Positions 1 through 64,000 of a stretch of 64,000 bases of DNA are shown here, in pieces. Source of the DNA: Macrostomum lignano (Eukaryota); assembly GCA_002269645.1 (NCBI GenBank), contig NIVC01001646.1, positions 62,001 through 126,000 of the forward strand. The letters are read 5' to 3'. Both the position numbers and the translations under genes were made by a program. The number at the start of each line of letters is the position of its first letter. Position 1 is the stretch's first letter. A model generated the notes under the pieces. That model was given only the letters and a program-made list of their open reading frames with translations. It ran no database searches and was not told the DNA's origin.

Positions 1-757
1 CAAACTATAGAGTATTCACAAACTATACAGTATTCACAAACTATACAGTATTCACAAACTATAGAGTATTCACAAACTATAGAGTATTCACAAACTATAG
101 AGTATTCACAAACTATAGAGTATTCACAAACTATATAATATTCACAAACTATAGAATATTCACAAACTATAGAGCATTCACAAACTATACAGTATTCACA
201 AACTATTGAGTATTCACAAACTATAGAGTATTCACAAACTATACAGTATTCACAAACTATAGAGTATTCACAAACTATACAGTATTCACGAACTATACAG
301 TATTCACAAACTATTGAGTATTCACAAACTATAGAGTATTCACAAACTATAGAGTATTCACAAACTATAGAGTATTCACAAACTATATAATATTCACAAA
401 CTATAGAATATTCACAAACTATAGAGCATTCACAAACTATACAGTATTCACAAACTATTGAGTATTCACAAACTATAGAGTATTCACAAACTATACAGTA
501 TTCACAAACTATAGAGTATTCACAAACTATACAGTATTCACAAACTATACAGTATTCACAAACTATTGAGTATTCACAAACTATAGAGTATTCACAAACT
601 ATAGAGTATTCACAAACTATAGAGTATTCACAAACTATATAATATTCACAAACTATAGAATATTCACAAACTATAGAGCATTCACAAACTATACAGTATT
701 CACAAACTATTGAGTATTCACAAACTATAGAGTATTCACAAACTATAGAATATTCAC
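1..757. repeat. 18-bp minisatellite (caaactatagagtattca) with a 252-bp higher-order period
   Basis: Direct reading. Variant ctatataata recurs at 131, 383 and 635. Confidence 0.95.
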
Positions 758-837
758 AAATCATATTCTGGATTGGGAAAGTGCTCGCCAAAGCAGATCC
801 TCAGCTTGGGAAGCTCCAGTCTGTTCCTATCAAGATG
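758..837 (-). CDS. Candidate internal exon (HLDRNRLELPKLRICFGEHFPNPEYD)
   Basis: Acceptor gcttacag|CAT and donor TT|gtgaat. Only one of the three minus frames is open. Confidence 0.4.
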
Positions 838-1319
838 CTGTAAGCTGATCAACCCGCTGATGCTATCGGCATGCCAATGTAATAAATGTAATGAATTACG
901 CAACTACGACCACCCGTGGCGGCAAGTGTAAAAATAATTTTCGACCATCAGGGTCCGTCCAGCCAGCCGTCCGGTGGGTCCCCCCGCTCTGTTTGTTAGA
1001 TAGAGAAAAAATCTGTGTCTGTGCAAAGACTGAGGAACTGTGGCCTCCCACAGTACACACAGTAAACAGGTCCCAGCAGTGTCAACAAGGCCCGATTTGA
1101 AAGCCTGCCGCCCGGCCATCCGGAGATGCCAACCGGGTGATAAGAGACCAGCGGTCTGTAGACAGCTTCATCATTGGGTTCAGGGTTGCCTGTGGAGACC
1201 GTTGGCTGCATTTGCTGCGAACTTTGATCTGCAGCTATCGACTAGTTTGACCTTCTTTATCACCTCTGCTAATTTCACACTCTGTGCCTTTCTCCGTCTG
1301 TTTAATGTTTCTCTCCGCC

Positions 1320-1610
1320 TCTCTCGCTCTTTCATCTCTACTCTCACCTCTACTCTCTCACTTCTAACCTCTCTCACCTCTAATCTCACCTCTACTCTCT
1401 CATCTCTACCCTCTCACCTCTACTCTCACCTCCACTCTTTCTCTCACCTCTACTCTCACCTCTATTCTCTCTTTCTTTATCACATTTACTCTCACCTCTA
1501 CTCTCTCACCTCTAATCTTTCACCTCGACTCTCACCTCTACGCTTCTCTCTCACCTCTACTCCACTCTCTCACCTCTACTCTCCCTCACCTCTACTATCT
1601 CACCTCTCTC

Positions 1611-1645
<35 letters not shown>

Positions 1646-1720
1646 ATTTCTACTCTCTCACCTCTACTCCCTCTCTCTCTCCTTTCCCTACCTCTCACCT
1701 TATCTGTCTACTCTCTACTC
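1320..1720. repeat. Degenerate CT-rich tandem repeat (ctctcacctctact-like)
   Basis: Direct reading. Confidence 0.85.
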
Positions 1721-2744
1721 TTTGACTTATCTGCAGTGTGGGTCCATAGAACTCTCTCTACTCTTCTAACATTTTATTTCAATTCTGTATTATGAGCTAT
1801 TTCTGGCCTCCTAGCCACTCCCTATGACTGCTCATATTTTTCTGTGTTAAGTTCATTTAAAAAAATCCAATCTGTCTATTCTTTTCAATTTTGTTCCACA
1901 ATCCTTTCCAAGTTCAATATTTTTTCAAATTTCTTTCAAACAAGCAAAGTCGTATATATCCATTAGCGTCTCCAGTCACGCATGTCATTTTCTGTCCCAC
2001 TCTGGGCGTCAAATCTGGGGAATTTTATACCCCTGTGTCTACACTTTTGACTGCTTCCCCAGGTGTCAGTTGCGAGGCAAGAATTTCAGTTGACACGCAA
2101 ACAAACAAACGGGTCGAGCCGCCTTAACGCACCCGAACTTCAAAGCAGAGCACGTGCGACTGCAACAAGTCTTCTTTTACATTGTGAGCTAATTTTGCTT
2201 CAAGTAACAAGCATTTCTGCCCACCCCACAGCTATAGAAAGCAAGAATGAAAAAATATTCTATTTGAAAAGCTTTTTATCCAGACAAAAAGTGACTGTAT
2301 TGAAGTTGATTGAATTACGCAAATCTGTTGATGCAACTCAAGCCCCATCGCTGACTGGTGCTTTGAATCTTTCAGTTGTTGGTATTGAATTTCCTCGCAT
2401 AGATGTTGTGCACTGCTTAACAGTTTGCATCGCTTAATGAGTATAGGATTTCGGCAATTAGGGGACTGGGAAAAGACAAGGGAAAGTTAAAGCTATGTAC
2501 ACCTGGGGGACCGTACGATACAGATCTTGGAAACTCTGTTAAAATCTGTAGCTCAGTTTAAGATAGCATTTTACAATACAAAACTTTTCTAATGCCATTT
2601 TTCCTTTCTCTTGGGGTGCCAAAATTTTAATAGAATTGTTACTGCCGATCAGACTGAATGTGTGTAGGAATCCCAAGGAATCTCCCTAATCTTCCACTGC
2701 CTTCTTTTTCTTTTGCCAATGGTTCTCTAAACTCTTCTCTATCT

Positions 2745-3278
2745 ATCTCTCTCCTCTCCTTATCTATAAACTCTACTCTCTCTCCTCCCCTTACCTCTCA
2801 CCTCTACTCTCTCTCCTCCCCTTACTTCTCACCTCTACTCTCTCTCCTCCCCTTACCTCTCACCTCTACTCTCTCTCCTCCCCTTACCTCTCACTTCTAC
2901 TCTCTCTCCTCCCCTTACCTCTCACCTCTACTCTCTCTCCTCCCCTTACCTCTCACTTCTACTCTCTCTCCTCCCCTTACCTCTCACTTCTACTCTCTCT
3001 CCTCCCCTTACCTCTCACCTCTACTCTCTCTCCTCCCCTTACCTCTCACCTCTACTCTCTCTCCTCCCCTTACCTCTCACCTCTACTCTCTCTCCTCCCC
3101 TTACCTCTCACCTCTACTCTCTCTCCTCCCCTTACCTCTCACCTCTACTCTCTCTCCTCCCCTTACCTCTCACCTCTACTCTCTCTCCTCCCCTTACCTC
3201 TCACCTCTACTCTCTCTCCTCCCCTTACCTCTCACCTCTACTCTCTCTCCTCCCCTTACCTCTCACCTCTACTCTCTC
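2745..3278. repeat. 31-bp CT-rich minisatellite (tctctcctccccttacctctcacctctactc)
   Basis: Direct reading; the ORF repeats every 31 aa (3 x 31 bp). Confidence 0.95.
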
Positions 3279-3959
3279 TGCCAGTCCCCTGTAGGAATAG
3301 AAAAGTTCCTCAGCTGGTCTCCCTACATCCCCCATATAAACTGTTGAGTTCTCATGGTTTAAACAATGATCAATTAGGGGTCATCAACACACCGAGCTGC
3401 TGCCATAGCGCTTTGTTCGCGGCACCATCCGGGCAGCAACACAGGTAAGCCCCATAAAGAGTATGATGGGCAGTTGGATATGGCTTATAGGTTTAGCAGC
3501 TTCGGAGTTTATAAAAAACTAACTATAAGCCTATATTATATAGTAAATAGCAGATTTCAGGTTACCGCTGCTGCTGGCCGGTTGCTAAAACCGCTCTGAC
3601 GACTATCAGTCTGTCGCCCTGTGATGGATGGCTTGGGGCGTGGAGACAGTCCGTCTGGTGGCCTGAGTTTTACCTGACCGGGGGAGGGAGCGGCGCCGCT
3701 TCTACACAACCTGACCTTCGTGTTGCGCGCGCGACATGGGAGATGAGAGAGAGAGAGAGAGAGGGGGAGATCGGGAGACAAGGGGAGCCCAAAGGGTTAG
3801 AGAAGTCAAGCTCTCCTTCAAGCCGCTGACATATACTCTACAAAGCAAGTCGGCAAATGCTCTGTGATACTTTGTTCTGCCCACTATCTGCAGCTTTGAA
3901 TCTGATGGAGTCGATATGAATTATTTTTGAAACAATTAACAAAATTATTATGAAATTGC

Positions 3960-4998
3960 ATAAACCAGAAACCCTGTCCCTATAAACCAGAAACCCTGTC
4001 CCTATAAACCAGAAACCCTGTCCATATAAACCAGAAACCCTGTCCATATAAACCAGAAACCCTGTCTATATAAACCAGAAACCCTGTCCATATAAACCAG
4101 AAACCCTGTCCATATAAACCAGAAACCCTGTCCCTATAAACCAGAAACCCTGTCCATATAAACCAGAAACCCTGTCCATATAAACCAGAAACCCTGTCCC
4201 TATAATCCAGATGCCCTGTCCCTATGGACCAGAAACCTTGTCCATATAAACCAGAAACCCTGTCCCTATTAACCAGAAACCTTGTCCATATAAACCAGAA
4301 ACCCTGTCCCTATAAACCAGAAACCTGTCCTATAAACCAGAAACCCTGTCCCTATAAACCAGAAACCCTGTCCCTATAAACCAGAAACCCTGTCCCTATA
4401 AACCAGAAACCTGTCCCTATAAACCAGAAACCCTGTCCCTATAAACCAGAAACCCTGTCCCTATAAACCAGAAACCCTGTCCATATAAACCAGAAACCCT
4501 GTCCCTATAAACCAGAAACCCTGTCCCTATAAACCAGAAACCCTGTCCCTATAAACCAGAAACCCTGTCCCTATAAACCAGAAACCCTGTCCCTATAAAC
4601 CAGAAACCTGTCCCTATAAACCAGAAACCCTGTCCCTATAAACCAGAAACCCTGTCCATATAAACCAGAAACCCTGTCCCTATAAACCAGAAACCCTGTC
4701 TATATAAACCAGAAACCCTGTCCCTATAAACCAGAAACCCTGTCCCTATAAACCAGAAACCCTGTCTATATAAACCAGAAACCTGTCCCTATAAACCAGA
4801 AAACCTGTCCCTATAAACCAGAAACCTGTCCCTATAAACCAGAAACCTGTCCCTATAAACCAGAAAACCTGTCCCTATAAACCAGAAAACCTGTCCCTAT
4901 AAACCAGAAACCCTGTCCCTATGGACCAGAAACCCTGTCCCTATAAACCAGAAACCTGTCCCTATAAACCAGAAACCCTGTCCCTATGGACCAGAAAC
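3960..4998. repeat. 22-bp minisatellite (taaaccagaaaccctgtcccta)
   Basis: Direct reading. Confidence 0.95.
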
Positions 4999-6051
4999 TG
5001 TTTATAAGGACAAGGATAGGTTTAAACAACCAGAACTCACCAGGTTCAGATGACCGCAGACCCTTCAGGCAGACAAGGTGGTATCACAAAGTTGAAACGA
5101 TTTCACAATAATAATGAAATTATTATCGCAAACTCCGAAGCCCGAATGTCAAAGAGTGCATTGAGAAGCAATCTACAAATTTGTCTATTTGGCTGCTTAA
5201 ACTGGAATCACTTGATGGCTTGTGAAGGCGCGCACACAACTCCTCGAGCCATTTTAGCTTACAGGAAAGTGGAAGAAGGCAGGATGGCCCAGCCAATGGC
5301 AGCAGAGGTCTCTGCTGTGCACCAATCCGGGATGGAGATAAACTACTTGTAGTTATTATCTGAAAAGGTTCAGAGACATGGAGTACTAAAATAAAAAGAA
5401 CCTGGAAAGGGACGCTTTCCGGCAGTTTAACTAAACCAACAAGCTTAGTTACCAATTTTACATTGAATGCCAAAGCCTAATAACTGGAGAGGTCCTGTGA
5501 AACGGATGCGACAATTTGTTTCTAAGAGAAACAGTATTGGAGGCTGTGTTAACGTAAAAAATAAAATACACTACCGAGACGGGAAATATTCTAAGAAATG
5601 AAGTTAGCTGAGGTCCGCTTACCCACAATTTGCAAGTTGCGTGCTAAAACTTTTTGTTCCTTTTCAATTCTCTCTCTCTCTCTCTCTCTAGTGGGGTGTA
5701 AAAAAGCCCTCAGAATACAATGGGATAAAATGATGTTGGAGCAGAATTACATCATTTATCCGGCTGGCCACTGGCTGAGTCAGTTTCCTGTTGGTCAAAA
5801 ACTCCAAAAGCACAAGCAGAAAATTTTTTTGGTAAGTTGAAAAAATCTGCTTTAGCGAAACATAACTGCGACTTCCTTTAGAGGCTTTTTTAGGAGCTTT
5901 GGGGAGATGAGGCGGTTTTTTTTTCACGCTCGACTTGGGTGGCCATTTGGGAGTTGATTTTTTTTCCTGGTGATCTCCACACAGCTTCAGAACGGAAGTG
6001 GGCGGGGCTTGCCAGCAGGTCAGCTTTGGGTCATCGGGTCAAGTTGGAAAT

Positions 6052-6390
6052 GTGCCAGTTCAGTGCCAGTTCAGTGCCAGTTCAGTGCCAGTTCAGTGCC
6101 ATTTCAGTGCCAGTTTAGTGCCAGTTTAGTGCCAGTTCAGTGCCAGTTCAGTGCCATTTCAGTGCCAGTTCAGTGCCAGTTCAGTGCCAGTTCAGTGCCA
6201 GTTCAGTGCCAGTTCAGTGCCAGTTCAGTGCCAGTTCAGTGCCAGTTCAGTGCCAGTTCAGTGCCAGTTCAGTGCCAGTTCAGTGCCAGTTCAGTGCCAG
6301 TTCAGTGCCAGTTCAGTGCCAGTTCAGTGCCAGTTCAGTGCCAGTTCAGTGCCAGTTCAGTGCCAGTTCAGTGCCAGTTCAGTGCCAGTT
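6052..6390. repeat. 11-bp minisatellite (gtgccagttca)
   Basis: Direct reading. Confidence 0.95.
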
Positions 6391-6481
6391 CGGGCGAAGA
6401 GCTAAGAACTGAGCAACAAGGAGCCTCAGGAGGTGCAGAATTTCTATCTGAATTTCAATAGAACTGCTGTTCGAGAAGGCT

Positions 6482-7760
6482 AGGGAGGGAGGGTGCTGTT
6501 AGGGAGGGTGCTGTTAGGGAGGGTGCTGTTAGGGAGGAAGGGTGCTGTTAGGGAGGGAGGGTGCTGTTAGGGAGGGAGGGTGCTGTTAGGGAGGGAGGGT
6601 GCTGTTAGGGAGGGAGGGTGCTGTTAGGGAGGGAGGGTGCTGTTAGGGAGGGAGGGTGCTGTTAGGGAGGAAGGGTGCTGTTAGGGAGGGAGGGTGCTGT
6701 TAGGGAGGGAGGGTGCTGTTAGGGAGGAAGGGTGCTGTTAGGGAGGGAGGGTGCTGTTAGGGAGGGTGCTGTTAGGGAGGGTGCGGTTAGGGAGGGTGCT
6801 GTTAGGGAGGGTGCGGTTAGGGAGGGTGCTGTTAGGGAGGTTGCTGTTAGGGAGGTTGCTGTTAGGGAGGGTGCTGTTAGGGAGGTTGCTGTTAGGGAGG
6901 GTGCTGTTAGGGAGGGTGCTGTTAGGGAGGGTGCTGTTAGGGAGGGTGCTGTTAGGGAGGGTGCTGTTAGGGAAGGAGGGTGCTGTTAGGGAGGGTGCTG
7001 TTAGGGAGGGTGCTGTTAGGGAGGGTGCGGTTAGGGAAGGTGCTGTTAGGGAGGGTGCTGTTAGGGAGGGTGCTGTTAGGGAGGGTGCTGTTAGGGAGGG
7101 AGGGTGCTGTTAGGGAGGGTGCTGTTAGGGAGGTTGCTGTTAGGGAGGGTGCTGTTAGGGAGGTTGCTGTTAGGGAGGGTGCTGTTAGGGAGGGTGCTGT
7201 TAGGGAGGTTGCTGTTAGGGAGGGTGCTGTTAGGGAAGTTGCTGTTAGGGAGGGTGCTGTTAGGGAGGGTGCGGTTAGGGAGGGTGCTGTTAGGGAGGTT
7301 GCTGTTAGGGAGGTTGCTGTTAGGGAGGGTGCTGTTAGGGAGGTTGCTGTTAGGGAGGGTGCTGTTAGGGAGGGTGCTGTTAGGGAGGGTGCTGTTAGGG
7401 AGGGTGCTGTTAGGGAGGGTGCTGTTAGGGAGGGTGCTGTTAGGGAAGGAGGGTGCTGTTAGGGAGGTTGCTGTTAGGGAGGTTGCTGTTAGGGAGGGTG
7501 CTGTTAGGGAGGTTGCTGTTAGGGAGGGTGCTGTTAGGGAGGGTGCTGTTAGGGAGGGTGCTGTTAGGGAGGGTGCTGTTAGGGAGGGTGCTGTTAGGGA
7601 GGGTGCTGTTAGGGAAGGAGGGTGCTGTTAGGGAGGGTGCTGTTAGGGAGGGTGCTGTTAGGGAGGGTGCTGTTAGGGAGGTTGCTGTTAGGGAGGTTGC
7701 TGTTAGGGAGGGTGCTGTTAGGGAGGGTGCTGTTAGGGAAGGAGGGTGCTGTTAAGGAGG
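6482..7760. repeat. 15-bp G-rich minisatellite (gttagggagggtgct), TTAGGG in each unit
   Basis: Direct reading. Confidence 0.95.
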
Positions 7761-8292
7761 GTGCCCTCAGCTTACGGTTAATACTTTATGTTACAGGCAG
7801 ATCGCCTCACAACAGCCACGGCAGAACCGATTTTCTCCCATTTCGAACATCTGCGAATTTCGGACCTGCGCAATTCTCCGAAAATTTTTTAAAGCCATTT
7901 GCGGAGAAAACAGCGCTATTTTGGATTCTTGATAGCCCAACCTTCCATAGAATCTGGGCTGCAAACCGCATACATACATATAACAACTACGCAAAGCCGA
8001 TGTTGACAACACAGTTATTAGGCTCGAACTTACCGACTTACTTTCGCACCGTTCGTCAGTATCTTTTTTTGTGTGGCGTGTTTCTTTGGCAAAAAATAGT
8101 CCTGGCTCGTTGTGTGCTTTTTGGCTGTGGATTCTCGGGTGTTCCCCCGGGGAATCATCCAGCGTGTGAACCCTAGCAAGGGAGCTTTAGCCATAGACAT
8201 TCCTTCCAACTCGTAGAGTGTGCAGTGACACTCGCTGACGATATTTAGCAAGCATTTTAAGGCACTGTTTTCCAGTGACAACCAAACATTAT

Positions 8293-10060
8293 ACAAGAAT
8301 CCAATTGAGAGCCAGCCAGACTGTACAAGAATTCAATTGAGAACCAGCCACATTGTACAAGAATCCAATTGAGAACCAGCTAGATTGTACAAGAATCCAA
8401 TTGAGAACCAGCTACATTGTACAAGAATCCAATTGAGAGCCAGCCAGACTGTACAAGAATCCAATTGAGAGCCAGCCAGACTGTACAAGAATCCAATTGA
8501 GAACCAGCTACATTGTACAAGAATCCAATTGAGAGCCAGCCAGACTGTACAAGAATTCAATTGAGAACCAGCCACATTGTACAAGAATCCAATTGAGAAC
8601 CAGCTAGATTGTACAAGAATCCAATTGAGAACCAGCTACATTGTACAAGAATCCAATTGAGAGCCAGCCAGACTGTACAAGAATCCAACTGAGAGCCAGC
8701 CAGACTGTACAAGAATCCAATTGAGAGCCAGCCAGACTGTACAAGAATCCAATTGAAAACCAGCCACACTGTACAAGATTCCAATTGAAAACCAGCCACA
8801 CTGCACAAGAATCCAATTGAAAACCAGCCACACTGTACAAGAATCCAATTGAGAACCAGCTAGATTGTACAAGAATCCAATTGAGAGCCAGCCAGACAGT
8901 ACAAGAATCCAATTGAGAGCCAGCCAGACTGTACAAGAATCCAATTGAGAGCCAGCCAGACTGTACAAGAATCCAATTGAGAACCAGCCAGACTGTACAA
9001 GAATCAAACTGAGAGCCAGCCAGACTGTACAAGAATCCAACTGAGAGCCAGCCAGACTGTACAAGAATCCAATTGAGAACCAGCTAGATTGTACAAGAAT
9101 CCAATTGAGAGCCAGCCAGACAGTACAAGAATCCAATTGAGAGCCAGCCAGACTGTACAAGAATCCAATTGAGAGCCAGCCAGACTGTACAAGAATCCAA
9201 CTGAGAGCCAGCCAGATTGTGCAAGAATCCAACTGAGAGCCAGCCAGATTGTACAAGAATCCAACTGAGAGCCAGCCAGACTGTACAAGAATCCAATTGA
9301 GAACCAGCTAGATTGTACAAGAATCCAACTGAGAGCCAGCCAGACTGTACAAGAATCCAACTGAGAGCCAGCCAGACTGTACAAGAATCCAACTGAGAGC
9401 CAGCCAGACTGTACAAGAATCCAATTGAGAACCAGCTAGATTGTACAAGAATCCAATTGAGAGCCAGCCAGACTGTACAAGAATCCATTTGAAAACCAGC
9501 CAGACTGTACAAGAATCTAACTAAGAGCCAGCCAGACTGTACAAGAATCCAATTGAGAACCAGCTAGATTGTACAAGAATCCAATTGAGAGCCAGCCAGA
9601 CAGTACAAGAATCCAATTGAGAGCCAGCCAGACTGTACAAGAATCCAATTGAGAACCAGCCAGACTGTACAAGAATCCAACTGAGAGCCAGCCAGACTGT
9701 ACAAGAATCCAATTGAGAACCAGCCACACTGCACAAGAATCCAATTGAAAACCAGCCACACTGTACAAGAATCTAACTAAGAGCCAGCCAGACTGTACAA
9801 GAATCCAATTGAGAACCAGCTAGATTGTACAAGAATCCAATTGAGAGCCAGCCAGACTGTACAAGAATCCAACTGAGAGCCAGCCAGACTGTACAAGAAT
9901 CCAATTGAGAACCAGCTAGATTGTACAAGAATCCAATTGAGAGCCAGCCAGACTGTACAAGAATCCATTTGAAAACCAGCCAGACTGTACAAGAATCCAT
10001 TTGAAAACCAGCCAGACTGTACAAGAATCTAACTAAGAGCCAGCCAGACAGTACAAGAAT
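8293..10060. repeat. 32-bp minisatellite (tgtacaagaatccaattgagagccagccagac)
   Basis: Direct reading; ORF offsets of 224 and 256 bp are multiples of 32. Confidence 0.95.
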
Positions 10061-10654
10061 CAATCTAAGAACATCATCCCAGGTCCCCGCTCGCCATCAA
10101 AGCACCAACGACCTAGTGCGGCCAATGCCAAGGAGTCACCCGACTTCCATACTCGTATCGGTTTTCCGTTGCATCTGGCAAAAGGCGGGCGTCTCGCACG
10201 CGCCGCAAGTCGCCTGCAGCATCAGCTTTGCTGGAATGTTCATCCTCTTCTCCTAGAAGAAATGCTGCTGACCCGGCGTAGCAGCTGGTTTTTGCGCGGG
10301 AAAAAACATATTTGACAACTGGCGCTGGCAGGGGGGTCAGTGCCCCCCTTCCAGTGTTGCCACTGGGAACGCGGCCTCCCCAGCGAATAGTTTTTTCTTC
10401 AAGATCCCGCTGATTCCTGGGAAGCTGCGCGCTGCATCACAGTTTGCTAGAGACAACGGGGGAGAGAATCTTCTCCGTGTCGAGTGCCAATTGGGATTAA
10501 TTAGTTAAGATGGCGCATTCCGCCAGCAGCAGGCAAGGGGAAAAGGGTGTTGAAGACCCATTGCCAGTGTCAGGAATGTCTTTGCTTTCTCTGGTGAGAG
10601 CGAGCCTTCCACCACTCAGGATGAAGCTTTGAAGCTGGGGAATGGATTACTAGG

Positions 10655-11900
10655 TGTGGGTGATTGGGGTGTGTGCGACTGGGGTGTGTGCGATTGGGGT
10701 GTGTGCGATTGGGTGTGTGCGACTGGAGTGTGTGCGATTGGGGTGTGTGCGATTGGGGTGTGTGCGACTGGAGTGTGTGCGATTGGGGTGTGTGCGACTG
10801 GGATGTGTGCGATTGGGGTGTGTGCGACTGGAGTGTGTGCGATTGGGGTGTGTGCCACTGGGTGTGTGCGATTTGGGTGTGTGCGACTGGAGTGTGTGCG
10901 ATTGGGGTGTGTGCGACTGGAGTGTGTGCGATTGGGGTGTGTGCGACTGGAGTGTGTGCGATTGGGGTGTGTGCGACTGGGGTGTGTGCGATTGGGGTGT
11001 GTGCGACTGGAGTGTGTGCGATTGGGGTGTGTGCGATTGGGGTGTGTGCGATTGGGTGTGTGCGATTGGGGTGTGTGCGATTGGGGTGTGTGCGACTGGG
11101 GTGTGTGCGATTGGGGTGTGTGCGACTGGGGTGTGTGCGATTGGGGTGTGTGCGACTGGAGTGTGTGCGATTGGGGTGTGTGCGACTGGAGTGTGTGCGA
11201 TTGGGGTGTGTGCGATTGGGGTGTGTGCGACTGGAGTGTGTGCGATTGGGGTGTGTGCGATTGGGGTGTGTGCGATTGGGGTGTGTGCGATTGGGGTGTG
11301 TGCGATTGGGTGTGTGCGACTGGGGTGTGTGCGACTGGGGTGTGTGCGACTGGGGTGATTGGGGTGTGGGTGATTGGGGTGTGGGTGATTGGGGTGATTC
11401 GGGTGATTAAGGTGTGGGTGATTGGGATGATTCGGGTGATTGGGTGATTAAGGTGTGGGTGATTGGGATGATTCGGGTGATTGGGGTGTGGGTGATTCGG
11501 GTGATTGGGGTGATTAAGGTGTGGGTGATTGGGATGATTCGGGTGATTGGGGTGTGGGTGATTGGGGTGATTGGGGTGTGGGTCATTGGGGTGTGAGTGA
11601 TTGTGGGTGATTGGGGTGATTGGGGTGTGGGTCATTGGGGTGAGTGATTGTGGGTGATTGGGGTGTGGGTCATTTTAGTGTGAGTGATTGTGGGTGATTG
11701 GGGTGATTGGGGTGTGGGTCATTGGAGTTTGAGTGATTGTGGGTGATTGGGGTAATTGGGGTGTGGGTCATTGGGGTGTGAGTGATTGTGGGTGATTGGG
11801 GTGATTGGGGTGTGGGTCATTGGGGTGTGAGTGATTGTGGGTGATTGGGGTGATTGGGGTGTGGGTCATTGGGGTGTGAGTGATTGTGGGTGATTGGGGC
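10655..11900. repeat. 15-bp G-rich minisatellite (gattggggtgtgtgc) grading into ggtgattgggg variants
   Basis: Direct reading. Confidence 0.95.
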
Positions 11901-12312
11901 TCCTCAGCGTGCCACAGCCATCACCCTCTAAAAGTACACAATAAGCTACCTCCTTATTTTCTGCCAAACAAAGTGAAGGAATTACCAGGTGCAGCACCGA
12001 GACCACAGGCTAAAACCTTTATCACCCACCCATGTCAGAAGCCTCTCCTCCTCGCCGGAACTTGACAACAGATTTATTGCGACAAAGGTTGGCCACCCAA
12101 GTCTTGACTTCAGAATGGCATCGTCTGCATCTCCTTCGGATTTTTCTCTGTTGCTTTTTTGCATTTTTCATCGCCTCGGATGTACTTTTGTTGCCATCTG
12201 TTGTCTATAGACCGCGGTAATAAAATAATGGGACTAATAATGCAAGCCTCTGGTAACTGGGGCCTCTTCAAGCTGCCAGAGAGCCCCTCGCATGGTTTGG
12301 CATTTATGACTC

Positions 12313-13115
12313 GGTTCCAGGTACACAGTTCACTGACTCAGCGGGACATCCGCCCACCTTCACCTTGGATTCCAGGTACACAGTTCACTCACTCAGCGGG
12401 AGATCCGCCCACCCCCACCTTGGATTCCAGGTACACAGTTCACTGACTCAGCGGGACATCCGCCCACCCCCACCTTGGATTCCAGGTACACAGTTCACTC
12501 ACTCAGCGGGACATCCGCCCACCTTCACCTTGGATTCCAGGTACACAGTTCACTGACTCAGCGGGACATCCGCCCACCTTCACCTTGGATTCCAGGTACA
12601 CAGTTCACTGACTCAGCGGGACATCCGCCCACCTTCACCTTGGATTCCAGGTACACAGTTCACTCACTCGGCAGGAGATCCGCCCACCCCCACCTTGGAT
12701 TCCAGGTACACAGTTCACTGACTCAGCGGGACATCCGCCCACCCCCACCTTGGATTCCAGATACACAGTTCACTGACTCAGCGGGACATCCGCCCACCCC
12801 CACCTTGGATTCCAGATACACAGTTCACTGACTCAGCGGGACATCCGCCCACCCCCACCTTGGATTCCAGGTACACAGTTCACTGACTCAGCGGGACATC
12901 CGCCCACCTTCACCTTGGATTCCAGGTACACAGTTCACTGACTCAGCGGGACATCCGCCCACCTTCACCTTGGATTCCAGGTACACAGTTCACTGACTCG
13001 GCAGGAGATCCGCCCACCCCCACCTTGGATTCCAGGTACACAGTTCACTGACTCGGCAGGAGATCCGCCCACCCCCACCTTGGATTCCAGGTACACAGTT
13101 CACTCACTCAGTAGG
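12313..13115. repeat. 55-bp minisatellite (ggattccaggtacacagttcactgactcagcgggacatccgcccaccttcacctt)
   Basis: Direct reading; about 14 copies. Confidence 0.95.
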
Positions 13116-13959
13116 ACATCCGCGCCCACCACCCCAGAATTCCAGGTTGCAGATCAACATGCCTTATATCAGTATACGATGTGTTTAGGCTACTGTTTTG
13201 CTTTGCTGTGTTGCCACGCAGACAGGGACAGGCTGATTGGAGGCTGAGTGACAGGGGGGTCAGTTGCGGGAGTTTGGGCAGATCCCATACATGCTTTACA
13301 TGCTAATCTTGCTGTTGCATCTGATGGTGACCTGCTTGAACCCGTCCCCAGATTAGCAAAATTGTTGTTCTGTGGATCCCAGTTTACTTAATTTTACTTT
13401 TGCTCTGCCCTGCCTGTTGCAAACTGCAGCAGTTCACACTGTATTGGAGTCGCCTGTTTATTTTTCTTATGCCTCGGTACCGTCTAGACATACGCAGAAA
13501 CACTACTTGATGTCGTGGGAATCGCCCTATAAGCCCGGGAAGACTGTATCATTAAATTAAGGCTTCCAGCTTCACAGAAGCAATCTGCAATTCCCAAGCA
13601 CTTGCTTGCTTTCTTCTGCTTTCGATTTCTACTCTTTTGCAACAAGTATTTGCTTGCGCAGCAGCTGCGACCAGCGCTACCAACTGTTGATTGGTGGCTA
13701 CAATCTGCTAATTGGGAGATGAATGACTGAGAGGTGAGAGTGGAGAGAGAAAGCAGAACTGCAGAGGCTCGGAGTGTATCGAATCTACAGCTCTTTAATC
13801 TATCAGTGCTGCTGCGCTGCAAAATTGCAAATTGTTTGGCGTTAAGACTGCGTTTTGTTCTTTTCATTCCATAGTGCGACATCGGGCCTCGGTGAGGCTG
13901 AAAATCAGTGCTGCTGGGAAGCTGCAACTTATCCCCATATCAGCTCCGATGTCCATCAC

Positions 13960-15020
13960 GAAATGAGCACATTGAAACACATCCTCATTGCTGCAACACA
14001 CTCAGGAAATGAGCACATTGAAACACATCCTCATTGCTGCAACACACTCAGGAAATGAGCACATTGAAACACATCCTCATTGCTGCAACACACTCAGGAA
14101 ATGAGCACATTGAAACACATCCTCATTGCTGCAACACACTCAGGAAATGAGCACATTGAAACACATCCTCATTGCTGCAACACACTCAGGAAATGAGCAC
14201 ATTGAAACACATCCTCATTGCTGCAACACACTCAGGAAATGAGCACATTGAAACACATCCTCATTGCTGCAACACACTCAGGAAATGAGCACATTGAAAC
14301 ACATCCTCATTGCTGCAACACACTCAGGAAATGAGCACATTGAAACACATCCTCATTGCTGCAACACACTCAGGAAATGAGCACATTGAAACACATCCTC
14401 ATTGCTGCAACACACTCAGGAAATGAGCACATTGAAACACATCCTCATTGCTGCAACACACTCAGGAAATGAGCACATTGAAACACATCCTCATTGCTGC
14501 AACACACTCAGGAAATGAGCACATTGAAACACATCCTCATTGCTGCAACACACTCAGGAAATGAGCACATTGAAACACATCCTCATTGCTGCAACACACT
14601 CAGGAAATGAGCACATGAAACACATCCTCATTGCTGCAACACACTCAGGAAATGAGCACATTGAAACACATCCTCATTGCTGCAACACACTCAGGAAATG
14701 AGCACATGAAACACATCCTCATTGCTGCAACACACTCAGGAAATGAGCACATTGAAACACATCCTCATTGCTGCAACACACTCAGGAAATGAGCACATGA
14801 AACACATCCTCATTGCTGCAACACACTCAGGAAATGAGCACATGAAACACATCCTCATTGCTGCAACACACTCAGGAAATGAGCACATGAAATACATCCT
14901 CATTGCTGCAACACACTCAGGAAATGAGCACATGAAATACATCCTCATTGCTGCAACACACTCAGGAAATGAGGACATGAAATACATCCTCATTGCTGCT
15001 AAACACACAGGAAATGAGCA
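13960..15020. repeat. 46/45-bp minisatellite (gaaatgagcacattgaaacacatcctcattgctgcaacacactcag)
   Basis: Direct reading. Confidence 0.95.
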
Positions 15021-16344
15021 CAAAAGCACACACGCAGAGCACAAATGGTTAACCGCATGATTTTCACCAGAAACTTCTGCAGTCCAATCCTTCCAATTAT
15101 GCATCAAGATTCAGATTGCTATCAGGCCAGCCAGCATCCAGCGGGCCTCATCAGCATCAGAGATCGGCATTTACTATGAAAATTGACCGACTGCTGCCCA
15201 GCCAGCAGGTCCAAACAGTTCGGGGGGGGGGGCAGTTAGTAAGCTATGGATTATCATTACGCAACTCAACCTAATTTGAGCTTGAGTCTATTCGCCATCT
15301 CCCCCTCTCTGATCCCCCACTTCTGCCCAGTTATCCCCATGCAGTTGCGTCACCCGCAGCAGCTTCTCATGATCTTCCGCTCACTCATATCGCAGCCACG
15401 ATGTGCTTGAAATGCAGCTCTGTGGCCGCCTGCTCGATGAACTGCCTCTGTGCCCTCTGTTCTCCCTCTCTATTCTCATCTTTCTATCAGTTTGCCTTTC
15501 TCTACTCCATGTGTCTCCTCTCTACTTTCCCTTCTCGAGTATCTCCTCTCTCATCTCTGTTCCCTCCACTCTCTCTTCTGCCATCTTTTAATCTGCCCTC
15601 TCTCTTCTCCCCTCTCCCCTCTCTACTCTCTCCCTTCTCTCTTCTCTTCCCTCTCTCCATTCCCTTCTCTTCTCTCGCCTCTCCCCTTTCTACCCTCTCT
15701 GCTCTCTCCCCTCTCCTCTTCCCTCTTCCCTCTCTCCCCCCTCCTCTCTCCCCTCCTTTCTCTCTATTGCTTCCTCCATTTCCCATCTTCCCCTCCTTTC
15801 TTTTTCTCCGTTCTCTCAGAGTTTTTTCAAGCAGCCCAGATTTCTGACTCACTGCTCTATGCCAGCGTGAGAGGGCCTTGTTTTGGTTGGAGTTCGGGCT
15901 GTGTCTAGCTGGGGCGCAGTGCCAATAAATTTCAGCTAACAGCTACAGCTTCTGGGCGGTTATCAGGGTGGATCAGTCTCCGCCCACCAGCGCTCTCCAT
16001 CCAGCGACTCCGAACAAAGAATGAAATAAGGAGGCCCAACAGCCAGAGAGAGAGGCAGAGAGGGGAAACCTGAGGGGGACGCAAGTGTAGTTTTCTGCGA
16101 GTTGCAAAATATTAGAATATCAGAGGCATGGTGGTTCCCCCCCCCGCTGTTGCATGTGTGCTAATTGGCAAATTCTGCTATTTGTCTTGCATGCTCTCAC
16201 TGTGTGTTCTTCTGGAGCTGTGCAGCTGAGAAAGTTTTCAGTTGGGAATTCTTTCAATTTGGGATTGCATTGCCGGCTATGGAAGTGCGCATTTTGCTGC
16301 TGGCTGCGGAACTTTCTGTCTTCTTAATTCACAGTTTCAATTTC

Positions 16345-17075
16345 GTCTATCAGACTGCCATTCTGTGCTTGTAATTGATCTATCAGACTGCCATTCTGTG
16401 TCTGTAATTGATCTATCAGACTGCCATTCTGTGCCTGTAATTGATCTATCAGACTGCCATTCTGTGTCTGTAATTGATCTATCAGACTGCCATTCTGTGT
16501 CTGTAATTGATCTATCAGACTGCCATTCTGTGTCTGTAATTGATCTATCAGACTGCCATTCTGTGCCTGTAATTGATCTATCAGACTGCCATTCTGTGTC
16601 TGTAATTGATCTATCAGAAAAAATGATGTCTATATCTGATCTATCAGACAATTATTCCATATCTATATCTGATCTATCAGCCAATTATTCCATATCTATA
16701 TCTGATCTATCAGACAATTATTCCATATCTATATCTGATCTATCAGACAATTATTCTATATCTATATCTAATCTATCAGACAATCACTCCATATCTATAT
16801 CTAATCTATCAGACAATCACTCCATATCTATATCTGATCTATCAGACAATCACTCCATATCTATATCTAATCTATCAGACAATCACTCCATATCTATATC
16901 TGATCTATCAGACAATTATTCCATATCTATATCTGATCTATCAAAAAATCACTCCATATCTATATCTGATCTATCAGACAATCACTCCATATCTATATCT
17001 GATCTATCAGACAATTATTCTATATCTATATCTGATCTCAGACAATCACTCCATATCTATATCTGATCTATCAGA
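16345..17075. repeat. Compound 33-bp minisatellite (two unit types sharing gatctatcaga)
   Basis: Both halves translate as 11-aa repeats (DLSDCHSVSVI and DLSDNYSISIS). Confidence 0.95.
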
Positions 17076-17944
17076 CAATCAATCAGTGCATAGGCCTAGC
17101 TCTGTGCCAAAGATTGCCAAATCTACAAATATCGTCGATCAACAAGACTAGAACTGTTGCATTCCCAATCAGCTCGCCGCACAGAAGTCAGAAGTTAATG
17201 GAAAAACGGGGAGAGAAACCCGCAGTCCCAGCAATTCCAAGGTTTAGCAGGCTCTGACGCAACACCTCGCCCAGCAACATAACGACCAGACGAACGGCGA
17301 GAGAGCGAGAGGTGCGATAGGAATTGTTGTGGAAACGATAATTTAAAACCGGACCGTTTCGAACTAAAGAGAAGGAGAAAAAAGGCCGTCGTGTCACTCA
17401 AAAACCGCGCTGACCTCCAGCCGCGGCCGGGCGGGCAATCGCGGCAGAAAAAAGACACACAACAGACAGACAGACAGAGGAAAATTGGCAGAATTTTTAA
17501 ACACACAGCCTTCCACAGCCTGGACAAAGGTATAAATCCCCAACTTGCGGGAGATAGTTATCCCTGCATGAATGGGATTGCAGGGAGGAAAGTTGCACTG
17601 GCCAGAGGATGCATTGCTGCTGCTATAGAAGAAAAAGCAGAGAAGAAGCAGATTTCAAACAGAATGGCCCCTGCGCACTAGATAAGGCTCATCTTCCACT
17701 ACCCAAGGCGGGTTTACAAATGGCCAGTCGCTACGGCCTGCAAGGACAAGTGGAAGTCTCGATTGCCTCTTTGAAGAATCTGCATCCTCTGGATAACCAA
17801 AGCTTTTCATTTGCTGGCCACTGGATAACGGCTTGTTGGGAAAGAGAATGTCATCTTTCGGATGGTCCCGCCAGAAACTGCATGTTGCGTCGCTTTTGCG
17901 TATCACTGCGCAATCATGAAGGCTATAAGGCAGTGCATTGCAAA

Positions 17945-18255
17945 TTGTTGTGTGAGGCGCTGCTGTTGTTGTGTGAGGCGCTGCTGTTGTTGTGTGAGGC
18001 GCTGCTGTTGTTGTGTGAGGCGTTGCTGTTGTTGTGTGAGGCGCTGCTGTTGTTGTGTGAGGCGCTGCTGTTGTTGTGTGAGACGCTGCTGTTGTTGTGT
18101 GAGGCGCTGCTGTTGTTGTGTGAGGCGCTGCTGTTGTTGTGTGAGGCGCTGCTGTTGTTTTGTGAGGCGCTGCTGTTGTTGTGTGAGACGCTGCTGTTGT
18201 TGTGTGAGGCGCTGCTGTTGTTGTGTGAGGCGCTGCTGTTTTTGTGTGAGCAGCG
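17945..18255. repeat. 21-bp minisatellite (gtgtgaggcgctgctgttgtt)
   Basis: Direct reading. Confidence 0.95.
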
Positions 18256-18383
18256 CTGTTGCTTCACTCCATAAAGTACAAAATCACGTTCTGAAACGCA
18301 GCCCCCAGTGAGTCTTCGATACTAAGTAAAGAAGGTCCTGTTCCGTGCAAAAATCAGCTCTCAAGACAGCCCCCAGGACGCTA

Positions 18384-18776
18384 CACGCCCACTAATGCCT
18401 GTTCCAGATAGTCTTCTTCTTCTAGCATGGCTTCCCCCCGAGTCGCTTCATCTTCACCGTTCGCGCGACCGCCTTCGGGCTGCGCACCGGGGGAGTCGCT
18501 CGGATTCATTTTATAGTTGCCATCTTGCCGGGCTGGAAGTCCGCTCTCAGTTTGCGGCGCGGGAAAGCGGGAAGCCGGCCAGCTCGGGACAGCGTGAATA
18601 ATGCGGATAACGCGGTTATCCCCGGGCCTGGCAGCTAATGAGGAAGCGCCCGGCCGCCCGATTGCATTAGCGGCCTGAGTCCGGGCCTCCGCTGCCGCTT
18701 CCGACACCTGATCAGCGGCTGCGGCCACTGCCCCGGGGCTCGGGGACTCCAGAGCGGCATTCTCAGCTATATTCTG
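18384..18776 (-). CDS. Candidate exon, Ala/Glu-rich low-complexity segment (QNIAENAALESPSPGAVAAAADQ...EEEDYLEQ)
   Basis: Acceptor ttttccag|CAG followed by about 130 open GC-rich codons outside any repeat. Confidence 0.5.
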
Positions 18777-18815
18777 CTGGAAAATTGTTGCTGGGCGGGT
18801 TAGAGAGGCAGATAC

Positions 18816-19078
<263 letters not shown>

Positions 19079-20491
19079 GCACTCGAGCATATTCTAGTAC
19101 TGAGATTATAGACTCATATCGAATGCAAAATTTCTGGTACTCAATCTTCGAAACGAGTCTAATTGCAATTAGCGAGTCGCCTACAATCACGGTCGAGCAG
19201 CCAAGTCGGAGAAGAAGCCCGAGGTCATTTAAGGTCATCGGCGGGTCACGGTTTTGGAATGTAACTTTTGATATAGTGCCGATTGATTGAGTTCTTTCTA
19301 AGTGGCTTCATTCATGTACATGTAGGCTAGATTGGTGCAGAAATTTATTATCCTACAAGTCTGAAGTTTCCATTACTCATAATCCCTATGAGCATAGCAG
19401 CATTAGCAACCGGCTCAGCAGCAGGATTGTAAAAGTGCGCCGGCACTTAATTACAGAAACACGGCAAGCGTGACATACCAGTCGCTGCCACCCCCCTCCC
19501 TCCCTACCCCTCTCTGCCTCTCCCAGAGCGAACTCTTGAAAAACTTACTCTTTGAAACCTGCGAACTACTTACTGTACTCCAGTTTGGCTACCAATATTA
19601 CAATATTCACTCTCTCGCTCACGCTTCGCTTTCGTTCTCACTTCCAGCGCCTCCCTCCCTCGGCGGTGAACTGGCGGTTAGGAAAGTCTTTGGATGACTT
19701 GGGAGCAGGAGTGGCAAATCTGGGAGAAACTCGACGGACAAGCAAGGAGGATAGGGAAGGATAGAAAGCCTGTTTGACGAAGCAAACACAGATTTCTTTT
19801 TCACCCTCCTATCTGCTATAAGAGTTGGAACTCAACCCCCCCCCCGGGCCAGCTTCCGCCAGCATCTCACATCCTTCCCATTCTTCATCTCTCCTGGACC
19901 CCGGTCCGAGTCCTAAAGGCGGCCTTCCTCTGCACCGTCCACTCGAACTCGCCCGCCCGCCAGCAGCAATCAGCCCGCAGCTGCCAAAGAGAGAGAGAGA
20001 GAGAAGGAGAGAGAGAGAGAGAGAGGGAGAGAGAGAGTTTCTTGTCAACAAAAGCGCCGCGGAGGTGGGAGTGCCGGCTGCCGGCAATCTGGCACTGCCC
20101 TTATTTTCCTCATTCCCCCTCTTCCCCTCTAGTGCCCCCGAATCTCCCCTTCCTCTGCTGCTGCTGCTCATCTTCTTAGAAGCAGGAAGACGAAATTGCA
20201 GCGCTCAGATTCCTTCATCTGGATGGCAAACAAACTCGCCCAGGGCCCCCGCACTGTTGTCAGGCCCACTCGCGACTTTTTATTACGATTCGAGAGGAGG
20301 AGAAGAGAATGGCGGCCGGGTTGCGATAGTCCGGATAGCAACTCTGGCTCGAGATTGCTGGGAGGATTTGTAGCTTTTTCTGCTCAGAAACTGCCTTGCT
20401 GGGCTGGCGGCTTGCTTTGCAAGATTTCGACTCCATTTCTAAGAAATTTTGGAGAGCGATTTTTAAATTGCGACTCTAATCCTTAACTATA

Positions 20492-20630
20492 TTGGCTAGA
20501 TTAGCAATCCACTCCTAATCCTAAATCCACACCGGCTAGATTAGCAATCCACTCCTAATCCTAAATCCACATTGGCTAGATTAGCAATCCACTCCTAATC
20601 CTAAATCCACATTGGCTAGATTAGCAATCC
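20492..20630. repeat. 40-bp tandem repeat, about 3.5 copies (ggctagattagcaatccactcctaatcctaaatccacatt)
   Basis: Direct reading. Confidence 0.9.
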
Positions 20631-21547
20631 CAAGTGAATAGGATGAGCCGCCATCTGACCCCACAGTTCATGGACATTATATTTTTGTCCAGCGGGAATC
20701 AGAGCCCGCCATTACCTCCCGTGTTGTCCCCAACGCCAGCCTCCCATTTTCGCTCCTCATCATCGTCAGTTTCCTGGAATCCGCATCGCAGACTTCTGTA
20801 ATACAATTAGGAGGGCCGGCTTGGCGGGTCCCGAAGGTCAACACACTGCTGGGATCTCCGCCCACTCCATTTTCCTTTTCTGCTTGCTCCCTTGCCTGGC
20901 CGAGCTGCATCTGCTGGCTGGGATGAAGGATTCGCAAAGAATTAATCAGCTCCTCCCAGCCTCTCAGCGCCGCCCGTGATTGAAGATTTGAGAACAAAGA
21001 GCGAAAGAGATTGAATGAAGTTTGGACGGCTTTTCTGCTCTCCTTGTTCCCCCCCCCCAGACGGACGGAATGCTCGGAATTTTTTGGGCTTTGAGAAAGT
21101 TGGACAGCTAATTGCTTCTAGAAGGAGCCATGTTAGCAGCTGAACATCGAGTTCGGGAGCAAGCATCGAGGGCACGAAATTCCAATGTCGATGGACTTGA
21201 CTGTTGACAGAGACATTGATTTCTCTGGCAGAGGAATTCGAGATGTCCCCTCTGGGTTATCGACTGCTCGAGACCAATTGTGACCGCTCATCTCTGGAGA
21301 GTTATTAGAAAAATCGCTCACTGGCTTTAGTTTAAAGTCCTCTCAGTTTTGGTCAGTCCTGCGTCCTCTGGGGACACGTGACTCCATGGGACTGAACTTG
21401 ATTGCCTGGCAGAAATGCTTTTGAAGGACGCGCGTCTTTGCGGAAATGTGACTAATGAACGCAAGTTCCCATAGAAATGCTTCTAAGACATTTGTGTTTC
21501 GTGCGAGATGTCTGGGAGAGAATTGTGTTCGCGTACTAATGCCATGT

Positions 21548-23185
21548 GTCTTTGTGGAAGTGAACTTATAGACATGTGTCTTTGCGGAAGTGTAACCAAT
21601 AGACATGTGTCTTTGAGGAAGTGTAACCAATAGACATGTGTCTTTGCGGAAGTTTAACCAATAGACATGTGTCTTTGCGGAAGTGGACCAAATAGACATG
21701 TGTCTTTGCGGAAGTGTAACCAATAGACATGTGTCTTTGCGGAAGTGTAACCAATAGACATGTGTCTCTGTGGAAGTGTAACCAATAGACATGTGTCTTT
21801 GCGGAAGTGTAACCAATAGACATGTGTCTTTGCGGAAGTGTAACCAATAGACATGTGTCTCTGTGGAAGTGTAACCAATAGACATGTGTCTCTGTGGAAG
21901 TGTAACCAATAGACATGTGTCTTTGCGGAAGTGTAACCAATAGACATGTGTCTTTGCGGAAGTGTAACCAATAGACATGTGTCTTTGCGGAAGTGTAACC
22001 AATAGACATGTGTCTTTGCGGAGTGAACCCAATAGAAATGGTCTTTGCGGAAGTGAACCCAATAGACATGTGTCTTTGCGGAAGTGTAACCAATAGACAT
22101 GTGTCTCTGTGGAAGTGTAACCAATAGACATGTGTCTTTGCGGAAGTGTAACCAATAGACATGTGTCTCTGTGGAAGTGTAACCAATAGACATGTGTCTT
22201 TGCGGAAGTGTAACCAATAGACATGTGTCTTTGCGGAAGTGTAACCAATAGACATGTGTCTCTGTGGAAGTGTAACCAATAGACATGTGTCTTTGCGGAA
22301 GTGTAACCAATAGACATGTGTCTTTGCGGAAGTGGAACCAATAGACATGTGTCTTTGCGGAAGTGGACCAAATAGACATGTGTCTTTGCTGAAGTAAACC
22401 CAATAGACATGTGTCTTTGTGGAAGTGGACCCAATAGACATGTGTCTTTGCGGAAGTTTAACCAATAGAAATGGTCTTTGCGGAAGTGAACCCAATAGAC
22501 ATGTGTCTTTGCGGAAGTGTAACCAATAGACATGTGTCTCTGTGGAAGTGTAACCAATAGACATGTGTCTTTGCGGAAGTGTAACCAATAGACATGTGTC
22601 TCTGTGGAAGTGTAACCAATAGACATGTGTCTTTGCGGAAGTGGAACCAATAGACATGTGTCTTTGCGGAAGTGTAACCAATAGACATGTGTCTCTGTGG
22701 AAGTGTAACCAATAGACATGTGTCTTTGCGGAAGTGGAACCAATAGACATGTGTCTCTGTGGAAGTGTAACCAATAGACATGTGTCTTTGCGGAAGTGTA
22801 ACCAATAGACATGTGTCTCTGTGGAAGTGTAACCAATAGAAATGGTCTTTGCGGAAGTGGAACCAATAGACATGTGTCTCTGTGGAAGTGTAACCAATAG
22901 ACATGTGTTTTTGTGGAAGTGTAACCAATAGACATGTGTTTTTGTGGAAGTGTAACCAACAGACATGTGTCTTTGTGGAAGTGTAACCAATAGACATGTG
23001 TCTTTGTGGAAGTGTAACCAATAGACATGTGTCTCTGTGGAAGTGTAACCAATAGACACGTGTCTTTGCGGAAGTGGAACCAATAGACATGTGTCTTTGC
23101 GGAAGTGTAACCAAAAGACATGTGTCTTTGTGGAAGTGGACCCAATAGACATGTGTCTTTGTGGAAGTGGACCCAATAGACATTT
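21548..23185. repeat. 31-bp minisatellite (ccaatagacatgtgtctttgcggaagtgtaa)
   Basis: Direct reading. Confidence 0.95.
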
Positions 23186-23789
23186 GTCTTTATCCTTTAT
23201 AAAATCTTTAAAGTAAGATAAACCCATCTGGCACATGACAAAATGGCGGACTTCTAATGACAAGTCACTGAGCTGAGTTAAGAAGAAGCCAGACGCTATC
23301 AGTCAGCTGGAAAATTTCTTCAAGCTCAAGATCTTCAAACGGCAATGCGAGTTCGAAAAGCTATCCAGTTTCCTAATCCAGATGAAGCCGCGCCAATCAA
23401 TACAGACTCTTTCTTATCTATAAAATTGAAATTGCCAGGCAGAAGAAATGCATTCAATGCTTCTTCTCGTTCTGCCATATTTAAAAATTCAATGCCTGAG
23501 TCTAGAACTTTAATCCTTAATCTGTAGTGTTCAACTATACTTTATAATACTAAGGATTAACCACATATTATGTTGTATAATCAAACAGATTTAACTGTCA
23601 ATATCTCTTCAATAATAAGCCAAAAGGCGGAGCATGCTGTCTAATCCCAAATCTTCATAAGGGATTATCCTCCCCGATATCACTGGGCCATTAAAAGAGT
23701 TTTTATCAATTCTCAGGTTGAGCTTCAGCTGAATGAACAAACTGAATGATAGAAATATCTAGCTCAGAGGGGTGTGTATTTTTTATTGT

Positions 23790-23910
23790 GTGGCGCTAAA
23801 TCTCTGATAGTATGGCGCTGAATTTCTGATAGTGTGGCGCTAAATCTCTGATTGTGTGGCGCTGAATCTCTGATTGTGTGGCGCTAAATCTCTGATAATG
23901 TGGCGCTAAA
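23790..23910. repeat. 22-bp tandem repeat (gtggcgctaaatctctgatagt)
   Basis: Direct reading; about 5 copies. Confidence 0.85.
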
Positions 23911-24459
23911 TCTTCTTTGTCTAATCGCTTTAAAATTATGCTAATAAGGCCAAGCGGTAATCCAGTGCCACCCAAGCTGAACAACTTTGGGTTATAAATC
24001 ACATTGGACTCTGGCTGGATGTTGTGAAAGTGAGTCACCGTGGAGAATGAAGTGGCTCAATATGTTTGAACATGCTCAAAGTCTGTGTGAATGAGCTGCT
24101 TTAAAAGCCAGTAGTGTCTTGTGCAGCGAATTCTCCTCAAAGCTTTTGAATTCTCTTTAAATATAAAATCTTGGGGCGAGAAAAAACGTTTGTCTAGAAA
24201 GCAAAGTTGAAGCAAGAATTTTCTGGTTAGTTGAAATGACAAAGTCTGGCATTTTTTAGCAAACAGGCAGGTGAGCGGAGCTTTGCTGAGAACAACCGCG
24301 TTTTAAAAAGGTGGGATGAGAGACAAAAACACGCAACCAAAAGACTCTTCTTCTGCTGTCAAAATTCTACTGAATCTCTTCTAGGAGCAGCTTGCTTGTG
24401 CTCCTACTCCGAAAAGGAGAACAGGTGCACACAATCTACTCAGATTTGCGTTGATCCAC

Positions 24460-25170
24460 TCTGACCCACTCTGACCTACTCTGACCCTTTCTGACCTACT
24501 CTGACCCTTTATGACCTACTCTACCCTACTCTGACCTATTATGACCCACTCTGACCCACTCTGCCCTACTCTGTCCTACTTTGATCTACTCATACCTACT
24601 CTGACGTAATCTGACCTACTCTGACCTACTCTGGCCTACTCTGACGTAATCTGACCTACTCTGACCTACTCTGGCCTACTCTGGCCTACTCTGGCCTACT
24701 CTGGCCTACTCTGACCTACTCTGGCCTACTCTGGCCTACTCTGGCCTACTCTGGCCTACTCTGGCCTACTCTGGCCTACTCTGGCCTACTCTGGCCTACT
24801 CTGGCCTACTCTGGCCTACTCTGGCCTACTCTGGCCTACTCTGGCCTACTCTGGCCTACTCTGACCTACTCTGACCTACTCTGGCCTACTCTGGCCTACT
24901 CTGGCCTACTCTGACCTACTCTGGCCTACTCTGGCCTACTCTGGCCTACTCTGGCCTACTCTGGCCTACTCTGACCTACTCTGGCCTACTCTGGCCTTCT
25001 CTAGCCTATTTTGACCTACTCTGACGTACTCATGCCTACACTCTGACGTACTCATACCTACACTCTGACGTACTCATGCCTACTCTGACCTACTCTACCC
25101 CACTCTGACCTACTCTAACCCACTCTGACCTACTCTACCCCACTCTGACCTACTCTGACCTACTCTATCC
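24460..25170. repeat. 10-bp minisatellite (ctgacctact / ctggcctact)
   Basis: Direct reading. Confidence 0.95.
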
Positions 25171-26069
25171 TACCCTAACCAACGTTGACCCTAATCCAAA
25201 TAAATCTTTTCGATTCAAATCGATTTTGTAGCAGATAGCAAACACACCAGCCGATGGTAAAAATGCAGCATAAAAGGTTTTCCCGCAAAACTTTTATCCG
25301 GCTGTTCACCCTCACGCCTCTCAGCTGTGTGAATCCCTAGTCGGCCAACACGATAGCACCATCCCCAAGATGCCCCCCCCCGCCCCGAGGCCAAAATCCG
25401 TTTAAACGGTGCATGTGGCAACAAGAGTTATTACGTAATGTTTTTAGTGAAACATTCCCACTTTCTCGCCCTAGCGAGTCCCGGACGGGATATCTGGCAG
25501 ATGTGCGAATCTCCCTCCGCAATCTTCTGCCCCGCCTGTCGCCAAGGGCGCCGCGAGCTGCGGAGTTTCCCACACACACAGCAGCATCTGGACCGAGGCG
25601 GATGAGGCAAAGCAGATAGAAACGGAAAATCGAGATGGAGAAAAAGAGAGAGAGAGCCAGTGTTGGAGAAGAGGCACGTTGACTTCGGCGAAGATGGTGC
25701 CCTCGAGTTGTATATCAAAGCGGCTTATTAACTTGTAAGTTTGCAGGCCCAACCAAATAGTTTGCCTGCGTTTCAGTCATGCAATTTTCGGCCATTTCTG
25801 TCCGGAGAATGCGATGGAATGTCCGCGGCGACCTCGATTGCGCAACAGGAAGCTGGCGGGCGAGCAGAAATTCCTGCAGACGCGGCTTATCGGCTCCGAG
25901 TGCCAATTGTTGCGGCTTGCTGCTGCTTCTGCTGCTGCTGTGACTCAATTAACCAATCTTTGCCGGGAGGCTCGCACCGACCCTGGGGAGGATAATACAG
26001 ATACTTCTCTGGGGCACAACCGGCTGCTGCTGCCTCTCTGTGATGCCTGTAAGACTTGACGGGAGTTCC

Positions 26070-28540
26070 TCCCTTAGTCTCCCCTGTTCCTCTCCTAGTC
26101 TCCCCTGTTCCTCTCCTAGTCTCCCCTGTTCCTCTCTTAGTCTCCCCTGTTCCTCTCCTAGTCTCCCTGTTCCTCTCCTAGTCTCCCCTGTTCCTCTCTT
26201 AGTCTCCCCTGTTCCTCTCCTAGTCTCCCTGTTCCTCTCCTAGTCTCCCCTGTTCCTCTCCTAGTCTCCCCTGTTCCTCTCCTAGTCTCCCCTGTTCCTC
26301 TCCTAGTCTCCCCTGTTCCTCTCCTAGTCTCCCCTGTTCCTCCCTTAGTCTCCCCTGTTCCTCTCTTAGTCTCCCCTGTTCCTATCCTAGTCTCCCCTGT
26401 TCCTCTCCTAGTCTCCCCTGTTCCTCTCCTAGTCTCCCCTGTTCCTCTCTTAGTCTCCCCTGTTCCTCTCCTAGTCTCCCCTGTTCCTCTCCTAGTCTCC
26501 CCTGTTCCTCTCCTAGTCTCCCCTGTTCCTCTCTTAGTCTCCCCTGTTCCTCTCCTAGTCTCCCCTGTTCCTCTCCTAGTCTCCCCTGTTCCTCTCCTAA
26601 TCTTCCCTGTTCCTCTACTAGTCTCCCCTGTTCCTCTCCTAGTCTCTCCTGTTCCTCTCCTAGTCTCCCCTGTTCCTCTCTTAGTCTCCCCTGTTCCTCT
26701 CTTAGTCTCCCCTGTTCCTCTCTTAGTCTCCCCTGTTCCTCTCCTAATCTCCCCGGTTCCTCTCTTAGTCTCCCTCTTCCTCTCCTAGTCTCCCCTGTTC
26801 CTCTCCTAATCTTCCCTGTTCCTCTACTAGTCTCCCCTGTTCCTCTCCTAGTCTCCCCTGTTCCTCTCCTAGTCTCCCCTGTTCCTCTCCTAGTCTCCCC
26901 TGTTCCTCTCCTAGTCTCCCCTGTTCCTCTCCTAGTCTCCCCTGTTCCTCTCCTAGTCTCCCCTGTTCCTCCCTTAGTCTCCCCTGTTCCTCTCTTAGTC
27001 TCCCCTGTTCCTATCCTAGTCTCCCCTGTTCCTCTCCTAGTCTCCCCTGTTCCTCTCCTAGTCTCCCCTGTTCCTCTCTTAGTCTCCCCTGTTCCTCTCC
27101 TAGTCTCCCCTGTTCCTCTCCTAGTCTCCCCTGTTCCTCTCCTAGTCTCCCCTGTTCCTCTCCTAGTCTCCCCTGTTCCTCTCCTAGTCTCCCCTGTTCC
27201 TCTCCTAGTCTCCCCTGTTCCTCTCCTAATCTTCCCTGTTCCTCTACTAGTCTCCCCTGTTCCTCTCCTAGTCTCTCCTGTTCCTCTCCTAGTCTCCCCT
27301 GTTCCTCTCTTAGTCTCCCCTGTTCCTCTCTTAGTCTCCCCTGTTCCTCTCTTAGTCTCCCCTGTTCCTCTCCTAATCTCCCCGGTTCCTCTCTTAGTCT
27401 CCCTCTTCCTCTCCTAGTCTCCCCTGTTCCTCTCCTAATCTTCCCTGTTCCTCTACTAGTCTCCCCTGTTCCTCTCCTAGTCTCTCCTGTTCCTCTCCTA
27501 GTCTCCCCTGTTCCTCTCTTAGTCTCCCCTGTTCCTCTCTTAGTCTCCCCTGTTCCTCTCTTAGTCTCCCCTGTTCCTCTCCTAATCTCCCCTGTTCCTC
27601 TCCTAGTCTCCCCTGTTCCTCTCCTAGTCTCTCCTGTTCCTCTCCTAGTCTCCCCTGTTCCTCTCTTAGTCTCCCCTGTTCCTCTCCTAGTCTCCCCTGT
27701 TCCTCTCCTAGTCTCCCCTGTTCCTCTCCTAGTCTCCCCTGTTCCTCTCCTAGTCTCCCCTGTTCCTCTCCTAGTCTCCCCTGTTCCTCTCCTAATCTTC
27801 CCTGTTCCTCTACTAGTCTCCCCTGTTCCTCTCCTAGTCTCTCCTGTTCCTCTCCTAGTCTCCCCTGTTCCTCTCTTAGTCTCCCCTGTTCCTCTCTTAG
27901 TCTCCCCTGTTCCTCTCCTAGTCTCCCCTGTTCCTCTCCTAATCTCCCCTGTTCCTCTCTTAGTCTCCCCTGTTCCTCTCCTAGTCTCCCCTGTTCCTCT
28001 CCTAGTCTCCCCTGTTCCTCTCCTAGTCTCCCCTGTTCCTCTCCTAGTCTCCCCTGTTCCTCTCCTAGTCTCCCCTGTTCCTCTCCTAGTCTCCCCTGTT
28101 CCTCTCTTAGTCTCCCCTGTTCCTCTCTTAGTCTCCCCTGTTCCTCTCCTAATCTCCCCGGTTCCTCTCTTAGTCTCCCTCTTCCTCTCCTAGTCTCCCC
28201 TGTTCCTCTCCTAATCTTCCCTGTTCCTCTACTAGTCTCCCCTGTTCCTCTCCTAGTCTCTCCTGTTCCTCTCCTAGTCTCCCCTGTTCCTCTCTTAGTC
28301 TCCCCTGTTCCTCTCTTAGTCTCCCCTGTTCCTCTCTTAGTCTCCCCTGTTCCTCTCCTAATCTCCCCTGTTCCTCTCTTAGTCTCCCCTGTTCCTCTCT
28401 TAGTCTCCCTGTTCCTCTCCTAGTCTCCCCTGTTCCTCTCCTAATCTCCCCTGTTCCTCTCTTAGTCTCCCCTGTTCCTCTCTTAGTCTCCCCTGTTCCT
28501 CTCTTAGTCTCCCCTGTTCCTCTCCTAATCTCCCCTGTTC
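26070..28540. repeat. 21-bp minisatellite (tagtctcccctgttcctctcc)
   Basis: Direct reading. Confidence 0.97.
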
Positions 28541-28593
28541 CTCGTACACTCGACAGCTGAGAGTCAGTCGAGATCTACTCTAGTGAGCTGTAC

Positions 28594-28747
28594 TTGCAGT
28601 TCAGCCATGCACCAACTAGAATGGACACTGAGCCGAGTACTAATAGAAGAGGATCAGCGATTGAGTAAATCTGAAATCTGCACACAGAAGTACTGCATTT
28701 GTCCCCCCCATAAGTTATGGATGCTTCCTGTCCACAGAGCAACCCAC
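28594..28747 (-). CDS. Candidate exon with a hydrophobic stretch (..IYSIADPLLLVLGSVSILVGAWLNC)
   Basis: Acceptor caatag|GT, donor AA|gtacag, 154 nt open. Phase 2 matches the next acceptor gtcttacag|G at 26046. Confidence 0.4.
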
Positions 28748-29134
28748 CTATTGTCAGGTTGCAGGATGAATGAAAAAGTGAGATAATTGACTCCTCCCTC
28801 CTTGACTCAGGAATATTTTACTTCAAAGAGGCGGGTGCTGATTGGCAGGCCCCCCCCCCTATTAATTAATAATTACTGTTGACAATCCACTGCCATCAAT
28901 CAGAGCCTGCTCACTGGAGCTCACAGAGCCACTCCAGTCCAATTCAGTGGTACCGGGTCCCCTATTCTTTACTACCGACTAAACGAATCCCCAGATTGTT
29001 CCAAAGTCACCGATTGGGAAATCCGAAACGATCTAGAGAAAGTGCATATTGGTTCATTGATCTGAAATTTATTTTTAATACAGACATAAATAGACAGAAT
29101 AGTGAGCTTGCGTGGCATTCTTGTGGTTCTAGAG

Positions 29135-31020
29135 AGACGGATAAAGGAGTAGAGAGATGAACAGAGGAGTGGAGAGATGGACAGAGAAGTAGAGAGATGG
29201 ATAGAGAAGTAGAGAGATGGATAGAGAAGTAGAGAGATGGATAGAGAAGTAGAGAGAAGGATAGAGAAGTAGAGAGATGGATAGAGAAGTAGAGAGATGG
29301 ATAGAGAAGCAGAGAGAGGGATGGAGGAGTAGAGAGACGGATAGAGGAGTAGAGAGATGGATAGAGAAGTAGAGAGATTGATAGAGGAGCAGAGAGATGG
29401 ATAGAGAAGTAGAGAGATGGATAGAGAAGTAGAGAGATGGATAGAGAAATAGAGAGATGAACAGAGGAGTAGAGAGAAGGATAGAGAAGTAGAGAGAAGG
29501 ATAGAGAAGTAGAGAGATGGATAGAGAAGTAGAGAGATGGATAGAGAAATAGAGAGATGAACAGAGGAGTAGAGAGAAGGATAGAGAAGTAGAGAGATGG
29601 ATAGAGGAGCAGAGAGATGGATAGAGAAGTAGAGAGATGGATAGAGAAGTAGAGAGATGGATAGAGAAATAGAGAGATGAACAGAGGAGTAGAGAGAAGG
29701 ATAGAGAAGTAGAGAGATGGATAGAGGAGCAGAGAGATGGATAGAGAAGTAGAGAGATGGATAGAGAAGTAGAGAGAAGGATAGAGAAGTAGAGAGATGG
29801 ATAGAGAAGTAGAGAGATTGATAGAGGAGCAGAGAGATGGATAGAGAAGTAGAGAGATGGATAGAGAAGTAGAGAGATGGATAGAGAAATAGAGAGATGA
29901 ACAGAGGAGTAGAGAGAAGGATAGAGAAGTAGAGAGATGGATAGAGAAGTAGAGAGATGGATAGAGAAGCAGAGAGAGGGATGGAGGAGTAGAGAGACGG
30001 ATAGAGGAGTAGAGAGATGGATAGAGAAGTAGAGAGATTGATAGAGGAGCAGAGAGATGGATAGAGAAGTAGAGAGATGGATAGAGAAATAGAGAGATGA
30101 ACAGAGGAGTAGAGAGAAGGATAGAGAAGTAGAGAGATGGATAGAGAAGTAGAGAGATGGATAGAGAAGTAGAGAGAAGGATAGAGAAGTAGAGAGATGG
30201 ATAGAGAAGTAGAGAGATGGATAGAGAAGTAGAGAGATGGATAGAGAAGTAGAGAGATGGATAGAGAAGTAGAGAGATGGATAGAGAAGTAGAGAGATGG
30301 ATAGAGAAATAGAGAGATGAACAGAGGAGTAGAGAGAAGGATAGAGAAGTAGAGAGATGGATAGAGAAGTAGAGAGATGGATAGAGAAGCAGAGAGAGGG
30401 ATGGAGGAGTAGAGAGACGGATAGAGGAGTAGAGAGATGGATAGAGAAGTAGAGAGATTGATAGAGGAGCAGAGAGATGGATAGAGAAGTAGAGAGATGG
30501 ATAGAGAAATAGAGAGATGAACAGAGGAGTAGAGAGAAGGATAGAGAAGTAGAGAGATGGATAGAGAAGTAGAGAGATGGATAGAGAAGTAGAGAGAAGG
30601 ATAGAGAAGTAGAGAGATGGATAGAGAAGTAGAGAGATGGATAGAGAAGTAGAGAGATGGATAGAGAAGTAGAGAGATGGATAGAGAAGTAGAGAGATGG
30701 ATAGAGAAGTAGAGAGATGGATAGAGAAGTAGAGAGATGGATAGAGAAGTAGAGAGATGGATAGAGAAGTAGAGAGATGGATAGAGAAGCAGAGAGAGGG
30801 ATGGAGGAGTAGAGAGACGGATAGAGGAGTAGAGAGAGGGATGGAGGAGTAGAGAGAGGGATGGAGGAGTAGAGAGACGGATAGAGGAGTAGAAAGACGG
30901 GTAAGGAAGTAGAGAGATGGATAGAGGAGTAGAGAGACGGGTAAGGAAGTAGAGAGATGCATAGAGAAGTAGAGAGATGCATAGAGAAGTAGAGAGATGC
31001 ATAGAGGAGTAGAGAGACAG
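29135..31020. repeat. 20-bp purine-rich minisatellite (atagagaagtagagagatgg) with a 420-bp higher-order duplication
   Basis: Lines 29881-30300 recur at 30301-30720. Confidence 0.97.
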
Positions 31021-31664
31021 AGAGCAGATTGAGTTGCAGAGCGAAAGCGGAGTGCAATCCAGGTCAATGTGACAAATATTGTCAAAGTCTTTTGCTCTTT
31101 GCGAAAGAACGGAAGAGACGGCCAGAAAAGTGCATCAGCAGCAACGCTCGTAGAAGCCAGTCTGAGAGCATCTGTGCCGAGGCAGTTGCAAAGCGGAAGC
31201 TCCTCATTCTCTGCTGCAGCTTAAGCACTCTATTGTTTGAGCAGAAACAATGCCCTTCTGTTTCTTAGTTTAAAGCCAGCCCAGTCCGCACTTGCTTTTT
31301 TAACCTGCCTCTGCACTCTGCTGTTGATTTTGACAGCGCAAACCTTTTTTACTGGGTGATGCTGATAAAGCGTTGGTCGGTCCTGATGGGGGAGGGGCGA
31401 GTCGCACGCAAAGTCTGCCCGCAAAAGCAGCAAGCCACCCGGAAGAGGACTTAAATTGGCAGAGTTGAAAGGCGGCTTTTTGTAGAGGGGTGCTAGAGAG
31501 AACCAGGAATATGCAAAGGTTTTGCTTGAGCGAAATAAAAAGCAGCTTAACAGCCTACTCTTGTGTTTCCTAAGTTCATACTTTTTGCTAATGTTTTTAA
31601 TTAACTAAATTTGACAGCTGTGCATAACTCACATGAAATTGGCTTCAGAACGGGAGTCACTGAA

Positions 31665-32285
31665 AACAGATGAGAACATATGAGAAACAGGTGAGAACAG
31701 GTGAGGGCAGGTGAGAACATGTGTGAACATGTGAGAACAGGTGAGAAACAGGTGAGAAATAGGTGAGAAACAGGTGAGAAACAGGTGAGAAACAGGTAAG
31801 AACATGTGAAAACAGGTGAGAAACAGGTGAGAAACAGGTGAGAAACAGGTGAGAAACAGGTGAGAAACAGGTGAAAACAGGTGAGAACAGGTGAGAAACA
31901 GGTGAGAACAGGTGAGAAACAGGTGAGAACAGGTGAGAACAAGTGAGAACATGTGAGAACAGGTGAGAACAGGCGAGAACAGGTGAGAACATGTGAGAAC
32001 ATGTGAAAACAGGTGAGAAACAGGTGAGAAACAGGTGAGAAACAGGTGAGAAACAGGTGAGAAACAGGTGAGAAACAGGTGAGAAACAGGTGAGAAATAG
32101 GTGAGAAACAGGTGAGAAACAGGTGAGAAACAGGTAAGAACATGTGAAAACAGGTGAGAAACAGGTGAGAAACAGGTGAGAAACAGGTGAGAAACAGGTG
32201 AGAAACAGGTGAGAAATAGGTGAGAAACAGGTGAGAAACACTGAGAACAGGTGAGAACAGGTGAGGGCAGGTGAGAACAGACGAG
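31665..32285. repeat. 10/11-bp minisatellite (aacaggtgaga)
   Basis: Direct reading. Confidence 0.95.
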
Positions 32286-32721
32286 AATAGAGTACTGAGA
32301 ACAGAATAATGAATGATAGTACAAAATTGTGCGAGAATCCTAGTAGATGGTAAATCCAGATCTCACAGCAGTAGGGGAGAGACGCGATGCAAAATAAAAG
32401 TGGTGACCCATCAGTTCTGCTTCGCAAATGCAGAGGGGCGCGGCGGTCGGGCTGCAAAGTTGCCGCGATCCAAAGAAGCCGCACTGGCCATAAAAAACTG
32501 CGCATTCCCAATGACCCTGCCAGACACATTAGAAAATTTACCACTTTTTGGCCACTAAGACTTTGTGTCTGCTGCTATTAGAAGCAGAGGCCAGAGGATG
32601 GAAGAGAAAGTTGATTGCGCAAAACCAGATGTGAAAACCGGACACCCCATGCAGTTATCATGCAGCCGCTGACCAAAGGTGCCGAATGACTTCGGTTGCC
32701 AAAGCTCGGGGTTTAAATTGA

Positions 32722-33910
32722 TATGAATACTCTATAGTTCGTGAATACTCTATAGTTTGTGAATACTCTATAGTTAGTGAATGCTCTATAGTTTGTGAAT
32801 ACTCTATAGTTTGTGAATGCTCTATAGTTCGTGAATACTCTATAGTTTGTGAATACTCTATAGTTTGTGAATACTCTATAGTTAGTGAATGCTCTATAGT
32901 TCGTGAATACTCTATAGTTTGTGAATACTCTATAGTTCGTGAATACTCTATAGTTTGTGAATACTCTATAGTTTGTGAATACTCTATAGTTTGTGAATAC
33001 TCTATAGTTTGTGAATACTCTATAGTTCGTGAATACTCTATAGTTTGTGAATACTCTATAGTTTGTGAATACTCTATAGTTCGTGAATACTCTATAGTTT
33101 GTGAATACTCTATAGTTAGTGAATATTCTATAGTTTGTGAATACTGTATAGTTCGTGAATACTCTATAGTTAGTAAATGCTCTATAGTTCGTGAATACTC
33201 TATAGTTTGTGAATACTCTATAGTTTGTGAATACTCTATAGTTAGTGAATGCTCTATAGTTCGTGAATACTCTATAGTTTGTGAATACTCTATAGTTCGT
33301 GAATACTCTATAGTTTGTGAATACTCTATAGTTTGTGAATACTCTATAGTTTGTGAATACTCTATAGTTTGTGAATACTCTATAGTTTGTGAATACTCTA
33401 TAGTTTGTGAATACTCTATAGTTCGTGAATACTCTATAGTTTGTGAATACTCTATAGTTTGTGAATACTCTATAGTTCGTGAATACTCTATAGTTTGTGA
33501 ATACTCTATAGTTTGTGAATACTCTATAGTTAGTGAATACTCTATAGTTTGTGAATACTCTATAGTTTGTGAATACTCTATAGTTTGTGAATACTCTATA
33601 GTTTGTGAATACTCTATAGTTTGTGAATACTCTATAGTTTGTGAATACTCTATAGTTTGTGAATGCTCTATAGTTTGTGAATACTCTATAGTTTGTGAAT
33701 ACTCTATAGTTTGTGAATACTCTATAGTTCGTGAATACTCTATAGTTTGTGAATACTCTATAGTTAGTGAATGCTCTATAGTTTAGTTTGTGAAGATTCT
33801 ATAGTTTGTGAAGATTCTATAGTTTGTGAAGATTCTATAGTTTGTGAAGATTCTATAGTTTGTGAAGATTCTATAGTTTGTGAAGATTCTATAGTTTGTA
33901 AAGATTCTAC
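32722..33910. repeat. 18-bp minisatellite (gtgaatactctatagttt), reverse complement of the array at 1-757
   Basis: Direct reading. Confidence 0.95.
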
Positions 33911-34257
33911 TTTATCCAGCCCGTGCGTGACTCGCTACTGTCAAGCGACAAATTGACTACCGGAGATTAAAAAGCCGGCCCAGGTGTTCGCTCAGTCAGG
34001 TAAGCGAGACAGGTGAGACACGAGTTTTGAATCGGTGAAGCCACGGTTTCGTCACCTGCTTCGACGCACCACAATGGGGCCAATGCAGGCGGGCATTGAC
34101 TGACAGGCCTGCTGACAATGCGTGGTCAAAAAGCTGTCAGATGTTACGCAACAGCAAAGCGAGTGCAAGTCTTGCCTCCATTTTTTTTCGGATGTTGTGT
34201 CCATTGAAAAGAAATGGTGTCATGCATTTTTAATGGGGTAACCTTGGACCTTATGCC

Positions 34258-34737
34258 CCACTGACAGCGGTCACCATTTCATCTGCTCACTGACAGCGGT
34301 CACCATTTCATCTGCTCACTGACAGCGGTCACCATTTAACCGATCTGCTCACTGACAGCGGTCACCATTTAACCGATCTGCTCACTGACAGCGGTCACCA
34401 TTCAACCGATCTGCTCACTGACAGCGGTCACCATTTAACCGATCTGCTCACTGACAGCGGTCACCATTTAACCGATCTGCTCACTGACAGCGGTCACCAT
34501 TTAACCGATCTGCTCACTGATAGCGGTCACCATTTAACCGATCTGCTCACTGACAGCGGTCACCATTTAACCGATCTGCTCACTGACAGCGGTCACCATT
34601 TAACCGATCTGCTCACTGACAGCGGTCACCATTCAACCGATCTGCTCACTGATAGCGGTCACCATTTAACCGATCTGCTCACTGACAGCGGTCACCATTT
34701 AACCGATCTGCTCACTGACAGCGGTCACCATTTCATC
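34258..34737. repeat. 33-bp minisatellite (actgacagcggtcaccatttaaccgatctgctc)
   Basis: Direct reading. Confidence 0.95.
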
Positions 34738-35397
34738 CTCTGCTCGCTAGAGGTCGTCCAGCTGGTGGATGAAAATGATTTACAATCCTCTGACCGGATG
34801 ACAGCAGAGAGTATCACTTGACTCGTTTCAACCCCGAGTCATATATATATATATGAGGATGCGCAGCGGAAGCTGTAACGTAGAAGAGGGACGCGGGATG
34901 GGGGCGTTACTTCTCACGCATCCCTGGGAAGGAGGGAGTGGCTGGTCTCTGAGAACGGAAAGATGGGCAAGGCCTCTGTGATGCAATAATAGTGTAGTGG
35001 ATGTGGAGCGCAGGATAAGGTAGCTAAGTGGGAGGAGCGACTGCGGGCAGCTGGACCGCAGGCTGGGATCGAATCTGCAGCTGCCGAACCAGATCTGCAT
35101 ACGCAGTGCTGTGGGGCCCAGTGGTAATTTGCTCAGCTAGTAATTGCCATACGGGAGTGGGCGGCAGGCCTTTTCCTAGATAAAAACAGGGTTGTCTCTT
35201 CCTTATCTCTATCTATCAGCCCCTCACATCACTCGGGCATCGGGAGTGGAAAGGATTACGTAATATAGCGTTGGCACGAGCACGTCCTTGAGCAAATATT
35301 ATCCTTTCTTTTCTTTTTTAAAGATTTATTTTTGACGTTCTTATTAACTTGGAGCAATGTACCATACTTGCTGCTTTAATTTAAGGACTTTGGTTTC

Positions 35398-36133
35398 CAG
35401 TCAGTCAGTCAGTCAGTCAGTCAGTCAGTCAGTCAGTCAGTCAGTCAGTCAGTCAGTCAGTCAGTCAGTCAGTCAGTCAGTCAGTCAGTCAGTCAGTCAG
35501 TCAGTCAGTCAGTCAGTCAGTCAGTCAGTCAGTCAGTCAGTCAGTCAGTCAGTCAGTCAGTCAGTCAGTCAGTCAGTCAGTCAGTCAGTCAGTCAGTCAG
35601 TCAGTCAGTCAGTCAGTCAGTCAGTCAGTCAGTCAGTCAGTCAGTCAGTCAGTCAGTCAGTCAGTCAGTCAGTCAGTCAGTCAGTCAGTCAGTCAGTCAG
35701 TCAGTCAGTCAGTCAGTCAGTCAGTCAGTCAGTCAGTCAGTCAGTCAGTCAGTCAGTCAGTCAGTCAGTCAGTCAGTCAGTCAGTCAGTCAGTCAGTCAG
35801 TCAGTCAGTCAGTCAGTCAGTCAGTCAGTCAGTCAGTCAGTCAGTCAGTCAGTCAGTCAGTCAGTCAGTCAGTCAGTCAGTCAGTCAGTCAGTCAGTCAG
35901 TCAGTCAGTCAGTCAGTCAGTCAGTCAGTCAGTCAGTCAGTCAGTCAGTCAGTCAGTCAGTCAGTCAGTCAGTCAGTCAGTCAGTCAGTCAGTCAGTCAG
36001 TCAGTCAGTCAGTCAGTCAGTCAGTCAGTCAGTCAGTCAGTCAGTCAGTCAGTCAGTCAGTCAGTCAGTCAGTCAGTCAGTCAGTCAGTCAGTCAGTCAG
36101 TCAGTCAGTCAGTCAGTCAGTCATTCAGTCAGT
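35398..36133. repeat. (CAGT)n microsatellite, about 180 units
   Basis: Direct reading; one interruption near 36123. Confidence 0.97.
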
Positions 36134-36964
36134 CGATTTTTCGACTGTTTTTTCGATTTTTCAAAACTCGTTTTTTTCAATTTTTTTCGAGTAGCTTGTG
36201 ACTTTAGCGTTTTTATGCTTCAGTTGTTTATGTCTAAAATGACCTTATGTTTTTACTTACAGTAACAGCATAAGAATGTTTTAATATAGGGAATTGGCCA
36301 GCTCAAATATGTTACAAAATAAACTTTTGTAGACCACGAAGAGACTTGTTTACGGGCAAAGGAAGCTTCATATCATTTTTTCGTCCACTTTTACGAGTAT
36401 TTAGCTTCTGAAGTGTCAGAGATAGCGCGACTCGGTGGGCAGTGTAAGCCAGACATTTGTGTATTAGTAGGAGTAATCTATCTGAACTTAAAGCAAGAAA
36501 GAGATAAAGTCTGTTACAACTAAACATAGGATGTTTTGACTCATGAAATTAAATTTCTTCTATTAGTTGCACTTCTTTGGAGCTTATAGTTACATAAAGG
36601 GTATGTAAACATCAAAACATCAAGTTACTGAATTATTCATGGACGTGAGTCGTGAGTTCGAAATAACTTTCAGGCAGTATGAGAATCGTTGCTCAGAGAT
36701 TGCTAAAATACAAATACCAATGCAAGTTTGTTGACTATTTTGTCCGTAGCGGATTTAGGGACGCGCAAAGGGCGTTCCTTGCGTTCGAGTTTGATATTTT
36801 ATTTTTATATGGGTATTTACATTTCATATGAGTAAATACAGGGGGCGTCGCCATGGATTTTATGGTGGGACAAAACCAAGAAATCAACATGTTTTGTATG
36901 TAGACATGTAACTCGTACATGACTAAATTCCTACGTTTCCATTATTTTGATAATTGTGTTGTCA

Positions 36965-37232
36965 GCGCTCATTTCGGCGCCGCAGGCACTCATTTTGGCG
37001 CCGCAGACACTCATTTTGGCGCCGCAGGCACTCATTTTGGCGCCGCAGACACTCATTTTGGCGCCGCAGGCACTCATTTTAGCGCTGCAGGCACTCATTA
37101 TAGCGCTGCAGGCACTCATTATAGCGCTGCAGGCACTCATTTTGGCGCCAAAGGCACTCATTATGGCGCCGCAGGCACTCATTATGGCACCGCAGGCACT
37201 CATTTTGGCGCCGAAGGCGCTATATTTTGGCG
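36965..37232. repeat. 21-bp minisatellite (ggcgccgcaggcactcatttt)
   Basis: Direct reading. Confidence 0.9.
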
Positions 37233-38146
37233 CCCTGAAGAAAAAATATTGTTGTCACAACGGGCCACAAGGTGGGGTGGGGGGGCAAAGCATTAGCATG
37301 TCCACTCCATAGCTTTTACTGGGGGGGACGTGTCGGAGGTGACGCGCCTTGGTAAAAAATCAAAAACAAAGATAACTTGTAATCTGCGCCACCCCGTTCA
37401 CAATTTTCTGGGTCCACGCCTGTTCTCTGTGTAGTTTTTTATTTTTTGGTATAGGCATAAGCAGAACGGAGATGGTATAAAGGCTTGTGACAGTTCCCAT
37501 AACCGCTTTTAGCCTGTTTTGATATACCTTTGTACTCGTATGCTAGTTAGTGTACGCTATGGCCGCGTATGTACACTGTTCCCCCCGCTAGTCCCAGGTC
37601 CACGCGGGCTAAAAATAGACGCAGCGTACATACCGGGCTGAAAAATTGGCAAGGACGGCCCAAAATGAGGGGGAGGGGTTGCCGGCTGAACGGCAAGGGT
37701 TTTTCTAGACTAGAGGGAAGGCCGCACTCGGATTGGACAACAACTGCACAGCTAAACTGCACAGTTTATAAAACTGCCCTCCATTCGTTCCCGCATTCAT
37801 TCTTGCAAGTCGACTAGTTAGGTAGCTAGCTAGCTCTCCTTTTAGACTAAGCGATAGTAAGCTACTACTAGACGGCTTACGATAATTCACATGGCCAGCG
37901 TTAGGCTAAAACAATAAAGAAATGACCACTCTACTGTTACACGTCTCCAAGCAGAGGAGATCAACCAAGCAGCAGCAGTCGCAGCAGCAGAGCAAAGGAA
38001 ACAGACGACCATACAGTTCTACTACGCCAATTGGCCGAATACGACAACCGGGATTAGCGGCATTTGCGCACTACTTTGCTTTCTCTAGAGTAGCCCTAGG
38101 CAGGTACACGCCTGCTTTAGCCGCAGACTTGCCGTCGCAGACGACC

Positions 38147-41100
38147 ATGTCAGCAGTTGACACGCAAGCTGCTCCAGCCTTGAACTGTTTCCGTCAGCTT
38201 CCACATCAGCAGCAATGTAAAACAAAAAGCCAAAGCTATTTTAACTGTCAGAAGCAGCAGAAGCAGCAGCAACAGCTACAGAAAAAACTGGGTGAGTCTA
38301 GGAATAACAAAATGAACCTATACTATATATTGTTGTCTATTCTTAGCTGTACCTTTTAGCTGTACCCTATATGTGTATGTATGAATTGAAGTATCAAGTA
38401 TTTGTAATATAACAATATAGGACATCATTTTATGTAATCTATACCTATAAAATGAAAATGCTATCTTACAGTTATATAGTTATATAGTTATATATAGAAA
38501 TTAGAATGCTACTAGTATTAGGCTAAGTCTGTTTTTTCAAGGCACAAAATAAAAATATACTTGATGTACTTATTATATAATAAATGATACTATTTTACAT
38601 ATAGCTTTTATATAGTTTTGAAAAAGTTATTGCAAAGCATTCAAACAAATATAGCTGTCTATTTAATAATTTTTAATGATTTGATATTCAGCAATTTTTT
38701 ATAAAGTAAGAACCTATATTTAAGGGTCCATATTAAATTTATTTAAAATAATAATAATGTCAGATTTGGCATCAAGCCAAACTTACTTACTTTAGAAGAC
38801 TTTAATTGAAATGAAAGTTTAAAAAAATATGCCTAGAAAAATTCCATATAAGCATTTTTATAGTAAGTTTTTGCCAATGATCTATATTATCTAAAGTACA
38901 TATGGTTCTTTTGAATTCCTTTAAGGCTTTACATGTACTTTATCCTTAACAGGTTCCATTGCCAGGAGCTACTCAGATCCCGATCTGCCTAGCAGCAATT
39001 CTGCTGCACAATTCAACTACAAAGACTCTCCTTTGTCATCAAGTTTGAAGTCGCCTCTAGATTATTCCATGGAGTCGCCCAACTATGTCGCAGTTTTCAA
39101 AGTCGATTGCGAGAACCAATCGACAGGACTGGCGCCGCCTTTGATGTTCCGGCACAGTTTCGACTGCCTGCTGGACCTGCTGAATGGCCACGGTGAGCGC
39201 GACGGCGAGGGCGACGGCGAAGGTAGAGGCAACGGCGAGGTTGAGGCTGAACCGCAACCAGCGCCAGCGGCCGCCGCCGAAGCCACCACCGCCGAAGCCA
39301 CCGCCGCCGAAGCCACCGCCGCCGACGTCCTGACGGTGGCGGGGGGGCCGCCGCTTCACAAGGCTGTCTCCGACTCTATTGGCAAGTCGATGAAAAAGCG
39401 AGTCATCTTTGCCGACGATGCTGGCAAACCGCTGCAGCAGGTCCGCGTGTTCAGCGAGCCCAGCTGGGCCCCGCCAAAGTTTCTGTCCATCAGTGAGTGC
39501 TGAAATGCCGACTTTGTACAGGCTGTTTCCCTCAGGCTGTTCACTGGCCTGTTTACCTCCCTCAGGCTGTTCACTGGGCTGTTTCCCTCAGGCTGTTCAC
39601 TGGGCTGTTTCCCTCAGGCTGTTCACTGGGCTGTTTACCTCCCTCAGGCTGTTCACTGGGCTGTTTCCCTCAGGCTGTTCACTGGCCTGTTTACCTCCCT
39701 CAGGCTGTTCACTGGGCTGTTTACCTCCCTCAGGCTGTTCACTGGGCTGTTTCCCTCAGGCTGTTCACTGGCCTGTTTACCTCCCTCAGGCTGTTCACTG
39801 GCCTGTTTCCCTCAGGCTGTTCACTGGCCTGTTTCCCTCAGGCTGTTCACTGGCCTGTTTCCCTCAGGCTGTTCACTGGCCTGTTTCCCTCAGGCTGTTC
39901 ACTGGCCTGTTTCCCTCAGGCTGTTCACTGGCCTGTTTACCTCCCTCAGGCTGTTCACTGGGCTGTTTACCTCCCTCAGGCTGTTCACTGGCCTGTTTCC
40001 CTCAGGCTGTTCACTGGCCTGTTTCCCTCAGGCTGTTCACTGGCCTGTTTCCCTCAGGCTGTTCACTGGCCTGTTTCCCTCAGGCTGTTCACTGGCCTGT
40101 TTCCCTCAGGCTGTTCACTGGCCTGTTTCCCTCAGGCTGTTCACTGGGCTGTTCCCCTCCCTCAGGTTGTTCACTGGCCTGTTTACCTCCCTCAGGCTGT
40201 TCACTGGCCTGTTTCCCTCCCTCAGGCTGTTCACTGGCCTGTTTCCCTCAGGCTGTTCACTGGCCTGTTTCCCTCAGGCTGTTCACTGGGCTGTTCCCCT
40301 CCCTCAGGTTGTTCACTGGCCTGTTTACCTCCCTCAGGCTGTTCACTGGCCTGTTTCCCTCCCTCAGGCTGTTCACTGGCCTGTTTCCCTCCCTCAGGTT
40401 GTTCACTGGCCTGTTTCCCTCCCTCAGGTTGTTCACTGGCCTGTTTCCCTCCCTCAGGTTGTTCACTGGCCTGTTTCCCTCCCTCAGGTTGTTCACTGGC
40501 CTGTTTCCCTCCCTCAGGTTGTTCACTGGCCTGTTTACCTCCCTCAGGCTGTTCACTGGGCTGTTTACCTCCCTCAGGTTGTTCACTGGCCTGTTTACCT
40601 CCCTCAGGCTGTTCACTGGCCTGTTTACCTCCCTCAGGTTGCTCACTGGGCTGTTTCCCTCAGGCTGTTCACTGGGCTGTTTACCTCCCTCAGGTTGTTC
40701 ACTGGGCTGTTTCTCTCAGGCTGTTCACTGGGCTGTTTACCTCCCTCAGGTTGTTCACTGGGCTGTTTCCCTCAGGCTGTTCACTGGGCTGTTTACCTCC
40801 CTCAGGTTGTTCACTGGGCTGTTTCCCCCTCCCTCAGGTTGTTCACTAGGCTGTTTCCCCCTCCCTCAGGTTGTTCACTGGGCTGTTTCCCTCCCTCAGG
40901 TTGTTCACTGGCCTGTTTCCCTCCCTCAGGTTGTTCACTGGCCTGTTTACCTCCCTCAGGCTGTTCACTGGCCTGTTTACCTCCCTCAGGTTGCTCACTG
41001 GGCTGTTTCCCTCCCTCAGGTTGTTCACTGGCCTGTTTACCTCCCTCAGGCTGTTCACTGGGCTGTTTACCTCCCTCAGGCTGTTCACTGGGCTGTTTAC

Positions 41101-43422
41101 CTCCCTCAGGTTGTTCACTGGGCTGTTTCCCTCAGGCTGTTCACTGGGCTGTTTACCTCCCTCAGGTTGTTCACTGGGCTGTTTCCCTCAGGCTGTTCAC
41201 TGGGCTGTTTACCTCCCTCAGGTTGTTCACTGGGCTGTTTCCCCCTCCCTCAGGTTGTTCACTAGGCTGTTTCCCCCTCCCTCAGGTTGTTCACTGGGCT
41301 GTTTCCCTCCCTCAGGTTGTTCACTGGCCTGTTTCCCTCCCTCAGGTTGTTCACTGGCCTGTTTACCTCCCTCAGGCTGTTCACTGGCCTGTTTACCTCC
41401 CTCAGGTTGCTCACTGGGCTGTTTCCCTCCCTCAGGTTGTTCACTGGCCTGTTTACCTCCCTCAGGCTGTTCACTGGGCTGTTTACCTCCCTCAGGCTGT
41501 TCACTGGGCTGTTTACCTCCCTCAGGTTGTTCACTGGGCTGTTTCCCCCTCCCTCAGGTTGTTCACTAGGCTGTTTCCCCCTCCCTCAGGTTGTTCACTG
41601 GGCTGTTCCCCTCCCTCAGGTTGCTCACTGGGCTGTTCCCCTCCCTCAGGTTGCTCACTGGGCTGCTTCCTTCCCTCAGGTTGTTCACTGGCCAGTTTTC
41701 CTCAGGGTTATTCACTGGGCTGCTTCCCTCAGGGTTATTCACTGGGCTGTTTCCCTCCCTCAGGTTGTTCAATGGGATATATGGGGGTGTATGCCGAAGC
41801 TAAAAAACTCCCGGCCCCGATCTTCCCCAAATCAGGGCCACTTCCAGCCGACCCGGACGCGGCCGATGACATTGAATACAGTTCGGACAAATCCGGCCAG
41901 TTCCGCTGCCAGTTTGCCCAACCCTCGTCAAAGTACATTCTGTTCAGAGAGAATGTGGAAAAGAATTGCGTATCGCTTAGCAATTTATATTTTGACGGGC
42001 TGACAGCTAAAGGCTCGGTCTCGGTGAAGAATATCAGCTTCAAAAAGAGAGTCTTTGTTCGGGTGAGCTTCGATCAATGGGCGAGCTATCGCGACTTTGA
42101 TGCGACTTACGCCAGCTCGCAGGACTCTCGTCAGGTGTGTCTCATTTTTCCGGATCTGGGACTGGGATCTGAAGACTGGGATCTGAGACTGGGATCTGAG
42201 ACTGGGATCTGAGATTGAGATCTGAGACTGAGATCTGAGACTGGTATCTTAGACTGGGATCTGAGACTGGTATCTGAGACTGGGATCTAAGACTGGGATC
42301 TGAGATTGAGACCTGAAGACAGGGATCTGAGACCTGAAGACAGGGATCTGAGACTGGGATCTGAGACTGGGATCTGAGACTGGGATCTGAGACTGGGATC
42401 TGAAGACTGGGATCTGAGACTGGGATCTGAAGACTGGGATCTGAGACTGAGACCCGAGATCGTGATCTGAGACTGGTATCTGAGACTGGGATCTAAGACT
42501 GGGATCTGAGATTGAGACCTGAAGACAGGGATCTGAGACCTGAAGACAGGGATCTGAGACTGGGATCTGAGACTGGGATCTGAAGACTGGGATCTGAGAC
42601 TGGGATCTGAAGACTGGGATCTGAGACTGAGACCCGAGATCGTGATCTGAGACTGGTATCTGAGACTGGGATCTGAAGACTGGGATCTGAAGACTGGGAT
42701 CTGAGACTGGGATCTGAAGACTGGGATCTGAAGACTGGGATCTGAGACTGGGATCTGAAGACTGGGATCTGAGACTGGGATCTGAGACTGGGATCTTAGA
42801 CTGGGATCTGAGACTGGGACCCGAAATCGGGATCTGAGACTGGGACCGGAGATCGGGATCTGAGACTTGGATCTGAGACTGAGACCCAAGATCGGGATCT
42901 GAGACTGGTGTCTGAGACTTGGATCTGAGACTGAGACCCAAGATGGGGATCTGAGACTGGTGTCTGAGACTGGGATCTGAGATTGGGATCTGAGATTAGG
43001 ATCCTGAGAGTGGGATCTGAGACAGGGATCTGAGACAGGGATCTGAAAAAGTGAATTTAATAGAATTGAATCCGAGGCCGGTAGCTCAGCCAAATATCAG
43101 GAAAAGTACGCGCTACATTCATTCCTCCAGCCATCCCTATCGCCATTCCCCGCAGGACTCATTCGTGTTCAGCTTCCCCTGCCCCGCCGACTTGGAGCGC
43201 GGCTTCGAATTCTGCGTCTGCTTCGAGGCCGAAGGCCAAGCCTTCTGGGACAGCAACTTGGGCGCGAACTACAAGGTGTCGGTGGCCAAGAAATCTGCTT
43301 CGTCCAAGTCCAGCAGGCCGGCCAATGCCTACACCAGCGACTACAAGCCCAACTATTCGGGCGTCACCGACTTCTCAGAGTTCTCTGTCTGGGACCACTT
43401 TGCCGATCGGGTATACTATTGA
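38147..43422 (+). CDS. PPP1R3: Glycogen-targeting protein phosphatase 1 regulatory subunit 3 (PPP1R3B/C/D-like, CBM21). Exons: 38147-38291, 38953-39492, 41836(or 41848)-42134, 43156-43422
   Basis: PP1-docking motif KKRVIFADDAGKPLQQVRVF in exon 2. CBM21 motifs in exons 3-4: GSVSVKNISFKKRVFVRVSFDQW and FEFCVCF..WDSNLGANY. Splice sites are GT-AG with matching phases 1/1/0 (CTGG|gtgagt, ttaacag|GT, ATCA|gtgagt, aaatcag|GG, CAG|gtgtgt, ccgcag|GAC). Start is accATG at 38147; an upstream in-frame ATG at 37922 is possible. Confidence 0.9.
39520..41765. repeat. 26-33-bp minisatellite filling PPP1R3 intron 2 (ctgttcactggcctgttt[acct]ccctcagg)
   Basis: Direct reading; a 416-bp block is duplicated (identical ORFs at 40846 and 41262). 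Confidence 0.97.
42155..43045. repeat. 12/13-bp minisatellite in PPP1R3 intron 3 (gagactgggatct)
   Basis: Direct reading. Confidence 0.95.
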
Positions 43423-43464
43423 TCTCTCGAGATCCTAGATTCTGCGCTCGTAATTTTTAGTGAT

Positions 43465-43865
43465 CCCAAATCCCAAATCCCATGATCCCAGATCCCATGA
43501 TGGCCCAGATCCCATAATCCCAGATCCCATGGTCCCAGATCTCGGATCACCTGATCCCAGATGCCAAAATCCCAGATCCCATAATCCCAGATCCCATAAT
43601 CCCAGATCCCATAATCCCAGATCCCATAATCCCAGATCCCATAATCCCAGATCCCATAATCCCGGATCCCATAATCCCGGATCCCATAATCCCAGAACCC
43701 ATAATCCCAGATCCCATAATCCCAGATTCCATAATCCCAGATCCCATAATCCCAGATCCCATAATCCCAGATCCCATAATCCCGAATCCAAAATCCCAAA
43801 TCCCATAATCCCGGATCCCATAATCCCAGATCCCATAATCACAGATCCCATAATCCCAAATCCCA
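43465..43865. repeat. 15-bp minisatellite 3' of the PPP1R3 stop (cccagatcccataat)
   Basis: Direct reading. Confidence 0.95.
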
Positions 43866-44070
43866 TGCCTCCAGATCTTTACAATCTCGAAGCCCTTTTA
43901 TCCCAGGTCCCAGCCATCCCGGATCTCAGATCCCCATCGCGAATTCCCATCATTCGTTTTGAAGGGACCATATCTATGGTCTAACACATGCGTTACTATG
44001 CGGATGGGTCCATTCGCATATGCATATTATCCATGCACTCATCATCCGGTGTAGCTTAGTCTCAATTAAA

Positions 44071-44530
44071 GTATTGGTTTTGTCAGCCTAACTGAGAGTG
44101 GAGCCATCCAAAGTGAGAATCCTGCCTACGCTGACTGCGAGGGGCCTGGCTGCGTGCGGCCTTGGTCTATGGGCCATAGACTATTAAGGATAAGCAAAGT
44201 GATGAAAAGCCATCCAATGTGAGAATCCTGCCTAAGCTGAATACGAAGGGCCTAGCTGCGTCCAGCCTAGTCTATGAGCCATAGACTATAAAGGATAAGC
44301 TAGGATTGGCTAGTCATATGGCTCAGAAGCTCAGAAGGTATAAAAATAAAAGAATACGACGCATAGACCAATCGATTCTCACATTGGATGGCTTTTTATC
44401 CCTTTGCTTGTCCTTTATTGTCTATGGCCCATAGACTGGGGCTGCACGCGGCCGGGCCCTTCGCAGTCGGCGTAGGCGGGATTCTCATTTTGGGTGGCTT
44501 TATTCTCAGTTAGGCTGACAAAAGCAATAC
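44071..44530. repeat. Inverted repeat / MITE-like element: 157-bp arms (44071-44227 and 44374-44530) built from ~106-bp subunits
   Basis: Ungapped manual alignment of the arms gives 137/157 identity. Each subunit contains the palindrome gtctatgg(g)ccatagac. A third subunit copy lies at ~44208-44300. No clear TSD. Confidence 0.85.
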
Positions 44531-44844
44531 TAGTAGTTGTTTACTGATTCGTCCCACTCATTAACAATCAGCACCAATGCTTTCTGCTGTGATTATCAGC
44601 TTTTTACTCTTAGATTAGCGTTTTTGTCTCTTAGACTGGTTGAATTGTTTTAGCGTTGGCAGCGGAAAATCCGTGGAAAAAAAGCCGAACTAAAAGATTT
44701 CGAAGACTATATTATAGAATTAAAATATGCGATTTTGTAGACTTTCTTTTTAGTAACACTATAGCTAAAATAGTAGAATCCAGCCGTTCTTTCCTGTTAC
44801 TTGTCTGTGCTTTACTACACATGTTGCATCAGTTGAAATGGCTT

Positions 44845-45420
44845 CTTAGGGCGCCAAGTAGGTGATGTCAGGAGGGCGTCAAGTAGGTGATGTCAGGAGG
44901 GCGCCAAGTAGTTGATGTCAGGAGGGCGTCAAGTAGTTGATGTCAGGAGGGCGCCAAGTAGATAAATGTCAAGAGGGTACCAAGTAGGTGATGTCAGAGA
45001 GGCGCCAAGTAGGTAATGTCAGGAGGGCGCCAAGTAGGTAATGTCAGGAGGGCGCCAAGTAGGTGACGTCAGAGAGGCGCCAAGTAGGTGATGTCAGGAG
45101 GGCGCCAAGTAGGTGATGTCAGGACGGCGCCAAGTAGGTGATGTCAGGAGGGCGCCAAGTAGGTGATGTCAAGAGGGCGCCAAGTAGGTGATGTCAGGAG
45201 GGCGCCAAGTAGGTAATATCAAGAGGGCGCCAAGTAGGTGATGTCAAGAGGGCGCCAAGTAGGTGATGTCAGGAGGGCGCCAAGTAGGTAATGTCAAGAG
45301 GGCGCCAAGTAGGTGATGTCAAGAGGGCGCCAAGTAGGTGATGTCAGGAGGGCGCCAAGTAGGTGATGTCAAGAGGGCGCCAAGTAGGTGATGTCAGGAG
45401 GGCGCCAAGTAGGTGATGTC
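44845..45420. repeat. 25-bp minisatellite (gggcgccaagtaggtgatgtcagga)
   Basis: Direct reading. Confidence 0.95.
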
Positions 45421-48107
45421 GAGAGGGGCATCTCCTACCCCGGACTACTGCGCTCTGGCCTCTGAGTCATTCTGCATAGCGGTGTAGATTTTTGTCAGCA
45501 ATGCATAGTAAATTTGAAGTATTTCTGTAGAAATTATGTCAAGGATTTTTGTTTTTTCATGACTTTTTCCGCGTCATTATTGCATGATTATTGACCTGAA
45601 TTGTTGATCGAATATGATGCTATTCACTGTTATTCTTGTCCCTTAAGGATAGATGTGATGGAGGATAGATGTGCAACAATTCTATTGAATTTTAACTTCC
45701 TGGCTAATAGTTTTGCACTTAAACCCCAAAAAACAGATGAAAAAATGCTTTCGTTCACCTCTTTCAAGTTAATAGTTATTAGTCTCCCAGACCTATTGAC
45801 TGTCTCTTTTACATCAATATTGCGAGCAACTCAGCAAAATTTGCCTTGAGATTCATTGAGATTCCCGAATCCTGACCAACGTGGTCTGTCTCTGCTCAAT
45901 CAAACAATATTTAATAATATTTTTCCCTGAGTGTTAAATTAAAGTTAAAATATAATTCGCAGAGAAATATATATTCAATAAGAATTGAATGTACCGTCTT
46001 TCGATATAAAAATGTAAGCTTTTGCTTGAGTTGTTATTATTTATTTATGTTAGCTTATTTGTTGATGTAGCTAATTACGAGCTGTATTTTAATAACCATA
46101 ATTATTGCGCGCGTCCAGACAGTATTTGATAATAACTTCGGTATGTTTATTTAAGCACACTTGGACAGTTGGGTAGTGTAGTGTATATACAGTGTTTGTT
46201 TTAGCTGCTGGAGACAAGAAAGGCTCTCGGTCTGGTTACATTATTTAGACTGTCATAAGATTATTTTATGCACTATTTATTAAGTTAGGCTTTTAACCAG
46301 TTAGGGCCTGCTAATTGCGTTACTTAAATCTCCTTGCCTTGTCCTCACTGCGCCGGGCACAGACAGACGGATATTTTTTATAGACTAAACTTAGAATAAA
46401 GGGCCGGCCGCCCGTTCACGCGTTAGTCTCTAATTAGTTTCGTTGACGGCTTTTAAATGTACGCTTAAAAATCTGTGTACCCCTGGAATGGGTGTGAGGG
46501 CGGGTTGGGGGAGGTGGGTACGTGTGGGGCAGGGGCAGAGTTTATCGATCGGTCCGGCGCGTAGCGGGCCTCGGAATGCAGCAGCTTCCAAAATACAATC
46601 CTGTTAATTTTGGCATGCAGTGCTAATGCCACCAGTTTAGTTACTAATAGTAACAAGCTAAAGATGGCTAAGCATTCTTTTGTTTGTATTGTAAAATAAT
46701 CATTATTAAGATATAGAAATTTAATAAACTATACTGTATGCATATGCATAGCTCAAAAATAGCTCGTTCCGGTCTCAATTTGAAAGAAATGACAATTTAT
46801 TTCTGCAACATCATTCAAATGACCTAATATTTTCTTTCATGCATCATATCTAAAAGATCGCATCTAGCATTGTGTAGACACATGGCCATTATAAATTGAC
46901 GCAGGCTAAGATAAGACAATAACAGCTCAACGTCACGTGACGCCAGGCCTGCAAGGCCTGCTCCTCTGTAAAATATAGTCGGCCTATTAACGAATGCCCT
47001 TGACATGCAACTTTATCTTAGGCTCATATCGTATACATGCATATTTTCTCGTGGCAAATCGGGGAAAAACTATATCGAATTACATTGCATTGTTGCAATG
47101 TTTATACGCTAGTTTTCTTTAAAAATGACCTTTACACGCACATGAACTCCGGTTAAAAACATTAATTCCAGGAACAATTAATTCATCCCAGCAAATTCTT
47201 CCTTTCTTTTTGCTACGCTAAACGCTTCGAGTCGAAATTTAAAGGCGCAATATAAATTGCTCCTACTCTGCAGATTTATTCGTCCTAAATGCTAAAAAAG
47301 GTTGATCGACCGTTTAAACCGTCATCGAACTATCAAACAGCACGGCACGATAATATACTCGTACAAATCGAGGATACTTTTATCAAAATTGACCAGCAAA
47401 AAAGCAAAATTGCAATTGTATTTACGAGTATTTAGGGCAATGTTTTGTTTTTACATTATTTTTTCCACTCCAATTGTATTAGTAGCACACATTGCAATAA
47501 TTCTAGAAATTTCTGATTTTGCCCTAATGATAAACATATAATTCCAAATTAAGTTGAGTTCCCACCCACGTGAACTCATTCTAGAACATTCTTTCTTCCA
47601 GAATGTGTTCCATCGAAAAAAACCTGGTTGCAATCTTTGAACACTATCTTGCGAACTATCTTACTTGTCATTAAATCAGTAATACCTAAGTATATGTTTT
47701 TCCCCACTTGTTTTATTTATTTATCGCTTACGCCCATAGATAAGTCAAACAAGCTGTGGGTAATGATGTATTTATTACTCAGTTCGTGTCAAGCAACAGA
47801 AATTCTAAAGTACTCGGGCCAATAAATAATTTTTTGGCCCGGCCAAATAAATTTCTTTCGCATCAAATAAATGCTTTTCTTTGTCTATGACCGGGCCTAA
47901 CTGGGTAATAATTAAGAACCACCGCCTACCGCCTTTACGCCTAATGTATCCCCCACTTGCCCCGGGCGAACGTCTATGGTCTCAGTGTAAATTTCATTTA
48001 TTTGCATCGGTGCAAATAAACGGTTTATTTCACTGTGCAAATGCTCTTTCGATACAATAAAGATACAACAATAAAGCTTGTAGCTCGTAGCAGTTTTTTA
48101 TTTATAA

Positions 48108-48278
48108 GATTGATTGTCGTAATATTTTTTTCCTTCGTTGCCTTCCCTATCAACCATAGACAACACTAGCTGTATGCTGGGTAAAAAGCCCTGAGATTAA
48201 TACAAGCACTTTCTGCGTTGTCTATAGTTGATGGGGAAGGCAACGAAGGGAATTAAAGTACAACGACAATCAAGCTCA
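48108..48278. repeat. Imperfect inverted repeat (~55-bp arms, ~55-nt loop)
   Basis: ttgattgtcg..ccttcgttgccttccctatcaaccatagacaac pairs with gttgtctatagttgatggggaaggcaacgaaggg..cgacaatcaa. Confidence 0.75.
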
Positions 48279-49715
48279 TAACTAGCTGCTATAAGCTTCA
48301 TTTGGTTTCAACTACATGTAAAAAGATAGAAGTGCTTTTGCTTAACTGTACAAGTTAAACCTTCGTCATACATGTACATGTACACAGCGAGATAAAAAGT
48401 TTATTTTTTTGTTACAATAAAAGGACAAATTGTCAAAAATTTGTGGAAAGGGAATTGTATTATCGTTTTAATTTCAACATACCAGGAGTTAAGTGTGTTG
48501 TGTCGTAACTTGACGGGTCAACTTAATGATAATATTGTTACGCTAATATTTCTACTATAAGTATGGTATAATGATGGGTTTCGACCTTTCGGCCCCCTTG
48601 TGGGGAAGCCTTCGGGCCTCAGGTCTCAGAAATAAATCAATTAGAGACCTGGCCCCCCACTCCTGTCAGATGGTCAGCCCCATGGTAGCTTGATCGTGTG
48701 GCGAGCAGTCTAGGTCCTATAGCTAAGAGAGGGATAGCGAGAGACAAGCAGGGAGAATTTTGAAGGTAGAAATTAGTTAATCCGCAGATTAGCTAACTCG
48801 CTGCCACCAGCCCGTACGTCCTGGCTCACCACACCGGGACTCTCGAAATCGGGCTTCCGACTAGAAGGGGCTTTGCACTTACATGCCAACCAGTGTCTTT
48901 TTGCTGTCAATCTCGAAGTCATAGCCGATGATAAGGGACACTGCTGGGACTTGATCGCATTGGCCATGCAGGTACAGAGGGGACTTGTGCAGGAGATTCT
49001 TGCAGTGGCGAGACTATGGGGTAGCTACATGTACTATTACATAGCTAAATACGAAGATATGTACTTTTGGCCTTCAACGCGCCAACCAGCCTCTCCTAGC
49101 GCTGATGATAGGCTAACTCGAACATCAGAGACCGCGCATGATTCATCACCCGAGCCGCTTGGCTAACCTAGAGTGCACAGAGTACACCTCTGGAGCCGAT
49201 TCTGCACTATTGGCAATTTCGCTAACTGATTTGATAGACTGATCGACTGAGAACTGCCTTGCCATTGGTCCACTATGACCGGCGCCTACTAGCTTAGCTA
49301 TTGATCTGAGCCATCGGCGAACAAAGAAATAAAACCGATGAAAATAACTGTTAGATTTAACCTTCTCCTTAGATCACTTCACACTTCAGATTGAATTGGA
49401 GTCTTAGACTACTAGCAGTATTATTGAATGACTTCTGCCTAGCTTAGTGCTTCGCAGCTGTAGGCCCGGGATGATGCTGATGTCACAATCTTCGCTGATA
49501 GCTAGCAGGTGATGCTCTTCACTTTGACGTTCACTGCTGATGACCGGGGGATTCGTCCTTGATGATGATGGGATCGCAATCCGGGGATCAAGAAACGACG
49601 GTCAATTTCTGCATGGCCGGTGGAGCCAAGGGTGGCACCCGGTCGCAAGAAGGTTTGCAGGGGTAGCACCCCGGAAAGGAAGAAGGTTGTAGTCCGAGCG
49701 GGCCAAAAACACCGG

Positions 49716-49817
49716 TTTAAATAGCCGCCAACTGGACCGCAGTTTGTTATAATGGAACACGTCGATTCTGATTGGCTGAGCCGATTTGTTAAAATGAGTG
49801 CCGAATTTTCTGATTGG
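49716..49817 (-). promoter_or_regulatory. Candidate Pol II promoter: two CCAAT boxes and a TATA-like element
   Basis: The minus strand reads AGCCAATCAGAA twice (49813-49817 and 49771-49775), then TATTTAAA at 49716-49723. Confidence 0.45.
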
Positions 49818-51872
49818 CTAAGCTTGTTGCTACCCAGTGACCGGGAGATCCTATCAGTTCCCTCGGGGTCGTAAAAACATGACAGGTGCGGCCATAAATC
49901 AATCAAAATCGCAACAAAATGATTTATGACTTTTCGCGTAGAATTGACAAAAATTAATGAAAAAATATACATTAGAAAGCTTTTATTAAATAGAAACTGA
50001 AGATAATGAAGAGAAATCGCTAATTGCTAATCCCAAAGTACTTTTAGGGGTAAAACGCATAGCTGTCAAAAGCTGTCACACGCTTGAGTGAACACGAACA
50101 ATAGGCCCTGCTCTCATAAATCTTGATGACCTGTCAAAATGATGGGAAAAGAGCTATCATTCGCATCCCCTCAGACCATCTGGCGCCCGCCTCAACACTG
50201 AGTGAGGCGCAGGTGGCTGTCAGACCAGCTTCGAAAGCGATGATTTATGACCCAAAAAGCTGCGCCTATATGTTATTATGACTACTAGTATGACCAAACA
50301 TTATATCTAGCATAGATTCTATCCTAAAAAGGATAAAAATGCCCATTGCCCACTGTTAGTAGGCTAGTAAGTTTAGGGCCCATGTGCTAGCGCGGGATTT
50401 AGAAAAAAGCACTTACGCTCCCACTTTCAGTAGAGTAGTAGATAAATCATCTGTATAATGTATTATTTATAACGTGATCACATCTCTGGCTCTTAAATTT
50501 ATCCATCGTGCAGTTTTTCTAAGTTGACTAAAGGAAGTGCTTATCCCCAGGGTCCCGTGTCGATAACTCTATTTTATTCACACGCCCCGCCGCCCCCCCC
50601 CCTAGGATCCGCCACTTGTTCTAATAAACGATTTGATAAGGATCAAGTAAGTTTCTAGGTCGGATCGATCGTGTTGCACCCTAATACCAAGGATTACTTA
50701 CATGTAAGTCGGACGGGAAACTACGTTTCATGGTAAATTTTAAGAAGGCAGATATTTTTTGAAAAAAACATTACGGAGACACAATGTACAAGTTATTCTT
50801 TTTACAGCACAAAAAAAGAATTATTGCATGCTTTTGATTAGGAGGCAGAACCAATGTTCGTCTTCACATGTTTTGCCTTTATTATAGCAATTCCTATTGA
50901 TATTTAGAGCTTTTGTTTAGAAAATTAGGATTCTATGTTAATTTTGTATATCGAACGAACATGTCCTATCCTATATACTTTACATGTGACTTAAAAATAA
51001 TAATAAATTTAAATGTATGGCGACTCGACTCATCGGCTTTATAAATCTATCTTTATCATCTCGGTTATACATATTGACAAAATGAATTGTTACACAGTCA
51101 GCAAAGAATTTATGTACCTAATCCTTGGTAAAACATGTAAATGATATGTACTAACTAAGTGATTATAAAGGATTGTGGCCGTGGTGGAATTTACAACGCT
51201 ACTTGTAACCAGTTTTAATAAAAGTAAATGATTTAAATCAGAGCAAGTGCAAGCAGCATTTTTAGCTTTAAATTTTAGTGTTCAAAACAGGTCAAAACTC
51301 AGGATTCACACATATATCTCGTAAAATTATGGTAATACAAGAATGTATTAAGCTTAGGATTTGTTAATGTTAATATTAGCTTCATCGATGTTTCATCGAA
51401 TTTTTTTTCTACGAAACGCCGGTTGCCGACAATGGCCTAGATTATTATTTGGCCAGTAGTTGTAATTCCTCCAGTCTTGTTTATTAAAATGATTTTGTAC
51501 TTTTTAGAACCAAATCACATTAAAAAACTAAAAGTACCCCCTTGCTATTTGAAGAACCCATTCTTGGTAGCTAGCCATGCCCATCCAGTCTGTTTTTTTT
51601 GTCAGAATTTAGAAATAGCAGAATCCAAAATCTGCATACCATTCCCAATAGCATCAACCACAACCAATAAAAGCAACATTTCATGTTTTATGATTGCTCA
51701 TGATACAGAGTATAAAATCTTAGAAACCAGCGAAAGCTGAGGAAAAATTTGACATTTAGCACAAAAAGTTTGATGCCAATTTGAAAGTCAGGCAATCTTC
51801 TAGTTTCGCACGTTTAATTCAAACTGTTTTTAAAACGACAGTTAACGACAGTTTTGTTTTATGTTTTATGCC

Positions 51873-52161
51873 TCAGACGGCATAATAGTGCGCCACCCAG
51901 AAAAGGATGTTCCCAAAGGTGTTGCGTGGGTGGCAGCGATGCCAGAGAAATTCGTCCAAGTGGGTGTCAAACAGGGCCTTGGATGTGCCATGCATGGCCC
52001 TGAAATGGGCCTTAGCGTGGGCCCATGTGCCCTCCACTGTGTTCGTGTGGACTTCTGGGTGGTTAGGGTCCACAAAGTGCAGCCAGTGGTTCACCGTCAA
52101 ATGATTGGGCAGTTGGTTGTATGCTTGCCACTGGTCGGTGATAATGCGAGTACCTGCTTTG
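51873..52161 (-). mobile_element. Merlin / ISXO2 (IS1595-like) DDE transposase, C-terminal fragment
   Basis: AGTRIITDQWQAYNQL..HLTVNH..FVDP..VHTNTVEGTWAHAK..GT..YLDEF-type motif (here HLDEFLWHR) is typical of ISXO2/Merlin transposases, with the second D and the E present. It is preceded by an acceptor-like ttattttcag. N-terminal half and TIRs not found. Confidence 0.85.
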
Positions 52162-53399
52162 CTGAAAATAATTAAAAATGCTTTAAAATAATAAAACATG
52201 CAAAACTAAAAGATTGCCAAAAGTCAATATGCCATGACATCTGTATATTATTCTTATTTCAAATGCAATGCCCAAAAATATAAATTGAATTGTGTTAGTT
52301 TTTTAAAAAAAGGATTAATACTATTTTACATTAAGCAAAAACAAACACTCACATGTTTTCTTTCTTTAGTAATATCAATTCATGTTCAGACCTATGCATT
52401 TGCTTCTCTCTCATTCAGGGCTATCTAACTTTGCTACCCATGGTTGCATCATATTGGCTTAATAGACTTAAAAATTCATCATCTTTCTGCATCTAGATAA
52501 TTGCCTGAAGATGCCAATTGTTTGGCAAAAGCAAAATATGTCATATAAAATAATATTAATATTAATATTATTTATATAAAGAAAGACAATATGCAAATGC
52601 TTGTTTTTGCTTTCATTCTCCTAACTTTCCTTAAACAACGTACCCTACTTCAATTTTATATAAACATTAAAATGTAACCTCTTTTGTGGACATTTGATCT
52701 ACTATAATAGCAATGGCTATCTAGTCAACCTTATAACATGCCATTTTATATCTTCTACCTACATGATACAACCATAAGCTAATAGATTTCTCTATATTTT
52801 ATACATCTTTGTTGCTATATACTTATTCTTTTTAAAATTCAAAAAGTCTAGTTCTAAAGTATTAGACATATATGTTAGTCTAGAAATATTACAATTTTTT
52901 AATTTTTCTAATTCAATCATATTTGTTTCAATTTATCACAAATATATACTTTAGACAATAGAACCATAATTTTTCTAAAATCAATTGTGACACACACTAA
53001 CAACTCAGTTTAGTATGTAAGATTTAAATTTATTAGTATTTTTAAAAAGTTACTTTAAAAAATAAGAAATAGTTTTTAATGTTTTTTTTTGCTAGTTTTG
53101 GTCTAAAATATTAATAATATACTAATATAAGATAATATGAAAATCATATAAAAGATTAAAAATTATACTAAACATACTATTTCTTTCTAATTTTATCATA
53201 GGTTTAGGGGTTAGCAAAATGGATAGCAATGCCTCCTTGCTGCATCTAGATAGTAGATACGTAAAACCCCTTATAGCTAAGTCAAATAAAGTTTATCATA
53301 GGTCATTAAAACTATTAAACAATCTAGACAATATAAACTATTAAACAATATGATACAGCTAAGAGCTGTCTTTTACCTATGCTATTTTATTATAGTCTA

Positions 53400-54460
53400 C
53401 TCTATATAGTCTACTCATTGCTGTCTCATTATAGGCTATACTCATTGTCATTACAGTCTGTACTCATTACAGTCTACTCATTACAGTCTGTACTAATTGA
53501 GTACTGTACTCATTGTTGTCTCATTGCAATCTGTGCTCAGTGCAGTCTGTACTCATTGCAGTCTGTGCTCATTGCAATCTGTGCTCAGTGCAGTCTGTAC
53601 TCATTGCAGTCTGTGCTCATTGCAGTCTGTGCTCATTGCAGTTTGTGACTGTGCTCATTGCAGTCTGTGCTCATTGCAGTCTGTGACTGTGCTCATTGCA
53701 GTCTGTACTCATTGCAGTCTGTACTCATTGCAGTCTGTACTCATTGCAGTCTGTACTCATCGCAGTCTGTGCTCATTGCAGTCTGTACTCATTGCAGTCT
53801 GTGCTCATTGCAGTCTGTACTCATTGAAGTCTGTACTCATTGCAGTCTGTACTCATTGCAGTCTGTGCTCATTGCTGTCTCATTGCAGTCTGTGCTCATT
53901 GCTGTCTCATTGCTGTCTCATTGCAGTCTGTTCTCATTGCAGTCTGAACTCATTGCTGTCTCATTGCAGTCTGTGCTCATTGCAGTCTGTGCTCATTGCT
54001 GTCTCATTGCAGTCTGTGCTCATTGCAGTCTGTGCTCATTGCAGTCTGTGCTCATTGCAGTCTGTACTCATTGCAGTCTGTGACTGTGCTCATTGCAGTC
54101 TGTGACTGTGCTCATTGCAGTCTGTACTCATTGCTGTCTCATTGCAGTCTGTGCTCATTGCAGTCTGTGCTCATTGAAGTCTGTACTCATTGCTGTCTCA
54201 TTGCAGTCTGTGCTCATTGCAGTCTGTGCTCATTGCAGTCTGTACTCATTGCTGTCTCATTGCAGTCTGTGCTCATTGCAGTCTGTGCTCATTGCAGTCT
54301 GTGCTCATTGCAGTCTGTGCTCATTGCAGTCTGTGCTCGTTGCAGTCTGTACTCATTGCTGTCTCATTGCAGTCTGTGCTCATTGCAGTCTGTGCTCATT
54401 GCAGTCTGTACTCATTGCAGTCTGTGACTGTGCTCATTGCTGTCTGTACTCTTTGCTGTC
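53400..54460. repeat. ~16-bp minisatellite (ctcattgcagtctgtg) abutting the centrin start
   Basis: Direct reading. Confidence 0.95.
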
Positions 54461-54466
54461 TCATGC

Positions 54467-55551
54467 ATGTCGACCTTCAAGAAGCCAAGCCCTGGCGGCG
54501 GCCAGAAGAAGAAGACGGCCGGCATCAAGCTGGAGCTGTCCGAGGAGCAGAAGCAGGAGATTCGCGAAGCATTTGACCTATTTAATAACGACGGCTCCGG
54601 CACCATCGACATCAAGGAACTGAAGGTGGCCATGCGGGCGCTCGGCTTCGAGCCCAAGAAAGAAGAGATTAAGAAGCTGATTGCCGAGTACGACAAGGAA
54701 GGCACAGGTGAGGGCTTCTTCGAGCTTTTATTAGGAGATTCATTCTGCAGTGGGGTGGGCAGGTTGACTGTAGGCCTCAGTCTAGTTGCAGACATGTGCT
54801 ACTTTTTTTAATCGTTTGGTAGACAGCCTGTCAATTAATACTGTGTTCCCCAGGTGTTCTCATGTGTTCCCCAGCTGTTCTTATGTGTTACCCAGCAGTT
54901 CATATGTGTTCCCCACTGTTCTTATGTGTCCCCCAGTGTTCTATGTGTTCCCCAGCTGTTCTTATGTGTTCCCTAGGTGTTCTTTTGTGTTCCCCAGGTG
55001 TTCTCATGTGTTCCCCAGGTGTTCTCATGTGTTCCCCAGGTGTTCTCATGTGTTCCCCAGGTGTTCTCATGTGTTCCCCAGGTGTTCTCATGTTCCCCAG
55101 GTGTTCTCATGTGTTCCCCAGGTGTTCTCATGTGTTCCCCAGGTGTTCTTATACAATTTTCCATGTGCTGGACGAGTACCTGATGATGTTCCATCTGTTC
55201 TATCTTCTTCTATGAGCTCTCACAATTAAATTTTCTACATTGTATTAATTAACGAAACCCGACTTCCTCCACGAAGGCACCATCGACTTTAACGACTTCC
55301 TAAGTATGATGACCAGCAAGATGACGGAGAAAGACTCGAAGGAGGAGATTCTCAAAGCCTTCCGCCTATTCGACGACGACGAGACTGGCAAGATTTCGTT
55401 TAAAAATTTGAAACGCGTTGCCAAGGAGCTGGGCGAGAATCTCACAGACGAGGAGCTTCAGGAGATGATCGACGAAGCCGACAGGGACGGCGACGGCGAG
55501 ATTAACGAGTCGGAATTTCTGCGGATTATGAAGAAGACCAGCCTGTATTGA
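54467..55551 (+). CDS. CETN2: Centrin (centrin-2/1 type, 4 EF-hands), 171 aa. Exons 54467-54707 and 55277-55551
   Basis: Joined protein has [49 protein letters not shown]|[67 protein letters not shown], close to human CETN2 as I recall it. Phase-1 intron: ACAG|gtgagg ... acgaag|GC. Confidence 0.95.
54845..55150. repeat. 21-bp minisatellite in the centrin intron (gttccccaggtgttctcatgt)
   Basis: Direct reading. Confidence 0.92.
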
Positions 55552-55734
55552 GCTGCTTTGTATACTTGGTATAATTTATATTGTAGTGCTTATCTGGCTT
55601 ATTCCTACGTTTTTATTGGACCATAGACCTACTCGACTTGTTGCTTTTGTTTTTTTTAAGATTCACTAAGCTTTTTAGTCACTGATAGGCTTTAGCTCTA
55701 AGCCAAAATCCTATTTTCACCGCACAGAACCCGG

Positions 55735-56080
55735 GAACCCCAATCTAGGACGGGGAATCCCAATATTAGGACGGGAATCCCAATCTTCGGACGGGGAATC
55801 CCAATATTAGGATGGGGAATCCCAATCTTAGGACGAGAAATCCCAATATTAGGATGGGGAATCCCAATCTTAGGACAGGCATCCCAATATTGGAACGGGG
55901 AATCACAATCTTAGGACGAGCATCCCAATATTAGAACGGGGAATCCCAATATTAGGACGGGGAATTCCAATGTTAGGACAGGGAATCCCAATCTTAGGAC
56001 GGGCATCCCCATATTAGAACGGGGAATCCCAATCTTGGTGCGGGGAATCCTAATTTTATCAAGGGGAATCACAACATTAG
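55735..56080. repeat. ~21-22-bp degenerate minisatellite (ggggaatcccaatattaggac)
   Basis: Direct reading. Confidence 0.85.
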
Positions 56081-56811
56081 AATGGAGTCTGAATATCCTA
56101 GGTTGAGTGTCCCAATCTTAGGTCAGTTAATCGCAACTATTAACTCACTAATAGTATTCAGATAAGAACAAAAAGTTGTATTATGGTTAGAGACATAAGC
56201 ATATTTATAATAATACACGTGAACGTGTCCTCTAAGACCATGTAATAGCTGAATTAGGAACCGTCTCGACCTATTGATTGACGGGCTTCTCGTGCTGGCT
56301 ATATTTTGCCCTAACTAAACTACTTATGCAACTGTTATAAGGATTATATTTGCAAATTTTCACTCAATCTTTGTGTCTATTATCCTTTAGATCTTAATTT
56401 TTCCGTATTGTGACTTCAGCGTTGACCTTTTATTAATTTCCTGCTGTTAAACATTGCAGTTTTGCGTGCTTGTCTTTGTGTTTCTTTTTAAAATCCAGTT
56501 TTACACTCTTTCTGTCAACATTCTGCTATTATAGAAATATATATAGTCTATATATTCACTGTTGTATAGGACTCTGAAATAAGGCTATTAAAAATCGATA
56601 TGGACTTTATTAATTGTAGCAAGTGATTTGTCTTCGTTTCTGTTTGCCACTATGAGTAGTGTTGTATGTTTGTTTGTTTTATTTTTGCTTAAAATTTAAA
56701 ACGTAAATTTAAAATCTGCAGAAAAAGTATGAAATCAACATTTTAATACATTTTTACGAAAATAAACATTCCTTTTTCTTTCTATATATCGTTGGTTGAA
56801 CCCACACGCCT

Positions 56812-57290
56812 CAACACCCCATCAGCTGCAGTCCTAACCCCTTTAAACACCCCATCAGCGGCAGCCCTAACCCCTTTAAACACCCCATCAGCTGCAGCCC
56901 TAACCCCTTTAAACACCCCATCAGCTGCACCTCTAACCCCTTTAAACACCCCATCAGCTGCAGCCCTAACCCCTTTAAACACCCCATCAGCTGCACCTCT
57001 AACCCCTTTAAACACCCCATCAGCTGCAGCCCTAACCCCTTTAAACACCCCATCAGCGGCAGCCCTAACCCCTTTAAACACCCCATCAGCTGCACCCCTA
57101 AGCCCTTTAAACACCCCATCAGCTGCAGCCCTAACCCCTTTAAACACCCCATCGGGTGCAGCCCTAACCCCTTTAAACACCCCATCAGCTGCAGCCCTAA
57201 CCCCTTTAAACACCCCATCAGCTGCACCCCTAAGCCCTTTAAACACCCCATCAGCTGCAGCCCTAACCCCTTTAAACACCCATCCGCTGC
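56812..57290. repeat. 33-bp minisatellite (accccatcagctgcagccctaacccctttaaac)
   Basis: Direct reading; gives an 11-aa ORF repeat. Confidence 0.95.
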
Positions 57291-57330
57291 ACTCTAACCC
57301 CACCGACCTGCCGCTAAAACCCGGTTGCAG

Positions 57331-59820
57331 TGGCTCCGCCTACGCAGAGTCCCCATGTTCGTGTACTGCCCGGCCGAGAACCGCTACCCGGGCTTTGCTG
57401 AATCACTGCTGGGCTGCGTGCGCCGGCTTGGCGCTCCGCCTGGAGCCCGAAGGCCCGGCCGCTCAGCTCAGGTGACCATCGACCTGCTGCCGGATCGCGT
57501 CTGCCTGTCGCCGCTTCGTGCTCGGACTTGCGAATCTATCGACGCTGGACTGCTTGACAGTTCGGCGACGTCAACGCATCACACAGAGCTGCACCGGCCT
57601 GCCGACTGCCCGGTGGCCAAGATTGCCGAAGGTGTCGGTTTGCAGCCTCCCGCTCAGGTGCGGCTGCAACCAGGGGTCTGGTGGCTAGGGGGAGTGTGAG
57701 TGGGAGGGTTAACAAGGGATGTTTAAGCCTCTTAGTTTAGCAGTGTGCTGTGTTTAAGCCTCTTAGGTAGTTTAGCAGTGTGCTGTGTTTAAGCCTATTG
57801 AGTTAGGGTAGTTTAGCAGTGTGGTGTGTTTAAGCCTATTGGGCTAGGGTGTTTAACAATGAGGATTTAAGCCTCTTAGGTAGTTTATTGGTGTCGTGTG
57901 TTTAAGCTCTCTAGGGCAGTTTAAAAATGGAGAGAGAGAGAGGGCTGTTTAAGTATGACACGGGGAGTTTAACAATTAAGCAAAAGGTGTTCATCAGATG
58001 CTTGGCGGAGTGATCACCACAGTCCACCCCTGCTGAATGCTCCCCCTTGCAGCCCGACGCTGCTGACACCCGCCGTCGTTTCACTCGCGTAGCGGCCGCA
58101 GCCGCTATACTGCTGGAATCTGGCGACGGTCGCCTGCTGCTCACCAGGCGCCCGGCCGGCATGTCCGCCTTCCCGGAGGTGTGGGTGCCGCCAGGCGGTC
58201 ATCTGGACCTCGGCGAGACCGCCGCACAGGCAGCGGCCAGAGAGCTGGCAGAGGAGGTCGGCCTGACCCTGCCTGCTGGCGGAGCCGGGCCGCCAATTCG
58301 CCTGCTCACGGCCTGGGAGTCCGTGTTCCCGGCCAGTCTGGACATTGGCTGGCCTGCTAGGCACCATCTGGTGCTGTACTTCCACGCCAGACTGTCGGAG
58401 TCTTCGGCTAGCCTGACCTCGGCCGCCAAGCCGGAGCCGCGCGAGGTGGACCGGCTGGTTTGGATTGACCGCCGGCTGGCCAGGCGGATCGGCGGCACTT
58501 TGCTGCTTGAAGAAGGCGACGGCCTAGCCGATGATGGCGATCGTCAGGTTAGCTGTGCTGCACTTCTGCGACTAGGGCTTGTCTGCTGAGACAGCGAGAG
58601 TGTAAATTAGTGAAGGTCATGCTGAAGAGTGACAGGACGTCATGAAGAGTGACAGAACGTCATGAAGAGTGACAGAACGTCATAAAGAGTGACAGAACGT
58701 CATGAAGAGTGACAGAACATCATGAAGAGTGACAGAACGGCATGAAGAGTGACAGAACGTCATGAAGAGTGACAGAACGTCATGAAGAGTGACAGAACGT
58801 CATTAATAGTGACAGACCGTCATTAATAGTGACAGACCGTCATGAAGAGTGACAGAACGTCATGAAGAGTGACAGAACGTCATTAATAGTGACAGACCGT
58901 CATTAATAGTGACAGACCGTCATGAAGAGTGACAGAACGTCATGAAGAGTGACAGAACGTCATTAATAGTGACAGACCGTCATTAATAGTGACAGACCAT
59001 CATTAATAGTGACAGACCGTCATTAATAGTGACAGAACGTCATGAAGAGTGACAGAGTCATAAAGAGTGACAGAAATTCATAAAGAGTGACAGAACGTCA
59101 TGAAGAGAGAACGTCATGAATAGTGACAGAACGTCATGAAGAGTGACAGAAAGTCATAAAGAGTCACAGAAAGTCATGAAGAGTGACAGAAAGTCACGAA
59201 GAGTGACCGAAAGTCATGAAGAGTGACAGAAAGTCATAAAAACAGTCATAAAGAGTGACAGAAAGTCATAAAGAGTGACAGAACGTCATGAAGAGTGACA
59301 GAGTCATAAAGAGTGACAGAAAGTCATGAAGAGTGACAGAAAGTCATAAAGAGTGACAGAAAGTCATAAAGAGTGACAGAACGTCATGAAGAGTGACAGA
59401 GTCATAAAGAGTGACAGAAAGTCATGAAGAGTGACAGAACGTCATGAAGAGAGAACGTCATAAAGAGTGACAGAAAGTCATAAAGAGTGACAGAAAGTCA
59501 TAAAGAGTGACAGAACGTCATGAATAGAGAACGTCATGAAGAGTGACAGAAAGTCACGAAGAGTCGGAGATCTGGAAGTGTGAGAGACAGTAATAGAGCA
59601 ACACACCAATAGCGCAATCCCCTCCAATTTTCAGAATAGCAGAGAAGAAACTCCAGATGAGGAAACGGTACCCAGCTGGTCTCTGGATAGGTCCGAGGTT
59701 CCGGTACAGGTTTCACAATTGCTCAGCTGCAGGCCTGACGCCAAGAACCGGGTTAGCACCGGGACCAAGATGGCCCTGCTGGAGTGGCTGCGGCTCACTG
59801 AGCAGGATGGGAACTGTTAG
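57331..59820 (+). CDS. NUDT17: NUDT17-like Nudix hydrolase. Exons 57331(acceptor; first ATG 57355)-57657, 58053-58547, 59635-59820
   Basis: Nudix box GGHLDLGETAAQAAARELAEEVGL. NUDT17-type motifs LLLTRR..VWVPPGGH, WESVFP..HHLVLY, LHRPADCP and C-terminal RVSTGTKMALLEWL. Both introns are phase 0 GT-AG (CAG|gtgcgg...ttgcag|CCC; CAG|gttagc...ttttcag|AAT). Stop TAG at 59818-59820. 5' end uncertain. Confidence 0.88.
58615..59562. repeat. 20-bp minisatellite in NUDT17 intron 2 (gtcatgaagagtgacagaac)
   Basis: Direct reading. Confidence 0.95.
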
Positions 59821-59849
59821 TTAGAGCTGGAAATTCAAAACGGTATGAG

Positions 59850-60265
59850 AAAACTGCAGCGATTCTCTGATTGGTTGGGGGAATCGAAAGAACTGCAGCG
59901 ATTCTCTGATTGGTTGGTAGAATAAGAAAACTGCAGCGATTCTCTGATTGGTTAGGAGGAAAGAGAGAACTGCAGCGATTCTCTGATTGGTTGGGAGAAT
60001 AGAGAGAACTGCAGCGATTCTCTGATTGGTTGGGAGAATAGAGAGAACTGCAGCGATTCTCTGATTGGTTGGGAGAATAGAGAGAACTGCAGCGATTCTC
60101 TGATTGGTTGGGAGAATAGAGAGAACTGCAGCGATTCTCTGATTGGTTGGGAGAATAGAGAGAACTGCAGCGATTCTCTGATTGGTTGGGAGAATAGAGA
60201 GAACTGCAGCGATTTTTTGATTGGTTGGGAGAATAGAGAGAACTGCAGCGATTTTTTGATTGGTT
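59850..60265. repeat. 39-bp minisatellite (agagaactgcagcgattctctgattggttgggagaatag)
   Basis: Direct reading; gives a 13-aa ORF repeat. Confidence 0.95.
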
Positions 60266-60446
60266 GATGGGAACTGCAATTTTCTTGTACGTTGGAAGGT
60301 GGTTGATTTTGCAAGTAAGTAATTTATAATTTCACAAATTAACTATTAATTAGCGTATAAGAACTACTGTCTCACTGCGTGTTTTAATGCTAATTTTATT
60401 TCTGGATATTTCATACATTTGTTTTGGCATTTACTCGTAAAGAAGC

Positions 60447-60917
60447 GCTTCCGGACATTTGCCCTCCGGCACTTCCCCTCCGGCACTTGCCCTCCGGCAC
60501 TTCCCCTCGGCGGCGTTTGCCCTCCGGACATTTGCCCTCCGGGACATTTCCCCTCCGGACATTTGCCCTCCGGACATTTCCCCTCGGGGACATTTGCCCT
60601 CGGGGACATTTGCCCTCCGGACATTTGCCCTCCGGACATTTGCCCTCCGGACATTTGCCCTCTGCAAATTTACCCCCTCGCACATTACTCACCTCACCTC
60701 CTCCTGTACCCACCCGTCGTTCCTCCAGCACCAACCTCATCCTCCCGCCTCTTGCATCCATCAGGTTCTTCTCCAGCCAACAACTCATCCTTTTCTAGTA
60801 AGCAATATATACCCGCGCCCTACCCTATCCCCAGCCTTACCTGTACTTTTCCAGAGGGGAAATGTCCGGAGGGCAAATGTCCGGAGGGCAAATGCCGGAG
60901 GGCAAATGTCCGGTAGC
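60447..60917. mobile_element. Non-autonomous foldback / Mutator-like MITE, 471 bp
   Basis: Termini gcttccggacatttgccctccggca and tgccggagggcaaatgtccggtagc are inverted with 1 mismatch in 25. Arms are built of 15-bp GGACATTTGCCCTCC repeats. Exact 11-bp direct repeat cgtaaagaagc at 60436-60446 and 60918-60928. Confidence 0.85.
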
Positions 60918-61074
60918 CGTAAAGAAGCCTAATTCAATGAAAACGAGATGATCACTAGAGTTTTTAATTCTAATCTGTTCAAATATAAACTATATTTATA
61001 ATATTTCTTTACCAATCAGTTACTCTGACTGGTCTTAACTTTTTAATATTGATGAACTGAGTTGATATATTAAT

Positions 61075-61540
61075 AAGTTAGCATTTGATACATTGATAAG
61101 TTGAGATTGATAAGTTGATATTTAGTAAATGTCTAGTTTGATAGATTGATTAGTTGATATTAAATTAATGTCTAGTTTGATAGATTGATTAGTTGATATT
61201 AAATTAATGTCTAGTTTGATAGATTGATTAGTTGATATTAAGTAAATGTCTAGTTTGATAGATTGATTAGTTGATATTTAGTAAATGTCTAGTTTGATAG
61301 ATTGATTAGTTGATATGAAATTAATGTCTAGTTTGATAGATTGATTAGTTGATATTTAGTAGATAGCTAGGTTGATAGATTGATAAGTTGATATTTAGTA
61401 GATAGCTAGGTTGATAGATTGATAAGTTGATATTTAGTAGATAGCTAGGTTGATAGATTGATAAGTTGATATTTAGTAGATAGCTAGGTTGATAGATTGA
61501 TAAGTTGATATTTAGTAGATAGCTAGGCTGATAGATTGAT
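61075..61540. repeat. 39-bp AT-rich minisatellite, two related unit types, upstream of the carrier exon
   Basis: gtctagtttgatagattgattagttgatattaaattaat, then agatagctaggttgatagattgataagttgatatttagt. Confidence 0.92.
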
Positions 61541-61569
61541 ACGGTGCTGCTATTATCGTGAACCCGCAG

Positions 61570-63691
61570 CAGCAGCAGCAGCCGGAAAGCGACTGGGTCC
61601 GGGTGGGCCTGGCCGGCTGCTCCAACCTGACGGCGGCGGTGGTCACCAATCCTGTAGACGTGGTGAAGATTCGCCTGCAGATCCAAGGCGAAGCAGCCAA
61701 CCGGACGAGCAGCGCTCGCTACGCCGGTTTCATTCGCGGCCTGGCCACCGTGGTCCGCAACGAAGGCCTTCGCGGTCTGTACAAAGGCGTCGTGCCGTCG
61801 ATGATGCGCGATGGCGGCTACGGGGCCATCCGGGTGGGCCTGTACGAGCCTGTCAAGCGGCTGTTCGGGGAGACCGATCCGGCTAACTTCTCGTTGTGGA
61901 AGAAAATCTGTTCGGGCGCTGTCACCGGCGTGCTGGGTAGCGCTGTGGCTACGCCTACGGATTTAGTGAAAGTTCGAATGCAGGCGTTCGAGTCCGGGGC
62001 CAGGTACCGCGGCACCTGGCACGCTTTTGTTAGTATCTATGCGGAGGGCGGCGTGCCTGCCCTGTACAAGGGCATCGGGCCGACTGTAGCCCGGGCCGCT
62101 GTTGTCACCGCTACTCAGGTCAGTCTGCTGCTTGGTTTGGGTTAGGCTGGGTCAGATTTAGGGTGTTTATGGGTCAGATTGGTGTGCTTATGGGTCAGAC
62201 TTAGTGTGTTTGTGGGACAGGTTTAGTGTGTTTATGGGACAGGTTTAGTGTGTTTATTATGGGACAGATTTAGTGTGTTTATGGGTCAGTTTTAGTGTTT
62301 ATGGGTCAGTTTTAGTGTTTATGGGTCAGTTTTAGTGTTTATGGGTCAGTTTTAGTGTTTATGGGACAGATTTAGTGTTTATGGGTCAGATTTAGTGTTT
62401 ATGGGTCAGTTTTAGTGTTTATGGGTCAGTTTTAGTGTTTATGGGACAGATTTAGTGTGTTTATGGGTCAGGTTTAGTGTGTTTATGGGTCAGTTTTAGT
62501 GTTTATGGGTCAGTTTTAGTGTTTATGGGACAGATTTAGTGTGTTTATGGGTTAGATTTAGTGTTTTTATGGGTCAGTTTTAGTGTTTATGGGTCAGATT
62601 TAGTGTTTATGGGTCAGTTTTAGTGTTTTTATGGGTCAGTTTTAGTGTTTATGGGTCAGGTTTAGTGTGTTTATGGGTCAGTTTTAGTGTTTATGGGTCA
62701 GTTTTAGTGTTTATGGGTCAGATTTAGTGTATTTATGGGTCAGTTTTAGTGTTTATGGGTCACATTTAGTGTTTATGGGTCAGATTTAGTGTTTATGGGT
62801 CAGTTTTAGTGTTTATGGGTCAGATTTAGTGTTTATGGGTCAGATTTAGTGTTTTTATGGGTCAGTTTTAGTGTTTATGGGTCAGATTTAGTGTTTATGG
62901 GACAGATTTAGTGTGTTTATGGGTCAGATTTAGTGTTTATGGGTCAGATTTAGTGTTTATGGGTCAGTTTTAGTGTATTTATGGGTCAGATTTAGTGTAT
63001 TTATGGGTCAGATTTAGTGTATTTATGGGTCAGATTTAGTGTATTTATGGGTCAGGTTTAGTGTATTTATGGGTCAGGTTTAGTGTGTTTTTTATGAGAC
63101 GGATTTAGTGTATTTATGGGTTAGGTTTAGTGTATTTATTATCAGTCACGTTATTTGTGTTTATAGGTCATTTTTGTGTTTATGGGTCAGATTTTGTGTT
63201 TATAGGTCAGCTTTTGTGTTAATGGGTCAGATTTTGTGTCTAAATCGGTCAGATAGTATGTTTTGTTCAGATTTGGTGTTTTTGAGGATGTCAGAGTCAG
63301 GTCAGCACTCCACATTAAGACACAAGATCCCTCATCATTGCAGGTGCCATCCTACGATCACTTTAAGCCCACCATGCTGAGCAGAGGCCTGCTCAAAGAG
63401 GGCCTGCCTTTGCACTTTCTAGCCAGCATGTTCGCCGGGCTGATGTGCGCCATCACAACCTCACCATTGGATGTAGTGAAGACCCGGGTGATGAACCAGG
63501 ACACGGTGGGCCTTCGTGGAGCCGCCTATTCCAATGCGTTCTCTTGCGCCGCTGCCGCCATCAGGACCGAAGGTCTGACCGGCCTCTATAAAGGATTCGT
63601 GCCGAACTGGATGCGGATCGGGCCGCACACTGTTATCACTTTTATGATTTTTGAGCAGCTTAGAAAACTGGTTGGCATTAGGCCGATTTAA
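61570..63691 (+). CDS. Mitochondrial carrier (SLC25), UCP-like / Dictyostelium ucpB-like. Exons ~61570-62118 and 63344-63691; no ATG in the first visible exon
   Basis: Three carrier signatures: PVDVVKIRLQ, PTDLVKVRMQ, PLDVVKTRVM. ATQ|VPSYDH joins across a phase-0 intron (CAG|gtcagt...ttgcag|GTG). C-terminus GLYKGFVPNWMRIGPHTVITFMIFEQLRKLVGIRPI resembles ucpB-type carriers. Confidence 0.9.
62145..63260. repeat. ~20-22-bp minisatellite in the carrier intron (atgggtcagttttagtgttt)
   Basis: Direct reading. Confidence 0.95.
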
Positions 63692-64000
63692 TCTTAATAA
63701 ACTGATTTGCTGTAATTGTAATTCTATTTAAAATATTCAATTTTCTATACATGTCGGCTGGATTATATTTTATTATACATTTATAACTATGACTGGCTAC
63801 TATTAGTAAGCCTACTAATTCCGTATTCTGTTTCCGTTATTCTATGCCAGATTTTTCTGGATAGTGATATTTTATTCATAGATTACAAAATATGTCAGAT
63901 AAATTAGTGAAAATAATTATAGAAACGTTATCTCAACTTTTAGGCGATATGTATCGAAAGTACTGTTTTTTCATTACTGTACAAATTTCGATAAAATATT

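Follow-up and report, generated by a model that had tools for sequence, protein, structure and literature searches.

What could make the two arms of an inverted repeat in the flatworm Macrostomum lignano differ by transitions that, in a transcript of one strand, would all form G-U pairs, and never by transitions that would leave A facing C? The repeat lies behind a PPP1R3-like gene in a stretch of 64,000 nucleotides (here called the window) from contig NIVC01001646.1 of assembly Mlig_3_7 (GCA_002269645.1). The contig itself matches window positions 36001–50000 at 100% identity.

The inverted repeat and its setting

The gene upstream was recognised from a spliced guess, which gave a 94% match to CBM21-domain proteins of M. 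lignano. Its coding pieces lie at approximately 37922–38293, 38952–39491, 41817–42173 and 43141–43422, the last including the stop codon (43420–43422, + strand), and the inverted repeat begins about 650 bp downstream of this stop. Minisatellites fill the introns of the gene as well as the stretch immediately after its stop codon. For 10 kb to each side the annotation shows no gene besides the PPP1R3-like one, and no Rfam family was found in 43000–46000. The features of the region are the following:

37922–43422, + strand: PPP1R3-like gene (CBM21; RVxF motif KKRVIFAD), tblastn 100%/97% to M. lignano PAA65487.1 (P0001; Pfam CBM_21)
43462–43866, no strand assigned: 15-bp minisatellite of 26.5 copies (repeat search), between the PPP1R3-like stop and the inverted repeat
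44065–44070, + strand: ATTAAA, the first poly(A)-signal-like hexamer past the stop codon, abutting the left arm
44070–44227, + strand: left arm, made up of a terminal segment (44070–44101, 32 nt), subunit S1 (44102–44207, 106 nt) and the first 20 nt of subunit S2
44208–44300, + strand: subunit S2, a tandem copy of S1 with 87% identity to 44102–44195, which serves as outgroup
44228–44373, + strand: spacer or loop of the hairpin, made up of the remainder of S2 and unique sequence
44345–44350, + strand: AATAAA, in the hairpin loop
44374–44531, + strand: right arm, made up of the reverse complements of the first 20 nt of S2 (44374–44393), of S1 (44394–44499) and of the terminal segment (44500–44531)
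44719–44724, + strand: ATTAAA, the first poly(A)-signal-like hexamer beyond the whole hairpin

The repeat search delimited two ungapped arms of 158 nt, 87% complementary and separated by 146 nt; this is the same feature that the first-pass annotation had described as gapless 157-bp arms at 44071–44530. Subunit S2 holds a 17-nt palindrome-like core, GTCTATGAGCCATAGAC. Near-perfect palindromes of 17 nt (GTCTATGGGCCATAGAC and variants) occur in each S subunit, at 44165–44181, 44270–44286 and 44420–44436, and each arm thus carries a small hairpin of its own. To judge from its sequence, the palindrome could be the protein-binding site of a former mobile element. At the ends of the repeat no target-site duplication was found, the best flanking direct repeat being 4 nt at shifted boundaries, nor was a poly(A) tail found at the repeat; in these respects a local inverted duplication seems a better description of the feature than a transposon.

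A hexamer scan bore out the AATAAA that had been reported in the loop. Among the candidate poly(A) signals at 44065, 44345 and 44719, only the last would place the whole hairpin in the mature mRNA. Over the entire window AWTAAA hexamers number 126, against 66.6 expected from dinucleotide-preserving shuffles.

Relatives of the element were sought in several collections. Within the 64-kb window blastn (word size 7) returned the self-match only, and exact look-ups of two ORFs of the element gave no match. Its concatenated six-frame translation, compared with 5.8 billion proteins, likewise found no match and no homologous coding sequence, and degenerate 27-mer scans of metagenome and prokaryote genome collections, neither of which holds flatworm DNA, returned none, as expected. 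The sole further copies reached are two syntenic ones, L002 and L003. The only other inverted repeat in the window, at 60470–60908, consists of 15-mer arrays (CATTTGCCCTCCGGA) facing their reverse complement some 170–320 nt away; it was considered as a control and rejected as too short and ambiguous.

Arm mismatches, sister copies and local background

Compared base by base, the arms show 20 mismatches, namely 16 transitions and four transversions (44077, 44182, 44185 and 44200). At eight of the transitions a left-arm G faces a right-arm T and at the other eight a right-arm G faces a left-arm T, which gives G:T on the + strand at 16 of 16 sites and A:C at none (two-sided binomial p=3e-5). The earlier count of 20 differences, with 16 transitions all compatible with G-U pairing and no A-C pair, was recovered exactly. 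Chance as the origin of the G:T-only pattern was rejected on this probability and on the 18 of 18 sites found across both element types described below. GC-biased gene conversion, replication asymmetry and symmetric CpG decay were rejected as well, these being strand-symmetric or far too weak to produce 16:0. Fourteen of the 16 sites lie within the GC-rich centre, 44090–44169.

Folded as RNA, the + strand reaches −335.7 kcal/mol (z=−27.8) and the − strand −275.6 kcal/mol. A transcript of the + strand would thus contain a long, near-perfect intramolecular dsRNA, its stem of 158 bp comparing with a threshold of more than about 30 bp. When 15 of the G residues are set back to A, the longest perfect run of the stem becomes 68 bp and five mismatches are left; such a stem would be young, near-perfect dsRNA of the type that ADAR edits promiscuously. 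The neighbours of the 16 putative A-to-G sites lean in the direction of ADAR preference, below significance: a 5′ G is present at 1/16 of them versus 17/84 of all arm adenosines (p=0.17), and a 3′ G at 8/16 versus 25/84 (p=0.07).

The direction of change was read with S2 as the outgroup. Eleven transitions could be polarised, and ten are A-to-G on the + strand (p=0.012), of which the right arm has seven and the left arm three; the sole C-to-T is at 44488, and the polarity of 44494 is fixed by four subunit copies. The first-pass annotation had likewise read about 10 of 11 comparable sites as A-to-G with this third subunit as outgroup, a result which is reproduced here, and had cautioned that the outgroup is imperfect through its adjacency to the left arm. 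That caution is overturned. Both arms contain the S1–S2 junction together with the beginning of S2, including the T at 44218 that is diagnostic of S2; the tandem duplication is therefore older than the inverted one, which makes S2 a true outgroup. In addition, the informative sites that side with the left arm, those that side with the right arm and those specific to S2 are intermixed along the unit and show no gene-conversion tract; the idea that S1L and S2 had exchanged sequence by gene conversion, spoiling the outgroup, was rejected on this interleaving. The mismatches, as measured between arms and copies and not between RNA and DNA, appear clustered, of one type (A-to-G) and confined to one strand.

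Two sister loci in the same assembly carry the same inverted repeat: L002 (NIVC01000257.1), found through the paralogous protein P0002, and L003 (NIVC01001647.1), found through P0004, to which a cluster look-up had led. All three copies compared come from the one assembly, Mlig_3_7. L002 and L003 are identical over 750 bp around the element, and one 4.2-kb block shows 99.86% identity between them. The presence of the locus three times, with a divergence of about 1.5%, fits the hidden polyploidy reported for M. lignano. An assembly-specific duplication or a foldback chimera was rejected, the repeat lying mid-contig in three contigs.

The window differs from L002/L003 by four transitions, all within the arms (44102, 44158, 44183 and 44478), by transversions at 44185 and 44675, and by two indels, one of 1 nt at 44677 and one in the loop, where the window lacks 27 nt that L002 and L003 carry after 44368. 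At either end of the 27-nt segment (L002 13439–13465) stands CAAT, a hint that the window type lost it by microhomology-mediated deletion. Each of the four transitions is A/G on the + strand, opposite a T that is constant in every copy, and so represents a single A-to-G change; G occurs only in the window copy at 44158 and 44478, and only in L002/L003 at 44102 and 44183. When both element types are pooled there are 18 G:T pairs and no A:C pair; the sites are 44098, 44100, 44101, 44102, 44113/44488, 44141, 44158, 44164, 44183, 44204, 44410, 44438, 44439, 44450, 44454, 44469, 44478 and 44494. Fourteen of the G:T sites are common to both types and 2+2 are private; the transversions divide into three shared and one private.

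The 6.9 kb of flanking sequence provides the background. Here the window and L002 diverge by 1.5% (102/6875), with 25 A/G versus 23 C/T differences and 48 transitions to 54 transversions, a ratio of about 0.9 that is unusually low. The arms have diverged between copies at this same rate (5/316). Their own transition:transversion ratio of 16:4 is higher than that of the flanks (Fisher p=0.0075). From four transversions about 3.6 transitions are predicted, half of them A:C, which implies that some 14 extra G:T-type transitions were added; since the copies split there have been four G:T-type arm changes versus 1.1 expected (p=0.026). The excess of transitions, as read from these alignments, points to added A-to-G changes rather than to a selective filter. 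As a pattern, then, the A-to-I-like signature claimed by the first-pass annotation stands, strengthened by a sound outgroup, a 10:1 polarity and four copy-separating A/G transitions.

Every G:T pair may formally be read the other way, as a C-to-T change on the + strand. A strand-specific deamination of cytosines in the DNA of both arms, whether RIP-like, APOBEC-like or transcription-associated, would place 7 of the 16 changes at CpG, versus 21% of arm cytosines. This is nevertheless highly improbable. C-to-T is found at only 1 of the 11 outgroup-polarised sites, and at 4/4 of the between-copy differences it is the purine that varies and the T that is constant. The background between copies (A/G 25 vs C/T 23) is strand-symmetric, and CpG decay alone, also strand-symmetric, should give A:C pairs in equal number.

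Selection on a functional RNA hairpin, either a 3′UTR structure or a precursor of endo-siRNA/hpRNA, would let only G:U-compatible transitions survive, perhaps including those from CpG-to-TpG decay. It agrees with the lack of any A:C pair among 16–18 transitions, with a + strand fold better than the − strand fold by 60 kcal/mol, and with the gathering of the sites in the GC-rich centre. The lone C-to-T at 44488 likewise yields G:U, and a CpG-to-TpG reading is possible at 7/16 sites, in a window with a CpG observed/expected ratio of 0.50. Against it, the polarity is 10:1 in favour of A-to-G, though C-to-T at the 87 arm cytosines would be equally tolerable, and arm transitions are 4x the transversions versus 0.9 in the background, which argues that changes were added and not merely filtered. 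Reading the sites as C-to-T requires parallel changes in S2 and S1L at the non-CpG positions 44107, 44163 and 44191, and at 44107 also a change in the right-arm remnant of S2. A single mismatch in a 158-bp stem of −336 kcal/mol should be nearly invisible, and four transversions have been tolerated. The arms diverge between copies as quickly as the flanks do (5/316 vs 1.5%); in place of a slower-than-flank stem with compensatory changes of both kinds, the changes found are A-to-G only and the transition:transversion ratio is raised. The six-frame protein search with the element brought up no target or homologous gene. Since purifying selection would lower the rate and would pass C-to-T as readily as A-to-G, and neither effect is seen, hairpin selection is weakened, and we consider it unlikely. 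The first-pass annotation had listed it among three explanations without ranking them; the transition excess, the near absence of C-to-T and arms no slower than their flanks tell against it.

Possible origins: edited RNA in the consensus or altered DNA

The most economical cause appears to be the import of edits by polishing: with a probability of roughly 0.5, the sequence patterns reflect a transcribed hairpin that is hyper-edited by ADAR and whose edits entered the consensus through RNA-seq reads. The local inverted duplication downstream of the PPP1R3-like stop would be transcribed on the + strand, within a long 3′UTR or by read-through, and the transcript would fold into a duplex of about 158 bp in which ADAR would hyper-edit A to I in both arms. 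Polishing by Pilon with RNA-seq and DNA reads would then turn the most heavily edited adenosines into consensus G. The true DNA arms would differ at only about five positions, these being the four transversions and the C-to-T at 44488.

According to its published methods (PMC5730564), Mlig_3_7 was indeed polished with Pilon on both RNA-seq and DNA reads, which gives documentary support to the earlier suggestion of a consensus polished with edited RNA reads, the artefact itself being what we infer. ADAR1 and ADAR2 exist in planarian flatworms, where they act on dsRNA responses (PMC8797187), and the editing of inverted repeats by ADAR is general in metazoans (PMC9989829). By analogy, ADAR would be active in M. 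lignano. Transcription of the + strand presumably extends across both arms, and the level of editing and the RNA coverage are presumed sufficient to outvote the DNA reads. Since the locus exists in three near-identical copies, DNA reads map to it ambiguously. Pilon weights reads by mapping quality, by which STAR reads (MAPQ 255) would count for more than Bowtie2 reads that map to several places; this weighting, together with the ambiguous DNA mapping, makes it plausible that RNA evidence outweighed DNA evidence. A literature search brought up neither work on ADAR or RNA editing in Macrostomum nor a published account of edited sites imported into an assembly by polishing.

Without new biology, such an import accounts for the restriction of the pattern to one strand, for its polarity, for the raised transition:transversion ratio and for discordances between copies that are A/G only. 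It needs, on the other hand, 16–18 adenosines at which edited reads exceed about half of the weighted pile-up, with RNA outweighing DNA. Polyadenylation at the AATAAA of the loop (44345) could stop the mRNA short of the right arm, which would then be covered by few reads. The private:shared ratio of G:T sites, 4:14, is close to the 1:3 of the transversions, which is also what genuine clock-like change of the DNA would produce, and the clustering of 14/16 sites in the GC-rich centre also suits a C-to-T/CpG model.

Alternatively the G residues may truly be in the DNA, ADAR-type A-to-G changes having become genomic; we regard this as distinctly unlikely. The strand-pure pattern and the A-to-G polarity are accounted for as well as by polishing. 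The split into shared and private sites (14 vs 2+2), similar to that of the transversions (3 vs 1), is expected if changes accumulated in real time, and the four G:T-type changes since the copies split exceed the 1.1 expected (p=0.026). The AATAAA in the loop might also leave few stable transcripts over the right arm. Three routes are possible. The first is an RNA intermediate, through retro-copying or through RNA-templated repair of the fragile palindrome from an edited transcript; the second is the action of ADAR on the non-template DNA strand paired with the nascent RNA of the opposite arm; and the third is selection for genomic G at edited sites ("hardwiring"), by which the long self-dsRNA would be blunted. 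The replacement of edited sites by genomic G through hardwiring has been described as an evolutionary pattern (PMC7186786). All the same, A-to-G change at tens of times the background would be needed (about 14 extra in about 84 adenosines, with transversions at 2.5%), no poly(A) tail or target-site duplication points to retro-insertion, and the documented RNA-seq polishing is a simpler account of the same data. To our knowledge there is no established mechanism by which edits enter germline DNA at the same locus, that is, at their locus of origin. That this flatworm hairpin repeatedly gained ADAR-type A-to-G changes in the genome itself, affecting both of its arms and two gene copies as they diverged, is very doubtful. 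The presence of the changes in DNA is the only strongly novel reading, and it keeps a small chance.

Known counterparts, consequences and surrounding repeats

Judged by its sequence, the feature is probably an ADAR-substrate hairpin and hence of a known kind. With the hyper-edited inverted-repeat hairpins formed by primate inverted Alu pairs, C. elegans 3′UTRs and young metazoan inverted repeats (PMC9989829) it shares a long near-perfect duplex beside a gene and clustered A-to-G changes on the presumed transcribed strand only and in both arms. Such substrates avoid a 5′ G and favour a 3′ G, a preference towards which the present sites lean short of significance. It differs from them in that the G stands in a genome assembly and is not an RNA-versus-DNA mismatch, editing here being read from the assembly alone; no paper describing an ADAR substrate in Macrostomum was found. 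Its likeness to assembly-polishing artefacts lies in the use of RNA-seq in polishing Mlig_3_7 (PMC5730564) and in a pattern that is what edited reads would write. For the import of edited sites, which is proposed for the present locus, no published case was found.

Drosophila hpRNA/endo-siRNA loci are also long one-strand inverted-repeat hairpins in which G:U pairs are tolerated, but here no target gene homologous to the arms was found at the protein level, and the polarity and the transition excess favour added mutations. Foldback elements and MITEs offer another parallel, the arms having tandem subunits, S1 and S2, each with a short palindromic core, over a total of about 460 bp. Unlike such elements, the repeat has no target-site duplication and no dispersed copies in the 64 kb or in the protein and pattern scans, and one arm has only a truncated copy of the second subunit, as a local inverted duplication would leave. 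Engineered plant G:U hpRNA transgenes (PMC9263138) resemble it in that transitions on one strand keep a G:U hairpin and break the perfect DNA palindrome; in those the changes are designed, C-to-T and in one arm, whereas here they are A-to-G, affect both arms and arose either naturally or as an artefact.

If edits were indeed imported by polishing, the locus would be the first pointer to ADAR-edited self-dsRNA in the model flatworm M. lignano, and the widely used Mlig_3_7 may hold edits written as G wherever expression is high. Such sites would be hidden from editing screens that compare RNA with DNA, and would appear as false paralog differences in a recently polyploid genome. The locus is in this respect a data-quality warning for the Mlig_3_7 reference. 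A genome-wide scan for inverted repeats with G:T asymmetry on one strand would then list edited hairpins without RNA data. Should the G residues instead be real DNA, the locus would offer a natural example, of a rare sort, in which editing-type changes reached the germline in place, and would imply either a germline route from edited RNA or the action of ADAR on RNA:DNA hybrids between nascent RNA and the non-template strand of the opposite arm.

Several further observations concern the sequence around the element. The product PAA65487.1 is without five residues (TAEAT, one 15-bp repeat unit) that are encoded at window 39271–39325, where contig and window agree; the gene model, or a transcript behind it, could be the source of the discrepancy. 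CpG depletion over the whole window (observed/expected 0.50) is accompanied by ratios of 1.16 for TpG and 1.11 for CpA, a pattern usually tied to cytosine methylation and notable for a flatworm. Two runs of differences between paralogs were considered as hyper-editing clusters and rejected: the A/G run at 44850–45350 reflects register variation within a 25-mer array and goes in both directions, and that at 51181–51378 is of mixed direction and not significant.

The PPP1R3-like gene and its surroundings contain four large minisatellites whose units are unrelated, at 39528–41776 (30 bp x 78), 42152–43046 (13 bp x 69), 43462–43866 (15 bp x 26) and 44848–45427 (25 bp x 23). They give rise to long spurious ORFs in several frames on both strands, and the lengths of the arrays vary among the three assembly copies of the locus. 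In the 44848–45427 array, most of the 25-mer variants that separate the window from L002 are + strand A/G differences that fall at two fixed positions (GGTGATG/GGTAATG and CAGGAG/CAAGAG); they are treated as array heterogeneity.

Follow-up and report, generated by a model that had tools for sequence, protein, structure and literature searches.

Three co-oriented genes of a flatworm genome, encoding in order a centrin, NUDT17 and a ucpB-like mitochondrial carrier, raise the question of where their start codons come from; an earlier note on the locus had read them as a polycistron in which at least the carrier takes its AUG from the spliced leader (SL). The window, that is the whole 64,000-nt stretch analysed, was 100 % identical to NIVC01001646.1 of assembly Mlig_3_7 (contig coordinate = window position + 62000), and the 298-aa carrier sequence was an exact match to the M. 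lignano entry A0A1I8IGB9 in UniRef. The earlier reading presupposed a flatworm host, and the host is indeed Macrostomum lignano, whose single SL is 35 nt long and ends in ATG; a trans-splice acceptor motif, [T/C]TNCAG, and repeat-inflated operons have been described for the species (PMC8629364). All three genes were present as proposed, with two exons for centrin, three for NUDT17 and two for the carrier (Table 1). In this host the gene structures, the starts and partial flags of the public models, the existence of chimeric models and the differences between copies are directly established; from these we infer that the SL is trans-spliced at each site, that the genes are transcribed together and that translation begins at the SL AUG. 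It is likely that the three genes and, immediately past the end of the window, a DUSP11-like gene (RNA phosphatase) form a polycistron resolved by the SL, with the SL AUG as initiator for the carrier and very probably for centrin. SL-AUG start codons are already known in flatworms, which makes the case ordinary; the new element is the apparent genomic ATG of centrin, which sequence comparison marks as probably a polishing artefact.

Table 1. Features of the locus in window coordinates; a slash marks a splice junction.
Position	Strand	Feature	Basis or remark
53448–54461	+	Minisatellite, ~60 copies, unit TCATTGCAGTCTGTGC	TRF
54465–54469	+	GCATG, last 5 nt of SL; includes apparent centrin ATG 54467–54469	Copy and array comparison
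54470–54707	+	Centrin exon 1, start counted 54467 or 54470	MSTFKK... with SL AUG added
55277–55551	+	Centrin exon 2, stop TGA 55549–55551	
55545–57347	+	Cryptic cross-gene intron, CT/GTATTGA (centrin stop) to cgcag/AGTCCCC (second NUDT17 acceptor)	
56761–56766	+	AATAAA, candidate centrin poly(A) signal, sole one between centrin and NUDT17	Inference
56813–57301	+	33-nt minisatellite, 14.9 copies, fills centrin–NUDT17 spacer	TRF
57325–57330	+	TTGCAG, candidate NUDT17 trans-splice acceptor, perfect [T/C]TNCAG match	Motif from PMC8629364
57331–57657	+	NUDT17 exon 1, public start 57331, WLRLRRVPMFVY... (WLRLRR...)	SL AUG in frame
58053–58547	+	NUDT17 exon 2, Nudix domain	
59635–59820	+	NUDT17 exon 3, stop TAG 59818–59820	Internal cryptic donor CGG/GTTAGC, 59751/59752
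59752–61569	+	Cross-gene intron, NUDT17 to carrier	PAA65489.1, PAA86916.1
59847–60266	+	39-nt minisatellite, 10.8 copies, begins 27 nt past NUDT17 stop	TRF
60267–60314	+	Candidate carrier first exon, ATG + 15 codons (MGTAIFLYVGRWLILQ), then GTAAGT	Phase 0 with 61570
60447–60917	.	471-bp insertion, inverted ends of 15-mer arrays	Absent from L003, L005
61104–61541	+	39-nt minisatellite, 11.2 copies, ends 28 nt ahead of carrier acceptor	TRF
61567–61581	+	Five-CAG run, tandem phase-0 acceptors	Public starts 61570 (298 aa), 61573 (297 aa)
61570–62118	+	Carrier exon 1, QQQQPESDW...	No ATG before codon 78
63344–63691	+	Carrier exon 2, stop TAA 63689–63691	Cryptic donor CTG/GTTGGC, 63670/63671
63696–63701	+	AATAAA, 5 nt past carrier stop	

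For the carrier, the acceptor ccgcag/CAG CAG CAG CAG CCG was found where it had been placed, with its AG ending at 61569 as the last intron base and in phase 0; CCGCAG is only a partial match to the published motif. Near the carrier start all frames lack an ATG over 61500–61800, the first in-frame ATG being codon 78 at 61801, and an in-frame stop (TGA) lies at 61537. The SL AUG is apparently the only available initiator and would give MQQQQPESDW... or MQQQPESDW.... In homologues the methionine most often lies 26–27 residues ahead of the first PxDxxKxR; an SL methionine would stand 28 residues ahead of it in the carrier, a predicted N-terminal length typical of the family. The absence of a nearby ATG and the partial public models at the acceptor support the claim that the carrier takes its start codon from the SL. 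An upstream carrier exon, which the earlier note had considered at ~60.7–60.8 kb, would fall inside the 471-bp insertion, which is flanked by an 11-bp target-site duplication (CGTAAAGAAGC at 60436–60446 and 60918–60928) and is lacking in two of the four paralogous copies compared (the window, L002, L003 and L005). Annotation of those two copies shows the carrier as a gene in its own right.

The GenBank annotation pipeline cut transcripts at peaks of SL-trimmed reads (PMC5730564). The starts of the public models coincide exactly with the named acceptors, at 57331 for NUDT17 and at 61570 or 61573 for the carrier, and the GenBank models at these starts are flagged 5'-partial, that is, without a start codon. 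In two other copies (PAA46957.1 and PAA65478.1) the carrier begins at the second CAG (QQQPE...) and is labelled 'partial', as is the centrin model PAA65479.1, which begins immediately after the apparent ATG. The UniProt entries A0A1I8IGB9, A0A1I8II50 and A0A1I8IHL8 have the same start points, and products beginning with Met or with an SL prefix had no exact match in the protein collection. For the window copy and L002, GenBank annotates the carrier only as an NUDT17 fusion, with no separate gene; the pipeline retained only distinct CDSs (PMC5730564), a rule that may have favoured keeping the chimeric form.

The NUDT17 acceptor proposed earlier, ggttgcag/TGG CTC CGC, was likewise confirmed, with its AG ending at 57330 as the last intron base and in frame. 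An in-frame acceptor alone has a one-in-three chance of occurring, and the informative points are the absence of an alternative ATG and the public models. NUDT17 has its own in-frame ATG at 57355, eight codons past the acceptor, so the SL AUG is optional and the gene does not need it. The site put forward at PPP1R3 (gtcgcag/ACG ACC ATG) does end at 38140 in frame, but its frame says little because the same ORF reads open from an ATG farther upstream, at 37922.

The statement that the coding starts come without a first exon meets one obstacle, an ATG at centrin (54467) that is present in the assembly and is probably an artefact. Centrin residues 2–171 align to residues 3–172 of human centrin-2, and the public centrin models open at STFKK, right behind this ATG. 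The adjoining array contains the acceptor consensus TTGCAG in every unit, with TTGCTGTCTCAT-TGCA-GTC occurring eight times. Its periodicity would lead one to expect ...CATTGCAG/TC before centrin; the last repeat instead reads CATGCATG/TC, and copy L003 reads CATTCATG/TC. Across copies the centrin start is preceded by GCATG or TCATG, as against the TGCAG predicted by the array.

The assembly was polished by Pilon using RNA-seq. Before trans-splice sites, the paralogous copies differ only at −2 to −5 and always towards the SL tail, in nested footprints (−2 alone; −2 to −4; −2 to −5), which is the pattern expected if reads carrying a short overhang of SL had been mapped end to end. Among 5747 non-repeat columns, 11 substitutions separate the window from L002, and 3 of them make up a GCA to CAT change at −4 to −2 of the NUDT17 acceptor. 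That acceptor is intact in the window; L002 has TTCATG in its place, and L003 and L005 both have TTGCTG. The TG common to the latter two could be a genuine shared mutation, and the same copies share a frameshifting 50-nt deletion in NUDT17. At the DUSP11 acceptor, −2 is changed from A to T in L003 and the AG is intact in L005; the carrier acceptor bears an SL footprint in none of the four copies. The GCATG before centrin is probably a polishing footprint overwriting a genomic TGCAG acceptor. Because of the RNA-seq polishing and the copy differences towards the SL tail, the centrin ATG is probably non-genomic, and centrin therefore probably also depends on the SL AUG.

Array ends lie 8, 29 and 28 nt ahead of the centrin, NUDT17 and carrier starts. 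Tandem arrays make up 48 % of the window and only ~2 % of positions fall at most 30 nt 3' of an array end, so this adjacency exceeds chance. The earlier observation of gene starts directly behind minisatellites thus holds for the three named genes and not for the fourth, the DUSP11-like gene, which has none in front. The minisatellites bring the spacers to ~1.75 kb raw, which is more than is usual for an operon unless the repeats are left out of the count. Their non-repeat sequence comes to 942 and 614 nt (the latter 409 nt once the insertion is subtracted), short of the 1 kb published as the limit for operons. From the AATAAA at 56761–56766 to the NUDT17 acceptor there are ~545 nt, 489 of them minisatellite. 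Each unit of the 59847–60266 array contains CTGATTGGTTGG, a candidate CCAAT-box-like motif on the opposite strand.

Neighbouring genes are bridged by three kinds of chimeric model. The centrin–NUDT17 chimera A0A1I8HSG1 (498 aa, ...KKTSL/VPMFVY...) uses the 55545–57347 intron, PAA65489.1 and PAA86916.1 are NUDT17–carrier fusions of 611 aa (...DAKNR/QQQQPE...), and the carrier–DUSP11 chimera A0A1I8IGS2 (644 aa) uses the cryptic donor of carrier exon 2. All three junctions are canonical GT-AG and join a cryptic donor near the ORF end to the 5' acceptor of the next gene. The three chimeras therefore argue for a single precursor RNA over four genes, which favours the proposed polycistron and extends the supposed trio to the DUSP11-like gene. 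The locus tags Mlig010689g2 and Mlig027230g2 carry the suffix g2, denoting the second gene of a transcription unit. The UniProt chimeric models may be partly products of gene prediction, going beyond transcripts.

A mechanism consistent with these results would start from a long precursor RNA spanning all four genes, its intergenic spacers enlarged by minisatellites. This precursor would be split into single mRNAs by 3'-end formation of the upstream gene and by SL trans-splicing, which would attach the 35-nt SL (...TTATTGCATG) to each gene at an AG acceptor bordering its first coding exon. The SL would supply the start codon because it ends in AUG and the acceptors are in phase 0; the centrin product would very probably be MSTFKK..., the ATG in the assembly representing SL bases added at polishing. 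At the DUSP11-like gene, the SL AUG would be out of frame at the first acceptor, giving an 18-codon overlapping upstream ORF, and in frame at a second acceptor 7 nt downstream. Cis-joining of the same acceptors to upstream cryptic donors would yield chimeric read-through mRNAs and, from these, the fused proteins in the annotation.

Three other explanations concern the start codons themselves. Were the carrier to initiate at the ATG of the mini-exon at 60267–60314, cis-spliced to 61570, the SL AUG would be unneeded. No other ORF in the 1.75-kb spacer both begins with ATG and runs in phase 0 into a consensus donor (CAA/GTAAGT), and this one is open in L003 and L005 too, with F changed to V and two synonymous changes. 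We nevertheless consider it quite improbable: the mini-exon is in no public model, its donor is weakened to GTAAAA in L003 and L005, where the carrier is annotated alone and 5'-partial, and its first half repeats the neighbouring minisatellite unit in degenerate form. Between copy groups it has diverged at ~10 times the rate of the carrier CDS (4 substitutions in 48 nt versus 7 in 897 nt), and its hydrophobic 16-residue extension would put the first carrier motif behind 44 residues, where the family mode is 26–28. Production of the carrier mainly as the 611-aa fusion from the NUDT17 start codon, which PAA65489.1 and PAA86916.1 show in frame through the GT-AG splice 59751/59752 to 61570, is more doubtful still. 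The donor GTTAGC is weak, the fusion loses the conserved NUDT17 C-terminus (VSTGTK.AL..W) found in mollusc and mammalian homologues, and in other copies the carrier is annotated by itself, as is NUDT17, ending at its natural stop (A0A1I8IHL8). Similar chimeras at both adjacent junctions point to by-products of polycistron splicing more readily than to a fusion by design, and the distinct-CDS filter may have favoured the fusion model. Just as implausible is that GCATG, CATG or TG before exons is real genome, for example from gene conversion by reverse-transcribed trans-spliced mRNA, giving the genes an ATG of their own. At several sites and in several copies the changes run exactly towards the SL tail, and one M. 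lignano gene has SL sequence at its genomic 5' end (PMC8629364); yet RNA-seq polishing explains the SL-like bases without new biology, tracts of 1–4 nt nested from −2 outward fit read overhangs, unlike cDNA conversion, and the public models still start behind these bases and are flagged partial.

The polycistron itself competes with the view that each gene is trans-spliced from its own promoter and that the chimeras stem from infrequent read-through or from errors of annotation. Some 60 % of the trans-spliced genes of M. lignano lie outside operons (PMC8629364), the spacers are ~1.75 kb before repeats are discounted, and the 39-nt array upstream of the carrier holds candidate CCAAT-box-like motifs. 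Against this, each of three independent cross-gene splices uses the 5' acceptor of the downstream gene, the g2 suffixes mark second genes of transcription units and the repeat-adjusted spacers lie within the published operon distance. Separate promoters are on balance unlikely, and a single precursor resolved by the SL is preferred.

As in Caenorhabditis elegans operons, a polycistronic precursor would here be resolved by polyadenylation and SL trans-splicing, with a single SL in M. lignano and no SL2-type specialization, and with spacers of ~1.75 kb, due to minisatellites, versus ~100 nt. Unlike the SL of M. lignano, the nematode SL lacks a terminal AUG. A closer parallel in this respect is Schistosoma mansoni, for which >40 cDNAs were reported to depend on the SL AUG, with translation tested (Cheng, Cohen, Ndegwa and Davis 2006, J Biol Chem 281:733, as related in PMC9851317 and PMC12582326). 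On that account the two share an SL ending in AUG, a phase-0 acceptor at the second codon and a recipient ORF without its own AUG; the present host, in contrast, is a free-living macrostomid, and the case is built from gene models and sequence. As in parasitic flatworms (PMC12582326), one 3' acceptor would serve both SL trans-splicing and cis-splicing, but the cis partner here lies in another gene of the same precursor, giving chimeric ORFs. The published M. lignano operons (Wudarski et al. 2017, PMC5730564; Ustyantsev and Berezikov 2021, PMC8629364) come from the same organism and assembly, and neither paper covers these genes, the SL AUG as initiator or SL bases in a polished assembly. The locus resembles those operons in its co-oriented, trans-spliced genes, its repeat-inflated spacers, its repeat-adjusted distances below 1 kb and its [T/C]TNCAG motif.

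The window was 100 % identical to GenBank scaffold NIVC01001646.1 (assembly Mlig_3_7; scaffold position equals window position + 62000), and an exact-sequence look-up of the 298-aa carrier translation from QQQQPESDW returned UniRef A0A1I8IGB9 from Macrostomum lignano, confirming a flatworm host. The three co-oriented + strand genes at 54.4–63.7 kb described in the earlier note were found as described, with GC-rich exons and with AT-rich sequence and minisatellites between them, and the boundary coordinates reported there were correct, each being the last base of the AG. Pfam domains comprised four EF-hands in the centrin, a NUDIX domain in NUDT17 and three Mito_carr repeats in the SLC25 carrier. 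The centrin matched centrin-2 (E = 4e-81), the name NUDT17 is carried by the non-Macrostomum relatives of the Nudix protein, and the best relatives of the carrier were ‘ucpB-like’ carriers from molluscs and brachiopods (56–58 % identity). The product of a fourth, DUSP11-like gene just beyond the window matched DUSP11 structures (E = 2e-46). Together these matches place the four products in the centrin, NUDT17, SLC25 mitochondrial carrier and DUSP11/PIR1 RNA phosphatase families. The features are collected below together with those of the locus record of this scaffold (L001) and of three paralogous copies (L002, L003 and L005).

Coordinates of genes, chimeric models, acceptors and insertion (window positions unless a copy is named; a slash within a sequence marks the splice boundary)
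Feature	Position	Strand	Details
Centrin	54467/54470-54707, 55277-55551	+	171 aa including Met
Nudix protein (NUDT17)	57331-57657, 58053-58547, 59635-59820	+	gene model
Mitochondrial carrier	61570-62118, 63344-63691	+	gene model
DUSP11/PIR1-type RNA 5'-phosphatase gene	L001 17332-21240		co-oriented; starts ~660 nt past window end, ~970 nt past carrier stop
DUSP11 acceptors	~970 nt 3' of carrier		TTTCAG; second acceptor 7 nt further on
Insertion, 471 bp	60436-60928 including flanking 11-bp target-site duplication (CGTAAAGAAGC)		present in L001 and L002; empty site in L003 and L005
Chimeric model A0A1I8HSG1	55544/55545 to 57347/57348		498 aa; centrin ...KKTSL to VPMFVY of NUDT17; CT/GTATTGA to cgcag/A
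Chimeric models PAA65489.1, PAA86916.1	59751/59752 to 61570		611 aa; NUDT17 ...DAKNR to QQQQPE; CGG/GTTAGC
Chimeric model A0A1I8IGS2	63670/63671 to DUSP11		644 aa; carrier ...LRKL to RCTMPGG of DUSP11; CTG/GTTGGC to tgttcag/CGC
Bases at centrin 5' end			window/L001 and L002 ctcatGCATG/TCG; L003 ctcattCATG/TCG; L005 contig ends before centrin
Bases at NUDT17 5' end			window/L001 ggttGCAG/TGG; L002 ggttCATG/TGG; L003 and L005 ggttGCTG/TGG
Bases at carrier 5' end			AG in window/L001, L002, L003 and L005
Bases at DUSP11 5' end			window/L001, L002 and L005 ctttcAG; L003 ctttcTG
SL-like bases	54465-54469, 57327-57329; L002 9997-10000; L003 9996-10000, 13281, 19335; L005 1660

M. lignano has a single 35-nt spliced leader (SL), CGGTCTCTTACTGCGAAGACTCAATTTATTGCATG (PMC8629364), which ends in AUG; trans-splicing affects approximately 30 % of its genes, and 15 % belong to operons (PMC8629364). 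With up to three mismatches allowed, the window contained nothing matching the last 16 nt of the SL, giving no sign of an SL RNA gene there. The GenBank annotation was produced with the TBONE pipeline, in which assembled transcripts are cut at poly(A) sites and where SL-trimmed reads form peaks (PMC5730564). At this locus, all annotated 5' ends lack a start codon and fall on an acceptor-type boundary. PAA65489.1 (this scaffold) and PAA86916.1 (L002), both partial, begin WLRLRRVPMFVY, corresponding to window position 57331, the base after ggttgcag. In L003 and L005 the carrier is annotated as a gene of its own, BOX15_Mlig015835g1 (PAA46957.1 and PAA65478.1; 297 aa, partial), whose product starts QQQPESDW, just past the second CAG in the run, and the UniProt carrier model begins after the first CAG. 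The centrin models PAA65479.1 and A0A1I8II50, also partial, begin STFKK at the codon directly after the ATG. A shorter centrin product of 166 aa, beginning one base into the first post-ATG codon, is listed for L001 7141-8221 and L002 7142-8222; it was not reproduced by any simple model, the expected length being 169–171 aa.

The trans-splice acceptor motif of M. lignano is [T/C]TNCAG, which is present at only 9551 of 21754 trans-splice sites (PMC8629364). Full matches were found at NUDT17 (TTGCAG) and DUSP11 (TTTCAG), and the carrier acceptor CCGCAG followed by tandem CAGs is a partial match. An AUG supplied by the SL would be in frame at the centrin, at the first NUDT17 acceptor, at all CAG acceptors of the carrier and at the second DUSP11 acceptor, where it gives MRCTMPGG; the first DUSP11 acceptor is out of frame. 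For NUDT17 the in-frame product is MWLRLRRVP-MFVY..., and the gene also has its own ATG at 57355, so that a genomic AUG can give a complete protein. Residues before this Met align loosely with mollusc and mammalian NUDT17 N-termini (RRVPMFVYC versus GRILAFLQW and ARVLLLLCR), and translation could begin at either the SL AUG or the gene’s own ATG. From the second NUDT17 acceptor (57347/57348) the SL AUG would be out of frame and would open an 18-codon overlapping ORF. Tandem alternative acceptors thus occur at window 57331/57348 (NUDT17), window 61570-61581 (carrier) and L001 17332/17339 (DUSP11), changing the frame of the SL AUG in NUDT17 and DUSP11 and the length of the poly-Q run in the carrier; the acceptor that is used could therefore decide whether initiation is productive or opens a short overlapping upstream ORF. 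The in-frame acceptor that the earlier note had proposed for PPP1R3 at 38140 carries no weight, because an upstream ATG at 37922 already opens that frame.

Several observations bear on whether the carrier takes its start codon from the SL. Its frame upstream of 61570 closes at a TGA at 61537 with no ATG between, no frame contains an ATG within 61500-61800, and the first in-frame ATG does not come until codon 78; a protein begun there would lack both the first transmembrane helix and the first carrier motif. All five CAGs of the run are phase-0 acceptors, each yielding M(Q)nPESDW. Among 120 homologues, the distance from the Met to the first PxDxxKxR motif was most often 26–27 residues, compared with 28 for the carrier with an SL Met, and MQQQQPESDWVRVGLAG closely resembles the Saccoglossus protein MASSQPESEAVRYALAG. 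The SL Met therefore gives an N-terminal length typical of the family, and no missing coding exon is required.

Alternative sources of the carrier start codon were considered within the 1.75-kb NUDT17–carrier spacer, which was scanned for ATG-initiated ORFs ending at a phase-0 GT. The only one with a consensus donor, at 60267-60314, encodes MGTAIFLYVGRWLILQ followed by GTAAGT, and a start in this mini-exon is the one, weak, rival to the SL AUG as the source of a complete protein. However, the mini-exon is used by no public model, half of it is a degenerate minisatellite unit, and its donor is GTAAAA in L003 and L005, the copies in which the carrier is annotated alone. It also differs by 4 substitutions in 48 nt between copy groups, compared with 7 in 897 nt (six of them synonymous) for the carrier coding sequence. 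An upstream ATG exon at ~60.7–60.8 kb, which the earlier note gave as an example of what would count against its reading, was rejected, as it would lie inside the 471-bp insertion with its 11-bp target-site duplication, absent from L003 and L005. Initiation of the carrier at the SL AUG is considered likely. The insertion itself has inverted termini (GCTTCCGGACATTTGCCC... and ...GGGCAAATGTCCGGTAGC) made of 15-mer arrays and looks like a foldback or MITE-like element. In the same spacer, a 39-nt minisatellite at 59847-60266 has ~11 tandem copies, each unit holding CTGATTGGTTGG, which on the opposite strand resembles a CCAAT/Y-box-like motif.

The four paralogous copies were compared at each annotated 5' end, and every deviation from an acceptor was a replacement of bases -2, -2 to -4 or -2 to -5 by the tail of the SL (...GCATG), as TG, CATG or GCATG. 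Between the window and L002 there were only 11 substitutions in 5747 non-repeat columns, three of which form the consecutive triplet at the NUDT17 acceptor, and chance is not a credible source of such bases. For the centrin, the array upstream contains the motif TTGCTGTCTCAT-TGCA-GTC eight times, which predicts ctcatTGCAG/TC at the last unit before the gene; the acceptor deduced from the array is accordingly TTGCAG, where the assembly itself shows GCATG. Mlig_3_7 was polished using Pilon with Illumina DNA reads and STAR-mapped RNA-seq, and end-to-end mapping was specified for the transcriptome step of the same paper (PMC5730564). Reads starting a few bases inside the SL and aligned end to end would leave nested mismatches of this kind wherever RNA coverage exceeded DNA coverage. 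We therefore read the SL-like bases as accidental footprints of SL-carrying reads, in which case they would constitute indirect RNA-level evidence for trans-splicing at the centrin, NUDT17 and DUSP11 acceptors. No earlier description of a polishing artefact with SL bases was found in the literature searched.

It follows from this reading that the genome itself probably lacks the centrin ATG at 54467 and would instead have a perfect TTGCAG acceptor, the start codon being supplied by the SL; only if this ATG is a polishing artefact does the centrin lack a genomic AUG giving a complete protein. The next in-frame Met (MRALGF..., at approximately residue 56) cannot serve as a start because it lies inside the first EF-hand pair (Pfam EF-hand_7, residues 30–93), and in the alignment with human centrin-2 MSTFKK is offset by one residue from the start MASNFKK of that protein; both observations fit a centrin start from the SL. 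The TG at NUDT17 in L003 and L005 could instead be a real mutation, since these two copies also have in common a 50-nt frameshifting deletion in NUDT17 exon 2 (L003 ~14245; equivalent to window 58259-58308). The UniProt model P0128 has a garbled middle of NUDT17 at this deletion, and NUDT17 may be decaying in one subgenome with the centrin and carrier intact. It is also conceivable, though in our judgement highly improbable, that the SL-tail bases which precede the exons of centrin, NUDT17 and DUSP11 in some copies truly belong to the genome and arose by cDNA-mediated conversion. Trans-spliced mRNAs would then have been copied back into their own loci, so that genes once dependent on the SL gained a genomic ATG and lost the acceptor, and such events would represent a route for genes to escape trans-splicing, seen while still under way between recently duplicated copies. 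Trans-splicing at the centrin and NUDT17 is very probable.

Exact look-ups were aimed at RNA-derived proteins with an SL-encoded prefix or added Met, and MQQQQPE..., MQQQPE..., VSYCEDSIYCMQQQQ..., MSTFKK..., MKPSPGG... and MWLRLRR... were all absent from the protein collection. Homologue searches of the sequence collections returned no transcript-derived Macrostomum sequences, and the gene identifiers Mlig018194, Mlig010689, Mlig027230 and Mlig015835 did not occur in those full texts and supplements of the relevant papers that were searched.

Co-transcription of the genes is indicated by three chimeric public models, which cross the three spacers; in each of them a canonical GT-AG splice leads to the 5' acceptor of the gene that follows. 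Splicing from one gene to the next requires that both be carried on a single RNA, and the chimeric models therefore argue for one precursor. In the locus tags Mlig010689g2 and Mlig027230g2, the ending g2 stands for the second gene of a transcriptional unit, and among the genes called in L001, L002 and L003 no opposite-strand gene separates the same-strand neighbours. Operon spacers in M. lignano are inflated by repeats, with a repeat-adjusted mode of ~100 bp, and 1 kb serves as the working threshold (PMC8629364). Measured from stop codon to acceptor after subtracting tandem arrays, the spacers were 942 and 614 nt (the latter 409 nt without the young insertion), both below the 1000-bp limit set for operons with a trans-spliced downstream gene, and the carrier–DUSP11 spacer was 970 nt unadjusted. 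As distances were counted from stop codons rather than true 3' ends, the real spacers are shorter. One acceptor serving both cis- and trans-splicing has been described in parasitic flatworms (PMC12582326). Failed trans-splicing would produce the chimeric ‘fusion proteins’ of public databases, and the 498-, 611- and 644-aa entries are probably such by-products. The interpretation of the trio in the earlier note, as a polycistron in which at least the carrier takes its start codon from the SL, is supported, and we regard the full picture of a four-gene operon of centrin, NUDT17, carrier and DUSP11, with the SL supplying cap and start codon, as probable. The unit brings together two enzymes that act on the 5' ends of RNA, NUDT17 (an m7GpppN-mRNA hydrolase) and DUSP11.

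Tandem repeats make up 48 % of the 64-kb window, in 42 arrays with units mostly of 15–60 nt, filling nearly every intron and spacer and usually ending 30–130 nt before the next acceptor. The 1-kb minisatellite upstream of the centrin (53448-54461) has ~60 units, each with a consensus TTGCAG acceptor; it has the appearance of an acceptor segment amplified in tandem, and the real centrin acceptor appears to be its last unit. An isolated 108-aa ORF on the - strand (51873-52199), in a segment not present in L003, was also observed, which resembles the C-terminal part of an ISXO2/IS1595-type transposase (...TDQWQAYN...VNH...FV...HTNTVEGTW...).

The most useful by-products of the analysis are annotation corrections and a warning on SL bases in Mlig_3_7. 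The 5'-partial entries A0A1I8IGB9, PAA46957.1 and PAA65479.1 probably need only the SL methionine to be complete. The assembly appears to hold SL-derived bases at trans-splice sites, erasing real AG acceptors and creating false genomic ATGs. The artefact may be genome-wide; were it widespread, analyses of motifs and start codons on Mlig_3_7 would be biased, for example the count of motif-bearing trans-splice sites in PMC8629364.

SL-supplied initiator codons are established in flatworms: according to Cheng et al. 2006, as cited in PMC9851317, the SL of Schistosoma mansoni places its AUG in frame in 28 % of trans-spliced mRNAs, and over 40 cDNAs depend on it. Researchers studying Macrostomum regard the final ATG of the SL as a likely start codon (PMC10468722), and operons with repeat-filled spacers have been described in the same assembly (PMC8629364). 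Judged by sequence-level criteria, the present locus qualifies as a trans-spliced operon with SL-AUG-initiated ORFs. The mechanism is already known, and the locus is a well-resolved further case of the kind that a specialist in M. lignano would expect. It is a clean worked example rather than a discovery, of a probable flatworm operon in which the SL would give both cap and start codon to at least one essential-looking protein, and probably two.
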